A DNA stretch of 61,576 nucleotides, counting the filler. It is 3 parts of 3 records of this genome, joined end to end, with 100 filler letters (N's around TTAATTAATTAA, not from the genome) between each part and the next. Parts side by side here need not be neighbours in the genome. Positions count along the whole stretch, not along the records: positions 23,771 to 31,807 come from SRR20825006_2520; 2 more parts are not named here. One strand, given 5' to 3'. This document shows positions 1 through 61,576 of the stretch, in pieces. The notes under the pieces are model-generated. The model was not told the DNA's origin. It searched no databases and saw only the letters and a list, made by a program, of their open reading frames with translations. The position numbers were made by a program, and so were the translations under genes. Each line of letters starts with the position of its first letter. Position 1 is the first letter of the stretch.

Positions 1-698
1 TTATCCAAGAAATAACGGTCGTGCGTTACAGCGATTACCGTTCCTTTATATTGCGCCAAATGATGCTCTAACCAGTGAACGCTTTCTGCGTCTAAGTGGT
101 TGGTAGGTTCATCAAGAAGTAACACATCAGGTTCTTGAAGCAACAGTCTACAAAGGGCTACACGGCGGCGCTCACCACCAGATAGCACACCGATCTTCTG
201 ATCAGCAGGAGGCGTACGTAACGCATCCATCGCGACTTCTAGTTTATTGTCTAATTCCCACGCCCCGCGTGCATCTATCTCATCCTGAAGCACTGCCTGA
301 CGGTTCATCAGTTTTTCCATCTTATCAGGATCGCTATATACTTCTTCTAAGCCAAACTGATCATTGATCTGGTTGTACTCGTCTAAGATCGCAACGGTAT
401 CAGCAGCTCCTTCTTTAACCACCTCAAGCACCGTTTTCTCATCATCCAGTTGTGGTTCTTGTTCTAAATAGCCCACAGAAAATTCCTTATCTGAAGTTAC
501 GTCGCCCTGATAGTTCTTGTCTATACCCGCAATAATTTTGAGCAAAGTAGATTTCCCCGAACCGTTAAGCCCCAGAATTCCAATTTTTGCTCCGTAGAAA
601 AAACTCAGATAGATATTTTTAAGTACCGGAGTATTGGCACCGGGAAAGGTTTTACTCACCCCGGTCATTGAAAATATTATTTTTTTATCGTCACTCAT
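1..698 (-). CDS. ettA: ABC-F translational throttle protein EttA (5' part; runs off window start)
   Basis: Manual translation from ATG at 698: [11 protein letters not shown]...[25 protein letters not shown] (Walker A)...[12 protein letters not shown] (signature)...[15 protein letters not shown]. Not in the supplied ORF track. Confidence 0.92.
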
Positions 699-746
699 AG
701 TCGTTTGTTTAAATCTAAAATTATAAATATGCTGTTGAACCTAACG

Positions 747-754
747 CAAAAATA
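747..754 (-). promoter_or_regulatory. Bacteroidota -7 promoter element (TATTTTTG) upstream of ettA
   Basis: Matches the TAnnTTTG consensus about 50 bp upstream of the ettA start. Confidence 0.55.
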
Positions 755-758
755 CGGG

Positions 759-1229
759 TTATAGTAAGCCCAATAACCTAAGAATTATAGCAAGCTGGCC
801 TGTATGATAAGCATTATGCTCGAGGACCAACGCGAGTTCGCGCACTATAGTTTGTTCTTTGCCGTGCTTAGGGGTATCCAACAGGCTCAAATCTGTTGTA
901 TCGATAAACTCCCGCAAGGCTTCCTGATCTGTATAAAACTGCTGTTGCAATGCCTGCCATTCTTCTTTGGTAGCAGCGGTATTGCTCCCCGGCCAGTAAT
1001 CTTTAGGCCAAGAAGGCGTATTATATTCTTCGGCAATGCAAAAGTCTAAAATATCTTTTTGCGCATAGACCATATGATAAAAAACTTCGTAAAAAGAATA
1101 CGGCAGCCCTAACGGTCGTTTTCCTGATTTTTTAAAGGAAATTTTATCTAGCAACTCGCATACCGGAGTAAAGGCTTCACCCCCTTTGAGATGTTTCAGA
1201 AGCTGTTCTTTTAAAAGTGCTTCTTCCAT
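759..1229 (-). CDS. DinB family protein
   Basis: PYSFYEVFYHM and C-terminal EHNAYHTGQL His motif typical of DinB/YfiT four-helix bundles. Confidence 0.85.
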   Translation of the reverse strand: MEEALLKEQLLKHLKGGEAFTPVCELLDKISFKKSGKRPLGLPYSFYEVFYHMVYAQKDILDFCIAEEYNTPSWPKDYWPGSNTAATKEEWQALQQQFYTDQEALREFIDTTDLSLLDTPKHGKEQTIVRELALVLEHNAYHTGQLAIILRLLGLL

Positions 1230-1408
1230 TAAACCCTTCCTTTTAATGCATTAAAAACCCAGGCGATTGCAAAAAAACCAATACCTACCGAAGCAAAACC
1301 CCAACCGGCAACTTCAGAATATTTAAAAGCGCCCATTGCAATAAGACCAAGCCCTACAACAATCATTATAAAAGTTGCCCAGCCCAATACTGTATTCTTA
1401 TTCATCAT
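1229..1408 (-). CDS. Small two-TM membrane protein (flavobacterial CAL67264-like family), 59 aa
   Basis: Manual translation MMNKNTVLGWATFIMIVVGLGLIAMGAFKYSEVAGWGFASVGIGFFAIAWVFNALKGRV; its stop overlaps the DinB ATG (TAATG coupling). Confidence 0.8.
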   Translation of the reverse strand: MMNKNTVLGWATFIMIVVGLGLIAMGAFKYSEVAGWGFASVGIGFFAIAWVFNALKGRV

Positions 1409-1641
1409 AATCGTTTATTTATTCTATTTTGGGAAGTTACAGCCCAGAATGCAATACTACAACCTAAGTTTCATAAGCGCACAACGCATCACCGGGAATT
1501 CCATTAAAACGCAAATATCGCGTTTTTCACATAAGTATAACGATTTCATAAGCCCGTGATTTCGTATTTTCGTTCACATACATTAATACACTTCACGAGT
1601 ATTTTTTAGCAATCTAAAAAATACTCTTACATATTATTTCA

Positions 1642-3270
1642 ATGGATATTAAGTTCAATAAAAACGAAGACCATAACAAACTTTTAGTTTCTGATTTAAA
1701 ACGCCGATTTGCTAAAGTGCAATTGGGTGGTGGTGAAAAGCGCATCGCAAAACACCACGAAAAAGGAAAATTAACAGCTCGAGAACGTATTGATTTTTTA
1801 TTGGACGACGCCGAAAAAGCTATTGAGATCGCCGCTTTTGCCGGAGAAGGAATGTATGAAGAACACGGGGGCTGCCCCAGTGGTGGTGTGGTGGTCAAAA
1901 TAGGCCACATCAGCGGTAAGCAATGTATTGTTGTTGCTAATGATGCTACGGTAAAGGCTGGTGCCTGGTTCCCGATCACCGGAAAAAAGAATTTACGCGC
2001 GCAAGAGATTAGTATCGAAAATAAACTGCCCATTATTTACTTGGTAGACAGTGCAGGAGTGTATTTACCAATGCAAGATGAGATTTTTCCTGATAAGGAG
2101 CATTTTGGCCGCATTTTTAGAAATAACGCGGTGATGAGTAGTATGGGCATTACGCAAATAAGTGCGGTAATGGGCAGTTGTGTCGCCGGTGGTGCCTACT
2201 TACCTATTATGAGCGATGAAGCAATGATCGTAGATAAAACGGCAAGTATTTTTCTCGCCGGAAGCTACCTTGTCAAAGCTGCCATTGGCGAAACTATTGA
2301 TAATGAAACGCTGGGCGGCGCAACCACACACTGCGAGATTAGCGGTGTAACCGACTATAAAGCTACAGACGATCGGGATGCACTCACCCGAATCAAAAAT
2401 ATAATGGGTAAAATTGGTGATTTTGAAAAAGCCGGTTTTAACCGTATTGATGCAGCTAAACCTAAGGAAGATCCTCAAGATATCTACGGAATCCTGCCTG
2501 CCAAACGCAGCGATCAATATGATATGACCGAAATCATAAAGCGGCTGGTTGATAATTCTGAATTTGAAGAATACAAAGAAGGATATGGTCAAACGCTCAT
2601 TACTGCATATGCGCGCATTGACGGCTGGGCGGTAGGCATTGTAGCCAATCAACGTAAGATCGTAAAAACCAAAAAAGGCGAGATGCAGTTTGGCGGAGTG
2701 ATTTACAGCGACAGTGCAGACAAAGCCACTCGTTTTATTGCCAATTGCAATCAGAAAAAAATACCGCTGGTGTTCTTACAGGATGTTACCGGTTTTATGG
2801 TGGGGAGCAAAAGTGAGCACGGCGGCATTATTAAAGATGGGGCAAAAATGGTTAATGCCGTTAGTAATAGTGTGGTTCCTAAATTCACCATTGTAGTTGG
2901 TAACTCGTACGGTGCCGGAAATTATGCGATGTGCGGAAAAGCTTATGATCCCAGACTGATTGCTGCTTGGCCTTCGGCGGAATTGGCAGTTATGAGCGGA
3001 AATAGCGCTGCAAAAGTTTTACTTCAAATTGAGACGGCTTCCCTCAAAAAGCAGGGTAAAGAGATTACGCCCGAAGTTGAAAAAGAACTTTACGACAAAA
3101 TCAAAGCACGCTACGATGAGCAGGTTTCACCCTACTATGCAGCTTCCAGAATTTGGACTGACGCTATTATTGATCCGTTAGATACGCGTAAATGGATTTC
3201 TACCGGTATTGAGGCTGCTAACCACGCTCCTATTGAAAAGAAATTCAATTTAGGAGTAATTCAAGTTTAG
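1642..3270 (+). CDS. Acyl-CoA carboxylase carboxyltransferase (beta) subunit, MCC/PCC-like
   Basis: GKLTARERID, VANDATVKAG, VMGSCVAGGAY, FLQDVTGFMVG, YGAGNYAMCG motifs. Confidence 0.92.
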   Translation: MDIKFNKNEDHNKLLVSDLKRRFAKVQLGGGEKRIAKHHEKGKLTARERIDFLLDDAEKAIEIAAFAGEGMYEEHGGCPSGGVVVKIGHISGKQCIVVANDATVKAGAWFPITGKKNLRAQEISIENKLPIIYLVDSAGVYLPMQDEIFPDKEHFGRIFRNNAVMSSMGITQISAVMGSCVAGGAYLPIMSDEAMIVDKTASIFLAGSYLVKAAIGETIDNETLGGATTHCEISGVTDYKATDDRDALTRIKNIMGKIGDFEKAGFNRIDAAKPKEDPQDIYGILPAKRSDQYDMTEIIKRLVDNSEFEEYKEGYGQTLITAYARIDGWAVGIVANQRKIVKTKKGEMQFGGVIYSDSADKATRFIANCNQKKIPLVFLQDVTGFMVGSKSEHGGIIKDGAKMVNAVSNSVVPKFTIVVGNSYGAGNYAMCGKAYDPRLIAAWPSAELAVMSGNSAAKVLLQIETASLKKQGKEITPEVEKELYDKIKARYDEQVSPYYAASRIWTDAIIDPLDTRKWISTGIEAANHAPIEKKFNLGVIQV

Positions 3271-3378
3271 CAGGCAACCTCCACAGACTGAACCTTCTAA
3301 AAGACACCTGTTGTATTTTGCACTTTTTTAGTGACTAAATCGGTTAAGTCAACATAGTTTAAGCCTAAATAACTATCC

Positions 3379-3386
3379 TATCTTTG
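3379..3386 (+). promoter_or_regulatory. Bacteroidota -7 promoter element (TATCTTTG)
   Basis: TAnnTTTG about 50 bp upstream of the MFS ATG. Confidence 0.55.
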
Positions 3387-3436
3387 CCAGATTGTATCCT
3401 GTCATTTGGTTTGACAGGTAATTAAAAACACTTTAC

Positions 3437-4612
3437 ATGTTTAAAAAGAGTCTGATCGCGTTAGCAATAGGTGGTTTTGGTATTGGTATGACTGAGTTTG
3501 TGATGATGGGTATTTTACCTGACGTTGCTAAAGACTTGAATATTACCATTCCGCAGGCGGGGCATTTTATTTCTGCTTACGCGCTAGGCGTAGTTATTGG
3601 CGCACCAATACTTGTGGGAATCGCAGGCAACTATTCGCCTAAAAAGATTCTTTTTTCGCTAATGATAGCCTTTACCGTTTTTAACTCTTTATCTGTATTT
3701 GCATCAAGCTACGGACTGATGCTGATCTCAAGATTGCTTTCGGGCTTACCGCACGGGGCGTTTTTTGGTGTTGGGGCCGTTGTCGCCAGTAGGCTTGTTG
3801 CAAAGGAAAAAGCAGCAAGTGCCGTGGCTATGATGTTTAGCGGACTAACCGTTGCCAATATCATTGGGATTCCGCTAGGGACTTACGTAGGGCATAATAT
3901 TTCGTGGCGCTACACTTTTATGATCGTAGTGGTAATAGGACTGATTACGGTTTTAGCCATACGATTCTGGCTTCCGAAGATTGAAAAATCTGAACCTATT
4001 CCTATAAAACAAGCATTGAAAATCTTTAAGCGTACAGAACTCTGGCTTATATTAGGGATTACTGCCATTGGTACCGGAGGTTTCTTTGCGTGGTACAGCT
4101 ACATCACCCCACTGCTTACTGAAGTGAGTGGCTTTGACAATGATATGGTGATCTTCATTTTAATGCTTGCAGGATTAGGAATGACCTGCGGAAATGTTCT
4201 GGGAGGGAAACTCGCTGATACGTTTTCACCCATAAAAGCTACTGCTATTCTATTGAGTGCGATGACACTTTGTTTGATAACCATTTCGCTGATCGCTCCA
4301 ATTCAATGGGCGATGTTGTTGATGGTGTTTGTTACCGGCGCGTTTGCGTTTTCTACTGCACCGTCCATACAAATGTTGATGATTAAATCTGCTAAAGAGT
4401 CTGAAATGCTTGCTTCTTCTGTGAATCAAGCTGCATTTAACATCGCCAATGCGGTAGGCGCTTATTTAGGAGGTTTACCTATTGCAGCGGGTTATGGCTA
4501 TACGGCTCCTGAATTAGTAGGTGCTTGTCTCGCCTTTGGCGGAATATTATTATCAATTAGTGTAATGCTTCTGCGAAAAAAGCGTGCAAAATTAACTACC
4601 CAGCAAGCCTAA
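3437..4612 (+). CDS. MFS transporter, AraJ/DHA1-like
   Basis: GGFGIGMTEF, GLPHGAFFGVG, multiple hydrophobic helices. Confidence 0.88.
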   Translation: MFKKSLIALAIGGFGIGMTEFVMMGILPDVAKDLNITIPQAGHFISAYALGVVIGAPILVGIAGNYSPKKILFSLMIAFTVFNSLSVFASSYGLMLISRLLSGLPHGAFFGVGAVVASRLVAKEKAASAVAMMFSGLTVANIIGIPLGTYVGHNISWRYTFMIVVVIGLITVLAIRFWLPKIEKSEPIPIKQALKIFKRTELWLILGITAIGTGGFFAWYSYITPLLTEVSGFDNDMVIFILMLAGLGMTCGNVLGGKLADTFSPIKATAILLSAMTLCLITISLIAPIQWAMLLMVFVTGAFAFSTAPSIQMLMIKSAKESEMLASSVNQAAFNIANAVGAYLGGLPIAAGYGYTAPELVGACLAFGGILLSISVMLLRKKRAKLTTQQA

Positions 4613-4648
4613 CATAGTCTGAAGCGGTCTTCTAAAGTAAAGAATGCT

Positions 4649-5971
4649 TTATTTCAGCAGCAGCAAAGCTTCCTGACGTTGATTGATATACTTGAATCCG
4701 TTAGCGCCCCAGAAGCCATCTTCTTCGAGCATAATGCGAATGTCTTTATCCCATTGCGGTAACGTCACCGTGGTGTTTAATTCTATCGCATAGGTCGTAT
4801 TCTCATACAAGGGGTAATCACCAGATCCCGGCACACCCTCTTGTGCATCCCACATCCCAATGGTTGGCCCGGCAGAATGCCCATACAAGCCTAGTGGATG
4901 CGTGTAGATAGAAGGCTGAAGTCCGGCTTGTTTAGCTTCTTCAAGTGATTCTTTTAAAATAGAATTACCCGACTTTCCGGTTGCGAAATTACCGGTTAAT
5001 ATGTCTTGAAGTTGATTTCCTTTTTTAAACGCTTCCCTTAAAAATTCCGGGGCTTGAGTTTCACCATCTTTTAAGACATAAGCGTGTTGCTGACAATCTG
5101 TACTTAAGCCTAAATAGGTGATCCCAAAATCACAATGCAATAAATCTCCCGGCTGAATTACTTGGCCTTCGCTGTGATTAGTAAAGGCAGTAATATGACT
5201 TTCCAAAGGTTCGCTGTCACGTTGAAGGTCTACAGTTGGGTGAAACCAAGTCTCCAGTCCCATATCGGTAACTTTTTGTCTTAGAAACCACACCACGTCT
5301 TCGGTGGTTGTTTTTCCCGGTGTAATCACCTTTGAACTAAATGCCTCTTGAATAATATCGTGCGTGATCCCCACCAATTCTTCAAACAATTGCATTTCAA
5401 GAGCCGTGCGGGTTTCGATCCAACCTACCGCAAGATCTTCAGCTGAAACAACCTTGTTCTTATAGTTTTCGGGAAGTGCATTCATAAACAGCTCATAATC
5501 TGTTTTTGAAATTCCGTCTGCAATTCCGTAGTTATCAGAGTAATTTAAGCCTATTTTTTGCGGATTGTATTTTGTAATAAGCTCCATCAACGCTTTCCAT
5601 TGATCCGGCTCCTTTTCCTTATCCCACGCCGAAGTAATGTTGTCGCCAATATTATATCGCGCCACCGCCAGTTTTTCTAACTTAAAGCGCTCTTCATCCC
5701 AATAGAATACAAGCATCGTGCGTCTTCTTGCATTGAGCCACGTTGCCGGCAACATCGTACGCACTACCGGATCTTCATTATATTCTCGTGTAATGAGCAC
5801 CCACATATCAATGCCGCTGCGCGACATCACATCAGGTAAAACCCGCTTAAAACGCTCAGAAAGAATTTTGTCAACGAGCACTGCCCGGTCGCGTTCCGGT
5901 AAAATCTGACTGTAAGAAAAAGGTATATTTAAGAAGAAAAGGCAAACAAGTAGGAGAAGTATTTTACGCAT
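4649..5971 (-). CDS. M24 family (Xaa-Pro) aminopeptidase with signal peptide
   Basis: Pita-bread metal ligands HCDFG, TDCQQ, HPLGLYGH, AIELN, MLEED. Confidence 0.85.
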   Translation of the reverse strand: MRKILLLLVCLFFLNIPFSYSQILPERDRAVLVDKILSERFKRVLPDVMSRSGIDMWVLITREYNEDPVVRTMLPATWLNARRRTMLVFYWDEERFKLEKLAVARYNIGDNITSAWDKEKEPDQWKALMELITKYNPQKIGLNYSDNYGIADGISKTDYELFMNALPENYKNKVVSAEDLAVGWIETRTALEMQLFEELVGITHDIIQEAFSSKVITPGKTTTEDVVWFLRQKVTDMGLETWFHPTVDLQRDSEPLESHITAFTNHSEGQVIQPGDLLHCDFGITYLGLSTDCQQHAYVLKDGETQAPEFLREAFKKGNQLQDILTGNFATGKSGNSILKESLEEAKQAGLQPSIYTHPLGLYGHSAGPTIGMWDAQEGVPGSGDYPLYENTTYAIELNTTVTLPQWDKDIRIMLEEDGFWGANGFKYINQRQEALLLLK

Positions 5972-6015
5972 TATAAGAGTTTAAAATCAACTCTAAATTA
6001 CGTATTAAACCCCAA

Positions 6016-6042
6016 TAAAAAAAGGTGCTCTAGGCACCTTTT
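6016..6042 (-). terminator. Intrinsic terminator
   Basis: Hairpin aaaaggtgc-tctag-gcacctttt with a long T tail on the minus strand, downstream of the 6106-6570 gene. Confidence 0.7.
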
Positions 6043-6105
6043 AAATTCCGTTTTGAGATTCAATTAGACTAAAAATCGGTAAATCTCAATGCTGGTTATA
6101 ATGAT

Positions 6106-6570
6106 TTAATTATCACGGTTTTTCTTTCGTTTCCGCACCGCCGAATTTGAGAAATCCATCGCTATGAGTTTTTCTACTTCTTCTTCGGTGAGGATTGATT
6201 TAAGATCTGCTTTAAATTCATTTTGCATACGCTCAAAATCTTTACGCATTGTTTCGGCATCTTTGGTTTCATCTTTTTGAAGCCCCATTACCTTATTGAA
6301 ATAATCTTCTAAATAGGTGCGAAGAACTTCAGTCTGAAAAGGATCTAGTTCAAATTCTGCTACATAATCAGGCAAACGCTCTTCAGCAATTTCAGCAGCT
6401 GTTGGAGGTTCTTCCGTAGGACCTTGTGGCGTTTGACTGGCCCCCATCATACTTCCCATACGACTGCGGCCATAGCCTCCATAACCACCATATCCCCTAC
6501 CGTAACCGTACTGAGCGTAGATAGATTGCATTGAAAATAAAGTGATTGCGATGATAAAAAGATAACGCAT
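6106..6570 (-). CDS. Hypothetical exported protein with Gly/Tyr-rich N-terminus
   Basis: Signal peptide MRYLFIIAITLFSMQSIYAQ then YGYGRGYGGYGGYGR. A TATCTTTG element at 6586-6593 (minus) favours the ATG at 6570. Confidence 0.75.
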   Translation of the reverse strand: MRYLFIIAITLFSMQSIYAQYGYGRGYGGYGGYGRSRMGSMMGASQTPQGPTEEPPTAAEIAEERLPDYVAEFELDPFQTEVLRTYLEDYFNKVMGLQKDETKDAETMRKDFERMQNEFKADLKSILTEEEVEKLIAMDFSNSAVRKRKKNRDN

Positions 6571-6650
6571 GATATAAAATTTTGCCAAAGATAATAAGTT
6601 CGTTTTAAATCTGAGAATGTTCTGTGTTAAGGCATAAACACAAATTGTGC

Positions 6651-7727
6651 CTAAATCTCTTCGGCTGCCGTGAGCGATTTCAGCGTAGCGCCACGCTTGA
6701 CCTTACCGTTGTTTGTGCGAATAAATTTTGGCGTACAGTAGATACGCTTTGGCGTTTCATACTTACCCAAAACTTCAAAGTTGAGGCGAGAAGCATCAAA
6801 ACTATCACACTCAATGACCAAGATCAATTTCTCACCAAGAACCGTATCTTCTTCGGCGCCAATAATAAATGGAACATCTATTTGATGGGCCAATTTTTTT
6901 TCGATTGACTCCGGGTAAAGTTTAATCCCACCACTGTTGATCACGTTATCTATGCGGCCCAGCCAGTGAAACTTTTTATAGGATATAAGATCTACCAGAT
7001 CGTTCGTAACGATAGGATCTGTAGCCACTCTGGGGGCTTTGATCACCAGACAACCCCGCCCGTCTTTGCTTACCGTCACCTTGCTCAGGGTTTTAAACGG
7101 CGGCTCCCCTTCTCTATTTTTTTTAGAATTTACACGACGTACCGCAATATGGGTGATCGTTTCGGTCATGCCATAAGTCTCGTAGATCTTGGTTGGGCAA
7201 TCCTGAACCAATTCTTTTAAGGTTTGTGAAAACGGACCTCCACCTACAATGAGTTTAGCCAGCAGATGCATTCTAGCAATACTATTATCAAGCTGAAAAG
7301 GTGTCATTGCGGAAAAATCATAACGCTTTAATACCTGATCTAACGGATTTGATTTAGGCGGTACCACATCAAGTTTCCATCCTAAAATAACTGCTCGTAC
7401 TAACATCATTTTACCCGCTATAAATCGAGTAGGTAAGCAATGTAAGGCTGTTGCTCCGGCCTCTAGATCAAAGCGTTTGCCGGTAGCTTTGGCACTGTTG
7501 ACCATATGCTTTTTAAGCAATTTGATGCTTTTTGGCGCACCGGTAGATCCCGAAGTATTGACAAGTACGTAGTCTTTATCATTAAGCCAGTCTAGAATAA
7601 ATTCGCCTAGTTCTTGCTCATAAAGCTCTCCTGTTTTCTGAATTTCTTGAGCAAATTCTCGTAAGCCGGTAGCTTTGAGAGACATTCCGTTGAGTTGAAA
7701 TTCGGGGTGTACAGGATATTTAGACAT
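6651..7727 (-). CDS. menE: O-succinylbenzoate-CoA ligase-like AMP-binding enzyme
   Basis: TSGSTGAPK, YETYGMTET, GRIDNVINSGG motifs; co-oriented with menC and menA. Confidence 0.8.
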   Translation of the reverse strand: MSKYPVHPEFQLNGMSLKATGLREFAQEIQKTGELYEQELGEFILDWLNDKDYVLVNTSGSTGAPKSIKLLKKHMVNSAKATGKRFDLEAGATALHCLPTRFIAGKMMLVRAVILGWKLDVVPPKSNPLDQVLKRYDFSAMTPFQLDNSIARMHLLAKLIVGGGPFSQTLKELVQDCPTKIYETYGMTETITHIAVRRVNSKKNREGEPPFKTLSKVTVSKDGRGCLVIKAPRVATDPIVTNDLVDLISYKKFHWLGRIDNVINSGGIKLYPESIEKKLAHQIDVPFIIGAEEDTVLGEKLILVIECDSFDASRLNFEVLGKYETPKRIYCTPKFIRTNNGKVKRGATLKSLTAAEEI

Positions 7728-7737
7728 CACATCAAAT

Positions 7738-8670
7738 TTAATCAGGCACTAAATTATCTTCAAGTTGTGTTTCTTTTGGTTTTTCAACGGAACCGAAGAG
7801 TTTCTCTTTCCAGCCGGTCCATTTATACTTATAAGCCAAAATCCCTAAAAAGATAGGATAAATTACAAGAACTGGAAAGATTATTTCCAAGGTAGTCGAA
7901 CTAGCTGCTGTAGATTTAAAGATAGCATCTGTTTGTAGAGCGGAATAATCTGTTGTAACCAAAACAGCTGCTAAAAAATTGTTACCTAAGTGAAAACCTA
8001 AGGCCATTTCTAAACCTTCATCCATTAAAGTCATGATGCCTAGTAGAAGTCCAGTACCTATATAAAATACCATGGTAATTGCTCCCATCTCAGCAACTTC
8101 TGGATTTGCAGAATGAAATACTCCAAAAAGCACGCTAGTAACGATTAATGGAAACCACTTTGATTTAGAAGCTACACCTAGTTGCTGCATTAAGTACCCT
8201 CTAAACAACCACTCTTCAAGGCCTATTTGAAAAGGGAACATCAGCAAACTAATTACAAATAGTATAATAAAGTTAGTAGGTTCAAATTGAAGAACGTAGT
8301 CTTCAGGGGTCAGGTAATATGATATAAAGAAACCTCCTATTGTGAATATAACGATCAAACTTAAAGAGAATGCAAATCTCTTAAAATCAAACTTTTCCCT
8401 CGAGGTTGTTAATGATAAAATACTTCGGTTATGTAAATACTTTACTAAGACAAAAAGTAAAATTAGTATAGGAATAAAGACTCCTAAATTCAGTACCAAA
8501 TTGACATTTGCAGGAATGCTTTTCATCATTTCATACATCTTATCTAAATCCTCTGGACTAGTAAATAAGTATGCTATAAAATTCAAGATGAAAATTCCCA
8601 TCACTAGAATTGTTGTAATCGCAACTTTCCATTTTGCATTATCGCCTTTATACGCCTGTGCTATAAACAT
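7738..8670 (-). CDS. CPBP/Abi family intramembrane glutamic protease
   Basis: EEWLFRG, FGVFH, ALGFHLGNN motifs. Confidence 0.88.
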   Translation of the reverse strand: MFIAQAYKGDNAKWKVAITTILVMGIFILNFIAYLFTSPEDLDKMYEMMKSIPANVNLVLNLGVFIPILILLFVLVKYLHNRSILSLTTSREKFDFKRFAFSLSLIVIFTIGGFFISYYLTPEDYVLQFEPTNFIILFVISLLMFPFQIGLEEWLFRGYLMQQLGVASKSKWFPLIVTSVLFGVFHSANPEVAEMGAITMVFYIGTGLLLGIMTLMDEGLEMALGFHLGNNFLAAVLVTTDYSALQTDAIFKSTAASSTTLEIIFPVLVIYPIFLGILAYKYKWTGWKEKLFGSVEKPKETQLEDNLVPD

Positions 8671-8673
8671 AAA

Positions 8674-9708
8674 TTAAAATTGAAAACTCCAGCGATTCTC
8701 AGGCATATACCACAATTCGCCGTGTTTAATTTCTAATGGGGAAGATACATTATTTGTATATAACGCACCAGTACCCAAACCTTGTGGAATACTAGTACTT
8801 TTAGTATAGGTGTATTGTGCAATGGCATTAAGCCCAATATTACTTTCTAATGCTGAAGTGATCCACCATCCGATACCCAGCTCTTCTGCCAGTTGAATCC
8901 ACGTATCGCATCCGCGGAAACCACCAACTAAGCTGGGTTTTAAAATAATATATTGAGGTTTTACTTTTTGCAATAACTCCTTTTGTTTAGCGTAGCCAAA
9001 AACACCTATCAATTCTTCATCTAGCGCAATCGGCAATGGAGTTTTTGCGCATAGCTGCTCCATCGCATCTTCCTGTTGCTGTTTGATAGGCTGCTCTATA
9101 GAATGTAAATCTAATGCCGCAAGACGCTCAAGCTTCTGTAATACTTCGGCTGGGGCAAAAGCACCATTAGCATCGACCCGGAGCGTAATTTTTTCTTTCG
9201 GAAAACGGTCTCGAATTCCCTGAAGCAGTTCAATTTCAGCATCAAAATCAATGGCTCCAATCTTCATTTTAATGCAATCAAATCCTGCCGCGAGTTTTTC
9301 GGTAATCTGTTCTTGCATGAATTCAGGTGATCCCATCCAGATGAGACCGTTAATGGCAATCCCCTCATTTCCTTGCGTAAATTCAGAAGGAAAAAGTTCA
9401 AAGGGATTTTTAGCGTGAAATGATCTAAAAGCCATTTCTACGCCAAATTGAATACTCGGGAAGTCAGTAAGCCGCTCATAAAGCGTTTCTTCCCCCAGAT
9501 GAATGTTATCGCAAACCCATTTTAGGGTTTCTTCATAATCAGGACGATCATCAATGCTAAGACCACGCAGAATCCCACATTCTCCAAAACCGACTTTATC
9601 TAGCTCTTCGATTTTAAGAAACCATGTCTCTTTTACATTCATAACGCCCCGCGATGTTCCGCTGGGGCGTTTAAAATTTAAAATGAATTTTTTATAAGAT
9701 GCTGTCAA
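8674..9708 (-). CDS. menC: o-succinylbenzoate synthase (enolase superfamily)
   Basis: KMKIG, RVDANG, IEQP, ALDEE, ILKP motifs; men context. Confidence 0.88.
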   Translation of the reverse strand: MTASYKKFILNFKRPSGTSRGVMNVKETWFLKIEELDKVGFGECGILRGLSIDDRPDYEETLKWVCDNIHLGEETLYERLTDFPSIQFGVEMAFRSFHAKNPFELFPSEFTQGNEGIAINGLIWMGSPEFMQEQITEKLAAGFDCIKMKIGAIDFDAEIELLQGIRDRFPKEKITLRVDANGAFAPAEVLQKLERLAALDLHSIEQPIKQQQEDAMEQLCAKTPLPIALDEELIGVFGYAKQKELLQKVKPQYIILKPSLVGGFRGCDTWIQLAEELGIGWWITSALESNIGLNAIAQYTYTKSTSIPQGLGTGALYTNNVSSPLEIKHGELWYMPENRWSFQF

Positions 9709-9719
9709 AAATCACGTGT

Positions 9720-10400
9720 TTAGAGTTCGTACGAACTTCCTATTTCTAAAAGGGTAAGTTGTTTTTCGACGGCGTCAAAGGCTTTTTTAGCGCCTTCGTG
9801 ATCAATCTCTATATAGCCAAAGGTATCATAATGACAGCCTATGATGTTGTTGCATTCTATAAAATCGCTGGCTAAAACAGCATCTTTGATCCCCATTGTA
9901 AAATTGTCACCAATAGGTAAGATCGCCAGATCAAGATCAAACTCCATCCCGATCAGTTTCATATCCATCGTAAGTGCAGTATCGCCTGCCATATAAATGG
10001 TTTTGTCATCTATGCTGAACACAAAACCACCGGGTTGCCCGCCGTAGCTTCCATCAGGAAGCGAGCTTGTGTGAATCGCATTTACATATTTTACTTTACC
10101 GAATGGAAATTTCCAGCTTCCGCCATGATTCATCGGGTGCGTTTCAATGCCTTTTTCGCCGTAATGATTAGCAATCTCAAAATTGCTTACGATGATCGCA
10201 TCCGCTTGTTTTGCGATAGTCTCAGCATCTAAGGTATGATCTTGGTGCGCGTGAGTTAAAAAAATATAATCCGGATTAAGATCTGCGATGTCTATTTTAT
10301 CTTTAGCGAGTTCGTTTCCGGTTATAAAGGGATCTGTAAGAATCGTGGCTTCTTTAGTTTCAAAGCCAAAACAGTTTTGCCCGTAATAAGTAATTTTCAT
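9720..10400 (-). CDS. UPF0173 metal-dependent hydrolase (MBL fold)
   Basis: DPFITGN, THAHQDH, AGDT, LPIGDNFTMG. Confidence 0.88.
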   Translation of the reverse strand: MKITYYGQNCFGFETKEATILTDPFITGNELAKDKIDIADLNPDYIFLTHAHQDHTLDAETIAKQADAIIVSNFEIANHYGEKGIETHPMNHGGSWKFPFGKVKYVNAIHTSSLPDGSYGGQPGGFVFSIDDKTIYMAGDTALTMDMKLIGMEFDLDLAILPIGDNFTMGIKDAVLASDFIECNNIIGCHYDTFGYIEIDHEGAKKAFDAVEKQLTLLEIGSSYEL

Positions 10401-10483
10401 AGTTGTAAATTTTTGCAACTAAATTTCGATAAGCTAAATCACAACAGAAAATCCCTAACTATAAGTTTTCGTTAAAAAACGAT

Positions 10484-11386
10484 TTAAAATAAAAATCCCA
10501 AGGTAAATAAGACCGAAAAGAAAAACGTGGCCAGTGCTACTTTTTTAAGTTCAGGATCTAACAACGCCGGACTTTCATTTTGCGCCACATACGCCAGATG
10601 TTTTCCTAAAGGAATAAAAACAACACAGGCGACTACAGACCATAAATAGGTATTGGTAAAATGGAAAAACAGTAAACTCGCCACTAGCGCTCCTACGATT
10701 AAAAAGTAGTGATAGAACTTCGATTTTTTAGGCCCTAGAAAAACCGCCAATGTATTCTTTTTTGCACGCGCGTCACTCAACCGATCTCTCATATTGTTGA
10801 GGTTCAAGACCGCTATGCTCAAAAAGCCAACAGTTAATGCCGGAAGAAAAACAACAGCATCCAGCTGTGCTGCATATAAGTAGTAACTCCCTGCCACGGC
10901 CACAAGACCAAAAAAGATAAATACAAACAAATCTCCAAGTCCCATATATCCGTAAGCACTTTTACCAACTGTGTATTTTACGGCAGCAAGAATGGCCAAC
11001 AAACCCAACACAAAAAACAACACAGATTCTAAAAAGCGTTCTGAGCCAAATGCGGTATAAATAAGTGCGATACTGATCAAAAGCGTTACCGAAGCGGTAA
11101 AAACCATTCCGTTTTTTAATTGCTTGGCTGAAAGCAGTCCGCTTTGCATTGCTCTTGCAGGACCAATGCGTTCGTGATTATCGGTCCCTTTAACACCATC
11201 GCCATAATCATTGGCAAAATTAGATAGAATCTGAAATCCTAAAGTTGCCAATAACGCCAGAATACAAATATCCCATCTGAAAAATCCAGAATTAAACGCC
11301 ATTGCGCTTCCTACAATAATCCCTGAAACGGAAAGCGGCAACGTACGAAGTCGGGCTGCAGAAACCCACGCCTTAACTGGTGTCAT
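10484..11386 (-). CDS. menA: 1,4-dihydroxy-2-naphthoate octaprenyltransferase
   Basis: AARLRTLPL, NFANDYGDGVKGTD, NNMRDRLSD motifs of the UbiA family. Confidence 0.93.
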   Translation of the reverse strand: MTPVKAWVSAARLRTLPLSVSGIIVGSAMAFNSGFFRWDICILALLATLGFQILSNFANDYGDGVKGTDNHERIGPARAMQSGLLSAKQLKNGMVFTASVTLLISIALIYTAFGSERFLESVLFFVLGLLAILAAVKYTVGKSAYGYMGLGDLFVFIFFGLVAVAGSYYLYAAQLDAVVFLPALTVGFLSIAVLNLNNMRDRLSDARAKKNTLAVFLGPKKSKFYHYFLIVGALVASLLFFHFTNTYLWSVVACVVFIPLGKHLAYVAQNESPALLDPELKKVALATFFFSVLFTLGFLF

Positions 11387-11585
11387 AATTGAATCTTTAG
11401 CACAAAAATACGCTTATAAAAGGGTTTAAAGAAACGAGCAATTATAATTTTAAATGCTTTAAAAAGATATCGAAAGCGTTGTAGTGATTTCTAAAAATAG
11501 TATTTTAAACCTGATTTTGAATGAACTAACAGTTCAAGACAAAAATTCACACCTTGAATTGACAACCACTGTTTAAAAGATTACT

Positions 11586-13334
11586 ATGAAAAAACTTCTA
11601 CTTTTTAGTTTGCTACTTTCTGTCATTGTAAGCTGTAATGAAAATAAAAAAACGTCAAATACCTCAACAGAACCAGAGCAATCCATTGACAAAAAATGGT
11701 GGAAAGAAGCCATCGTTTATCAAATTTACCCGAGAAGTTTCCAAGACACTGATGGTGATGGTGTAGGAGATTTACAAGGAATCATCAACCGGCTAGACTA
11801 CGTGAAAGATCTTGGAGTTACGGCGGTATGGCTTAATCCGATTTATAGTTCGCCCAATGATGATAACGGGTATGATGTGAGCGATTATAGAAACATAATG
11901 AGTGATTTTGGCACTATGGAAGATTTTGACACGATGCTTTCTGAGATGCACGCCAGAGATATAAAGCTCGTGATGGATATTGTAGTAAATCACAGCAGCG
12001 ATGAACACCCGTGGTTTAAAGAAAGTCGAAGCTCGCGAGACAACCCTTATCGCGATTATTACCACTGGTGGCCGGTAGAAAAAGGAGAACCACCTTACCG
12101 TTATAGTCTTTTTGATGCAGAAGGAAACGCCTGGAAGTATGACGAAAAAACCAACGCCTACTATCTGCATTACTTCTCTCAAAAACAACCTGATTTAAAT
12201 TGGGAGAATCCAAAAGTGCGGCAAGAAGTTTACGATATTATGACGTTTTGGGCAGAAAAAGGTGTTGATGGTTTTAGACTTGATGCATTTCAGTTTGCAG
12301 CAAAAGACACCACATTTCCTGAGTTTCCTAAAGGTTTTGAGAAAAACTTCATTCAGTATTACGCCATGCAAGATGGTCTTCATGATTATTTAAAGGAAAT
12401 GAATGAGCAAGTTTTTAGCAAATATGACGTGATGAGCGTGGCCGAAGGCGCAGGTAGAACGCTTGAAGAAGCACACGAACTCGTAGATGCAGACCGTAAC
12501 GAGATCAATATGGCCTACGCCTTTGATGGAGTGGATATTCCTAAAGTAGAAGGGTATAAACTTTCAACTTTTAAAGAAACCTTCTCAAAATGGGACAGTG
12601 CTTTTGCAGACAAAGGGTGGATTTCCATTTTCTTGTCTAATCACGACCAAGCCCGTATGGTAAGTAGGTATGCAAATGACAGTCTGCCGTATCGTGCTCC
12701 ATCTGCAAAAATGCTCAACACGTTTATTTTAAGTATGCGTGGTACACCCTATTGCTATTTTGGGGACGAATTGGGAATGACCAATAATCCTAAACTTCAA
12801 AATATTGAAGATTACCAGGATATCGCCGCCATTAACGGATACAAAAAAGCAAAAAGTCAAGGTGAAGATATGGAAACTTTTATGCAGAATTTACGCTTTG
12901 GCTCCCGCGATCATGGCAGAACCCCGATGCAATGGAATGCTTCAGAACATGCAGGCTTCACTTCCGGGAATCCTTGGTTGCCTTTAAATCCTAATTATGT
13001 TGACGTAAATACCGAAGCAGAACTAGCCGATGAAAATTCGGTATTAAATCATTTTAAAAAGATGACTGCTCTAAGAAAAGAATCAGATGTCTTGATTTAT
13101 GGAGACTACGAGCTTCTCTTACCCGAACATTCGCAAGTATATGCGTACACACGCAGTTTAGGCGATGAGCAGTTTCTTGTTATGCTCAATTTTAGCAAAG
13201 AAAAAGTTTCGGTAACACTTGAAGAGCTCGGCAACTTTTCAGAGCTAAAAATCAACAATTATTCTAATTTGAATAAACAAGCTAACGAGCTACAGCTTGA
13301 ACCGTATCAAGCGGTGATTTTGGCAAAATCTTAG
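11586..13334 (+). CDS. GH13 alpha-glucosidase / oligo-1,6-glucosidase, lipoprotein
   Basis: Lipobox IVSC; WWKEAIVYQIYPRSF, DIVVNH, QPDLN, DGFRLDA, NHD, RTPMQW. Confidence 0.92.
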   Translation: MKKLLLFSLLLSVIVSCNENKKTSNTSTEPEQSIDKKWWKEAIVYQIYPRSFQDTDGDGVGDLQGIINRLDYVKDLGVTAVWLNPIYSSPNDDNGYDVSDYRNIMSDFGTMEDFDTMLSEMHARDIKLVMDIVVNHSSDEHPWFKESRSSRDNPYRDYYHWWPVEKGEPPYRYSLFDAEGNAWKYDEKTNAYYLHYFSQKQPDLNWENPKVRQEVYDIMTFWAEKGVDGFRLDAFQFAAKDTTFPEFPKGFEKNFIQYYAMQDGLHDYLKEMNEQVFSKYDVMSVAEGAGRTLEEAHELVDADRNEINMAYAFDGVDIPKVEGYKLSTFKETFSKWDSAFADKGWISIFLSNHDQARMVSRYANDSLPYRAPSAKMLNTFILSMRGTPYCYFGDELGMTNNPKLQNIEDYQDIAAINGYKKAKSQGEDMETFMQNLRFGSRDHGRTPMQWNASEHAGFTSGNPWLPLNPNYVDVNTEAELADENSVLNHFKKMTALRKESDVLIYGDYELLLPEHSQVYAYTRSLGDEQFLVMLNFSKEKVSVTLEELGNFSELKINNYSNLNKQANELQLEPYQAVILAKS

Positions 13335-13420
13335 CTACGCTTTAGAAATTATTTAATAGCGCTAAAAGCGGTTGCAACGCATTGAATAAGTAAATTCAAA
13401 CACAACCTAACACCGCTACT

Positions 13421-13954
13421 ATGAATACTTCTTACTTTTTTAAAAACTTAACTATGATCCCTGAAGTTTTTCTGGGAACACTTTTTATTTTCTTGCTCGT
13501 TGTAGTACTGACGCGAATTTTTGGACTGAAAAGTTTCAGTAAAATGACCGGCTTTGATTTTGTCATCACAGTTGCCATTGGTAACATTATTGGGATGAGC
13601 ATCAACTCGAGTAAACCGGCAATTCTACTGGGGGCTTTTATATTACTCGCGCTTTTTGCTTTGAATTACGCAGTAACCCTATTGCGCTTCAAGTCAAAAA
13701 AAGCTGAAGATCTTATTGATAATGATCCCTTGCTGCTGATGGAAAACGGTCAAATATTAGAAGAAAATATGAAAGCCAGTAAAGTGACTCAGGCCGAATT
13801 GCAGTCAAAATTACGTGAAGCCAATGTAATCAGATTGAGTCAGGTAAAAGCGGTGATTTTAGAAACTACCGGAGAAATAAGTGTACTGCATAGCAATGAT
13901 CAAAGCATCACGATCGAAGATTACATTATGGGCGACGTGATCAGGCAAAAGTAA
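13421..13954 (+). CDS. DUF421/YetF family membrane protein
   Basis: GLKSFSKMTGFDFV, KLREANV, AVILETTGEISV. Confidence 0.85.
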   Translation: MNTSYFFKNLTMIPEVFLGTLFIFLLVVVLTRIFGLKSFSKMTGFDFVITVAIGNIIGMSINSSKPAILLGAFILLALFALNYAVTLLRFKSKKAEDLIDNDPLLLMENGQILEENMKASKVTQAELQSKLREANVIRLSQVKAVILETTGEISVLHSNDQSITIEDYIMGDVIRQK

Positions 13955-14146
13955 ATGACTTTTCCAACGCTTGCTTGAAGTACGCTCCTCCAATTATTCA
14001 AATAATCCTTTGAATTTCAGTTGATTTAAGCAGGACACTACAGGTTAGACAAATGCAAACCCTTAATTAATTTTACGGGGATATTAGCGAACACCATGTT
14101 CTTCGCAATCGATATCGCTAATAAAGTTTAATCATACGTAGTACAC

Positions 14147-15367
14147 ATGAAATTAAAATTACGCTTACATCCTTTTTTCATTTTAAGTTTTCTGGCACTT
14201 GGAAGCACCTGTATGGTATCTTGTGATTCAGACGACACCTTACCGGTAGAACCGGAAGAAGCTACGGTTGCGCAGCTGCAATCCTTTTCGGTCAAACCAG
14301 GAAAAAACCGAGTTTTTGTAGAAGGAACAGTTCCTGCCAATGCCAATATTGCTGAAATTAGAATTTACTGGAATGAGCAATCAGATTCCAAGACCATTGC
14401 GGTCTCCTCTTCTTCTGAAGCGCAGCAAATCTCAACGTATATTGAAAACCTAGATGAAAAATTTTATGCATTTGAGGTGCAAACAGTAACCGCCGCCGGA
14501 GATGGCTCTATCCTCTTAAAAGGAGGCTCAGAAGTTTACGGCGATAATTACAGCAACCTTTTATTTAATCGTCCTGTTAACGCCAATGTTCTTGAAGAAA
14601 GTTCGTTAACTATCGAATTTGGTGAGATGGATTTAAGTACCGGTGTCATTGGCACACAACTCAATTATGAAACTACCGAAGGTTCTCAGGAAGAGCTTTT
14701 TATTCCGGTAAGTAAAAACGATCTTAAAATCACAGACTTTAAAGCGGGTACATCGTACAGCTATCGCAGCGTATTTGTGCCCTCTCCTGTGGCTGTCGAT
14801 ACGTTTTATACTGACAATGCGAGCTATATGCCTATTGAGTTTCCTAAACTCGTAAATGCTGCTGTACCTTTTGCGGCAAGCTCCATAAGCGGTCGCTGGG
14901 GAATTCTGGAAGATTGGACCACTACAGATCCCGTACTTATTCATAACGGCCACGGCGGTTGGGATGAGTGGAATAACAATATTTTTAATATTGAATCTGG
15001 CTGGGGAGCTCCCGCTATCACAAATGGAAAAGTTTACCAATCAGTAATGACCGGTCCCGGCGAATTTGCGCTAGAAGTTTCTGTAAGAGATAGTAACCAC
15101 AGTGAGAGTGATGAAGGCGGTGCTTATTTTGTGATCGCTAAAGGAACAACATTGCCTGACGTGGCTGATGTAACAACCTCTGCCGAAGTTCTTGCTTACG
15201 AACGCATACATACTACTGCTAATTCCGGCACCCCGGAAATCTACAGCATTCCTTATACCATAGAAGAAGCTACAACCATTACCATCGGTCAGGTCACCAC
15301 ACAATGGGGACAAACACCCGGACGTTTCTGCAATATTTTCTCTTTTGAAATTGTGCCCGGTAATTAA
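14147..15367 (+). CDS. Bacteroidota surface lipoprotein, DUF4998/DUF5013-like
   Basis: Lipobox MVSC-DSDD; PGKNRV...VYGDNY...NR N-terminal block; C-terminal RWGILEDW...ITNGKVYQ. Confidence 0.6.
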   Translation: MKLKLRLHPFFILSFLALGSTCMVSCDSDDTLPVEPEEATVAQLQSFSVKPGKNRVFVEGTVPANANIAEIRIYWNEQSDSKTIAVSSSSEAQQISTYIENLDEKFYAFEVQTVTAAGDGSILLKGGSEVYGDNYSNLLFNRPVNANVLEESSLTIEFGEMDLSTGVIGTQLNYETTEGSQEELFIPVSKNDLKITDFKAGTSYSYRSVFVPSPVAVDTFYTDNASYMPIEFPKLVNAAVPFAASSISGRWGILEDWTTTDPVLIHNGHGGWDEWNNNIFNIESGWGAPAITNGKVYQSVMTGPGEFALEVSVRDSNHSESDEGGAYFVIAKGTTLPDVADVTTSAEVLAYERIHTTANSGTPEIYSIPYTIEEATTITIGQVTTQWGQTPGRFCNIFSFEIVPGN

Positions 15368-15398
15368 GATTATTTATTTGAACTAGCCATCCAAATAG

Positions 15399-15431
15399 AA
15401 AGGGGAACTTTAGTATAAAGTTCCCCTTTTT
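15399..15431. terminator. Bidirectional intrinsic terminator
   Basis: aaaggggaacttt-agtat-aaagttccccttt between convergent genes. Confidence 0.8.
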
Positions 15432-15454
15432 AAAATCAAAACAACTAACTAAAC

Positions 15455-16402
15455 TTACTTACTCGCTGTGTTTAAAACAGCAAGATCTTCAGAATCTAAT
15501 TTTAATTTTGGTGCTTCAAAAATGGTCTTTAATTGCTTTTCACTCGTTGCGCTGGCAATAGGAGCGCCTATATGCGGTTGCGCCATCAACCAAGCCAAGG
15601 AGACGGTCGCTTGAGATGTGTTATGCTTTTCAGAAACTTGATCTAAGGCTTTTAAAACTTCGAGTCCCTTCTTATCTAGATATTTTTTTACACTATCTCC
15701 GCGTACGCTCTTATTCAGATCGTCTTCAGAGCGGTATTTACCGGTTAAAAAACCTGCGGCTAATGACCAATACGGAAATACCGTAAGGTTATATATTTCG
15801 GCCAAAGGTGCATAGTTGCTCTCGTAGCCTTCTCGCTCTACCAAATTATAGTGCGGCTGCAAGGCTTGATACTTAGGCAGATTATTTTTTTCGGAAGCTG
15901 CAAAAGAAGCTTCTAGTCGTTCTGGTGAAATATTTGAAGACGCTATATGACGCACCTTTCCGGCTTTTATGATTTCATCGTATGCCTCAAGAGTTTCTTC
16001 CACCGGAGTTTTTTCATCATCAAAATGCGTGTAATACAAATCAATATAATCTGTTTGCAAGCGCTTTAAAGATTTGTCAACCGCTTCCAGAATATGTTTC
16101 TTACTGGTATCAACAGGGTGTGTTCCGGTTTCGCCACCTACTTTAGTCGCCATTATGATTTGATCTCTGTTTCCGCGAGACTTCATCCATTTACCTAATA
16201 TGGTTTCAGACTGACCGCCATCTTTTCCATCTACCCAATACGAGTACATATCTGCTGTATCAATAAAGTTGAAACCTTGATCTACAAAGGCATCCAGAAT
16301 TTCAAATGATTGCTTTTCATCTAAGGTCCAACCAAAAACATTTCCTCCTAAATTAATAGGTGCTACGTGTAAATCGGTGGTTCCTATTTGTATCTTTTTC
16401 AT
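15455..16402 (-). CDS. Aldo/keto reductase
   Basis: LGGNVFGW, FIDTADMY, ATKVG, SLKRLQTDYIDLYYTH. Confidence 0.93.
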   Translation of the reverse strand: MKKIQIGTTDLHVAPINLGGNVFGWTLDEKQSFEILDAFVDQGFNFIDTADMYSYWVDGKDGGQSETILGKWMKSRGNRDQIIMATKVGGETGTHPVDTSKKHILEAVDKSLKRLQTDYIDLYYTHFDDEKTPVEETLEAYDEIIKAGKVRHIASSNISPERLEASFAASEKNNLPKYQALQPHYNLVEREGYESNYAPLAEIYNLTVFPYWSLAAGFLTGKYRSEDDLNKSVRGDSVKKYLDKKGLEVLKALDQVSEKHNTSQATVSLAWLMAQPHIGAPIASATSEKQLKTIFEAPKLKLDSEDLAVLNTASK

Positions 16403-16419
16403 TGCTTTTTATTTTCTAA

Positions 16420-17250
16420 TTATTGTCCTATTGATTTTTCCATAAGAATGCGCCACACGTTCATAGGCAGCCATTCTTCATAATTTTTCCAATGTTTGTA
16501 TTTAGGCAACTCAACCTTATTTGGAATCTTAAACAGATTAGTCCCTTTATCCAGCTCTTTTTGAATTGCCGCATACAAATCATCAAAGTAGTTTTGCATC
16601 AACGTTAGATCTTCGCGCGTACCTACGGCACGCACATGCGACATCAATAAAGTATCAAAATCCAACTTCTGAATCTCTTTTAGCGATGCCACCCAGTTTT
16701 TAGGGTCAGCGTCTGGGAGATACGCATAAAGCACACGATCTGGCACCACGAGATCAATGGTAAAGACGATGTTATGCTCAGGAAACCTAAATACAGTCAT
16801 TCCGTCTCCGTGATTTCTTCCGTAGAAAAATAACTCGATTTGCTTTTTTCCAATGGAATAAATGGTATCGCTTCCTGTCCAGGTTTGATCAGGCATCAAA
16901 ACATCCGGATTGGGCGTAATCGTTTCTGCCGCTTTTTCGTGACTAATGATCGTTGCACCTTCCGCTTTAAAAATTTGAGCTCCGCTGATATGATCCCAAT
17001 GATTATGACTGTAAAACACTGTTTTAACCGGCAAATCAGTCACCTTGTTTATAGCCTTCATTGTAGCTTCAGCGTGTCGTGCATCTAAGGGATCTATAAC
17101 CACAACTTGATCGTCTGTTACATAAAAGCAAGAGTAGGTACGGTCGCCCACCATATACAAGTTGTTTTCGACCTTGATCGTCTTTATTTCCTGCGCTTGG
17201 ACTAAAAACCCAACAAAGATGGCAATAGCTACTGTGATCTTAGTTCGCAT
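16420..17250 (-). CDS. Exported MBL-fold metallo-hydrolase
   Basis: Signal peptide; SHNHWDH metal-binding motif. Confidence 0.85.
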   Translation of the reverse strand: MRTKITVAIAIFVGFLVQAQEIKTIKVENNLYMVGDRTYSCFYVTDDQVVVIDPLDARHAEATMKAINKVTDLPVKTVFYSHNHWDHISGAQIFKAEGATIISHEKAAETITPNPDVLMPDQTWTGSDTIYSIGKKQIELFFYGRNHGDGMTVFRFPEHNIVFTIDLVVPDRVLYAYLPDADPKNWVASLKEIQKLDFDTLLMSHVRAVGTREDLTLMQNYFDDLYAAIQKELDKGTNLFKIPNKVELPKYKHWKNYEEWLPMNVWRILMEKSIGQ

Positions 17251-17252
17251 CA

Positions 17253-18047
17253 CTATACTATATAATTAGCTACACCACCATCTACACGTAATGCTGCTCC
17301 ATTTGTTGCTGCCGAAAGCGGACTCGCAACATAAACGACCATATTAGCTACCTCTTCTGTCTCTGCAAATCGTTGAATGAGCGAAGTAGGTCTGCGCTCT
17401 TCAAAAAACGCTTCAACAACCTTTTCTACTGAAGTATCCTGTTCTTTGGCAGTTTCCTTCAGATCATTGGCATTCGCTCTACTCATTGTTGGTCCCGGCA
17501 ACACACTGTTTACGGTCACATTAGTTCCCTTACTCAGCCTTGCTAAACCTCTGGAGATCGCAAGTTGGGCGGTTTTACTAAAGCCGTAGTGTACCATTTC
17601 GGTTGGAATATTCAGCGCAGATTCACTTGAGATGAAAATAATTCGGCCTTCATTTTTCTTCAACATTTTAGGGAAATAATGACGCGCGAGACGTACGCCA
17701 CTCATCACATTCACTTCAAACATCTCAAACCATTCGTCATCTGTGATATTCTCAAAATCAACCTGATTAAAAATCCCCACGTTATTCACGAGAATATCTA
17801 CATCAGGAATCTCCTCTAGTAGATGATCTATGTGCTCCTTTTTTGCGAAGTCGGCAACGATACCTGTAATTTCTTCGTTTCCGGTTTCTTTCTTCAAGTC
17901 TTTAATTACTTCTGCGATATCCTTGGCTTTTCTTCCATTGATAATTACGTGCGCACCTTCTTGCGCCAGACCTTTGGCAATAGCTTTTCCTATTCCGGCA
18001 GTAGAACCGGTTACCAATGCAGACTTTCCTTTTAACTGTAAATCCAT
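17253..18047 (-). CDS. SDR family oxidoreductase
   Basis: TGSTAGIG, NNVG, YGFSK catalytic motif. Confidence 0.93.
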   Translation of the reverse strand: MDLQLKGKSALVTGSTAGIGKAIAKGLAQEGAHVIINGRKAKDIAEVIKDLKKETGNEEITGIVADFAKKEHIDHLLEEIPDVDILVNNVGIFNQVDFENITDDEWFEMFEVNVMSGVRLARHYFPKMLKKNEGRIIFISSESALNIPTEMVHYGFSKTAQLAISRGLARLSKGTNVTVNSVLPGPTMSRANANDLKETAKEQDTSVEKVVEAFFEERRPTSLIQRFAETEEVANMVVYVASPLSAATNGAALRVDGGVANYIV

Positions 18048-18062
18048 AGCTTTTTTTTGTTG

Positions 18063-18455
18063 TTAGTTGCTTTTGCTTAAAACGCCTTGATTGTATTCTG
18101 AAAACAAAAAGAGGATTGCGAGGTACAACCCGTAAAAGAGTTGAATCGCAACCGCCGACCAATTTTCTTGAAACGAGCTGCCAAAAATGAGTACGCACAC
18201 TAGTACAATACTCACAGCAGCAGTCTCCTTTGCTTTAAAACCAATGATAAGCGCTATTCCCAATAACAACTCGACAAATGGAAGTATAAGGGCGAAAGGC
18301 TTAACGAGTTCAACCGGCAAATAGGTTTCGGCAAAGGAGTTGGTCATACCTTGTGCAAAAGCCGTGAGTTTAGGGATACGTATAAAACCGTGTCCTAAAA
18401 AACTAAACCCGATAGGCAATCGCGCCAACGTATAGGCTGCTTGTTTCCTAGTCAT
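18063..18455 (-). CDS. DoxX family membrane protein
   Basis: ARLPIGFSFLGHG...LPFVELLLG, four TM helices. Confidence 0.8.
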   Translation of the reverse strand: MTRKQAAYTLARLPIGFSFLGHGFIRIPKLTAFAQGMTNSFAETYLPVELVKPFALILPFVELLLGIALIIGFKAKETAAVSIVLVCVLIFGSSFQENWSAVAIQLFYGLYLAILFLFSEYNQGVLSKSN

Positions 18456-18607
18456 AACTGTGAGGTGGGTTAAGGCTATATTGAAGTCCTGCCGTTTGGG
18501 ACAGTTCTTCAGTTTTAAGCATTAGCTGTTTTTCTTTTCTACGAAATAACAACAGAACGACTTCAACTTTCTTGTAAAAACAAATGATTAAACTGTAATT
18601 TTACATT

Positions 18608-19462
18608 ATGAAACGTTATACTCAGTTTAACAGATTAATCGTTGACGACTTTACTACTGATGTTTGGCAGCATCCGTTGCACAACCACAATCATTATGAA
18701 GTAATCTTCATCAGGTCTGGCAGCGGCATTCACCATCTCAACAATAGTCTGGTGCCCTACGAGCCCGGACACCTCTATTTACTAGGACCCGAAGACGAAC
18801 ACGAATTCATTATTGAAGAGACGACAAACTTTGTCTATTTTAAATTTACCAAACTCTACTTTGACACCTTTGATGGCGAAAATCCGGCGGTATGGAATCA
18901 ACATATTGATAAATTATTGAGTAAAAAATGGAGTAGAAAACGGAATTTGCTAAGAAACAAAGAGGACGTTAGTATTGTTGACGATCTGTTTAAACTCATT
19001 GTAACCGAATATGAACGCAATGCACTTTTAAGTAAAAAGCTGGTCAATCATCACTTTAAAGCCATTTTATTGGTATTGAATAGAAATGGGCCGAACTGCG
19101 ATAAAAAGCAACAACGAAGAGCCGACTCAGATATCACCGAAGCTTTGCTGGAATATATTGAGCTTAACATTTACGATCCTAAAAGTGTTTCTCAAAAGCA
19201 GATCGCGCAGCATTTTCACTATTCACCAAATTATATCGGGATCCTTTTTAAAAAGAATATTGGAGCTTCGCTTAAAAAGTATATTCAGGATTATCGCTTC
19301 AACCTATTAAAACAGCGACTCAAACACGGTCACTTGAGCACCAAACAACTCAGTCTTGATTTCGGGTTTACTGATGAAAGTCACCTGCATAAATTTGTAA
19401 AAGCTCAATCAGGAAAAAGTCTACTTCAGCTTAAAAAACAGATTTTACCAGAACGCGCGTAG
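18608..19462 (+). CDS. AraC family transcriptional regulator (cupin sensor)
   Basis: HPLHNHNHYE cupin; C-terminal FGFTDESHLHKF HTH; divergent from the doxX operon. Confidence 0.92.
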   Translation: MKRYTQFNRLIVDDFTTDVWQHPLHNHNHYEVIFIRSGSGIHHLNNSLVPYEPGHLYLLGPEDEHEFIIEETTNFVYFKFTKLYFDTFDGENPAVWNQHIDKLLSKKWSRKRNLLRNKEDVSIVDDLFKLIVTEYERNALLSKKLVNHHFKAILLVLNRNGPNCDKKQQRRADSDITEALLEYIELNIYDPKSVSQKQIAQHFHYSPNYIGILFKKNIGASLKKYIQDYRFNLLKQRLKHGHLSTKQLSLDFGFTDESHLHKFVKAQSGKSLLQLKKQILPERA

Positions 19463-19674
19463 TCTTCTTTTTACACATTTAACATTCAAAATAGCTTTTA
19501 TTAAGCACATAAAACACTCATCTGTCAATCAACATATTAGTACTTTAAATTATGTGAATTTTTAGAATTTTCACTTAACAGAGCTTAACAAAACCTGATT
19601 TTTTTTAATACTTCTTAAGCATTAGGCTGTTGAATATAGCCCTAGTTTAGCTCTAAACATTAAAATTTAAAAAG

Positions 19675-20268
19675 ATGAAACGTTTATTGATATATACAGG
19701 AACAGCTATTTTTTCGTTAGCGATTTTGGCGTGTAATACGCAAACAACTAAAAAAGATCTAGCTGAAAATAAACCTGCAGAAACCGAACTTACTAAACCG
19801 CAGCCACCTGCTGAAGAAGTAGTTCCTGAAGGGTACGAAGTTTATAAGAGTCCGAGCCTTATGGATGGTTGGAAGTTGAGCTTTTTACATCCCGAGCGAG
19901 CTTCGGTAGAAGGATCAGGTACACAAATGATCATTAGATACACAGGCGAAGACAACTCCTTTTACGGTGGTTTGACTGACGGATTCATCGTTTCTATGAC
20001 AATGAGCAACGATGAAGCTTTGGAGCAAAAAATTGAAAACAACACCCCAGAGAAAATGGGTGAATACGAGGTATATTCTTATCGAGCATTGAACAGTATT
20101 GGTTCTGCACAGGTAGATCATTACTTGATTCAATTAAATGCTTCAGGAGATTCACAGCCCGTGTATGCCGACTTTTCAATGGCGGTTAAGGGTGATTCAG
20201 ATGCTGAATATAAGGCGATGATTCAAGAGATTTTTGAATCGATGACTTGGTCGCAAGAAACGGTATAA
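19675..20268 (+). CDS. Hypothetical lipoprotein
   Basis: Lipobox ILAC; no recognised catalytic motif. Confidence 0.7.
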   Translation: MKRLLIYTGTAIFSLAILACNTQTTKKDLAENKPAETELTKPQPPAEEVVPEGYEVYKSPSLMDGWKLSFLHPERASVEGSGTQMIIRYTGEDNSFYGGLTDGFIVSMTMSNDEALEQKIENNTPEKMGEYEVYSYRALNSIGSAQVDHYLIQLNASGDSQPVYADFSMAVKGDSDAEYKAMIQEIFESMTWSQETV

Positions 20269-20287
20269 TAAGAATTAATTAAAAAGT

Positions 20288-20313
20288 AAAAAGGGCGCTC
20301 ATAGCGCCCTTTT
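20288..20313. terminator. Bidirectional intrinsic terminator
   Basis: aaaaagggcgct-cat-agcgcccttt between convergent genes. Confidence 0.8.
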
Positions 20314-20319
20314 CTATGT

Positions 20320-21252
20320 TTACAACTCAGGGAGTTTTGTTGCCTGAAATTCTGAAATGATCTCGTGTACGACGGCTGCCGCAGGTTTGATCTCGTGAAT
20401 GAGTCCGGCGATTTGACCGATTTCGAGTTCGCCTTCTTCAAGATCACCCTCGAACATTCCTTTTTTAGCTCTTCCTCGGCCTAGCAAAGCACTGAGTTGC
20501 TCTTTAGTAGGCGTAGTTTCATAAAGCCGCTTCACATCAGTATAGAACTTATTTTTAAGTAATCTTACAGGAGCAAGCTCTTTTAAAGTAAGTTCGGTAG
20601 CGCCTTCTTTGGCCTCCACCACCAGATCTTTAAATGCTTGATGACTGCTGGCTTCGGGCGTAGCTACAAACCTGCTGCCGATCTGCACACCATCTGCTCC
20701 CAAAATCATCGCAGCGAGCATCCCTTTTCCGGTAGCAATACCGCCGGCAGCAATTAAAGGAATATCAAGTTGCTCTTTCACCATGGGAATCAACGTAAAC
20801 GTCGTTGTCTCCTCCCGACCATTATGGCCTCCTGCTTCAAAGCCTTCAGCAACCACGGCATCCACACCTGCTTCTTGCGCTTTCAAAGCAAACTTTACAC
20901 TGCTCACCACGTGCACGACTTTTATACCGTGTTCCTTAAGATGTGAAGTCCAGATTTTAGGGTTTCCGGCACTGGTGAAGACGATTTGTACTCCTTCCTC
21001 GATAATGATTTGCATTAATTTATCAATATCAGGATACAGCAGTGGCACGTTGACCCCAAAAGGTTTTGGGGTAGCCACTTTGCATTTTTGAATATGCTCG
21101 CGTAACACTTCAGGATACATAGAACCTGCACCAAGAAGTCCCAGCCCTCCGGCATTACTCACAGCGCTGGCGAGTTCCCAGCCACTATTCCAGACCATTC
21201 CGGCTTGAATTAATGGATATTCAATATCAAAAAGTGCTGTTATTCTATTCAA
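20320..21252 (-). CDS. Nitronate monooxygenase / FabK-like flavin oxidoreductase
   Basis: PLIQAGM, AEGFEAGGH, IAAGGI, GVQIGSRF. Confidence 0.88.
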   Translation of the reverse strand: MNRITALFDIEYPLIQAGMVWNSGWELASAVSNAGGLGLLGAGSMYPEVLREHIQKCKVATPKPFGVNVPLLYPDIDKLMQIIIEEGVQIVFTSAGNPKIWTSHLKEHGIKVVHVVSSVKFALKAQEAGVDAVVAEGFEAGGHNGREETTTFTLIPMVKEQLDIPLIAAGGIATGKGMLAAMILGADGVQIGSRFVATPEASSHQAFKDLVVEAKEGATELTLKELAPVRLLKNKFYTDVKRLYETTPTKEQLSALLGRGRAKKGMFEGDLEEGELEIGQIAGLIHEIKPAAAVVHEIISEFQATKLPEL

Positions 21253-21261
21253 AATAAAGGT

Positions 21262-22461
21262 TTATGAGATTACACCGCTGCCTAGACATTCTGCGCCGTC
21301 ATACCAAGCAACAAATTGTCCTTCGCTAATCGCAGCTTGTGGATTATCAAATGAAACAAACAGACCATTTTCCACTTTGTGTAACCACGCATTTTCTAGC
21401 GGCTGGCGGTAACGTATTCGTGCTTTTGTTGCCCTAACTTCGCCCTCAACTAATTTGAGGTCTTCTCTAATATAATGCACTTCACTTTCCTGTACAAAAA
21501 GTGCCTTGCGCAATAATCCCGGATGCTCTTTACCTTGCCCGGTGTAAATGATATTTTCCTCAACATCAGTATCAATAACAAAAAGTGGCTCAGGAGTCCC
21601 GCCTACTGCGAGTCCCTTGCGCTGTCCTTTTGTAAAGTAATGTGCGCCTTGATGTTTCCCAACGATTTTTCCATCGGTTAAGCTGTACTTTGGCTTTTTA
21701 GCTAAAACCGTAACATCTTCTACAGCTATATCTGCAGCGCTACTTTCGTGTAAATCTTCAATTTTTTCCTGGGCGCGAGCTGCTGAAATTTCAACGATCA
21801 CCCCTTCTTTAGGCTTCAATTGCTGCTGAAGGAAATCTGGCAAACGCACTTTTCCTATAAAACATAAGCCTTGAGAGTCTTTCTTCTCTGCAGTGACCAA
21901 ATCCTGTTCCTTCGCTATCTTACGCACTTCGCTTTTTTGCAAATGCCCAATAGGAAATAAGGTTTTAGCAAGCTGTTCTTGAGATAACTGACATAAGAAA
22001 TACGACTGATCTTTATTAGCATCGGCGCCGGCAAGCAATTGATAAACCGATTTGCCATCAACTTCAGTCTCGCCTCGCTGACAATAATGCCCTGTAGCAA
22101 CAAAGTCAGCGCCCAATTCTAGGGCGATCTTCATAAAGACATCAAACTTGATCTCCCGATTGCAAAGCACATCAGGATTAGGGGTGCGGCCCATCTCATA
22201 TTCCCGAAACATATAGTCTACAATACGCTCTTTATATTGCTCACTTAAATCCACCGTTTGAAAAGGAATACCTAGTTTTTCGGCGACTAACATTGCATCG
22301 TTGCTGTCATCAAGCCACGGACATTCATCTGAAATAGTCACCGAATCATCATGCCAATTCTTCATAAAAAGACCAATAACATTATATCCGGCTTCCTTTA
22401 GCAAATAGGCAGAAACACTACTATCTACTCCACCACTAAGACCTACAACTACGGTTTTCAT
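21262..22461 (-). CDS. mnmA: tRNA 2-thiouridine(34) synthase
   Basis: [43 protein letters not shown]. Confidence 0.97.
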
Positions 22462-22498
22462 ACTGATTAATTTGAATGCTAAGTCGAATTCTATGGTG

Positions 22499-22506
22499 CA
22501 AAATTA
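22499..22506 (-). promoter_or_regulatory. Bacteroidota -7 promoter element (TAATTTTG) upstream of mnmA
   Basis: TAnnTTTG about 40 bp upstream of the mnmA start. Confidence 0.55.
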
Positions 22507-22648
22507 CGAAAGTTTAAAAGAGTTTTCCTGCTTGACCACATCGAAGCCCGTTTAAAAAAATAAGTTTTTGTTTAATCTTTTTAACTATCCATTAAACATT
22601 CTGAGTATAAACAACTTCTATTTTTACCAAAATCAAAAATCAAATCCT

Positions 22649-23614
22649 ATGAAAAAGTTAACAACAAAAATCCAATTAATCCTGTTTACCGCACTACTAG
22701 CGGGGTTTACATCGTGTAGCGATGACGATGATGCCGGGATGATTACTGAAGAATCTGAAACTATTGCAGATTTTGTCGCAAGTGAAGAAGAATATTCTTC
22801 TTTAGCAGAAGCATTAGACCGCACCGGTCTTACTGCTACGCTTGATGCAGAAGGAACTTATACGGTATTCGCTCCGAATAACGCTGCATTTGAGACGTAT
22901 TTGGGCGGAACTGCCGTTGCAGATGTTCCGGTAGAAGATTTGACGCAAATCTTATTGAATCACGTTTTAGCAGTAGAAGCACGTGCGAGCAGTTTGGCGA
23001 CCGGGTATGTAAATAACTTGGCTACCTACGCAGATACAGATGCAAATCTAAGCATGTACATTAATGTAGATAGCGATGTAGTTACCATTAATGGAGGTTC
23101 TGAACTTGAAGGTGGTGCTAATGTAACTGCCACAGATTTTGAATTCTCTAATGGAATTGTTCATACTGTAGACGCCGTGATCGCATTGCCTACCGTTGCA
23201 ACTTTTGCAGTGGCTGATCCTACTTTTACACAATTAGAAACAGCACTAACAGCAGATGCTTCTTTCTCGTTTGTAAATACACTGACTTCTGCAGGAACCT
23301 TTACCGTTTTCGCTCCAACTAATGATGCTTTTGCAGATCTATTAGCAGAGCTTGAAATTTCAGGCTTTGGTGATCTAGATACAAGCGTACTTGCCGCAGC
23401 GCTTTCATTACACGTCGTGAACGGAGCTAATGTAAGAGCTGAAGATCTTACCACAGGAACAGTAACTACTTTAGGTGGTGCTATTGAAGTAGATGCTTCT
23501 AATGCTACGCTTACAGATGCTAACGGAAGAGTGAGCACTATCGTAGTAACTGATGTACAAGCTTCTAACGGAGTGGTCCACGCTATTGATACCGTTTTGC
23601 TTCCGGGCTTATAA
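22649..23614 (+). CDS. Fasciclin (two FAS1 domains) lipoprotein
   Basis: Lipobox FTSC-SDDDD; twice TVFAPxNxAF and NGxVHxxDxV. Confidence 0.92.
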   Translation: MKKLTTKIQLILFTALLAGFTSCSDDDDAGMITEESETIADFVASEEEYSSLAEALDRTGLTATLDAEGTYTVFAPNNAAFETYLGGTAVADVPVEDLTQILLNHVLAVEARASSLATGYVNNLATYADTDANLSMYINVDSDVVTINGGSELEGGANVTATDFEFSNGIVHTVDAVIALPTVATFAVADPTFTQLETALTADASFSFVNTLTSAGTFTVFAPTNDAFADLLAELEISGFGDLDTSVLAAALSLHVVNGANVRAEDLTTGTVTTLGGAIEVDASNATLTDANGRVSTIVVTDVQASNGVVHAIDTVLLPGL

Positions 23615-23642
23615 TGCATTAAAAAAGAAAAATTGCAACAAA

Positions 23643-23670
23643 AAACCCTTCAAGAATTCTTGAAGGGTTT
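23643..23670 (+). terminator. Intrinsic terminator hairpin at contig end
   Basis: aaacccttcaaga-at-tcttgaagggttt. Confidence 0.7.
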
Positions 23671-23770
23671 NNNNNNNNNNNNNNNNNNNNNNNNNNNNNN
23701 NNNNNNNNNNNNNNTTAATTAATTAANNNNNNNNNNNNNNNNNNNNNNNNNNNNNNNNNNNNNNNNNNNN
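23671..23770. other. Artificial contig-joining linker
   Basis: N44-TTAATTAATTAA-N44 (stops in all six frames); base composition changes abruptly across it. Confidence 0.97.
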
Positions 23771-25079
23771 CTTCTGGATGCTGCACATCATGGATTATGA
23801 AAACCGCAAGGATTTCAACAATATGTTTGTTATCCTGTCGGGGTGGACCGTGCTGTGGCTTGCCTTGACCGGTGTTGTCATGTTGGTGGAAAACTTCCGC
23901 CGTGGCGATTTCAATCTGGTTGCAGCAGTTCGGCAGCGGGGTGATACCAGAAAACTTCTGGTGTCTGACGGTGGTAGTCATTTTGAGCGCGAGGTTATCA
24001 GTCAAGGACGCAAGACCATGTTTGATGCGTTGGCGGCGGAAGATATTCATCTACCGTCCACCTGCGGCGGCGGTGGGACATGCGGCCTGTGCCGGGTGCG
24101 CATGACTCCGGTTCCAGTCGCTACAGCCGCAGACTTGCGGCAGATACCTGCCAGTGAAATTGAAACGGGCTATCGTCTTGCCTGCCAGCACCAATCTGAC
24201 GTCGCGCAGGAGATCATTGTGGCAAGCGATCTGCTGTCGGCACAGGATTTTGAGGCGGAGGTTGTGTCAAGCCGGTTCGTGACTCCGTTTATCTGCGAAC
24301 TACGTCTGCGTCCACCATCCGGTGAGTTGCTAACCTTCCGGCCGGGCAGCTACATGCAGGTGACGATTCCGCCTTATAGCACGACATTGTCTGCTCTAGC
24401 CAATCTGCCTCAACCTCTGAAAAATGCCTGGGCCGAAAGCCATGCTCTTCATCAGGTAGGCACAGAGGAAACGTTGCACCGTACCTATTCAATGGCCAAT
24501 GCGCCTGAGGAACTCGGGGCGGACTTTATGCTGAATGTCAGGGCTGCTTTACCGCAGAATGGCAGTGTAGGCGTTCCTGTCGGGGCCGGCTCGGCATATA
24601 TGTGCGGACTGAAGGCTGGAGACATGGTGAAACTGCGTGGGCCTTTCGGCGATTTTGCCCTCAAGGACACCACGTGCGAGAAGATCTTTATCGGCGGTGG
24701 GGCCGGGATGGCACCGCTCAGATCCATGATCATGCATGCGCTGCGTAATCAGAGGGAGAACACCTCGATGACTTTCTGGTATGGTGCTAGGACGAGCGCG
24801 GATATTTATTATCAGGAAACATTTGAGTCACTGGAAAAGGTACATCCAAACTTCAACTGGTATGTTGCCCTGTCAGAAGCGACAAGCACTGACAGGCAAG
24901 GATATACCGGCATGATCCACGAAGTGGTGCGTCGCGAATATCTGGAGGGTCATAAAACCCTTGATGAGTGTGACTTCTATCTGTGCGGTCCGCCCAAAAT
25001 GCTGGAAGCCACGTTGGCCATGCTCAAGGAAATGGGCGTGGATGACACCCGGATAGATTTTGACGATTTCGGCATCTGA
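23771..25079 (+). CDS. 5'-truncated fusion: PepSY-associated TM region + 2Fe-2S ferredoxin + FAD/NAD-binding reductase (NqrF-like)
   Basis: Frame open from the contig edge (FWMLHIMDY...DFNN + TM helix), then CGGGGTCGLC, RLACQ, RTYSMAN, IGGGAGMAP, WYGAR, YLCGPP, FDDFG. Confidence 0.85.
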
Positions 25080-25109
25080 CACGCCAGTTCATGATCGTTT
25101 GCATGAGTG

Positions 25110-25137
25110 AAAAGCAGGGTTCAGGCTCTGCTTTTTT
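25110..25137 (+). terminator. Intrinsic terminator
   Basis: aaaagcagggt-tcag-gctctgctttttt about 30 bp after the reductase stop. Confidence 0.7.
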
Positions 25138-25776
25138 CGCAAAAGAGGCGATGGATATTTATTACTTGGGGCAGACACCGCCGGGTCACCCGGGTGAAAG
25201 GTCCTAAACGGCCGCGCCCGGGGTTCAAGCACAACAAAGTCTTGCTGCGCGCTGATCAGACCGTTTTTCCTGTTGGTATAGAACGTGCGCACCATGTCCG
25301 GGTATTGGTGATCACAAAAGACAAATGACCGCATACCGGCATGCCAGCGCTGGCGGGCAAAAATGATAGCTCTTCCAGAAAGTACTGTATACCATGCATC
25401 AGTGCGGCGTGACCCAGTTCTTTGAGAATGGCGTTCTGGCTTTCAATAATCCAGTGTGGGCAGGTCGAGCATTGTTCGCGGAAGACATCGCCCAAAGCCT
25501 CAATTGCAGCAACTGGTGAGTCTCTATTGGGTTGCGCAAGGACCAGCAAGGAAATATGTATAATTATAGTTGTATTGAAGCAACTGTTTGATCCCGGCGG
25601 TTGATTATAATAAATTTCCGGTAAGTGGAGACTAGTCGAAGGCGCTATGCCCTTGAGGGTGAAGCGAACTTCATTGGTTTAATTTCTACATTATCGAAAG
25701 TCAGAATGGATGGGACCTTTTGTAATGTCTTCATGTTTGCTGATATCTGGCACTTCTCAGTTGCAGGGCAGAGGTA

Positions 25777-26493
25777 ATGTTGGGGCTAGTGAATGTTGAG
25801 GATTTTATAGCTAGAATCCGGCAGGTTGACGGTACGGATGATGTGAGCCGGATATTCACCGAAGAAACCAAAGCTCTTGGTTTTGAACATCACACATGCA
25901 TTTCCGTCGTCGACCTGAACAACCCGCCTCTCGATGCCATCCAGGTGTTCCGATTTCCCCAAGCCTGGGTGGAATATTACATCCGCGAGGAATATTATAA
26001 ATACGATGTCGTGATCAAAACCGTGCTGAAAAACACGGGCCCTTATCTATGGAAGGCGCTTGACGTATCGGACAAACGTAATCGGCAAATTTTTGCTGAA
26101 GCAAAGGAGGCCGGTATTCGAGACGGCCTGACAATCCCGATCGCTCTGCCTGGGCATTATCCCTGCAGCATCAACATGGCTGGTGATCATACGGATATTG
26201 ATCCGCTCAACTACCATATTGTCCATTTGATGGCGGAATATTATCTCCTGAGAATTGTGGAACTATCGAAGTCCAATCGCAGGCTATTCGATCCGCCTGA
26301 TCTGACGCCGCGGGAGCTTGAATGCCTGGTCTGGATGGCAAAGGGAAAAAGTGACAGCGAGATTGGCGATATCCTGTCGATTTCCCATCGGACAGTGAAC
26401 GGCTACATCGAAAACATCCGCAAGAAAATGGATGTCGGCACGCGCACCCAGGCGGTGGCACTTGCGATCGTTTGTGGCCTCATCGCGCCCTGA
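25777..26493 (+). CDS. luxR: LuxR family AHL-responsive regulator
   Basis: Autoinducer-binding residues FPQAW, YYKYD, PYLW, DGLTIP; HTH LTPRELECLVWMAKGKSDSEIG; adjacent to luxI. Confidence 0.93.
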   Translation: MLGLVNVEDFIARIRQVDGTDDVSRIFTEETKALGFEHHTCISVVDLNNPPLDAIQVFRFPQAWVEYYIREEYYKYDVVIKTVLKNTGPYLWKALDVSDKRNRQIFAEAKEAGIRDGLTIPIALPGHYPCSINMAGDHTDIDPLNYHIVHLMAEYYLLRIVELSKSNRRLFDPPDLTPRELECLVWMAKGKSDSEIGDILSISHRTVNGYIENIRKKMDVGTRTQAVALAIVCGLIAP

Positions 26494-26724
26494 CGCTGGC
26501 GATACGGGGCTATCGTTGCCCGCTCCCTAATCATGATGGCTCACTTTTGCGCCGCCCGTGGCCTTTCAACCGGATGGAAATTTGCCCGCCTTGCGTCTGC
26601 GAGGGTGGCCCGTCGAGTCTCCGTTTATTTTGACGCGACAACACACCTTTTAGATTGTTGTTATACAGCTAGAAAGAGAAAAAAGTTTCACTATCCTATT
26701 GTAAATGAACGCGCTTTCCGTGAC

Positions 26725-26740
26725 CCCGTATTTTTACGGG
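26725..26740 (+). promoter_or_regulatory. Putative lux-box-like operator
   Basis: Perfect inverted repeat CCCGTA-TTTT-TACGGG ending 60 bp upstream of the luxI ATG. Confidence 0.5.
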
Positions 26741-26800
26741 TTTCTTGCCCTTCCATAATTTCGGCACGTTGGCTCCAAGCCATTATTTAGGGGCAAGACG

Positions 26801-27427
26801 ATGATCGAAATTATCACGTTATCCAACCGGCAGGCTTATGCGCCACAACTGGATCAGATGTTCCGTCAACGCCACGCGGTGTTTGTCGAGCAGTTGAATT
26901 GGGTTTTGCCGGAAGTTTTCGACGGGCGGGAGGTCGATGCTTTCGACACCGAGGAAACGGTCTATCTGCTTTCGCTGGACGACGCTGGCAATGTCCAGGG
27001 GTCCAGCCGCCTGAATCCCACACTGAGGCCCCATCTTATGACGGAAAGTTTCTCTCATCTGGTGGATGGCGATATCCCGAGGGGACCTCATATCTGGGAA
27101 AGCTCCCGGACCTGTATTCCGGAAGAGAACCGCAGCAAGGGCATCCTTGGAAAATTGTTTCTGGCCATGGCGGAAACGAGCCTGCTGTTTGGTGTTCAGC
27201 AAGTGACTTTTGTTTCAACGCCAGCATTTTGCCAGATCATTCAAAGGGCGGGATGGGGGTATGTGCCGCTTGGCGTGCCCAAAGCCAATGCCAGTGGTGA
27301 AGAAAGTATTGCCTACAGCTTGATTATCAATCCGGTGGCCCTCAAAAACATGCGTCACAAGCATCAGGTTTCCCGACCGGTAATCAGCGTCATCCCGACA
27401 CGCCTGACTGCCTCCGTTGCGGCATAG
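26801..27427 (+). CDS. luxI: Acyl-homoserine-lactone synthase
   Basis: FRQRHAVFVEQLNW, GREVDAFD, SRLNPT, IWESSR conserved LuxI residues. Confidence 0.92.
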   Translation: MIEIITLSNRQAYAPQLDQMFRQRHAVFVEQLNWVLPEVFDGREVDAFDTEETVYLLSLDDAGNVQGSSRLNPTLRPHLMTESFSHLVDGDIPRGPHIWESSRTCIPEENRSKGILGKLFLAMAETSLLFGVQQVTFVSTPAFCQIIQRAGWGYVPLGVPKANASGEESIAYSLIINPVALKNMRHKHQVSRPVISVIPTRLTASVAA

Positions 27428-27446
27428 GCGATCAGGGAGGGTGGTC

Positions 27447-27653
27447 ATGAGGCAATGTCAACAAAGCACCAATCCCCCGATGCCAATCATCGGCTGGGAC
27501 AGGCACGATGTCACAATCCTTGAAGGCACAACCTGGCTATCCTGGCCTTGTGCGCGCAAGGATCTGATCGGTTCGGAATGCCCGCCGACCCGGGAAAGCG
27601 GGGCGGGCCAAACCAACGACATGGACAGATTGTTGGATCCGCCCCTTTTGTAG
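27447..27653 (+). CDS. Small ORF (68 aa) of unknown function, candidate peptide/precursor
   Basis: GGGAGG RBS at 27435-27440; fills the luxI-gntR gap; ends inside a GC hairpin. Confidence 0.35.
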   Translation: MRQCQQSTNPPMPIIGWDRHDVTILEGTTWLSWPCARKDLIGSECPPTRESGAGQTNDMDRLLDPPLL

Positions 27654-27659
27654 GGGCGG
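27639..27659 (+). repeat. GC-rich inverted repeat (RNA hairpin) before gntR
   Basis: CCGCCCCT-TTTGT-AGGGGCGG, no U tail. Confidence 0.6.
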
Positions 27660-27675
27660 CGAAGCGAGGAACAAA

Positions 27676-28380
27676 ATGCAAGCACCGTCACATCGGATCA
27701 TGACTGAGAGCGAAAGCGAAAACCCGGTATACGCCGGCATCAAGGCCATGGTCATGGCGCATGAGCTTATGCCGGGCCAGCGCATCCGCCTCGAACCGCT
27801 TGCGGACCGGCTTTTGGTCAGCAACACGCCGGTGCGGGAAGCCTTGATCCATCTGGCCGCTGAGCGCCTGATCAAAGAGGTGCCCAATGCCGGTTTCTTT
27901 ACCAAGGAAATATCCGAATCCGAGGTTAGAGATCTGTATATATTGAACCAGTTGATCCTGGACTGGTCGTTGAGTGTGGTCAGGGATGACGGCCGGGTGC
28001 CGGGCATGCTCAAGCCACCGGAAATATTCGAGGCCGCCAGCGGCGTCAAAACGGACGCACCCGTTCCGACGGTCCAGATGATGGATGAACTTTTCAGGCA
28101 TATCTCAAGGCAGTCCGGAAACGACGACATTGTTCATGTTGTCGGCAACATCGGCGAGCGCACCTATTACACCCGCCTGAAGGAATGCGAACTCTTCCCT
28201 GAAGTGCCTGAAAGTCTGGCGCGACTGTGCCGGACATATTATAGGCGAGACACAAAAGGTCTGCGTCAGGGGTTGCAGGACTTCCACGATATGCGCCTTC
28301 AAATGCTGCCGGACGTCATCCGTCGGATCAGGCAGATAAAACAGGACGCCCCTTGTCCGGCAGTGCCGAAGCGGACCTAG
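27676..28380 (+). CDS. GntR family transcriptional regulator
   Basis: wHTH LMPGQRIRLEPLADRLLVSNTPVREALIHLAAERLI...PNAGF; GAGGA RBS. Confidence 0.9.
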   Translation: MQAPSHRIMTESESENPVYAGIKAMVMAHELMPGQRIRLEPLADRLLVSNTPVREALIHLAAERLIKEVPNAGFFTKEISESEVRDLYILNQLILDWSLSVVRDDGRVPGMLKPPEIFEAASGVKTDAPVPTVQMMDELFRHISRQSGNDDIVHVVGNIGERTYYTRLKECELFPEVPESLARLCRTYYRRDTKGLRQGLQDFHDMRLQMLPDVIRRIRQIKQDAPCPAVPKRT

Positions 28381-28451
28381 GAAATGACCATGCTCTGTGC
28401 ATCCTGGGGTAGGGTCTGTCGCAATTTTCTCTGCCACTGGAGACCTGAGGT

Positions 28452-30293
28452 ATGGCCGGTGTGGTGAGAGAAGCGGCCCGCGTCGCGTGGGACCAGGCGG
28501 ATGGTTTTGTAAAAAGGCGATTGCTGCTCACCCTGTTGTTGGTGTTCACGTCTGCCGCTTTCTCGGCAGTCGCACCCCTCGCGCTCAAATATGCTGTCGA
28601 TGCGCTCGGTACCGGTCAGACGAAGAGTACCACCCTTGAGTTTTTATCTCTTTGGAGCGTCGACACTGCCGGCGGCACCGGCTTCGGACCGATCACACTC
28701 ATTTCGGCCTATCTGGTCAGTCTTTGGGTGTCGCGCTCATTGGGGGAACTTCGCTGGTTTTTGTATGGCACCGCCGACCAGAGATTGGCCCGAAATCTAA
28801 GCCGACGTTTGTTCGGTCACGTCCTGGAACTGCCGCTGAGTTTCCATCTAGGCAGGAAAACCGGTGCCCTGAACCAGACCCTTATACAGGGCCTGTCCGG
28901 CTACAGCATCCTTCTCAACCACACGATCTTCATCCTGTTGCCTGTGGCTGTGGAAATAGCCGTGATCGGCGCTGTGTTAACCATGTTCCTGAATGCACAA
29001 TTTCTCGCCATCCTTGGGGCGTCCGTCATTGCCTACAGCATCTCGTTCGCGTTGGGCGTCAAACAGATAATCGGCCCGAGCAAGACGGTCTCTACCGCTC
29101 AGGTGGATGCCTATGCCAGCCTGACCGACAGTATCCTCAATGCGGAAATGGTCAAATATTTCACGGCCGAACAGCGGATGGGCAATCGCTATGACGAAGC
29201 GCTGTCGAAGACCGAAACACAGTGGGCCAGATTCTACCGGTACAAAACCATGAACGGGCTTCTGATCGCCCTGGTGTTTGCCCTCTCGCTGGGCGCGGCA
29301 ATTCTTCTCGCTGCGAAGCAGGTTATGGCGGGCGAGATGACCTTGGGAGATTTTGTGCTGGTGAATACCTATATGCTGCAGATCGTCAAACCCATGGAGA
29401 CACTGGGTGCAGCCTTTCGGGATCTAGCCTACGGAGTAGCCTTCATCGAGAAAATGACGGCGTTGATGACGCTGAAAACCGAAAACACCGGAATGTCGAC
29501 ACAGGCAGCCGGGAAAGCGATAGGCGCCGGGACCGGTGGCCTGATTTTTAACGATGTAACTTTTTCTTATCTTGAGGGCGATCCGGTTCTCAGGGGTGTC
29601 AGCTTCACCGTGCCGCCTGGTAAAACGCTTGGCATTGTGGGAGGTAGCGGCGCCGGAAAATCCTCGCTCGTTCGGCTGCTTCTGCGCCTTTACGATCCCG
29701 ACAATGGCGCTATCTTGTTTGGGGGCAGTTCGATACAGACCATGCCGCTGGATACACTGCGCGGGGCCATCGCGGTTGTGCCGCAAGATACCGTGCTGTT
29801 CAACGATACCATCGCCTACAATATCGGTCTGGGGCGCCTAGACTGCACACAGGGCGACATAGAGCGTGCAGCGCGTCTCGCTCATATCCATGACAAAATC
29901 CTCGCGATGCCGGATGGCTACCGGACTATTGTCGGGGAGCGCGGGCTCAAGCTTTCAGGGGGCGAGAAGCAGCGTGTCTCGATCGCACGGGCCGTGCTCA
30001 AGAATCCGCACATGTTTGTCTTTGACGAAGCGACCTCGTCCCTCGACACCAATACCGAACGACGCATTCTCGACAATCTGGTTGAGGTTTCAAAGGGTGT
30101 GACAACGCTGATCATTGCCCACCGGCTCTCGACGGTGGTGCATGCGGACGAAATTCTGGTGCTTGACGAGGGCAGGGTGGTAGAGCGCGGGCCTCATGGT
30201 GCGCTCCTCGAAAAAAATGGCCTCTATGCATCGATGTGGCAGACACAGCAGCATGGTGGGAGGCGGGATGGCAGGAACAGGGACATCAGCTAG
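28452..30293 (+). CDS. ABCB half-transporter (TMD+NBD), ATM1/HMT1-like
   Basis: LSFHLGRKTG, NAEMVKYF, GEMTLGDFVLVN, GGSGAGKS, VVPQDTVLFNDTI, LSGGEKQR, FDEATSSLD. Confidence 0.92.
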   Translation: MAGVVREAARVAWDQADGFVKRRLLLTLLLVFTSAAFSAVAPLALKYAVDALGTGQTKSTTLEFLSLWSVDTAGGTGFGPITLISAYLVSLWVSRSLGELRWFLYGTADQRLARNLSRRLFGHVLELPLSFHLGRKTGALNQTLIQGLSGYSILLNHTIFILLPVAVEIAVIGAVLTMFLNAQFLAILGASVIAYSISFALGVKQIIGPSKTVSTAQVDAYASLTDSILNAEMVKYFTAEQRMGNRYDEALSKTETQWARFYRYKTMNGLLIALVFALSLGAAILLAAKQVMAGEMTLGDFVLVNTYMLQIVKPMETLGAAFRDLAYGVAFIEKMTALMTLKTENTGMSTQAAGKAIGAGTGGLIFNDVTFSYLEGDPVLRGVSFTVPPGKTLGIVGGSGAGKSSLVRLLLRLYDPDNGAILFGGSSIQTMPLDTLRGAIAVVPQDTVLFNDTIAYNIGLGRLDCTQGDIERAARLAHIHDKILAMPDGYRTIVGERGLKLSGGEKQRVSIARAVLKNPHMFVFDEATSSLDTNTERRILDNLVEVSKGVTTLIIAHRLSTVVHADEILVLDEGRVVERGPHGALLEKNGLYASMWQTQQHGGRRDGRNRDIS

Positions 30294-30505
30294 ACCCGCT
30301 GGGCTGCCGGGTCCTGAAGGCATGTTGCTGGGCGTTATGTCGGCATGCACCGGCGTCCTTCCGAGCAGTCAGGCATAGCCGGGCACGGAAATAATATATT
30401 TTGAATATAAACTCCGGCACCTCAGCCAGCCCTCGGTATTCTCGGTGTTGTGCGGCCCGACGATCGCCGTGGCCAACCACTGGCAGAGGCAGAATTTCCG
30501 TGATC

Positions 30506-31249
30506 ATGACCGCCGAGAGAACCCATTTTCTGAGCCCGCGCATTTTTCCCTGTGATGTGGACGGCCATATGATCGTGCTCGATCTCGGCGCCGACCGGTA
30601 CGCACGCCTTGGTGACGTGGAAGCGGCGGTGCTCAGGCACCTGTTCGGCGGGCAGGGCAAACACAGTACGCCTGCGCCGCCTAGCCTTGAGGCCTCGCTC
30701 GACAGGCTGGTGGAGGAGGGCATTCTGACCACCGACGCCGTGACGGGCAGGGAGGCTTTTCCTGAGCTGCCCGGGCAAGTCATGCTCGATCTGAAGGGCT
30801 ATCCTCATGACGGTATCCCGAAAATCCGCATGGGCCATATTGTCAACTGTGCCTGCGCGTTTGTGTGCGCCAAATTCATGCGCCACTTTCATTCGATCGA
30901 ACGTACCGTTCTGCGGGTCAAAAGCCGGCGGGAGCGCGCGCTTGCCAATGCCGGTCGCCCGAAAAGCAAAAAAGAGGGGCGCTTGCCCGAGGTGGACCTG
31001 GCACGTATCCGCGAATTGGTCGAGATATTCCGCATCCTCAAGGGGCTGTTCTACACCGGAAAAGGCCGATGTCTGTTCGATTCACTCACGCTCATCGAAT
31101 TTCTGGCGATCTACCGGATCTATCCGCTGTGGGTGTTCGGGGTGCAGATGGGGCCGTTTGTGGCGCATTGCTGGGTGCAGGATGACCGCTTTATCTATAA
31201 CGACAGCGCCGACAGCACGGGCTCTTTCAAGCCGATCATGAGTGTCTGA
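30506..31249 (+). CDS. Lasso peptide biosynthesis B protein (fused RRE + transglutaminase-like leader peptidase)
   Basis: N-terminal RRE-like IVLDLGADRY; C-terminal RCLFDSL...VFGVQMGPFVAHCWVQ...ND (Cys-His-Asp, Transglut_core3). Confidence 0.9.
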   Translation: MTAERTHFLSPRIFPCDVDGHMIVLDLGADRYARLGDVEAAVLRHLFGGQGKHSTPAPPSLEASLDRLVEEGILTTDAVTGREAFPELPGQVMLDLKGYPHDGIPKIRMGHIVNCACAFVCAKFMRHFHSIERTVLRVKSRRERALANAGRPKSKKEGRLPEVDLARIRELVEIFRILKGLFYTGKGRCLFDSLTLIEFLAIYRIYPLWVFGVQMGPFVAHCWVQDDRFIYNDSADSTGSFKPIMSV

Positions 31250-31266
31250 ACCTGGGGGGCGTTGTC

Positions 31267-31807
31267 ATGTACCGTTATATTGCGTTTCTATGGAACGAGG
31301 CCGACGACAGTGCCACCCGTACCGCCGGATTTCTCAGGGACCATTTCATGGGCACGGCCACCAAATGGGAGACAGCTTATAGCGGCTCGGGCTTGCAGGT
31401 TTTGCATGCCGGGGAGGAGAAGGGGCGTATGCAGGCCTATCCGGTCAGCCCAAAGCAAGGAGCAGAGGCTGGTGGCGTCATCCTCGGCAAACTTTTCGAC
31501 CGCCCGGACGCCTCCGATGCGCTCCCCGGTAATGTCGATCTGAGCGTAGGCGAGGCACGCAGGGTGATTGAAACTGCAGGGCGCTACCTTGTCGACAATT
31601 ATTGGGGCGCGTGGGTGGCGTTTCTCCAGCACGGGTACAAAAAACATGTGCTGGCGGACCCGATTGGCACCTTCAGTTGCTTCCATACCCACTATCGCGG
31701 CGTGGAGATATATTTCAACCATGTGCCTGACGTCGCTGCATGCAAGTTTCTCGCTTTCACCATCGATTGGTGCGGGGTTGCCAGATATTTGAGGTATGCC
31801 ACGGGCG
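31267..31807 (+). CDS. Asparagine synthetase-like lasso cyclase (C protein), 3'-truncated
   Basis: Directly follows lasso B; AsnB-like N-domain (VILGKLF, YWGAWVAF, DPIG, IDW) lacking the Cys1 of a true glutamine amidotransferase; ATP-binding domain lies beyond the contig end. Confidence 0.75.
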
Positions 31808-31907
31808 NNNNNNNNNNNNNNNNNNNNNNNNNNNNNNNNNNNNNNNNNNNNTTAATTAATTAANNNNNNNNNNNNNNNNNNNNNNNNNNNNNNNNNNNNN
31901 NNNNNNN
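31808..31907. other. Artificial contig-joining linker
   Basis: N44-TTAATTAATTAA-N44. Confidence 0.97.
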
Positions 31908-32966
<1,059 letters not shown>

Positions 32967-33020
32967 CTGACACGAGGTTTTATACGGCGATAGGTTAGCG
33001 TCGCTTAAAAGGCATAAACT

Positions 33021-33051
33021 AAGGCAGAGGATTATTCCTCTGCCTTTTTTT
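33021..33051 (+). terminator. Intrinsic terminator after katG
   Basis: aaggcagagga-ttat-tcctctgcctttttttt. Confidence 0.85.
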
Positions 33052-33067
33052 ATTTGCGGGGTGCGCC

Positions 33068-33253
33068 ATGTTGAAGAACGGGGTGATCATACTCACGGCA
33101 ATGTTTCTGACAGCCTGTGATCAGGAGCCACCGGAAAAAACCGTGTGGGATGAGCAACTCAAAACAATGGACAAAGCCTATGAAGCCGAGCAGCAGTTAC
33201 TGGAAGGAACAGAACGTCAGCGCCAGGCTATCGAGCAGCAGACTCAACAATAG
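33068..33253 (+). CDS. Small lipoprotein
   Basis: Lipobox LTAC followed by a helical, Q/E-rich tail. Confidence 0.7.
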   Translation: MLKNGVIILTAMFLTACDQEPPEKTVWDEQLKTMDKAYEAEQQLLEGTERQRQAIEQQTQQ

Positions 33254-33756
33254 TCTTTGATTATTCTCCAGGCTTCCAGCTTCTGATTGAAACTCAGTGA
33301 GGCATGCGCCGGGCTGGTGGATGGGAGCTTCGCCAGCGTTGGTGGTTCTGCCACGGTTGGCAGAACATGGCGTTTGAATAGTTTCTCGGCTTTACCCCCA
33401 TTAAAGAAAACCGCTTCGATCCCCGGGTGTTGTATGAAAAAATGTTGGAAATCATTGGCTTCAATACTGGCCGGATCGATGTGCTGATCGAGGCTGCCTG
33501 GCCGATGACAGGCTTTTAATACATCCCAGACCGTAATACCTGCCCGCGCCAGATGTTCACAGCGCCGCGGATAGGGCCAGTTCTTGTCGAGATCAAACAA
33601 GTCAGCCATTATCGGCCAGAAGGCATTACGCGGATGCGCGTAATACTGCTGGGCTTCCAGTGAAGCGACACCGGGCATTGAACCCAGAATCAGAATCCTG
33701 GGCTCGCTGCCGACAATCGGCGGAAAACTGTAGCAAAGCGGTTTAGCAGAACTCAT
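33244..33756 (-). CDS. DNA-deoxyinosine glycosylase (UDG/Mug superfamily)
   Basis: LILGSMPGVASL, YYAHPRNAFW, FNGGKA, LPSTSPA. Confidence 0.9.
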   Translation of the reverse strand: MSSAKPLCYSFPPIVGSEPRILILGSMPGVASLEAQQYYAHPRNAFWPIMADLFDLDKNWPYPRRCEHLARAGITVWDVLKACHRPGSLDQHIDPASIEANDFQHFFIQHPGIEAVFFNGGKAEKLFKRHVLPTVAEPPTLAKLPSTSPAHASLSFNQKLEAWRIIKDYC

Positions 33757-33757
33757 A

Positions 33758-34201
33758 TCACTGGTAAAGCTGCCTCTGGTGTCGAATCCAGCCATGTGGA
33801 TGCTCATTATCCGGATCATGATGGGTCCAGTGCATCACGCCACCTTTGTTATTCCATTCATATTCGCCATAGATTGTGACCTCATCACCGACTTCCAGTC
33901 TATTGATTCTGGGAGCCAGATCGATGTTGTGGGCAACCAGTAAGGTGTGGCCATCGGCCATTTCCATGATAAACCGCTGATGCCGGCTACCATCGTTATC
34001 ATCTTGCAAAATGCGTATGACCCGACCAGTGGCTTCAATCTGAACATCGCTCTGCTGTTGCTGGTAGAGATCAGCAATCTCGGTTTGGGGTGCCGATAGA
34101 GAAGCATCCTCTTGCTGCGGGTACTGGCTAGCGCCATAAATGACGATGATAAAGGCGACCAGCAACCATAAGCGCTGGGTCTGACGTTTGTTCTTAAACA
34201 T
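33758..34201 (-). CDS. DUF3465 family protein
   Basis: DDNDGSRHQRF, VAHNIDLAPRI, GEYEWNNKGGVMHWTHHDP. Confidence 0.9.
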   Translation of the reverse strand: MFKNKRQTQRLWLLVAFIIVIYGASQYPQQEDASLSAPQTEIADLYQQQQSDVQIEATGRVIRILQDDNDGSRHQRFIMEMADGHTLLVAHNIDLAPRINRLEVGDEVTIYGEYEWNNKGGVMHWTHHDPDNEHPHGWIRHQRQLYQ

Positions 34202-34490
34202 GCCTGAGTTTCTCTTTAGTCTGCATAGCAAGGGATAGCTAATCCCTTGCAGGATAGCTTAGTGTAGCGGCCTGGCAAAGACGGGAAAATTTTGTGATCA
34301 CAATCGCATAGCGTCCAGTTTCAATGACTGACGGACTCTCTATAAGAAACAGGCAAAATCGTTTCAAAGCTTGCAGCCATGCGGTATTTAGATAAATCAG
34401 TAATATCAATATAGTTATTTATAATTTCCCGTTATATACCTGCCCGTTTATAATAGCGGGTCCGGTTATTTAGCGTTTTAGAGAGCTTAG

Positions 34491-36143
34491 ATGTATCAAT
34501 ACGATAAGTATGATCAGATGATGGTGGATCAGCGGGTGGCACAATTCCGCGATCAAACCCGCCGCTACCTGGCAGGTGAACTGACAGAAGATCAATTCCG
34601 TCCACTGCGACTGGCGAACGGCCTGTATATTCAGATCCATGCGCCAATGCTGCGTATCGCGGTGCCATACGGCTTGATGTCGTCCAAACAGGTTCGCAAA
34701 GTGGCAGACATCGCCCGTCGTTATGACAAGGGTTTTGTCCACTTTACTACCCGAACCAATTTCCAGTTGAACTGGCCGAAACTGGAAGATGTGCCTGATA
34801 TCCTGGCCGAACTGGCAACCGTGCAGATGCATGCGATTCAGACCAGTGGTAACGATATCCGTAACACGACCACCGATCAGTTTGCAGGTATTAACGCTGA
34901 GGAAATTGAAGATCCGCGCCCATGGGCCGAGATCATCCGTCAATGGTCCACTTTCCACCCCGAGTTTGCTTATCTGCCGCGTAAGTTCAAGATCGCCATC
35001 ATAGGCTCTGAAACCGACCGCGCGGCGACCAAACTGCATGACATCGGCTTACACATGGTGAAAAACCATGATGGCGAAGTCGGTTTTGAAGTGTTGGTTG
35101 GTGGTGGACTGGGCCGTACCCCGATCATCGGTGAACAGATTCGACCTTTCCTGGAAAAAGAAGATCTGTTGTCTTATCTGGAAGCGATCCTGCGTGTGTA
35201 TAACCGTCTGGGTCGTCGGGACAACAAGTTCAAAGCGCGTATCAAGATTACTGTTCGTGAGCACGGCATCAACCATATCCGCGAGCTGGTGGAAGCGGAA
35301 TGGGTACAAATCCGGGATCAACTGCGCCTCGATCAGAAAGAAATTGATCGGGTTAAAGCTTTCTTTACCGAATCGGATTACGACAGCGATGCCGCAGCTG
35401 ATACCAGCTTTGAAGCGAAGCTGGCAGAAGATGAAGCGTTTGCCCGCTGGCTTAAACAGAATACCTTTGAACACAAAATTCCCGGTTACAAAGCGGTTTA
35501 TGTGTCATTGAAAAAACATGGTCAGGCGCCCGGCGATATTACTTCCGAGCAACTGGACGTGGTGGCCGATCTGGCTGACCAATTCAGCTTCGGTGAAATC
35601 CGTTCCACCCATACCCAGAATCTGGTGCTGGCTGACGTCAAGCAGTCTGATTTGTATGAGTTATGGCAACGTCTGCAGGCCGAGGGTCTGGCCACAGCGA
35701 ATATCAACACACTGACTGATATCATCTGTTGCCCGGGGCTGGATTACTGTGGTCTCGCTAATGCGACCTCGATTCCTTTATCCAAGCAAATCGCTGATCG
35801 TTTCGATGATATGGATTATCTCTATGATCTTGGCGATATCAAGATTAAATTCTCCGGCTGCATGAACGGCTGCGCGCATCAGAGTGTCGGCCATATCGGT
35901 ATACTCGGTGTCGATAAGAAAGGTGAAGAGTGGTACCAGTTCACGCTGGGCGGTAGCTCAGAAGCGGATGCTGCTATCGGTGAGCGACTCGGTAAGGCCA
36001 TCCCTAAAGAGGAAGTGGTCGATACGGTTTCTCAGCTGATTGATGCCTATGTTGACTTGCGTCATGAAGATGAATCATTCCTGACAACCGTTCGCCGCGT
36101 TGGTGTGGATCCTTTCAAGGAGCGTGTTTATGCAGATAATTAA
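34491..36143 (+). CDS. cysI: Siroheme sulfite/nitrite reductase hemoprotein (Pseudomonas CysI type)
   Basis: MYQYD start, LPRKFKIA, GGGLGRTP, CCPGLDYC, SGCMNGC; followed by DUF934. Confidence 0.88.
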   Translation: MYQYDKYDQMMVDQRVAQFRDQTRRYLAGELTEDQFRPLRLANGLYIQIHAPMLRIAVPYGLMSSKQVRKVADIARRYDKGFVHFTTRTNFQLNWPKLEDVPDILAELATVQMHAIQTSGNDIRNTTTDQFAGINAEEIEDPRPWAEIIRQWSTFHPEFAYLPRKFKIAIIGSETDRAATKLHDIGLHMVKNHDGEVGFEVLVGGGLGRTPIIGEQIRPFLEKEDLLSYLEAILRVYNRLGRRDNKFKARIKITVREHGINHIRELVEAEWVQIRDQLRLDQKEIDRVKAFFTESDYDSDAAADTSFEAKLAEDEAFARWLKQNTFEHKIPGYKAVYVSLKKHGQAPGDITSEQLDVVADLADQFSFGEIRSTHTQNLVLADVKQSDLYELWQRLQAEGLATANINTLTDIICCPGLDYCGLANATSIPLSKQIADRFDDMDYLYDLGDIKIKFSGCMNGCAHQSVGHIGILGVDKKGEEWYQFTLGGSSEADAAIGERLGKAIPKEEVVDTVSQLIDAYVDLRHEDESFLTTVRRVGVDPFKERVYADN

Positions 36144-36609
36144 AGATCGTGAAATTGTCGAAGATAACTGGCTGCATCTCGATGATGAAGCAGAGCTGGT
36201 TGCAGGCAATATCACCGTCTCGCTGTCACGCTGGCAGGAACAGCACGAGTCTCTGGAACATCATGAAGGTGGGCTGGGTCTGCGCTTGAGTGGTGATGAT
36301 CCACTGGAAGAAATCGTTCCGGACCTGGCGCGATTCTCTCTGATTGTCCTGCTGTTTCCTGTGTTTACCGATGGCCGTTGCTACTCCTACGCTAAGTTGC
36401 TGCGTGAACGTTATGGCTTCAAGGGCGAAGTCCGGGCTCAGGGGGATGTGTTGCAGGATCAGCTGTTCTATATGTCGCAGTGTGGCATTAACAGCTTTGA
36501 ACTCGCCAACCCGAATCGTCTGGCCAATGCTTTGTCGGCATTTGATGACTTCACAGAAAGTTATCAGTCAACGGTGCTTCGCCCCGAGCCGCTTTACCGC
36601 CGCCGCTAA
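36130..36609 (+). CDS. DUF934 family protein (sulfite reduction partner)
   Basis: FPVFTDGRCYSYAKLLRERYGFKGEVRAQGDVLQDQLFYM. Confidence 0.92.
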   Translation: MQIIKDREIVEDNWLHLDDEAELVAGNITVSLSRWQEQHESLEHHEGGLGLRLSGDDPLEEIVPDLARFSLIVLLFPVFTDGRCYSYAKLLRERYGFKGEVRAQGDVLQDQLFYMSQCGINSFELANPNRLANALSAFDDFTESYQSTVLRPEPLYRRR

Positions 36610-36621
36610 ATCGATATTCTC

Positions 36622-37494
36622 ATGGCTGTCTACGCGATTGGTGATGTCCAGGGCTGTTATGATGAGTTGAATAAGATGCTGGATCAAATCCAATTTGATC
36701 CAGCATCGGATCAAGTCTGGCTGGCCGGGGATCTGGTCAATCGTGGTCCCAAGTCGCTGGAAGTGCTCCGCTTCGTAAAAAGTCTCGGTCACAGCTGTAT
36801 CAGTGTGCTGGGCAATCATGACCTGCATCTGCTGGCCAACGCCGCCGGCGTGGTCGAATATCAGCATCATATGGACACGATTGAGCCCGTCCTCAATGCC
36901 GCAGACAGTGATGAAATTATGCAATGGCTGCGTCAGCAGCCATTGTTTTATCACGATGCCGAACTTGAGTTCAGTATGGTGCATGCCGGTCTGCCGCCTG
37001 AATGGACGATTACCGAAGCACAGGCGCGAAGCGCTGAGGTGGAGTCAGTACTGAAAGCCGATAACTGGCGCGAGTTTTTCGCGCACATGTACGGAAACAA
37101 TCCTAAGCGGTGGTCCCCCGATTTACAGGGTTGGGAACGGCTCCGCTTTATTACTAATTGCTTTACCCGTTTGCGTTACTGTCATGAGGATGGCCGGCTT
37201 GCCCTCAAGTTTAAAGGGGCACCGGAAAATAAGCCTTTACATCAAAAGCCCTGGTTCGAGATGCCTGGCAGAGCCAGTGAGCAGGACAGAATTGTTTTCG
37301 GTCACTGGTCTACGCTCGGTACCGGCCAGTATGGTAACGTGTTTTCTCTGGATAGCGGGGCTGTCTGGGGCGAGACACTGACAGCAGTCAGGATTGATCA
37401 GCAACCCTATGAATGGATTACGGTCAAAGCCGATCCCGACGGGTTGCCTCATGCCCGTAACAAGGCCAGCACAAAAAGCCGCCGCTGGTTCTGA
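36622..37494 (+). CDS. apaH: Symmetrical bis(5'-nucleosyl)-tetraphosphatase
   Basis: YAIGDVQGC, GDLVNRGP, LGNHDLHL, VHAG, FGHW. Confidence 0.95.
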   Translation: MAVYAIGDVQGCYDELNKMLDQIQFDPASDQVWLAGDLVNRGPKSLEVLRFVKSLGHSCISVLGNHDLHLLANAAGVVEYQHHMDTIEPVLNAADSDEIMQWLRQQPLFYHDAELEFSMVHAGLPPEWTITEAQARSAEVESVLKADNWREFFAHMYGNNPKRWSPDLQGWERLRFITNCFTRLRYCHEDGRLALKFKGAPENKPLHQKPWFEMPGRASEQDRIVFGHWSTLGTGQYGNVFSLDSGAVWGETLTAVRIDQQPYEWITVKADPDGLPHARNKASTKSRRWF

Positions 37495-37566
37495 GACAAT
37501 GTGCCGGGCAGGGCATAAACAAAATGAGTACAATACCTTTTAATTTATAGCGTTGGATCTTTAGAA

Positions 37567-38049
37567 ATGAGCAATGTCACGACTTTTTCGGGTGATTTTT
37601 CAGCCAAGGGACTCCGCGTCGGTATCGTCGCCGGTCGTTTTAATGACTTCGTAGTCGATAACCTGATTGCTGGTGCTATCGACTGCCTGGTTCGACACGG
37701 TGCTAGCGAGAGCGATATTGAAATGGCCCGGGTTCCAGGTGCGGTAGAAATTCCCCTCGCCGTTCAGCGAATGGGCCGGACCGGAAAATACGATGCGATT
37801 ATTGCTTTAGGCGCAGTGATTCGTGGTGGTACGCCGCACTTTGAATATGTCGCCGGTGAATGCTCCAAAGGTCTGGGGCAATTGGCTTTGCAACTCGATA
37901 TGCCGGTTTCCTTCGGTGTGCTGACGGTCGACACGATTGAACAGGCAATTGAACGTGCCGGAACTAAAGCCGGTAACAAAGGTGCTGAAGCGGCGATGGG
38001 CGTCATTGAAATGGTCAACGTGCTGCGTCAAATTGAGGCTGGCAACTAA
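37567..38049 (+). CDS. ribH: 6,7-dimethyl-8-ribityllumazine synthase
   Basis: [31 protein letters not shown]. Confidence 0.97.
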
Positions 38050-38502
38050 ATGGCAGCCGGATTACCCCGCAGCAAAGCTCGTCGTGCCGCTGTTCAGGCG
38101 CTGTACCAGGCGCAGGTCAATAATGAAGCGCCACAGAAGGATGCACTAGATTTTGTCACAGCAGAATATGCTGACAAAATCGATAAAAAATATTTCACTA
38201 CGCTTATCGAAGGGGCAATCAGGTATCAGGATCAGATTGATGCTGAATTGTCACAGGCGGTGGACCGGGACCTGAACGCCGTTGACCCGGTGGAAATTTC
38301 AATCCTCAGACTGGCGACATTTGAATTCATGCATTTGCCCGAAATTCCTTATCGTGTCGTACTCAATGAGGCGGTAGAACTGGCTAAGTCCTTCGGTGGC
38401 GAGCAAGGGCATAAATATGTGAATGGTGTGCTCGATAAAATGGGCGCCCGGCTGAGAACTCCTGAATATCAGGCAGCCAAGGAAGCTCGGGCAAAACGCT
38501 GA
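38050..38502 (+). CDS. nusB: Transcription antitermination factor NusB
   Basis: ARRAAVQALYQ, PYRVVLNEAVELAKSFG, YVNGVLD. Confidence 0.96.
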   Translation: MAAGLPRSKARRAAVQALYQAQVNNEAPQKDALDFVTAEYADKIDKKYFTTLIEGAIRYQDQIDAELSQAVDRDLNAVDPVEISILRLATFEFMHLPEIPYRVVLNEAVELAKSFGGEQGHKYVNGVLDKMGARLRTPEYQAAKEARAKR

Positions 38503-38601
38503 GTGCAGTTTTACCTGAACTGGCCTAAATCAATACCATTGAGCGGCACTGGCAATTCCTCGTGATTGTCAGTGTCCGTCTCCATTCAAAGAGAGTCCGG
38601 T

Positions 38602-39570
38602 TTGTCTCTGTCCGAATTTTCCCTGATTGAAAATTATTTTTCCAAACTGACTCCGGAACGACAGGATGTCAGTCTGGGTATCGGCGATGATTGTGCTTTG
38701 TTGCAGTGTCCGGCCGGTAAAGAAATGGCCGTTTCCATTGATACCCTGGTTGAGGGCGTACACTTCTTTGCCGATGTCAGTCCCAAAGCATTGGGTTACA
38801 AGTCTTTGGCAGTGAACCTGAGCGATCTCGCTGCGATGGGCGCTGAACCCGCCTGGTTTACATTGGCTCTGACCTTGCCAGAACACAATCCGGATTGGCT
38901 CAAATCTTTCACCGAAGGCCTTGCACTGGCTGCAAAGCCAGCGAATATCCAACTGGTGGGCGGTGATACGACCCGTGGTCCCCTCACTATCTCGATTCAG
39001 GTTCATGGTCTTGTGGATAAAGGCCGAGCCTTACGTCGTGATGGCGCTAACGTTGGTGACCGTATCTATATTAGTGGCACGCTGGGCGATGCCGGCGCGG
39101 CGTTAAAAAATCGGCTTGAAAACTGGTCGCCTGACACCCTGGATGACGCTGACTGGCAATACCTGCAACAGCGACTGGAATACCCGACACCCCGTTACCA
39201 GCTGGCACAAAATATCCTTGAATATGCGAGTTCTGCGATTGATATTTCTGACGGCCTTCTGGCTGATCTTAGTCATATTCTTGAGCGAAGTCAGAAAGGA
39301 GCCAGAATCAGTCCAGCAAAAATAACGCTTTCTGCGAGTCTGAAAAAATTGTCTTCTGATCTTGCACTACCTCTGGCATTAGGCTCTGGTGATGATTATG
39401 AAATTTGCTTTACGGTACCGGCAGAAAATATCGAAGCGCTGAATCAGCTTGGCCTTGATATCCAGTGCATTGGAGAGATCACAGCAGAAGAAGGCCTGAT
39501 CCTGCAGGATGAAAGCGGAAAAGAAATGAATATTGACGCAAGGAAAGGCTATGACCACTTCGGGACCTGA
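38602..39570 (+). CDS. thiL: Thiamine-monophosphate kinase
   Basis: EFSLIENYF, GIGDDCA, NLSDLAAMGA, GGDTT, IDISDG, GDDYE; TTG start at 38602 preferred. Confidence 0.95.
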   Translation: MSLSEFSLIENYFSKLTPERQDVSLGIGDDCALLQCPAGKEMAVSIDTLVEGVHFFADVSPKALGYKSLAVNLSDLAAMGAEPAWFTLALTLPEHNPDWLKSFTEGLALAAKPANIQLVGGDTTRGPLTISIQVHGLVDKGRALRRDGANVGDRIYISGTLGDAGAALKNRLENWSPDTLDDADWQYLQQRLEYPTPRYQLAQNILEYASSAIDISDGLLADLSHILERSQKGARISPAKITLSASLKKLSSDLALPLALGSGDDYEICFTVPAENIEALNQLGLDIQCIGEITAEEGLILQDESGKEMNIDARKGYDHFGT

Positions 39571-40045
39571 GGTGAACTTCACGAGCTTAATCAAACGGCC
39601 TGCCTGTTTTATCGCTTATGGATTCGGCGCCGGCCTGGCCCCCAAAGCCCCCGGCACCTTCGGTACATTAGTTGCGTTGCCAATCTACTGGCTGATACAG
39701 CACTGGTCTTTGACTGCTTATCTTGCTCTGGTAGTGACGATGTCGATTGCTGGGATCTGGTTATGTCAGAGAGCGGCTGACTGGCTCAAACAGGATGATC
39801 CCTCAGGCATCGTCTGGGATGAGATTGTCGGCTATCTGGTTGCGATGACATTCGCACCGCCTGGTTGGGAATGGATGCTATTGGGCTTTGTACTATTCCG
39901 GTTCTTTGACATCCTCAAACCCTGGCCAGTCAGCCTGGCGGATAGAAAAGTCCATGGCGGCCTGGGGGTCATGCTCGATGATATCATCGCTGGAGTCTAT
40001 GCATTGCTATTAATCTTCATCGCAACGAATGCATTTTCTGTCTAA
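39551..40045 (+). CDS. pgpA: Phosphatidylglycerophosphatase A
   Basis: GFGAGLAPKAPGTFGT, IVWDEIVG, FRFFDILKPWP, GVMLDD. Confidence 0.95.
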   Translation: MTTSGPEVNFTSLIKRPACFIAYGFGAGLAPKAPGTFGTLVALPIYWLIQHWSLTAYLALVVTMSIAGIWLCQRAADWLKQDDPSGIVWDEIVGYLVAMTFAPPGWEWMLLGFVLFRFFDILKPWPVSLADRKVHGGLGVMLDDIIAGVYALLLIFIATNAFSV

Positions 40046-40467
40046 CGTTGCCAACATGTCTCTATCGGATTCGCAGCATTTCCGCCTTGAATCGAACGTG
40101 TCTCGACAGCACCACTTACAGTAAAAACAAACGTACCACATTCAGCATCAACTTGAGGCGGTTGAGGCTCTGCAGTGAGACTATAGCTGGTTGGGGAAAC
40201 TGTCCCAGATACATTAATTTCGTAGAAACCGTCAGGAGAGTCTGCTGGTAAGCCTAAATCAGCAGCGTTTCCATAGGAAACATTGTTAGCTCTATACTTT
40301 TCTTGTTGAATCTGAAAGTTAATCAGTGCGATTTTCGCGTCAGCTCTCCTAGCCCGGGTAACGTAGTCACTGTATGCCGGAATAGCAATTGCAGCGATAA
40401 TTGCCAGAACCACCACCACGATCATCAGCTCAATGATCGTAAAACCTTTGTTATATTGGATTGTCAT
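40042..40467 (-). CDS. pilE: Type IV minor pilin PilE-like
   Basis: KG-FTIIELMIV class III signal, PAYSDYVTRARRADAK, C-terminal Cys pair. Confidence 0.88.
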   Translation of the reverse strand: MTIQYNKGFTIIELMIVVVVLAIIAAIAIPAYSDYVTRARRADAKIALINFQIQQEKYRANNVSYGNAADLGLPADSPDGFYEINVSGTVSPTSYSLTAEPQPPQVDAECGTFVFTVSGAVETRSIQGGNAANPIETCWQR

Positions 40468-40643
40468 GCTGCCCTCACTAATAGTCTAACACCCAAATGT
40501 ATAGAGAAAAGATACAGCCTTAAATCCATTATTTCATCCTTAATTGTAATTTTGTGAAAAACCTCGCAGAATTGAGTTATGAAGAATGTAGAGACCCTAC
40601 CTAAGGTCTATACTTAATTCGTTACAAGGAAGAGTTAACTGTT

Positions 40644-41177
40644 GTGCCGAAAATAAGTATTAATAGAGGTTTTACCTTGATGGAGGCGCTGATCGTTATT
40701 GCGTTGATAGCGATTATCTCTGCGTTAACAATTCCCTCTTTCTACAAGACAATTGAGCGAAACCAACTCAGGCAATCTGCTGAAGCACTCAAATCCGACC
40801 TCCAACTTGCTCGAAAACAAGCTATCAAGCAAAGTCAAAATGTCACTTTTGATTATAGTTTGGGTGATGATGGTGCTTGGTGTTATGGCTTTAGTACAGC
40901 ACCTTGCGACTGTAACCAGAGCGATCCAAATCAAGCTAATTACTGTGGTATGAAGAGGGTTATTGGCAGCGAGTTTGCGCTAACAGACATGACTTCTTCT
41001 GGTGCTGATCCCACTTTCGATTTCAGACGTGGAACAGCGTTCAGCAGTAATGCGTGTCTAGCCACTGATAATTTCAAATTGAAAGTTCTTAATAATAATG
41101 CTGGCCGAGTGTTGATATGTTCAGATACCACAGCACCCGTAGGTGGTTATGAAAGTTGTGACACTAACTGTCCATAG
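40644..41177 (+). CDS. FimT/FimU/GspH-like minor pilin
   Basis: RG-FTLMEALIV; LKSDLQLARKQAIK. Confidence 0.85.
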   Translation: MPKISINRGFTLMEALIVIALIAIISALTIPSFYKTIERNQLRQSAEALKSDLQLARKQAIKQSQNVTFDYSLGDDGAWCYGFSTAPCDCNQSDPNQANYCGMKRVIGSEFALTDMTSSGADPTFDFRRGTAFSSNACLATDNFKLKVLNNNAGRVLICSDTTAPVGGYESCDTNCP

Positions 41178-41199
41178 GTGATGGGGGGACTGACTTCAA

Positions 41200-41961
41200 A
41201 TGAAAGTAAGTAAGGGGTTTACCCTCATAGAGCTAATGATTGCGATGGTTCTTGGACTTTTGATCGTTGGTGTCACTTTGACGGTCTACCTCTCTACGGT
41301 GAGAGGTAGCTCAGAAACCCTTAAGAGCGCGAGGCTAAATCATGATCTGGAGTCAGTGATGTCTTTGATGGTCAACGACATTAGGAGAGCCGGCTACTGG
41401 GGTGGAGCTATCCCCGAGGCAGACATTTTTGAGAACCCCTTTACCAATCAGAATGTTGCTGGCTCTGCACCCTTAGGTAATCCATCTGTCAACTGTTTTT
41501 TATATTCGTATGATTTCGATGCTGATGAAAACGTTGACACAGATGAATATTACGGTTTTAAGCTTGACGGTTCAACAATTCGAATGAGACTTACAGGCAC
41601 AGCAGGCAATGGAAATATAGATTGTAATGATGGTAACTGGGCAGGAGAGTTGATAGACAGTGACATTGTTTCGATTAATTCATTGCAATTTTTACCAACA
41701 TCTACTTGCTTGAATGCTGACATTACGAATGATGAAATTGTAGCAGCAGGCGCTGGTGCTTCACGCGTAAATCAAAGTAATACAGTCTCGTGTGAAGTTG
41801 CTGCCGCAGGTAATGCGCTGGCTAACAGCAATGACAGGATCATTGAGCGAAGAGAAGTTAATATAGTTCTTACTGGGAGTTTGGTTGATGATGCCAATGT
41901 GACCAAAACTGTGAACTCAACAGTCATCATCAGGAATGACAACTTATACAGGCTGCCATAG
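41200..41961 (+). CDS. pilW: PilW-like minor pilin
   Basis: KG-FTLIELMIAMVLGL; NDIRRAGY; C-terminal IRN. Confidence 0.82.
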   Translation: MKVSKGFTLIELMIAMVLGLLIVGVTLTVYLSTVRGSSETLKSARLNHDLESVMSLMVNDIRRAGYWGGAIPEADIFENPFTNQNVAGSAPLGNPSVNCFLYSYDFDADENVDTDEYYGFKLDGSTIRMRLTGTAGNGNIDCNDGNWAGELIDSDIVSINSLQFLPTSTCLNADITNDEIVAAGAGASRVNQSNTVSCEVAAAGNALANSNDRIIERREVNIVLTGSLVDDANVTKTVNSTVIIRNDNLYRLP

Positions 41962-41975
41962 CTTGGAGGCGATGA

Positions 41976-43175
41976 ATGACAGAGCCATCTTTCAAACTTA
42001 AACAGCGAGGGGCTGCCACGATTGTTGTCGCTGCCATTCTGTTGATTGCCATCACTATTGTGACACTCTTCACGGCCAGAACGGTGCTAGTAGAAACTGA
42101 ACTAACCGCGGACCACAACAGAACTACTCAAGCTGTGACCGCAGCAAATTATGCCATGGACTATGGCGTTAGTTACTTTGATAGTTACGGTTTTGATCAG
42201 AATGCAGACGGTAATGTGGATTCTATCACTCCACCAAATATCGATGTGAATACGACATACGGACCTCTAACACTAAGCTCACAGATTGAATATGATACGA
42301 GTGCAGGAACCGTGTGTGTGGATGCTGGGGAAACCCCCACTCTGTCAAAAGGGATGCTGGTTGCCACAGGGTATAGTGATGATGGACTGGCTAGAAGGAC
42401 GATTACACAGTGCGTAGGCCCTATTAGTCTTTTAGCTGATGAAGGGCCTGATATGCCATTAATTTCAAGATCAGAAGTGGCCCTTACAGGCACTGCAAAT
42501 ATTGTAAACAGATACACCAATATTAATATATGGTCGGGGGACAAAGTCACTATTGGCAGTTCCTCGTCCATGAGTACATTCATAAAAAGTAATGCTGCGG
42601 GCAATCTATCACTTCCAGAACTTCTAAACGCTGATCCAGATATAAACACTCAGATTGTCTCAAGTAATAACCTAGGTAACGGGTTGGATATCATTGATGA
42701 CGATCCATCGTTGGATACTGCGACTACAGCTGACTTCTTTTCAACATTTTTTAATACCGATGACCCCGGCACTATTGAAGACTTAGCTTCTAACATAGGC
42801 CAAAATTACAACGACATGTCTCTTGCTGATGGCAAGGATGGGCTGATATGGATAGAGGGAGATCAAAACTTCTCTGGCGGCGACATTGGGACAATTGACA
42901 ATCCTGCTATTGTCATCGTTAATGGTGATCTTCAATTCACCGGTAATGCCAGTATCCATGGACTCTTATACGTTAAGGGAGAGATGAAGGTGGGGGGTAC
43001 GATAGATGTGGTGGGTACTTCTATTGTTGAGGGGGATGGTGTGCCTGCAGGTGATTCTGCGGTATATGGTAACGGCACATTGAACCTAATCTACTGGAAA
43101 GATTTTTTAGCTGGTGCCAGTGCTCCACTCCCAGGCTTAACAGCTGTTGTGAGTGGTTCTTGGCGTGACTGGTAA
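41976..43175 (+). CDS. pilX: PilX-like minor pilin (lacks Glu5)
   Basis: QRG-AATIVVAAILL with no E5; TTQAVTAANYA; C-terminal GSWRDW. Confidence 0.78.
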   Translation: MTEPSFKLKQRGAATIVVAAILLIAITIVTLFTARTVLVETELTADHNRTTQAVTAANYAMDYGVSYFDSYGFDQNADGNVDSITPPNIDVNTTYGPLTLSSQIEYDTSAGTVCVDAGETPTLSKGMLVATGYSDDGLARRTITQCVGPISLLADEGPDMPLISRSEVALTGTANIVNRYTNINIWSGDKVTIGSSSSMSTFIKSNAAGNLSLPELLNADPDINTQIVSSNNLGNGLDIIDDDPSLDTATTADFFSTFFNTDDPGTIEDLASNIGQNYNDMSLADGKDGLIWIEGDQNFSGGDIGTIDNPAIVIVNGDLQFTGNASIHGLLYVKGEMKVGGTIDVVGTSIVEGDGVPAGDSAVYGNGTLNLIYWKDFLAGASAPLPGLTAVVSGSWRDW

Positions 43176-43191
43176 ACCGGAGGGTAAGACT

Positions 43192-44997
43192 ATGCTTAGT
43201 AATAGATTAGCAGGACAGAGAGGCATAGGACTCGTTGAGGTGCTTGTTGCTGTTGTGATTGTAGCTGTAGGCTTGCTTGCTCTGGCGTCCTTTGAGGGGG
43301 AGTTACTCAAGTCCAGTGGCGAAACAAAAGCTAGATCTGAAGCCATCTCACTTGCTGAGCAAAAAGTTGAAGAATTTCGCAATAAAGTTGAAGTGGGTGG
43401 GCATAATGCGATTTCATCAGGCAACGACACAATAAATGGTACCAATGCCACATTCGCTAGGTCGTGGACCGTTTCTGACGTCCCCTCATTTTTAAGTGGT
43501 GCACCCAATAGGAAGCAAATTGAAGTCAATGTTTTATGGGGGCCTAATTCAGATCAAAAAGAAGTTGCTACAGTCTCAGAAATCGCCTGGATAGATCCTG
43601 CTAAAAGTATTCTTGCAGCATCGGATGATAGTGCCGGCACGGCAGCGGTGCCAAGCCCTCGACAAAATGCATCTGAAGATGTGGCTTCTGAAAATGTTTT
43701 TAATGCCCCAAATTCTCAGGTGGTGAGTGGAACCCCAGGTTCTGACAAGCAAATAACGGTTGAGGTCGATGAAGTTGATGCAGAAGGCAATGTTCTCAAC
43801 ACCATTAATGTCACCCTCAAGCAAATCGCCCTAGACTCAAGGTACTACGCCACAGATGACAGTTCTTATTTCTTTGTAGACCAGGGCGTGATAGCCGTTT
43901 TTGTCTGCGAAACCAACGCTGACTGTCGTTACATACAAAACCACTTTGGTGGCGTGCCTCTCCGTACGAGAGGAAAGGTGTATTCTAACACCGGCACACT
44001 TAGCAATATCAATGTGGCATGGACATCCAGCGACGTTAATGCATGTTATGTTTCGGGCGTATCGTCAGAGATAATAAACGGTGCCTCAGTAGATGTTCTC
44101 AATTATGAATGTATCTATGCTGGCAATTGTGAAGAAATTCCTACCAGTCCCACAGATTTACGTGACGGCATAGGTAATTTTGATGCTAGTACAGGTGTAT
44201 TCCCCAATGGAAATGGGTGTTCTACCAATGTTTCTGTTGCTGATATTCAATCTCGTAATGTGGGGCCGGGCGGTGAGTTTGGTGATGTCGGGCTACTGGG
44301 ACTAGATTCTCAAGGTGGCGGCCGTGAGAAGGTTTGTTTCCTTGAGGATACTTCCAATTATTCTAGTGTTGCCAACGTGCTCACAAATGATCCCAATGGC
44401 ACTCCTTCTCCAGAGGATTATTATCTCCCAGTAACCAAAAGACTTTATGTCAGTCGAAGGATGAACGCTGATGGCACACAGTCTTCAGAGGGTATAAATA
44501 GATCATATTCGAATCATAATTTTCTTATTATCGAGAGAGGAAACGTCTCAGGGTCTTATCAAAACTGCCACAAGACACTTTTCGACAATGGCGATAACAT
44601 CAATCTTGATTATAACCAAGGCAATAGCACTAACCCAATTGCACTTGCAATGCGTGAAATTGTAAGGGTGATGAGTTCACCTAATGAGGTTGGGAGCGAA
44701 TTAGCTTACTCTGGTGGCACAAACCCTTCAAAAACAATATTACAGAGTGTAGCTGCTAACTCTGACGAGCTTAGACTTTATATTTCTGAGGGGGGTAGTT
44801 GCTACACTAACATCTCTGATAACGGTGTTGCAGATGATTTCTATGCCTGTGCTGTCCCCTCAGATACCGTTGCCACTACTATATATGGTGGTGACGGGAA
44901 CAAACCTACTAACTCCACAGTTTATGCTGAGTGTATTAGAACAATTGGTGACACGGTCAACACTTGTGCTTGGCCAGGAGATTTTGCAGTCCCTTAA
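43192..44997 (+). CDS. Large PilV-like pilin with extended Cys-rich C-terminal region
   Basis: QRG-IGLVEVLVAVVIVAVGLLALA, AISLAEQKVEEFR, VNVLW, then ~450 extra residues with 12 Cys. Confidence 0.75.
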   Translation: MLSNRLAGQRGIGLVEVLVAVVIVAVGLLALASFEGELLKSSGETKARSEAISLAEQKVEEFRNKVEVGGHNAISSGNDTINGTNATFARSWTVSDVPSFLSGAPNRKQIEVNVLWGPNSDQKEVATVSEIAWIDPAKSILAASDDSAGTAAVPSPRQNASEDVASENVFNAPNSQVVSGTPGSDKQITVEVDEVDAEGNVLNTINVTLKQIALDSRYYATDDSSYFFVDQGVIAVFVCETNADCRYIQNHFGGVPLRTRGKVYSNTGTLSNINVAWTSSDVNACYVSGVSSEIINGASVDVLNYECIYAGNCEEIPTSPTDLRDGIGNFDASTGVFPNGNGCSTNVSVADIQSRNVGPGGEFGDVGLLGLDSQGGGREKVCFLEDTSNYSSVANVLTNDPNGTPSPEDYYLPVTKRLYVSRRMNADGTQSSEGINRSYSNHNFLIIERGNVSGSYQNCHKTLFDNGDNINLDYNQGNSTNPIALAMREIVRVMSSPNEVGSELAYSGGTNPSKTILQSVAANSDELRLYISEGGSCYTNISDNGVADDFYACAVPSDTVATTIYGGDGNKPTNSTVYAECIRTIGDTVNTCAWPGDFAVP

Positions 44998-45890
44998 GTA
45001 TTTTTAAAATCAATTAGGTGATTCTGCGTACCATGATGGGCGATTTTAATCGCGCCCATCATGGCTGCGATTCTGCCTGTTTCTTCCCAGTCTTTGCCAT
45101 TCATTATGCCGTGTAATAAACCGGCTCGGTAGGCATCACCGCAGCCGGTGGGATCGACAACGGCTTTTGCTTGTTGGCACGGAATTTCTATCTTTCTTCC
45201 TTCAGTGAAGATATGCGAACCTTGCGCACCGCGGGTGATAATTAAAGCGTCAACATGGCGTGCAATTTCTTCTTCCGGCAGACCGGTTCTATCCATAAAC
45301 AGCTGGGCTTCATAATCATTCAGGGCGATGTAGGTAGCCTCTTCAGCAAACTGCATCAGTTCATCGCCATTGAACATCGGCAGGCCCTGACCTGGATCGA
45401 AGATAAACGGAATGCCGGCCTGTTTAAGTTGCTGGGCATGTTGCACCATGCCATCACGACCGTCCGGCGCGACTATCGCCAGTTTGATGTTGTCAGCTTC
45501 TGAAATGTGCGTCTCATGAGCCAGGTTCATCGCACCGGGGTGGAAGGCGGTGATCTGGTTGTCGTCCATGTCAGTCGTGATGAAAGCCTGAGCGGTGTAA
45601 TGGCCTTCTTTGACATGAACATGTTTGCGGCTGATGTTGTTCTGATCCATCCAGTCAGCATAGGGACCGAAGTCGGTACCTACCGTGCCCATGGGAACGG
45701 GCTCATCACCAAGCAGCTTCAGATTATAGGCAATGTTACCGGCACAGCCACCGAATTCCTTTCGCAATTCGGGTACCAGAAAAGCCACATTCAGCATATG
45801 CACCTTGTCCGGCAGAATGTGGTTTTTAAACTGATCCGGGAAAACCATAATGCTGTCATAGGCAAATGAGCCACAAATCAAAGCTGACAT
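44994..45890 (-). CDS. PfkB family carbohydrate/nucleoside kinase (adenosine kinase-like)
   Basis: ICGSFAYD, FGGCAGNIAY, FDPGQ, DPTGCGDAYRAG. Confidence 0.92.
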   Translation of the reverse strand: MSALICGSFAYDSIMVFPDQFKNHILPDKVHMLNVAFLVPELRKEFGGCAGNIAYNLKLLGDEPVPMGTVGTDFGPYADWMDQNNISRKHVHVKEGHYTAQAFITTDMDDNQITAFHPGAMNLAHETHISEADNIKLAIVAPDGRDGMVQHAQQLKQAGIPFIFDPGQGLPMFNGDELMQFAEEATYIALNDYEAQLFMDRTGLPEEEIARHVDALIITRGAQGSHIFTEGRKIEIPCQQAKAVVDPTGCGDAYRAGLLHGIMNGKDWEETGRIAAMMGAIKIAHHGTQNHLIDFKNT

Positions 45891-45894
45891 AACG

Positions 45895-47040
45895 TTACCT
45901 TTGTTGAATTTCGAGTTGTTCGGGTGAGCCGCTCAGGCTGAGCTTACCATTGAGAAAGTCTTCCAGTTGCTGACCGACAATTTCATGTCGCCAGCCTTGT
46001 TGCAGTGTCGTGTCCTCACCCCTGACCAGTGCCTCAACATGTTTACGGCTGGCCACAGCCACCGGGGTAATATTTTGCTCATCACAACGCTGCCGAAGTA
46101 ATGCCATCAGGGCATCAACAACGGCATCCTGCTGATTGGTCAGCGGGGTTGGCCGTTTGATCACCGGCCATTCAGATTTCGGTATAGCCTTGCCTTTCTC
46201 GATGGCCTCCAGCACGGCTTTTCCATGGCGATCAATATCTCTTTGTTCCATACCGCGGATTTTTTTCATACCTTCTGCAGAGCTTGGCGCAAACCGGGCC
46301 AAATCCAGCATGACGTCATCTTTCAGTACCCATTTTCTCGGCAGATTATGTTTGATAGCCCGTTGTTCACGCCAGGCACCGAGTTGTTGCAGAACCGCTA
46401 GCTGTGAAGGTTTGAGGCGTCCGGCACCTTTAATCCGAAGCCAACTTTTGCTGGGATCTTCTTCATAGGTTTTAACGGCTGATAAGGCAGCAAAGTCTTC
46501 TTTTAGCCAGGCCGTTCGACCTGTTTCTTCAAGCTTGTCTTTCAGTTGATGGTAAAGCGTGCGGAGATAGCGAACATCATCAGCGGCATATTCCAGTTGC
46601 TCTGTTGATAACGGTCTCTGACGCCAGTCAGTTCGGGCGTGAGCTTTGTCGAGTTCGACATCAAGACATTGTTTAACCAGATTACCGTAGCCAATCTGAT
46701 CACCATAACCCAGCACCGTGGCCGCCAGTTGGGTGTCGAAAACATGCGGAGGCAGACTGTTTCGTAACAGGAAAAACAATTCCAGATCCTGGCGGGCCGC
46801 ATGAAACACCAGGGTGATGTCATCCTGGTAAAACAGATCCAGCAAGGGGGTGAGATCATCAATCGCCAGTGGATCGATGCAGGCAATCACCTCGTCATTG
46901 GCAACCTGGATCAGGCACAGCTCGGGATAATAAGTCTTTTCGCGGTGGAATTCGGTATCAACAGCCAGCCAATCACTGCCGGCAAGCTGCCGACAAAAGT
47001 CTGTCAGGCTTTCACTGGTATCCACGTACTGAATGGTCAT
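45895..47040 (-). CDS. rnd: Ribonuclease D
   Basis: AVDTEF, HAARQDLE, FDTQLAA, DWRQRPL, YAADDV, HRDC region. Confidence 0.95.
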   Translation of the reverse strand: MTIQYVDTSESLTDFCRQLAGSDWLAVDTEFHREKTYYPELCLIQVANDEVIACIDPLAIDDLTPLLDLFYQDDITLVFHAARQDLELFFLLRNSLPPHVFDTQLAATVLGYGDQIGYGNLVKQCLDVELDKAHARTDWRQRPLSTEQLEYAADDVRYLRTLYHQLKDKLEETGRTAWLKEDFAALSAVKTYEEDPSKSWLRIKGAGRLKPSQLAVLQQLGAWREQRAIKHNLPRKWVLKDDVMLDLARFAPSSAEGMKKIRGMEQRDIDRHGKAVLEAIEKGKAIPKSEWPVIKRPTPLTNQQDAVVDALMALLRQRCDEQNITPVAVASRKHVEALVRGEDTTLQQGWRHEIVGQQLEDFLNGKLSLSGSPEQLEIQQR

Positions 47041-47084
47041 CTACTGTGCTCTGCAAAAGGGACACAGTATAGCCAGTTTGAGAA

Positions 47085-47978
47085 TCAATTCATAACCCGG
47101 CTCATTGCTACTACATCGTTGATGGCAGAGACTACGACTCCGGGTTCATCAAGGTGAATATCATGACCGCTGTGTTTGGCAAATATCTGCTGGCTGATGG
47201 GCGACAATTTCCATAGATCATGCTGCAGACTCATCCACACCTTTTCGCGTGATTCAGCAGCTTCACTGCCCATCCATTCGGAGCGGCCTCGGCTGATAAC
47301 AATAAGCGGGACCTTGGGCATGTCGCCGTACTGCTTGACTTGGTTAGCGCTCTCATAGAGAGAGGATATCTCAGCTCTCGCCGCGTGGAAGGCTCTTTCT
47401 CTGAGTACACGGTGTTTATTTAAAACCGATTCGGAGTCCTCAAACTTGGGCAGCACCAGGATATTCCCCTTTCTGTCAAAATGCTTGGGCAGTTTGATGT
47501 CCAGGATTTCGTATTGCTCTTCATGTGAGGCATCAACCAGCACCATACCGGCGATTTTGCCGGGGTTTTGAGCAGCAAAAACCCGGATGTTATAGCCGCC
47601 GAAAGAGTGGCCTACCAAGACGTAGGGACCGGGAATATTGGCTTTCTGAGTGAGCTTTTCTATTTCGTGCGAAATGCGAAGGCTGTTACGAGGCTGCGGA
47701 CCGGCATCGCTCCATCCGTAGCCGGGTCTATCGAATACACAGACGCGGGTTTCTAGCGCCGTGCGGTTCTGAATTTCAAACCAGTCAGTGGAATCATCGC
47801 CCAGACCAGCGTCAATAATTACCGTGGGTTCGCCCTGACCACGGCAAAGCATATGTATGCTGTAACCACCCACATCGTAGCGTTTGCCCGGTACTGGTGG
47901 AAACTGGTTGGCTTTGGCCGAGTTAAGCAGAACTGCTGTAAAGATGAACAGCAGCAACTGAAGGGTTTTAATGGGCAT
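47085..47978 (-). CDS. Exported alpha/beta hydrolase
   Basis: Signal peptide, DRPGYGWS, GHSFGG nucleophile elbow, SGHDIH. Confidence 0.9.
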   Translation of the reverse strand: MPIKTLQLLLFIFTAVLLNSAKANQFPPVPGKRYDVGGYSIHMLCRGQGEPTVIIDAGLGDDSTDWFEIQNRTALETRVCVFDRPGYGWSDAGPQPRNSLRISHEIEKLTQKANIPGPYVLVGHSFGGYNIRVFAAQNPGKIAGMVLVDASHEEQYEILDIKLPKHFDRKGNILVLPKFEDSESVLNKHRVLRERAFHAARAEISSLYESANQVKQYGDMPKVPLIVISRGRSEWMGSEAAESREKVWMSLQHDLWKLSPISQQIFAKHSGHDIHLDEPGVVVSAINDVVAMSRVMN

Positions 47979-48047
47979 AACTGAACTCCGAACACACTTA
48001 CTTGAGTAAGAGTTATCCGCCCCAGGTGAAGTTCCTGTGAACTCCCG

Positions 48048-48293
48048 TTATTGATTGATTTTTCTGGAGATAATCGCCTCGACATCCGACTGGCTGAAAG
48101 GCCAGTCCAGTTCCCGCTGATCGGGAAACTGCACCACTGGAATGCGGATTCCGTATCGTGCCACTAAAGCATCATCGTCGCCAATTTCCTGCAGGGCGAT
48201 TTCCAAGGGTTGTTTATCTGCGATATTGAGCAGTAATTCATGGGCCTGTTCACACAGATGACAGCCTTCAGTGGTGAATAAAATGATCTGCAT
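48048..48293 (-). CDS. Glutaredoxin-like protein (DUF836)
   Basis: GCHLCEQA, RYGIRIPV, LDWPF. Confidence 0.88.
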   Translation of the reverse strand: MQIILFTTEGCHLCEQAHELLLNIADKQPLEIALQEIGDDDALVARYGIRIPVVQFPDQRELDWPFSQSDVEAIISRKINQ

Positions 48294-48823
48294 TATTTTT
48301 CCAGTAAACGCGGCATCAACTCAACAAAATTGCAGGGTTTGTGTCGTTTATCCAGTTGTTCGTGAAGGATTTCATCCCAACCGGTGCGACAGGCGCCGGA
48401 AGAACCCGGCAAACAAAAAATAAAAGTGGCATTGGCGACACCGGCAATCGCGCGTGATTGCACGGTGGAAGTTTTGATTATCTGATAGGAAAGAAAGCGA
48501 AATAACTCGCCGAACCCTTCTATCTCTTTATCGAATAACACTCTAACTGCTTCCGGTGTGCCATCACGGCCGGTCAGGCCAGTGCCGCCGGTGGTGACGA
48601 TGGCATTGATCCCAGGATGAGCGATCCACTGCGAGACAATGGCACGGATCTGATAAATATCGTCCGCTACAATCTGTCTGTCGACTATATGATGCCCATC
48701 TGCTTTGGCTCGGTCCTCCAGCACTTTACCTGAGGTATCGTTGTCAAAGGTACGGCTATCCGATACTGTCAAGATAGCGATGTTGACGGGAATGAATTCC
48801 GCTTCCATATACATGTGTCTCAT
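48293..48823 (-). CDS. moaB: Molybdenum cofactor biosynthesis protein B
   Basis: AILTVSDSR, TTGGTG, GFGELFR, LPGS, RHKPCNF. Confidence 0.95.
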   Translation of the reverse strand: MRHMYMEAEFIPVNIAILTVSDSRTFDNDTSGKVLEDRAKADGHHIVDRQIVADDIYQIRAIVSQWIAHPGINAIVTTGGTGLTGRDGTPEAVRVLFDKEIEGFGELFRFLSYQIIKTSTVQSRAIAGVANATFIFCLPGSSGACRTGWDEILHEQLDKRHKPCNFVELMPRLLEK

Positions 48824-48899
48824 TTTTTATCGGGCAAACCCAGTATAGTCACCATACTGACAAGGGTCTAGAATGCTGATAAACCACGGAGGATTCGAA

Positions 48900-49574
48900 A
48901 TGAAAAAAATTGTATTGGCGACTTTGATTGCAGCGACGCTAACGGGCTGTGCTGCAGAGGATCCCAACAAAAGAACCAAAACAGGTGCGGCTGTCGGTGC
49001 GGCTGCCGGCGCTCTGCTGGGGTATGCTGTCGATGATGGCACCGGTGGCGTCGTTGCCGGTGCGGCTGTTGGTGCCCTTGCGGGTGCTGGTGTCGGCCGT
49101 TACATGGATAATCAACAAAGAGAATTCGAGCAGGCGCTGGCAGATGAACAGGCCAGGAATGAGCTGCAAATCCAACAGCTTGAAAATGAAACACTGAAAA
49201 TTGATATTGCCAGTGAAGTCTCGTTTGATTTCGATAGTGCATCACTGAAGCCGGCATTCACTCCCACTTTGAATAAGGTAGCCGATGTACTGCAGCGTTA
49301 TCCGAAAACAGTTATTCATGTTGTCGGTCATACTGACAGTGTCGGTTCGGAAAGTTACAATCAGCGTCTCTCGGAGCGCCGTGCCCAGTCAGTCGCCGAT
49401 TATCTGGCCTCTCACGGTGTCGAGCGGAGCCGCCTCACAGCCACTGGTCGCGGTGAACTGGAGCCCCGGGCAACCAACGAAACCGAAGCCGGCCGTCAGC
49501 TCAACCGTCGTGTTGAACTGTTTGTTAAACCGATTGTAGAAGGGCAGGAATCTGAAGCCTACCAAGCGCCGTAA
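48900..49574 (+). CDS. OmpA-domain lipoprotein (YiaD-like)
   Basis: Lipobox LTGC, glycine zipper, GHTDSVG, NQRLSERRA, NRRVE. Confidence 0.92.
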   Translation: MKKIVLATLIAATLTGCAAEDPNKRTKTGAAVGAAAGALLGYAVDDGTGGVVAGAAVGALAGAGVGRYMDNQQREFEQALADEQARNELQIQQLENETLKIDIASEVSFDFDSASLKPAFTPTLNKVADVLQRYPKTVIHVVGHTDSVGSESYNQRLSERRAQSVADYLASHGVERSRLTATGRGELEPRATNETEAGRQLNRRVELFVKPIVEGQESEAYQAP

Positions 49575-50343
49575 ACCAGCAAAAACTGCATCACACACAG
49601 CGATTGATCCTGAGATCATTTATGGCCTGCACGCCGTGCAGGCCGCGCTGGATGTCCCGGTCAGCCGAATCAGGGAGATCTGGCTTGCTGCCGATCGTCA
49701 AGATCAACGGGTTGATGCCATACTTACTGCAGCTAGAGAGCAGGGCATTGTGGTGCATAAAGCTGAGCGGGAAACCCTCGATAAGATTGCACCGGAAGTC
49801 CAGCACCAAGGCTGCGCGGCCCGCTGTAAACCGCTGGAAAGTCTCGATGAAAAGGGGCTGCTGGATCTGGTTGAAAATCTGGATGAGCCGTCCTTCTTGC
49901 TGATTCTGGACGGTGTGCAGGATCCACATAATCTGGGTGCCTGTCTGCGAACAGCCGAAGCGGCCGGTGTCCATGCCGTGGTCGCACCCAAAGATCGCGC
50001 CTCAGGCCTGACAGCCACAGCTGTGAAAATTTCCAGCGGTGCCGCAGAACGGGTGCCGTTTGCGCAGGTCACTAATCTTTCGCGGCTGATGAAAGATCTG
50101 CAGCAGCTCGGTGTGTGGCTGGTGGGCACTTCTGGCGGTGCTGAACAAAGTGTGTTCGAGGTCGATCTGAAAGGACCGGTGGCGATTGTCCTGGGTGCTG
50201 AAGGCAAGGGAATCCGCCGCCTCACCCGTGAAAACTGTGATCAGGTGATTTATATCCCGATGCGGGGAGAGGCGGAGAGCCTCAATGTTTCTGTCGCGGC
50301 AGGCGTGTGCCTGTTTGAAGCTTATCGTCAACGCCACTTGTGA
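49552..50343 (+). CDS. rlmB: 23S rRNA (G2251) 2'-O-methyltransferase; start uncertain (possible CTG at 49552)
   Basis: IIYGLHAV, HQG, LDGVQDPHNLGACLR, GAEGKG, ESLNVSVA (SPOUT). The conserved N-terminal motif precedes the first GTG (49636). Confidence 0.9.
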   Translation: MKPTKRRKPAKTASHTAIDPEIIYGLHAVQAALDVPVSRIREIWLAADRQDQRVDAILTAAREQGIVVHKAERETLDKIAPEVQHQGCAARCKPLESLDEKGLLDLVENLDEPSFLLILDGVQDPHNLGACLRTAEAAGVHAVVAPKDRASGLTATAVKISSGAAERVPFAQVTNLSRLMKDLQQLGVWLVGTSGGAEQSVFEVDLKGPVAIVLGAEGKGIRRLTRENCDQVIYIPMRGEAESLNVSVAAGVCLFEAYRQRHL

Positions 50344-50400
50344 GTGGCAGAAAAAATCAAGTAAAATGATAGATTGCCTCTGATATATTTATCAGGCAAA

Positions 50401-50453
50401 ACTCCTTGCTTTGTGGGTCGCCCATAAAGCTGTTTAAACCGTGAGGAGCTCTA
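50401..50453 (+). ncRNA. S6:S18 ribosomal protein leader (cis-regulatory)
   Basis: CTCCTT pairs with GAGGAG (the SD); inner stem GCTTTGTGGG/CCCATAAAGC; unpaired CCG before the SD; directly 5' of rpsF. Confidence 0.75.
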
Positions 50454-50792
50454 ATGAGACATTACGAAATTGTGTTTTTGGTCCACCCTGACCAGAGCGA
50501 GCAAGTCCCCGGCATGATCGAGCGTTACACACAAACGCTGACAAGCCAGGGCGGTACTATCCACCGTCAGGAAGATTGGGGTCGTCGTCAACTGGCATAT
50601 CCCATCAATAAAGTGCACAAAGCTCACTACGTTCTGATGAATGTCGAGTGCGACGTTGAGCAACTCAACGAAGTCACCACGGCTTTCCGTTTCAACGATG
50701 CTGTTATCCGTCATCTGGTTGTCAACATGGACGAAGCGGTTACTGAACCGTCACCCATGATGCAAAAAGAAGAAGATAAAAAATCAGCTTAA
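50454..50792 (+). CDS. rpsF: 30S ribosomal protein S6
   Basis: [30 protein letters not shown]. Confidence 0.98.
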
Positions 50793-50821
50793 GGCTGCAT
50801 TGACTATTTAGGAGAATCACA

Positions 50822-51049
50822 ATGGCTCGTTTTTTTAGACGTAGAAAATTTTGTCGCTTTACCGCTGAAGGTATTAAGCAAATCGACTACAAAGATATCA
50901 ATTTGCTGAAAAATTATGTCACTGAAACAGGAAAAATTGTACCCAGCCGTATCACAGGTACCAAAGCGCGTTACCAACGCCAGCTGTCTACTTGTGTGAA
51001 GCGTGCGCGTTTCCTGGCATTGTTGCCTTACTGCGACATGCACAAGTAA
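50822..51049 (+). CDS. rpsR: 30S ribosomal protein S18
   Basis: [28 protein letters not shown]. Confidence 0.98.
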
Positions 51050-51090
51050 TTCAGTTGATTCAAACACCTGATTAACGTTAGTTCATTATC

Positions 51091-52002
51091 ATGCTGCGAG
51101 GAATTGCAGATTTTGCCATGCAGGGCAGATGGCAAGCGGGCGTTACCGCGGCGCTGCTGTCTGCAGCAGCTATGATGCTGCCACCGCTGAATTATCTGGC
51201 GAGTGGCGTCATCGCGCTGACAACCCTGCGAATGGGGCCCGGAGAGGGGGCTAAAGTTGTGACTGCCACACTGGTGGTGTTCACGCTGATGGCCTGGTTC
51301 TTACTGGGACAACCCTGGGTGGCCGGTTTAATCCTGTTGACCAGTTGGCTGCCGGTTTTTCTGGCTACACTGGCACTGGGCTTTTCCCGTTCTCTGGCAA
51401 CAGCACTGCTGGCGTCAAGCGGACTGGGCATACTGACCATTCTACTGTTGCATTTGCTGGTTCCTGACCTGACCGGCTGGTGGCGCGAAATGATCGAGCC
51501 TTTCATGGCGTCGCTCAGTGAACAGCCCGGCTGGCAATTAGGGCAGGATGAAACAGCCGAGATGACGAACAACCTGGCGGTCATGATGACCGGCTTGATT
51601 GCTGCCGGTGTCAGCTTTAACGCGGTTATCGGTTTGCTTATCGGCCGCGCCTGGCAATCACAGCTGTTTAATGCGGGCGCTTTCGGCAATGAGTTCAGAG
51701 AACTGGAGCTGGGTCGACCTGCAGCCATTCTGACCGCGCTGCTGATGGGGCTGACATTGACACCACTCAGTGATTCGCTGAGATTGCTGGCAGATTGCTT
51801 GCCGGTGATGCTGGTGGCTTTCGGGATGCAGGGCCTCGCTATCGTGCATGCGATTGTGAAGTTCAGACAGAAAAGTAAAGCCTGGTTGGTAACGATGTAT
51901 GTACTGTTGGTGCTGATGCTGCCGCAAATGGTAATGATGCTGGCAACCTTAGGTGTTTTAGATCAGTGGTTTAATTTCCGCAAACGCTCTAAAGTCGAGT
52001 AA
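51091..52002 (+). CDS. DUF2232/YybS-like membrane protein
   Basis: Highly hydrophobic; GRAWQSQLFNAGAFGNEF; usual position between rpsR and rplI. Confidence 0.8.
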   Translation: MLRGIADFAMQGRWQAGVTAALLSAAAMMLPPLNYLASGVIALTTLRMGPGEGAKVVTATLVVFTLMAWFLLGQPWVAGLILLTSWLPVFLATLALGFSRSLATALLASSGLGILTILLLHLLVPDLTGWWREMIEPFMASLSEQPGWQLGQDETAEMTNNLAVMMTGLIAAGVSFNAVIGLLIGRAWQSQLFNAGAFGNEFRELELGRPAAILTALLMGLTLTPLSDSLRLLADCLPVMLVAFGMQGLAIVHAIVKFRQKSKAWLVTMYVLLVLMLPQMVMMLATLGVLDQWFNFRKRSKVE

Positions 52003-52050
52003 CGCGGAGTTTTGAATAAGCAGTCTTTGACTGCGAATGAGGGTAGAACG

Positions 52051-52599
52051 ATGCAAGTAATTTTGCTAGAAAAAGTTCAAAAGCTTGGTAGCCTGGGTGA
52101 GGAAGTCACCGTTAAATCCGGCTATGGCCGTAATTTCCTGGTACCAACCGGTAAAGCACTGCCTGCCACCAAGCTCAACAGAGAAAAATTTGAAGCACGT
52201 CGTGCTGAACTGGAAGCCGCAGCGGCTAAAGTCCTGGCTGAAGCAGAAAATCGCAAAGCGAAACTGGATGCTGCTGGTGATCTGAACATCATGGCTAACG
52301 CCGGTGTAGAAGGTAAATTGTTCGGTTCCATCACCGCTGCAGACATCGCTGATGCGTTGAATGCTGCCGGTGCAGAAGTGGATCGCAATGAAGTACGCCT
52401 GCCGACCGGTCCGCTGCGTCACACAGGTGAATACAACATTGATATTCAGCTGCACGCAGACGTGATTGTCACAGTCAAAGTGACCGTGACTTCGGAAGCC
52501 GAACTGCAGGCACGCGCTGAAGCGGAAGAAGCGAGAAAAGCACGTGATGTGGCTCGCGACGAAGCAGAAGCAATTGCTAAAGCTCAAGAAGACGCTTAA
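52051..52599 (+). CDS. rplI: 50S ribosomal protein L9 with C-terminal extension
   Basis: MQVILLEKV...[24 protein letters not shown]. Confidence 0.97.
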
Positions 52600-52680
52600 T
52601 GCTGACAGCTGAGAGACTTCAGCCAGCGCAGAAACAGGCCTGTGCTGAGTCGACCAGCTTAGTTTGACGCTGAAAGCATA

Positions 52681-52708
52681 AGGACCGGGTTTGCCCGGTC
52701 CTGTTTTC
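52681..52708 (+). terminator. Intrinsic terminator of the rpsF operon
   Basis: aggaccggg-tttg-cccggtcct-gttttc. Confidence 0.75.
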
Positions 52709-52774
52709 TGCTAAACTTTCAACTCAGCTCTGAGTTGTATTTTGTTTCTTTCTTAATCGGGTTTAGGTGGCACT

Positions 52775-54187
52775 GTGGAAGAAATCAGTTATCCAGAATC
52801 GTTCAAGGATACCGCCACAGAGGCCCTGAAAGTCCCGCCTCATTCCGTAGAAGCTGAACAGTCTGTGCTGGGCGGCCTGATGCTTGATAACAGCGCCTGG
52901 GAACATGTGGCGGATGTCCTTGTCGAGCAGGACTTCTATCGACACGACCACCAGTTGATTTTCCGTGCGATTGCGCAGTTGGTGGAGCAGTCACAACCGG
53001 TCGATGTCATTACCCTTGCGGAATGGCATGACAAACGCGGTGAACTGGACCAGGTCGGTGAACTCGCTTATCTGGGCATGCTGGCCCGCAATACCCCCAG
53101 TGCAGCCAATATCAGCGCCTATGCTGAAATCGTTCGCGAACGGGCGATCCTGCGGCAACTGATCAAGGTTGGTAACAGCATTTCCAACATGGCCTTCAAA
53201 CCGGAAGGCATGACCAAGGAAGAAATGCTCGATATTGCCGAGCGCTATGTCTTCGAAATTGCTGAAAAAGGCGCCAAGCGGGGTGGTGGCTTTATTCAGG
53301 TCAAGGATGTACTCAGCAAGGTTGTCGATCGTATCGACTCGCTGTTCGAACAGGACAGCTCCATTACCGGTCTGCCGACCGGCTTTCTTGATTTCGATGA
53401 ACAGACCTCGGGTCTACAGGCTGCCGATCTGATTATCGTGGCCGGCCGGCCGTCAATGGGTAAAACCACCTTTGCCATGAATATTGCCGAGAATGGTGCG
53501 ATTCACAGTAAAAAGCCGGTGGCCGTGTTCAGCATGGAAATGCCGGCAGATGCACTGGCCATGCGGATGCTGTCCTCACTGGGCCGTATTGACCAGCATC
53601 GCCTGCGTACCGGTAAGCTCAATGATGATGATTGGCCCAGGCTGACATCGGCAATCGCCCTGCTTAATGAGGCGCCGCTGTTTATTGATGACACCCCGGC
53701 CCTGTCACCGACTGAATTGCGTGCCCGTGCCCGCCGGCTCAAGCGTGAACATGGCCTCAGTCTGATTGTCATCGACTATCTGCAGTTGATGCAGGGCAAT
53801 GCCGGCAGGGCGGCGGAAAACCGTGCGACCGAGATTTCCGAGATTTCCCGTTCGCTGAAAGCGCTGGCAAAAGAACTGGATGTACCGTTAATTGCGTTGT
53901 CGCAGCTAAACCGCAGTCTCGAACAGCGGCCCAATAAACGCCCTGTCATGTCGGATCTGCGTGAATCAGGGGCGATTGAACAGGATGCGGATATTATCGT
54001 GTTTATTTACCGTGATGAAGTTTACAACGAAGACTCAGCTGACAAAGGCAAAGCTGAAATCATTATCGGCAAACAGCGTAATGGTCCGATTGGCACTGTT
54101 GCACTGACCTTCCAGGGCAAATACACCCGTTTCGAGAATTTCGCCCCCAGCTATTATGATGATCAAATGGGTTACGACGGAGAATAA
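52775..54187 (+). CDS. dnaB: Replicative DNA helicase
   Basis: PPHSVEAEQSVLG, AGRPSMGKT, IDYLQL, SDLRESGAIEQDAD; no intein. Confidence 0.98.
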   Translation: MEEISYPESFKDTATEALKVPPHSVEAEQSVLGGLMLDNSAWEHVADVLVEQDFYRHDHQLIFRAIAQLVEQSQPVDVITLAEWHDKRGELDQVGELAYLGMLARNTPSAANISAYAEIVRERAILRQLIKVGNSISNMAFKPEGMTKEEMLDIAERYVFEIAEKGAKRGGGFIQVKDVLSKVVDRIDSLFEQDSSITGLPTGFLDFDEQTSGLQAADLIIVAGRPSMGKTTFAMNIAENGAIHSKKPVAVFSMEMPADALAMRMLSSLGRIDQHRLRTGKLNDDDWPRLTSAIALLNEAPLFIDDTPALSPTELRARARRLKREHGLSLIVIDYLQLMQGNAGRAAENRATEISEISRSLKALAKELDVPLIALSQLNRSLEQRPNKRPVMSDLRESGAIEQDADIIVFIYRDEVYNEDSADKGKAEIIIGKQRNGPIGTVALTFQGKYTRFENFAPSYYDDQMGYDGE

Positions 54188-54189
54188 TC

Positions 54190-55275
54190 TTGGCGTTTCC
54201 CGTCGCTTCCATCAATCTGGCTGCTTTACGACATAATCTTGCCCGTGTTCGCGCTTTTGCTCCGAACAGTCAGGTGATGAGTGTGATTAAAGCAGATGCC
54301 TACGGTCACGGCGTAATGGCGGTGGCCGAAGCACTGGCTGACAGTGATGCCTTTGCCGTTGCCAGACTCAGTGAGGGCATTCACCTGCGCCAGCAGGGTA
54401 TTGAAAAGCCAATTGTGCTACTGGAAGGCGTCAATACCGAAGCCGATTTTATCGCTGCAGCAAATTATCAACTCTCCCCGGTGATTCATCTGCACAGCCA
54501 GATCCAATTGTTGCAGACCATAGCGCTTCCGCAAGCACTTCAGTTCAACTGGCTGATGATCGACAGCGGCATGCACCGTCTCGGTATCACACCGGAGCAG
54601 GCACCGGCGGCACTGGAGATCCTCAAAGCCTGCGACAATCTCAGTGATGAAATCGGCCTGATGAGTCATTTTGCCAACTCCGATCTGGTGGGTGATAAAC
54701 GCAACCAGCAGCAACTGGCGCCGATGCAGACTTTACGGGAACAAACCGGCTTAGCGGTTTGTTTAGCCAATTCCGCGGCGGTGATCTCTTATCCTGAATC
54801 TCATCTGGACTGGGTCCGGCCCGGTCTGATGCTGTACGGTATTTCACCGTTTGATGATAAATCAGGCCACGAGATGGGCCTTGAGCCTGTGATGCAGCTT
54901 AAAACCCGGCTTATCGCCGTTTATGATATTGATGCGGGTGAAGAGGTTGGTTACGGCGGCGACTGGACTGCCGAAGTGCCAACCCGAATCGGGATCGCCA
55001 GCATTGGCTACGGCGATGGATATAACCGCCACCTTTCTAACAAGTCCGAGGTGCTGCTTCGCGGACAGAAAGCCCCCGTAGTAGGACGTGTGTCGATGGA
55101 TACGATTTGTCTTAACCTCAACGATTTTGAACAGGCAGTCGTCGGTGATGAAGTGATTCTTTGGGGCAAACCGGAACTGCCTGTTGAACAACTGGCCGAG
55201 CTGGCCGGGACGATTCCCTACGAACTGGTCACGGTCGTTTGTCAGCGAGTACACAGGGAACGGTCAGATGGCTAA
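54190..55275 (+). CDS. alr: Alanine racemase
   Basis: VIKADAYGHG (PLP Lys), GMHRLG, VRPGLMLYG, GRVSMD. Confidence 0.96.
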   Translation: MAFPVASINLAALRHNLARVRAFAPNSQVMSVIKADAYGHGVMAVAEALADSDAFAVARLSEGIHLRQQGIEKPIVLLEGVNTEADFIAAANYQLSPVIHLHSQIQLLQTIALPQALQFNWLMIDSGMHRLGITPEQAPAALEILKACDNLSDEIGLMSHFANSDLVGDKRNQQQLAPMQTLREQTGLAVCLANSAAVISYPESHLDWVRPGLMLYGISPFDDKSGHEMGLEPVMQLKTRLIAVYDIDAGEEVGYGGDWTAEVPTRIGIASIGYGDGYNRHLSNKSEVLLRGQKAPVVGRVSMDTICLNLNDFEQAVVGDEVILWGKPELPVEQLAELAGTIPYELVTVVCQRVHRERSDG

Positions 55276-56662
55276 AGCAAAACGCATTTATGTCTGCAAG
55301 GAATGTGGCGCTCAGACACCGCAATGGGCCGGGCGCTGCAATGATTGTGGTGCCTGGAACAGTCTCATCGAAGAAATTCAGGCTGGCGCATCTTCGGCTT
55401 CCCAGGCTGCGATTCAGCGCCATAGCGGTTATGCCGGCGAACAGAAAAAACAGGTGCAGGCGCTGTCCGAAGTCAAATCCGAGCAGGCAGTTCGCTGGAC
55501 GACCGGCTTACCGGAACTGGATCGTGTTCTGGGCGGCGGCCTGGTCACCGGCTCAGTGGTGTTGATTGGGGGTGATCCGGGGATAGGTAAATCGACGCTG
55601 CTGTTGCAGGCCATGGCTATCATGGCTGATAGCAGTGGGATCAAACCGCTTTATATCAGCGGTGAGGAATCTTTGCAGCAAATTCGTTTGCGTGCAGAAA
55701 GACTGCAACTGGAACAGGCGCCATTGGAACTGCTGGCTGAAACCCATGCCGAACAGATGATCGCCACCGCCGAGCAACGTAAACCGCAGGTTATGGTCAT
55801 TGATTCGATTCAGACCGTGTTCACTGAGCAACTGCAGTCGGCACCGGGCACCGTAGCGCAGGTTCGAGAGAGTGCGGCGCAACTGGTGCGCTATGCCAAA
55901 TCCAGTGGTACCACGATGATTCTGGTCGGTCATGTTACCAAGCAGGGAGCCTTGGCAGGACCCCGGGTTCTGGAACATATGGTCGACACCGTCTTGTATT
56001 TTGAGGGCGATACATCAACCCGTTTCCGCATTCTGCGGGCGGTGAAAAACCGCTTTGGCGCCGTCAATGAACTGGGCGTGTTCGGAATGACGGAGCTGGG
56101 CCTGAAAGAAGTCAGTAACCCGTCAGCGATTTTTCTGACACGAGGTGAGGAAGCGGTGCCGGGCAGCGTGGTGACCGTCATCCGTGAGGGCAGCCGGCCG
56201 ATGCTGGTTGAGGTACAGGCTTTGGTTGACAGTAGTCCGCTGGGCAACCCGCGACGCGTGACAGTAGGGCTGGAACAGAACCGGCTGGCAATGCTGCTGG
56301 CGATTCTGCATCGGCATGGCGGTATTACCTGTCATGATCAGGATGTGTTCATCAATGTGGTCGGTGGAGTAAAACTGAGCGAAACCGGTGCTGATCTGGC
56401 GGTACTGGCAGCGATTATTTCCAGTTTGAGAAACCGCGCCTTACCCAGAGACTGGGTCCTTTTCGGCGAGGTCGGGCTGACCGGTGAAATCCGTCCGGTC
56501 CAGGCTGGTGAAGAGCGGATTCGTGATGCAGGCAAACATGGCTTTTCTCATGCGATTGTCCCTGCCGCCAATGCGCCTCGTAAGGCGAGCAAAGAGATTA
56601 AGGTGACACCGGTCAGACACCTGTCAGAAGTGATCAATGCCTTGAGAGAGGCAACCGGCTAA
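55268..56662 (+). CDS. radA: DNA repair protein RadA/Sms
   Basis: C4 zinc finger, GDPGIGKST, KNRFG motif. Confidence 0.97.
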   Translation: MAKAKRIYVCKECGAQTPQWAGRCNDCGAWNSLIEEIQAGASSASQAAIQRHSGYAGEQKKQVQALSEVKSEQAVRWTTGLPELDRVLGGGLVTGSVVLIGGDPGIGKSTLLLQAMAIMADSSGIKPLYISGEESLQQIRLRAERLQLEQAPLELLAETHAEQMIATAEQRKPQVMVIDSIQTVFTEQLQSAPGTVAQVRESAAQLVRYAKSSGTTMILVGHVTKQGALAGPRVLEHMVDTVLYFEGDTSTRFRILRAVKNRFGAVNELGVFGMTELGLKEVSNPSAIFLTRGEEAVPGSVVTVIREGSRPMLVEVQALVDSSPLGNPRRVTVGLEQNRLAMLLAILHRHGGITCHDQDVFINVVGGVKLSETGADLAVLAAIISSLRNRALPRDWVLFGEVGLTGEIRPVQAGEERIRDAGKHGFSHAIVPAANAPRKASKEIKVTPVRHLSEVINALREATG

Positions 56663-57042
56663 TGCTTTTCTATCAGGGCTGAAAGCTCACGGTGAAGCAG
56701 GCCCTCGTCGCCCAGGTTGAGTTCCATCAACCTTTTCAGATGGGTGATGCTGTCCAGATCGATTTCACGTGATTCAAAGCCGATAGTGTCGTCATCAATA
56801 TGCGCGACAGTCGCATGCATCTCAATAACAACCTGTCCCTGCTCGAGCAGTAAATCCACCACACAGGCCTGCCCCAGCCGCGCCTGCCACTGGCCGGGTT
56901 TGACAATAAGCAGGCCTTTTAACGATACATCCAGCACGGTGCAATTAAGAAATTCATCACCGTCATCGGTGTTGATATGGGCGATTGCATCAAATGGAAT
57001 GCGGCTGAAACGACGTCTTTCCTGCGTTGCGTGATCGGTCAT
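56659..57042 (-). CDS. Single PilZ-domain c-di-GMP binding protein
   Basis: RRRFSR and DVSLKG motifs. Confidence 0.9.
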   Translation of the reverse strand: MTDHATQERRRFSRIPFDAIAHINTDDGDEFLNCTVLDVSLKGLLIVKPGQWQARLGQACVVDLLLEQGQVVIEMHATVAHIDDDTIGFESREIDLDSITHLKRLMELNLGDEGLLHRELSALIEKH

Positions 57043-57099
57043 TTGTCCACTCCCCGTTAACTTCATTTGATACTATCACTGTTTTCAACACAGGAGTAA

Positions 57100-57528
57100 G
57101 TGATGCTGTGGGTCAAAGCCTTCCATCTGATATTTATCGTGACCTGGTTCTCGGCTATGTTCTACCTGCCCCGATTGTTTGTCTATCACGCCCTCTGTGA
57201 GGATGAAGCTGGTAATGCGCGCTTTAAAATCATGGAGCGTAAACTTTACCGCGGCATCATGACCCCCAGTGCCATTCTCACCCTGGTGTTTGGACTGTGG
57301 CTACTAAGCTTTTATTCGCTGGAGCAGATTGCCACGATGGGCTGGCTGCATGCCAAACTGACTTTGGTGATTCTGTTATTTGCCTATCATGGTGTCTGCG
57401 GCCGCATGCTCAGACAGTTTGCTGCTGATAATAACCAGCGCAGTCATCGTTTTTATCGCTGGTTTAACGAGTTCCCGGTCTTACTGTTAATCGTCGTGAT
57501 TATTCTGGCGGTGGTGAAACCTTTCTGA
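57100..57528 (+). CDS. hemJ: Protoporphyrinogen oxidase HemJ
   Basis: WVKAFH, FYLPRLFVYH, MERKLY, WLHAKL, FNEFP, VKPF. Confidence 0.93.
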   Translation: MMLWVKAFHLIFIVTWFSAMFYLPRLFVYHALCEDEAGNARFKIMERKLYRGIMTPSAILTLVFGLWLLSFYSLEQIATMGWLHAKLTLVILLFAYHGVCGRMLRQFAADNNQRSHRFYRWFNEFPVLLLIVVIILAVVKPF

Positions 57529-57535
57529 CAGCAAT

Positions 57536-57561
57536 AAAAAAGGCTCCCTCGGGAGCCTTTT
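57536..57561. terminator. Bidirectional intrinsic terminator
   Basis: aaaaaaggctccc-tc-gggagcctttt between convergent hemJ and dolP. Confidence 0.8.
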
Positions 57562-57579
57562 CCGTATAAGCAAAATCGC

Positions 57580-58155
57580 CTAATCAGTATATTCAAAGAT
57601 TTTAACTACACGCTGAACGCCAGCCGTATTCGTCACCAGATTGACCGCCTGTTGAGCTTCAGCGCGGCTGACCAGCCCCAGCAGATAGACGATGCCCCGT
57701 TCAGTCACGACCTTGATATGAAAAGGATCAATGCGTTCATCGGTGGCCATTTTGGCTTTGATTTTAGAAGTAATCCAGGTATCGGTACTGCGAGAGGGCA
57801 AGGCACTGGGTGCCGCGATTGCCAGTTCATTATGAATCCGTTTGACTTTAGGAATCTGTTTCACTTCGGCAGTCGCTTTTTGCTTCAGTGATTCGCTCGG
57901 CGTCTCACCGGTGAGCAATACCACGCCGTTGAAGCTGGTGACATTGATATGACTCTGGTCGTAAATTTCCTTGTTGTCAAACAGCGCATAGGCGGCTTTG
58001 AACTCGATACCCTGATCATCAATTACCGTTCCTGTAGTGCGTCGATCATAGGCCACCGCTGCCCCTGTGGCAGCACCACCGACAACGGCAGGTGCACAGC
58101 CCTGAATTAGCAGGACAGGGAGAGCCAGCCAGGCAAGATTTTTTAACTTAGTCAT
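57580..58155 (-). CDS. dolP: Dual-BON domain lipoprotein DolP/YraP
   Basis: Lipobox IQGC, DRRTTGTVIDD, DTWITSKIK, VYLLGLV; yra locus. Confidence 0.88.
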   Translation of the reverse strand: MTKLKNLAWLALPVLLIQGCAPAVVGGAATGAAVAYDRRTTGTVIDDQGIEFKAAYALFDNKEIYDQSHINVTSFNGVVLLTGETPSESLKQKATAEVKQIPKVKRIHNELAIAAPSALPSRSTDTWITSKIKAKMATDERIDPFHIKVVTERGIVYLLGLVSRAEAQQAVNLVTNTAGVQRVVKIFEYTD

Positions 58156-58221
58156 ACTGAGCAATCCTCAATTAGAATGTGTTTATTGTTGCTGTTCTGG
58201 TCTTGATTGACCAGCTTAACT

Positions 58222-58584
58222 TCAGCCTTGTTCAAAGGCATTCTGTATCCACTGCATCTCGTAACCATTGTTTGCGAGGCTCACGCCGACCACATCAAAT
58301 CGACAGCTGTCATGCTGGATGCGATGACGCTGCAGATACTGCTCAGCGGTATGGATCAGCCTTCTCTGTTTGGTTCGGGTCACCGTTTCTGCCGCTGTGC
58401 CATAGGCCGAACTGCGACGAAAGCGGACCTCAATAAAAACCAGCACAGTACCATGCTGCATAATAAGATCAATCTCACCGCCGCGACTATGATAATTGCG
58501 GGTCAGCAGCTTCAAGCCCTGTTTTTGCAGATAGCGGCAAACTGCTGTTTCTACTTCTGTGCCTTTATCCCTGGCAAATAGCAT
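58222..58584 (-). CDS. yraN: YraN family putative endonuclease
   Basis: RNYHSRGGEIDLIM, VFIEVRFR, CRFDVV, WIQNAF. Confidence 0.92.
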   Translation of the reverse strand: MLFARDKGTEVETAVCRYLQKQGLKLLTRNYHSRGGEIDLIMQHGTVLVFIEVRFRRSSAYGTAAETVTRTKQRRLIHTAEQYLQRHRIQHDSCRFDVVGVSLANNGYEMQWIQNAFEQG

Positions 58585-58585
58585 A

Positions 58586-60478
58586 TCACTGCAGGCGCTG
58601 GAGACTGCCCTGTTTGAACTGACCCCAGCGCATTTCGCGTTCAACCTGACCCGCTTCGTTAACCGACAGATCGCCGGTTGCGCCCTGGTAAACCTGTTCC
58701 GGCTGGCGGCTCAGTTGATTGAGTTCAGAAATCAGCCGGTAGGCATCGGTGCCCATTGCATAAAGTCTGAGCAGACTACCGGGTTTACCCTGTGTCTGGC
58801 TGAGCACTGCCTGATAGGCTTGATCCTGATTTGTCTCATCAACAAACATCCATGGAATATCAGTAATAATGAGATCGTTTAAGTCGATATCCTGCTGTGG
58901 GTCCGCTTGGCCGCTGTAGGCATGTGAGGTTGCAATCAAAGGCAGGTCACCACTACGGTGAAATTTGAGCTGAGGCACCAGTTGCCGGGCTTTAAGTGGT
59001 CTCGCGACAAGGAACAGAAAATCAATATCCTGGCGCCGGCGCGGTTCAAAATCCAGTGAACGTCCCAATACGCTTTTCAAGGTACGGTAGCGCTGTTCAC
59101 TGACGTCCAGTCCCATCAACGGAATCAAGGTGTCACGGAAATCGTTCTCGGACTCGCTGTAGCTGGCTACCGATAGAATATTGCCCCCTTCTTCACGCCA
59201 TGCCTGGCTGAAGGCAGTTGCGACGCGGTCACCCCAGTCACCCTGAGGTGCCAGAATGACGGCATGTTGATAGCCTTTGCGGCGGGCAAAATCGGCCACT
59301 GCCATGGCGTCATCTTCCGGTGCCAGACCGAACTGGTAAAGATTCGGTCGCTTCAAGCCGGCCTCGATACGGTTCAGCGCCAGCGCCGGCACCGGTAAAT
59401 CAGGTAGTTTTGCCAGCGCTTCAACAGAAGGCTTCTGCAGCGGGCCGATGACCACACTTGCGCCGCGAGAGATGGCTTCCTGATAAAGTTGGGCAACATT
59501 ACTGCGCCCTGAGTAAGGATCGGTTTCTACATCCAGAAAATGCAGTCTGCTGCTGGCACCACTAGCATAGTGTGCTGCGATGATACCTTGTTTAATGGCA
59601 CGGCCCGCGTCTACAAACGGTCCCTCAACAGGCAGCATCACCGCAATATCACCGATCTGCTGAGGCAGACGGGTGCCTGCAGCCTTGAGGCTGTCTTTGT
59701 ACAGGCTGGGATCCGCCGGATGATTGGGATAACTGCGGCGCCAATCTTCCAGCGCGACCTCTAATGTTTCCGGGTTGTCCTGATAAGCCTTGATCGCATA
59801 GGCCAGCGCGAACCAGCCGCTGTCATCAGCAGGCGGATAACCGGGGTTGTGGAGATCAAGCGCCTGTGGCGTCATTTGCTGGAGCGCCTGCCACAGGGTT
59901 TCGCGGTTCTGCTCTATGGCCGCTTCATCACTTAGTAACTTTTCCAGCTGCAGATGGGTGTTGGCTTTTTCCAGCCAGTTGCTGGTGAGGGTGTAGGCAT
60001 CAGAGCGCAGCTTCAGCAGTTTGACTCTGTCTTCAGCGTTGAGGCTGCTTACATCTATATCTGTCAGTGCCGCCAAAGCCGCCTCACCCTGACTGTTGAA
60101 TAGCGCGATTTCTGCCCCGACCACCGCTGCACTGAATTGCTTGTCATTACTCAGCAGCTGTTTGTTTACCTGCTGCAGAGCGGTGTTGGCCTGTTCAACC
60201 TGGCCGGTTTGCCAGAACAATTCGGCTGCGCGCAGGAAGTAAAGGGCCTGGCGTTCACCATCATATTCGGTCGCCAATTGCAGGTATTCTTCCGCAGCCT
60301 GTTGATATTGCCCTTCAGTTTCAGCCGGGACCGTTTCTATCTCTGTGGGCTGGGTTCTGCTTAAAGGACCTTGAACGGGCTGGCAGGCAGTCAGGAACAG
60401 GAGAATAATGGCCGGTAACAGCAACAAGCGTGTGAGGGGCATATCTGGTGTCTGTGTTGTTAACATGGGAAGCATCAT
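58586..60478 (-). CDS. lpoA: Penicillin-binding protein activator LpoA/LppC
   Basis: Lipobox LTAC, YPNHPA, IAVMLP, VIGPL, FGLAPEDDA, LYAMGTDAY. Confidence 0.9.
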   Translation of the reverse strand: MMLPMLTTQTPDMPLTRLLLLPAIILLFLTACQPVQGPLSRTQPTEIETVPAETEGQYQQAAEEYLQLATEYDGERQALYFLRAAELFWQTGQVEQANTALQQVNKQLLSNDKQFSAAVVGAEIALFNSQGEAALAALTDIDVSSLNAEDRVKLLKLRSDAYTLTSNWLEKANTHLQLEKLLSDEAAIEQNRETLWQALQQMTPQALDLHNPGYPPADDSGWFALAYAIKAYQDNPETLEVALEDWRRSYPNHPADPSLYKDSLKAAGTRLPQQIGDIAVMLPVEGPFVDAGRAIKQGIIAAHYASGASSRLHFLDVETDPYSGRSNVAQLYQEAISRGASVVIGPLQKPSVEALAKLPDLPVPALALNRIEAGLKRPNLYQFGLAPEDDAMAVADFARRKGYQHAVILAPQGDWGDRVATAFSQAWREEGGNILSVASYSESENDFRDTLIPLMGLDVSEQRYRTLKSVLGRSLDFEPRRRQDIDFLFLVARPLKARQLVPQLKFHRSGDLPLIATSHAYSGQADPQQDIDLNDLIITDIPWMFVDETNQDQAYQAVLSQTQGKPGSLLRLYAMGTDAYRLISELNQLSRQPEQVYQGATGDLSVNEAGQVEREMRWGQFKQGSLQRLQ

Positions 60479-60533
60479 CTTACCTGTTCGCGTATATTAC
60501 GACCACAATTACACAGTGAATTAAGGAAAAATT

Positions 60534-61382
60534 GTGACTGCTTCACAAGCCGGACAATTGTTCGTGGTGGCCACACCGATAGGCAATTTGAGTGACTTCT
60601 CTGAGCGGGCCATTGAAACGCTGAAGTCAGTGGATCTGATCGCCGCGGAAGATACTCGCCACAGTAAGCCTTTGTTACAACATTTTGCCATTACGACGCC
60701 ACTGCTCTCCCTGCACGAGCACAATGAACAGCAGCGTAGCGAGCTGTTATTGCAGCGACTGCAGGCGGGTGAATCTATAGCGCTTATCAGTGATGCCGGT
60801 ACACCGCTTATCAGTGACCCGGGCTATCGACTGGTTACTCTGGTGAAGTCTCATGCTATTCAGGTGGTGCCTGTACCCGGCAGTTGCGCTTTAATCACGG
60901 CATTGTCAGCATCCGGTATTGCTTCGGACCGGTTCAGTTTTGAGGGTTTTCTGCCGCCCAAGTCCGGTGCCCGTCGTCAGCAGTTGTCACAGCTGAAAAA
61001 TGACCAACGAACGCTAATCTTCTATGAAAGCCCCCGCCGACTGCTGGATACGCTGAATGAGTGTATTGCGGTATTCGGTGCTGATCGTCGCGCCTGTCTG
61101 GCAAGGGAACTGACCAAGATTCATGAAACGATTGAAACCCGATCACTGCAGGACTTGCGTGACTGGGTGGCAGCAGATGCCAATCAGCAACGTGGCGAGT
61201 GTGTGTTGCTGATCGAGGGCGCTTCCGATGTTGTGACGACAGATGAACAGGAGATGCAACGGGTGCTGGCTTTGTTGTTAGCGGAATTGCCGGTGAAAAA
61301 GGCGGCGGCGATAACGGCCGGCATTACCGGCTGCAGTAAAAACGACGCCTATCAACTGGCGTTGAAACTACAGCAGAAATAA
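60534..61382 (+). CDS. rsmI: 16S rRNA C1402 2'-O-methyltransferase
   Basis: VATPIGNL, AAEDTR, SDAGTPLISDPG, FYESP, RELTKIHE. Confidence 0.96.
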   Translation: MTASQAGQLFVVATPIGNLSDFSERAIETLKSVDLIAAEDTRHSKPLLQHFAITTPLLSLHEHNEQQRSELLLQRLQAGESIALISDAGTPLISDPGYRLVTLVKSHAIQVVPVPGSCALITALSASGIASDRFSFEGFLPPKSGARRQQLSQLKNDQRTLIFYESPRRLLDTLNECIAVFGADRRACLARELTKIHETIETRSLQDLRDWVAADANQQRGECVLLIEGASDVVTTDEQEMQRVLALLLAELPVKKAAAITAGITGCSKNDAYQLALKLQQK

Positions 61383-61408
61383 AAGCGCTGAGGTAAAATA
61401 GTCGACTT

Positions 61409-61576
61409 GAGACGACCAGACAATCGCGCCTGCCACGGCAGGTGAGGAAAGTCCGGGCTCCATAGGGTAAGGTGCCAGGTAACACCTGGGAGGCGTAAGC
61501 CTACGGCCAGTGCAACAGAGAGTATACCGCCGGCTTGTTCGCAAACCGGTAAGGGTGAAAGGGTGCGGTAAGAGCG
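61409..61576 (+). ncRNA. rnpB: RNase P RNA, class A (3'-truncated)
   Basis: GAGGAAAGTCCGGGCTCC, AGTGCAACAGAGAG, GGTAAGGGTGAAAGGGTGCGGTAAGAGC conserved blocks; typical position after rsmI. Confidence 0.97.

Follow-up and report, generated by a model that had tools for sequence, protein, structure and literature searches.

An acyl-homoserine-lactone synthase-receptor gene pair at the head of an isopeptidase-type lasso-peptide locus in Kordiimonas

We analyzed a six-gene segment (positions 25777-31807) of a 61,576-nucleotide stretch of DNA, referred to below as the window, that is composed of three unrelated contigs joined by N linkers at 23671-23770 and 31808-31907. The middle contig (23771-31807, SRR20825006_2520) shares 99.94% identity over 8037 bp with a Kordiimonas chromosome (L001). 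It is an 8-kb Kordiimonas contig carrying the head of an isopeptidase-type lasso-peptide locus, with an acyl-homoserine-lactone (AHL) synthase-receptor pair at the upstream end. All six genes of the segment lie on the + strand, and the features of the locus are as follows.

25777-26493, + strand: luxR, AHL-receptor-type transcription factor, 238 aa; PF03472 (Autoind_bind) 77.8 bits, PF00196 (GerE) 64 bits
26724-26741, no strand assigned: 18-bp inverted repeat CCCCGTATTTTTACGGGT, candidate lux box about 78 bp before the luxI ATG, conserved in L002
26801-27427, + strand: luxI, predicted AHL synthase, 208 aa; PF00765 (Autoind_synth) 93.9 bits against a cut-off of 24
27639-27659, + strand: GC-rich hairpin with an 8-bp stem and no U tail, 17 nt before the gntR ATG; absent from the terminator-scan list and not conserved in L002
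27676-28380, + strand: gntR-family regulator, 234 aa; PF00392 45.8 bits
28452-30293, + strand: ABC half-transporter, putative lasso-peptide exporter, 613 aa; PF00664 (ABC_membrane) and PF00005 (ABC_tran)
30506-31249, + strand: lasso B, RRE fused to a Cys-His-Asp leader peptidase, 247 aa from ATG; the reading frame is open from TTG 30401
31267-31807, + strand: lasso cyclase C, N-terminal 180 codons, cut by the contig end at 31807

Six co-oriented genes had been proposed here in an earlier, sequence-only reading, and all of them were recovered in their places on the + strand, the first five with family matches. The intergenic gaps from luxR through C measure 307, 248, 71, 107 (212 if B starts at its ATG) and 17 bp. 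The same reading had called these gaps short, which suits the 71- and 17-bp spacers but not those of 307 and 248 bp. Its statement that no U-tailed terminator separates luxI from B agrees with the terminator scan, which lists none in those spacers; the hairpin preceding gntR lacks a U tail. An Rfam search of the window contig at E values up to 0.1 returned zero matches. Upstream of luxR lie genes for a TonB receptor, a PepSY membrane protein and a PepSY-ferredoxin reductase; since these neighbors are not conserved in a second Kordiimonas species (L002), they were not counted as parts of the system.

The luxR product has RhlR as its best solved relative (7r3j, E 5e-22) and also matches the structures of LasR, SdiA and TraR. 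In an alignment of 10 cluster-linked LuxR proteins, W64, D77, W92 and G117 are invariant. The ligand pocket of LuxR proteins is lined by six conserved residues (W, Y, D, P, W and G), of which the Kordiimonas protein keeps five, the Pro after the invariant Asp being replaced by Val. At this position (Val78), more distant LuxR proteins have Pro and the four closest orthologues have V, I or L. The luxI product matches seven solved AHL synthases at E values up to 1e-7, with 5w8a as the best (7.5e-27), followed by 6wns, 3p2f and 6wn0. AHL synthases conserve the N-terminal positions R, F, W, E, D, D and R together with an E-x-S-R motif, all of which are identical in the alignment of LuxI with 5w8a. 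Domain content and conserved residues thus place LuxI among the predicted AHL synthases. Weak FeeM and Acetyltransf_5 matches reflect its GNAT-like fold.

The inverted repeat in front of luxI is found at -78 in L001 and at -80 in L002, within an otherwise diverged spacer, and the L017 locus has a perfect ACCTGT-N8-ACAGGT box at -74 before luxI. The Kordiimonas palindrome was also scored as a weak terminator-like hairpin, which fits a weak luxR terminator. Across the loci scanned, lux-box-like sites were detected before luxI and, in L017, before luxR; scans of 13-16 loci with the Kordiimonas palindrome and canonical boxes revealed none upstream of gntR, the ABC gene, B or the precursor gene. 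A looser 18-mer lux-box pattern gave many matches inside coding sequence, and these were treated as chance.

Orthologues of gntR precede the lasso genes in L002, L004, L005, L013, L014, L016, L017 and L019 and are also present in lasso clusters that have no luxRI; by this distribution, the gntR product is a conserved predicted regulator of isopeptidase-type lasso clusters. In L017, luxI and gntR overlap, and in L013 and L019 the genes luxI, phyH and gntR abut or overlap by 4 nt. Co-transcription of luxI and gntR is less obvious in the window than in these relatives because of the 248-bp spacer with its strong hairpin. A strict palindrome scan of all L001 spacers yielded a single 16-mer, located in the luxI-gntR spacer and not conserved in L002. 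Most members of the GntR family are repressors, and the effect of quorum sensing on the lasso genes may therefore be either positive or negative.

The nearest full-length solved relatives of the ABC half-transporter are ABCB7 and Atm1-type exporters, and the best 60 of its 265 solved-structure matches do not include McjD by name. Proteins with 50-67% identity occur in L002, L003, L004 and L015, and L035 and L039 gave strong tblastn matches (761 and 820 bits, respectively) at the same position.

Lasso B matches the lasso B2 model NF033537 (61.5 bits against a cut-off of 33) and PF13471 (Transglut_core3; 58.4 against 26). Its true start is probably ATG 30506, since all 11 relatives align from there. 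All 12 B sequences keep C189 and H221 and have D or E at position 234. A single-sequence search of lasso B against solved structures gave no meaningful match; only a profile of the 12 B proteins reached an RRE, matching TfuB1 (6jx3_B) over positions 3-68 with an E value of 4.4e-4. The 180-aa fragment of C in the window had zero family matches by itself and nothing meaningful in the structure search. It was assigned as C from L001, to which the contig is 99.94% identical and in which the same frame extends to a 618-aa Asn_synthase protein (PF00733, 63.5 bits against a cut-off of 21), and the AsnB-like cyclase proposed earlier is borne out in this full-length protein. The full-length C scores far below the NCBIfam cut-offs (NF033535, 52 against 525; NF033561, 49 against 300), and a single-sequence search of it against solved structures likewise gave nothing meaningful.

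Isopeptidase, TonB receptor and precursor genes had been predicted beyond the contig end, and all three, the precursor as a candidate gene, are present in L001. After C, at L001 positions 12837-12920, a predicted 27-codon precursor gene with an AGGAG site in front encodes MMIALGQVSEVTGKEGSPKEDNGLPRI. Lasso precursors have Thr as the second-last leader residue, Gly, Ala, Ser or Cys at core position 1, and Asp or Glu at core positions 7-9. The Thr and an acidic residue at core position 8 fit these rules, whereas the predicted first core residue is Lys, outside the usual four. The leader aligns with the precursors of 11 other loci, and open reading frames with the shared leader motif and an acidic core residue at positions 7-9 occur in all 12 related loci scanned, in A-B-C or B-C-A order. 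The Kordiimonas precursor would thus widen the known rules, with a predicted 12-residue leader and a non-Gly first core residue. In the window contig itself, no precursor-like frame was found in any of the six frames; the 212-bp ABC-B spacer is empty there, and Emcibacter and Marinicaulis keep precursor genes in it. The precursor gene is preceded by a conserved AT-rich block of its own and accompanied by a terminator-like hairpin, and may therefore form a separate transcription unit. Beyond it, on the convergent strand of L001, lie genes for an AtxE2-family isopeptidase (NF033523, 599.7 bits against a cut-off of 400), a TonB receptor with STN (N-terminal signaling), Plug and barrel domains, a FecR protein and an ECF sigma factor. 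By its predicted gene content, the locus belongs to the isopeptidase-type lasso clusters, with an ABC exporter in addition and luxRI added at the head.

The recurrence of this pairing was surveyed in 101 genomes of the same order, which contain 32 lasso B2 matches. A PF00765 match lies on the same contig within 16 kb of the lasso B gene at 10 of these 32 loci (within 6 kb at nine), compared with a chance expectation of about 0.27, and the adjacency is therefore not attributable to chance. In nine of the 10 cases, luxR-luxI is directly upstream of, and co-oriented with, the lasso genes. Of 15 isopeptidase-bearing loci, eight have luxI and three more have LuxR alone. The L002 locus is fully syntenic at 60-70% amino-acid identity, and in Emcibacter orthologous LuxR (50%) and LuxI (54%) flank the same cluster. 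In six loci (L013, L014, L015, L016, L018 and L019), luxR-luxI-phyH immediately precedes the lasso regulator, and in L015 and L018 the position next to the precursor gene, just in front of it, is taken by a second LuxR instead of GntR. The LuxI proteins linked to clusters form three groups in their tree, and these recur in the tree of the cyclases. In the latter, luxRI-less clusters are scattered among the others, close relatives without the adjacent pair being L030, L033, L021, L004 and L005; values as low as that for the luxRI label arose in 32 of 500 shuffles, that is, the label is not significantly clustered. Two genomes (G070 and G020) encode a same-clade LuxI at another genomic location. 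A class-level survey with the isopeptidase model found only two of 401 genomes over the cut-off, too few to count, and one of the two had no LuxI match. The synteny proposed from the window alone thus recurs, and the suggested connection of the lasso genes with the quorum-sensing pair is backed by this synteny, by the LuxI and cyclase trees, and by the gntR-luxI overlap in relatives.

Much of this architecture has counterparts among the isopeptidase-type clusters of astexin (AtxE2), sphingopyxin and benenodin, as described in the consulted part of PMC9266682. Shared features are a GntR gene before the biosynthetic genes, a fused B, an Asn-synthase-like C, an AtxE2-family isopeptidase followed by a TonB receptor and a sigma/anti-sigma pair, and Thr as the second-last leader residue. 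In contrast, the Kordiimonas locus has a luxR-luxI head and an ABC exporter, its genes are ordered B-C-A instead of A-(C)-B, its leader has only 12-13 residues, and its core is predicted to begin with Lys, or in the nearest relatives with Ile, Leu or Val, rather than with Gly. The consulted part of that article describes the function of isopeptidase-type lasso peptides as enigmatic, with a siderophore-like cargo role proposed, and does not contain the word "quorum"; its account of the rubrinodin cluster (Xiu et al., 2022), comparable with our locus by description only, mentions no luxRI pair. The closest published arrangement is an antiSMASH "hserlactone/lassopeptide" hybrid region in Qipengyuania pacifica NZ-96 and Citromicrobium sp. 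JL477 (PMC9318849), in which an AHL synthase occurs with a lasso B2, an Asn-synthase-like protein, an AtxE2-family isopeptidase and a TonB receptor. This region, likened to ours by its description, comes from organisms of another family and, in the consulted part of the source, is a genome-mining annotation only, for which no regulatory link is proposed.

The luxR-luxI-phyH synteny of Sphingomonadaceae (Gan et al., 2015; PMC4288048) matches the arrangement in L013-L016, L018 and L019, whereas the locus in the window has no phyH, and a 248-bp spacer separates luxI from gntR. The source describes the luxR-luxI(-phyH) cassette as portable, with mobile elements nearby, and the terms lasso, GntR, asparagine synth and transglutaminase are absent from the consulted text. 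A related arrangement is btaR2-btaI2 of Burkholderia thailandensis, a dedicated AHL synthase-receptor pair beside the cluster that it controls, although the product in that case, bactobolin, is a polyketide-peptide antibiotic (PMC6963729). For capistruin, the consulted part of the same source lists the local regulator as unknown and the influence of quorum sensing as indirect and negative. The locus had been put forward as a candidate for an undescribed system. That view needs narrowing, as the adjacency appears in PMC9318849 and the GntR/isopeptidase/TonB architecture in PMC9266682; the printed adjacency comes without functional study. In the published text consulted, an antiSMASH hybrid region is the only form in which the luxRI-lasso adjacency appears, and it is uncharacterised there.

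We regard it as probable, by a modest measure, that the Kordiimonas locus is an isopeptidase-type lasso cluster to which an AHL pair has been joined upstream and which is gated by quorum sensing in the following way. LuxI would make an acyl-homoserine lactone, and at high cell density the LuxR-AHL complex would bind the palindrome about 78 bp before luxI and raise luxI transcription. Read-through would carry this transcription on into gntR, the ABC gene, B and C, no terminator with a U tail having been seen, or the effect would be relayed to them via the level of GntR. B would bind the short LGxxSxxTx-type leader and then remove it, C would close an eight-residue macrolactam onto Asp8 or Glu8, and the Atm1-like ABC protein would export the peptide. 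Peptide from outside would re-enter through the TonB receptor, which would signal via FecR and the ECF sigma factor, and the isopeptidase would linearise the re-imported peptide. The peptide would then be a shared good that cells secrete and can recycle, with cell density gating its production. Both the density-dependent expression and the order of control, LuxR and then GntR, are inferred.

The luxRI pair might instead be a general or mobile cassette that was inserted beside the lasso clusters and inherited with them while serving other targets, leaving the lasso genes under GntR and FecR/ECF only. The confinement of lux-box-like sites to the upstream regions of luxI (and of luxR in L017), with none before the lasso genes, agrees with such a history, as do the interspersed luxRI-less clusters with their shuffle result, the same-clade LuxI kept elsewhere in G070 and G020, and the occurrence of the luxR-luxI-phyH cassette in other contexts near mobile elements (PMC4288048). 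A mere neighbor would, however, hardly be expected to give 10 adjacencies against about 0.27, to hold the same position and orientation in nine of 10, to have its operon overlapped by gntR in several relatives, or to share three groups with the cyclases; moreover, LuxR is kept beside clusters that lost luxI, and a second one takes the place of GntR in L015 and L018. We therefore consider this explanation unlikely, while giving it appreciable weight.

Regulation with the opposite sign, in which quorum sensing raises a GntR repressor and the lasso genes are off at high density, or in which imported peptide feeds back on the quorum-sensing circuit, is less probable still. The location of gntR within or just after the luxI operon and the prevalence of repressors in its family would suit it, and in B. 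thailandensis an AHL-induced regulator represses the capistruin genes (PMC6963729). No operator has been identified, however, and the palindromes of the luxI-gntR spacer are not conserved in L002. It is very improbable that the LuxI homologue is a tailoring acyltransferase acting on the peptide, for instance on the unusual Lys1, rather than a signal synthase: its GNAT-like fold and the predicted Lys at the start of the Kordiimonas core would allow for this, but a cognate LuxR with an autoinducer-binding domain is always present alongside, the conserved AHL-synthase positions are kept, and relatives with Gly1 cores have the same luxRI pair.

On the reading of a quorum-gated lasso locus, a broader proposal can be advanced tentatively, at rather less than even confidence. 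Isopeptidase-type lasso peptides may be public goods that are produced only in dense populations, with the peptide and any cargo recovered by the TonB receptor, FecR, ECF and isopeptidase system. The AHL circuit would have been wired in before three deep cluster lineages diverged, and the Kordiimonas lineage would have added the Atm1-like exporter and cores that begin with Lys, Ile, Leu or Val.

The expression of lasso genes is described as poorly understood in the consulted part of PMC6963729, and a conserved cluster-linked AHL circuit would give a handle both on this expression and on the role of isopeptidase-type peptides. The predicted control is layered, running from LuxR to GntR and then to cell-surface signaling, and would be dissectable by standard genetics. 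Addition of the cognate AHL, or expression of LuxR, may offer a simple switch for silent clusters. The presence of an AHL circuit further suggests that these peptides act at the level of the population, like siderophores and other shared goods.

Two linkers of the form N44-TTAATTAATTAA-N44, at positions 23671-23770 and 31808-31907, split the window into three contigs with G+C contents of ~40% (left), ~54% (middle), and ~51% (right), and all six cluster genes are confined to the middle contig (23771-31807; 8037 bp). The whole middle contig is matched at 99.94% identity, with five mismatches and no gaps, by the complete chromosome 1 of a Kordiimonas sp. MAG (locus L001, in which a coordinate equals the window coordinate minus 20505). 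A piece of the right contig showed only 67% identity to this genome, and a piece of the left contig searched against it gave no match; by this comparison, the flanking contigs are foreign to the Kordiimonas genome. The six co-oriented genes described in the sequence-only reading were all recovered by family profile matches, the cyclase gene C through L001:

25777-26493, plus strand: luxR (Autoind_bind, 77.8 bits; GerE, 64 bits)
26801-27427, plus strand: luxI (Autoind_synth, 93.9 bits)
27676-28380, plus strand: gntR (GntR, 45.8 bits)
28452-30293, plus strand: ABC half-transporter (ABC_membrane and ABC_tran)
30401/30506-31249, plus strand: lasso B (Transglut_core3, 58.4 bits; NF033537, 61.5 bits, cut-off 33)
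31267-31807, plus strand: first 180 codons of lasso C, the frame continuing in L001

The 180-codon C fragment searched alone gave no family match; its frame in L001 extends to 618 aa and matches Asn_synthase (63.5 bits). The ATG at 30506 is where every relative begins in a 12-protein alignment of B; in this alignment Cys189 and His221 are invariant, and position 234 is Asp or Glu. Its profile matches the RRE protein TfuB1 over the first 68 positions (6jx3_B, E 4.4e-4). The earlier description of B as an RRE plus a Cys/His/Asp peptidase is therefore right. The closest full-length solved relatives of the ABC protein are ABCB7 and Atm1-type exporters, which likewise bears out the label "ATM1-like"; McjD was not named among the best 60 of its 265 structure matches. 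The same exporter is present at 50-67% identity in the second Kordiimonas species (L002) and in L003, L004, and L015, and strong matches (761 and 820 bits) occupy the same place in L035 and L039. The intergenic gaps from luxR to C measure 307, 248, 71, 107 (212 from the B ATG), and 17 bp, so that the "short gaps" first reported hold for three of the five and fail for the rest. The terminator scan listed no U-tailed terminator in the luxI-to-B spacers, in line with the sequence-only reading; a hairpin at 27639-27659 is GC-rich and lacks a U tail. The region upstream of luxR (L001 2-4574) encodes a TonB-dependent receptor, a membrane protein of PepSY type, and a PepSY-ferredoxin-FAD/NAD reductase fusion of 630 aa. 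Of this fusion, which matches NqrF (328.7 bits), the window contains the final 433 codons (23778-25079); this context is not conserved in L002.

The sequence-only reading had expected the rest of C, a precursor, an isopeptidase, and a TonB receptor past the contig end, and all of them are found in L001. On the 3' side of C, a 27-codon ORF preceded by an AGGAG site encodes MMIALGQVSEVTGKEGSPKEDNGLPRI, from which a 14-residue lariat is predicted. Past it, on the opposite strand, lie genes for an AtxE2-family isopeptidase (NF033523, 599.7 bits, cut-off 400), a TonB-dependent receptor of 925 aa that bears an STN signalling domain, FecR, and an ECF sigma factor. Precursor genes were sought in six frames with the motif [LIVM]G..[SA]..T. 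and a requirement for an acidic residue 7-9 positions further on. All 12 related loci scanned proved to have one or two ORFs of this kind, placed immediately ahead of B or immediately behind C, and the same scan of the window contig found none. Because ORFs with this motif lie beside B or C in all 12 loci, the 27-codon ORF is a credible lasso precursor by sequence. The precursor genes of the Kordiimonas lineage are located as follows:

L001, 12837-12920: predicted precursor gene
L002, 12864-12947 and 13096-13182: two predicted precursor genes
L017 (related locus of this lineage), ~12252-12340: predicted precursor gene

In this lineage the precursor genes follow C (B-C-A) and their leaders have only 12-13 residues. 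With the Thr in the penultimate leader position as the alignment anchor and the general rules for lasso precursors as the guide, the predicted cores of the Kordiimonas lineage begin with Lys (L001), Ile and Leu (L002), or Val (L017) and have Asp/Glu at position 8; in the other nine loci A precedes B and core position 1 is the usual Gly or Ala. The predicted precursor gene comes with an AT-rich upstream block and a ribosome-binding site of its own, which L001 and L002 share: the block, ~30 bp long and ~100 bp ahead of the gene, is nearly identical in the two (L001 12725-12775; L002 ~12770-12820), and the site ATAGGAGACTAT is common to both. L017 has the repeat ATATAAA-N4-TTTATAT at the matching place. 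In the Kordiimonas locus, a terminator-like hairpin lies 3' of the precursor gene.

Aligned to 5w8a, LuxI keeps the positions conserved in AHL synthases, and its best solved relatives are 5w8a, 6wns, 3p2f, and 6wn0. The 5w8a and 6wn0 synthases work on acyl-CoA substrates, and the signal made by the window LuxI may therefore carry an unusual acyl group. LuxR can be aligned to RhlR along its full length and keeps the ligand-pocket Trp, Tyr, Asp, Trp, and Gly. Its residue 78 is Val, and this position is occupied by Val, Ile, or Leu in the four closest orthologues, whereas more distant aligned LuxR proteins have Pro after the invariant pocket Asp. The group with Val, Ile, or Leu in place of Pro comprises the cluster-linked Kordiimonas, Emcibacter, and L017/L035 proteins.

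The arrangement recurs in related genomes. L002 has an identical gene order from luxR to the sigma factor, with 60-70% amino-acid identity. An Emcibacter MAG (L003, L011, L012) encodes an orthologous LuxR (50%) on the opposite strand, ~6 kb ahead of the ABC gene, and an orthologous LuxI (54%) just past the sigma factor, so that the two lie on either side of the cluster. Clusters without luxRI occur in Marinicaulis (L004) and Rhodanobacter (L005). We surveyed 101 genomes from the order of G001 by profile search with the lasso B2 and AHL synthase models, which matched 32 places in 24 genomes and 96 places in 68 genomes, respectively. At 10 of the 32 B2 places, in 10 genomes, an AHL synthase match lies on the same contig within 16 kb (within 6 kb for nine), compared with ~0.27 pairs expected by chance from genome sizes and LuxI counts. 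Thus, the luxRI-lasso pairing is conserved in the order far beyond chance. In all seven newly fetched luxI loci, luxR-luxI is directly upstream of the lasso genes and co-oriented with them.

The luxI-less sample comprised 20 regions representing 21 of the 22 remaining B2 places, one contig-edge place in G068 being omitted. An isopeptidase was found in seven of these regions. Three of the seven (L025, L032, L035) have a LuxR with an autoinducer-binding domain and no LuxI nearby, the L032 copy being without a DNA-binding domain; one (L039) stops at a contig edge right after gntR; and three (L021, L030, L033) contain neither luxR nor luxI within the fetched ±10 kb. Across the 15 isopeptidase-bearing loci of the sample, luxI is nearby in eight and at least a LuxR in 11. 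Two luxI loci, L015 and L018, contain no isopeptidase within the fetched 20 kb, and a second complete LuxR (autoinducer-binding and GerE domains) replaces GntR directly before their precursor and B genes. Two of the three lineages carry a PhyH-family dioxygenase gene that separates luxI from the lasso regulator; the lineage of the window lacks it. Coordinates of these and of further intervening genes are as follows:

L015 11008-11736, minus strand; L018 8385-9116, plus strand: second LuxR in place of GntR
L013 11371-12267; L014 14918-15793; L015 11798-12667; L016 11489-12553; L018 7406-8311; L019 11594-12484: phyH
L014 10792-13131 and 13143-14132, minus strand: S8 subtilase (779 aa) and AAA ATPase (329 aa) between gntR and precursor/B
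L002 6405-7085, plus strand; L035 13836-14588 and 14585-14983, minus strand: three ORFs lacking a Pfam match (226, 250, and 132 aa), between luxI or luxR and gntR

In genome G010, a partial isopeptidase match covering only the first 220 positions of the model (C2:610991-611659) lies ~5.5 kb from a LuxI gene (C2:604968-605459). The lasso B2 model had no match in G010, which may hold a decayed cluster with its quorum-sensing pair retained.

The history of the pairing was assessed with two trees. The LuxI tree had 51 rows, 10 cluster-linked proteins and 41 of the 86 other matches (the 42 best-scoring were fetched and one with an odd frame dropped). The cluster-linked proteins fall into three separate groups, and the linked label requires at least three changes on well-supported branches, compared with a shuffled mean of 9.3 (none of 500 shuffles as low). 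The same three groups appear in the cyclase tree (21 rows): L001/L002/L017 with L003 nearby, L013/L014/L016/L019, and L015/L018. Clusters lacking luxRI are scattered among the others in that tree, where clustering of the luxRI label was not significant (32 of 500 shuffles as low). G070 and G020 have clusters without an adjacent luxI, yet in both a LuxI belonging to the Kordiimonas-type group is encoded at another chromosomal position. The simplest reading of these trees would be an old association between luxRI and lasso genes with later losses and relocations; a mobile luxRI cassette that docked repeatedly on lasso clusters is a possible alternative.

Amid mostly diverged sequence, the luxR-luxI spacers of L001 and L002 share an 18-bp inverted repeat, which is CCCCGTATTTTTACGGGT in the window, located at 26724-26741 and starting 77-80 bp ahead of the luxI ATG. 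In L017, a perfect ACCTGT-N8-ACAGGT box lies at -74 relative to luxI and a second ~344 bp before luxR. The palindrome and the L017 boxes fit a candidate lux box for luxI autoinduction; the terminator scan, for its part, listed the 26724-26741 hairpin as a weak terminator. In none of the scanned loci did the searches reveal a comparable site ahead of gntR, the ABC gene, B, or the precursor gene, so that quorum-sensing control would have to be carried to the lasso genes by read-through from the luxI promoter or via GntR. In L017, luxI and gntR overlap by 8 nt, and in L013 and L019 luxI, phyH, and gntR either abut or share 4 nt, the start codons behind these overlaps being heuristically chosen. 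Co-transcription of luxI and gntR in the window is plausible but less secure than in these relatives, because its spacer is 248 bp long and contains a strong hairpin.

As excerpted, a 2022 review (PMC9266682) describes GntR, biosynthetic genes, isopeptidase, TonB receptor, and sigma/anti-sigma factors as "almost constant" in isopeptidase-type clusters, an architecture shared by the L001 locus, and names rubrinodin as the sole characterised example in which an ABC transporter is present as well. An antiSMASH "hserlactone/lassopeptide" region, printed as annotation only in the part of PMC9318849 consulted, covers Qipengyuania pacifica and Citromicrobium sp. JL477 and includes lasso B2, an Asn-synthase-like protein, an AtxE2-family isopeptidase, and a TonB receptor. 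PMC4288048 reports luxR-luxI-phyH synteny in Sphingomonadaceae; the words lasso, GntR, asparagine synth, and transglutaminase are absent from its text. For capistruin, the relevant passages of PMC6963729 give an indirect, negative quorum-sensing influence and list the local regulator as unknown. In the main texts retrieved by a full-text literature search, there was no study of a lasso cluster under its own LuxRI pair.

Based on these results, we concluded that the locus belongs to the rarer, exporter-bearing kind of isopeptidase-type lasso cluster and has an AHL quorum-sensing pair at its head; it combines known kinds and is not itself a new kind. Functional coupling is the explanation of the conserved pairing toward which we lean, with some reserve, and its form would most likely be density-gated production of a secreted, recycled peptide. 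The luxRI-headed locus makes the function and regulation of isopeptidase-type lasso peptides testable.
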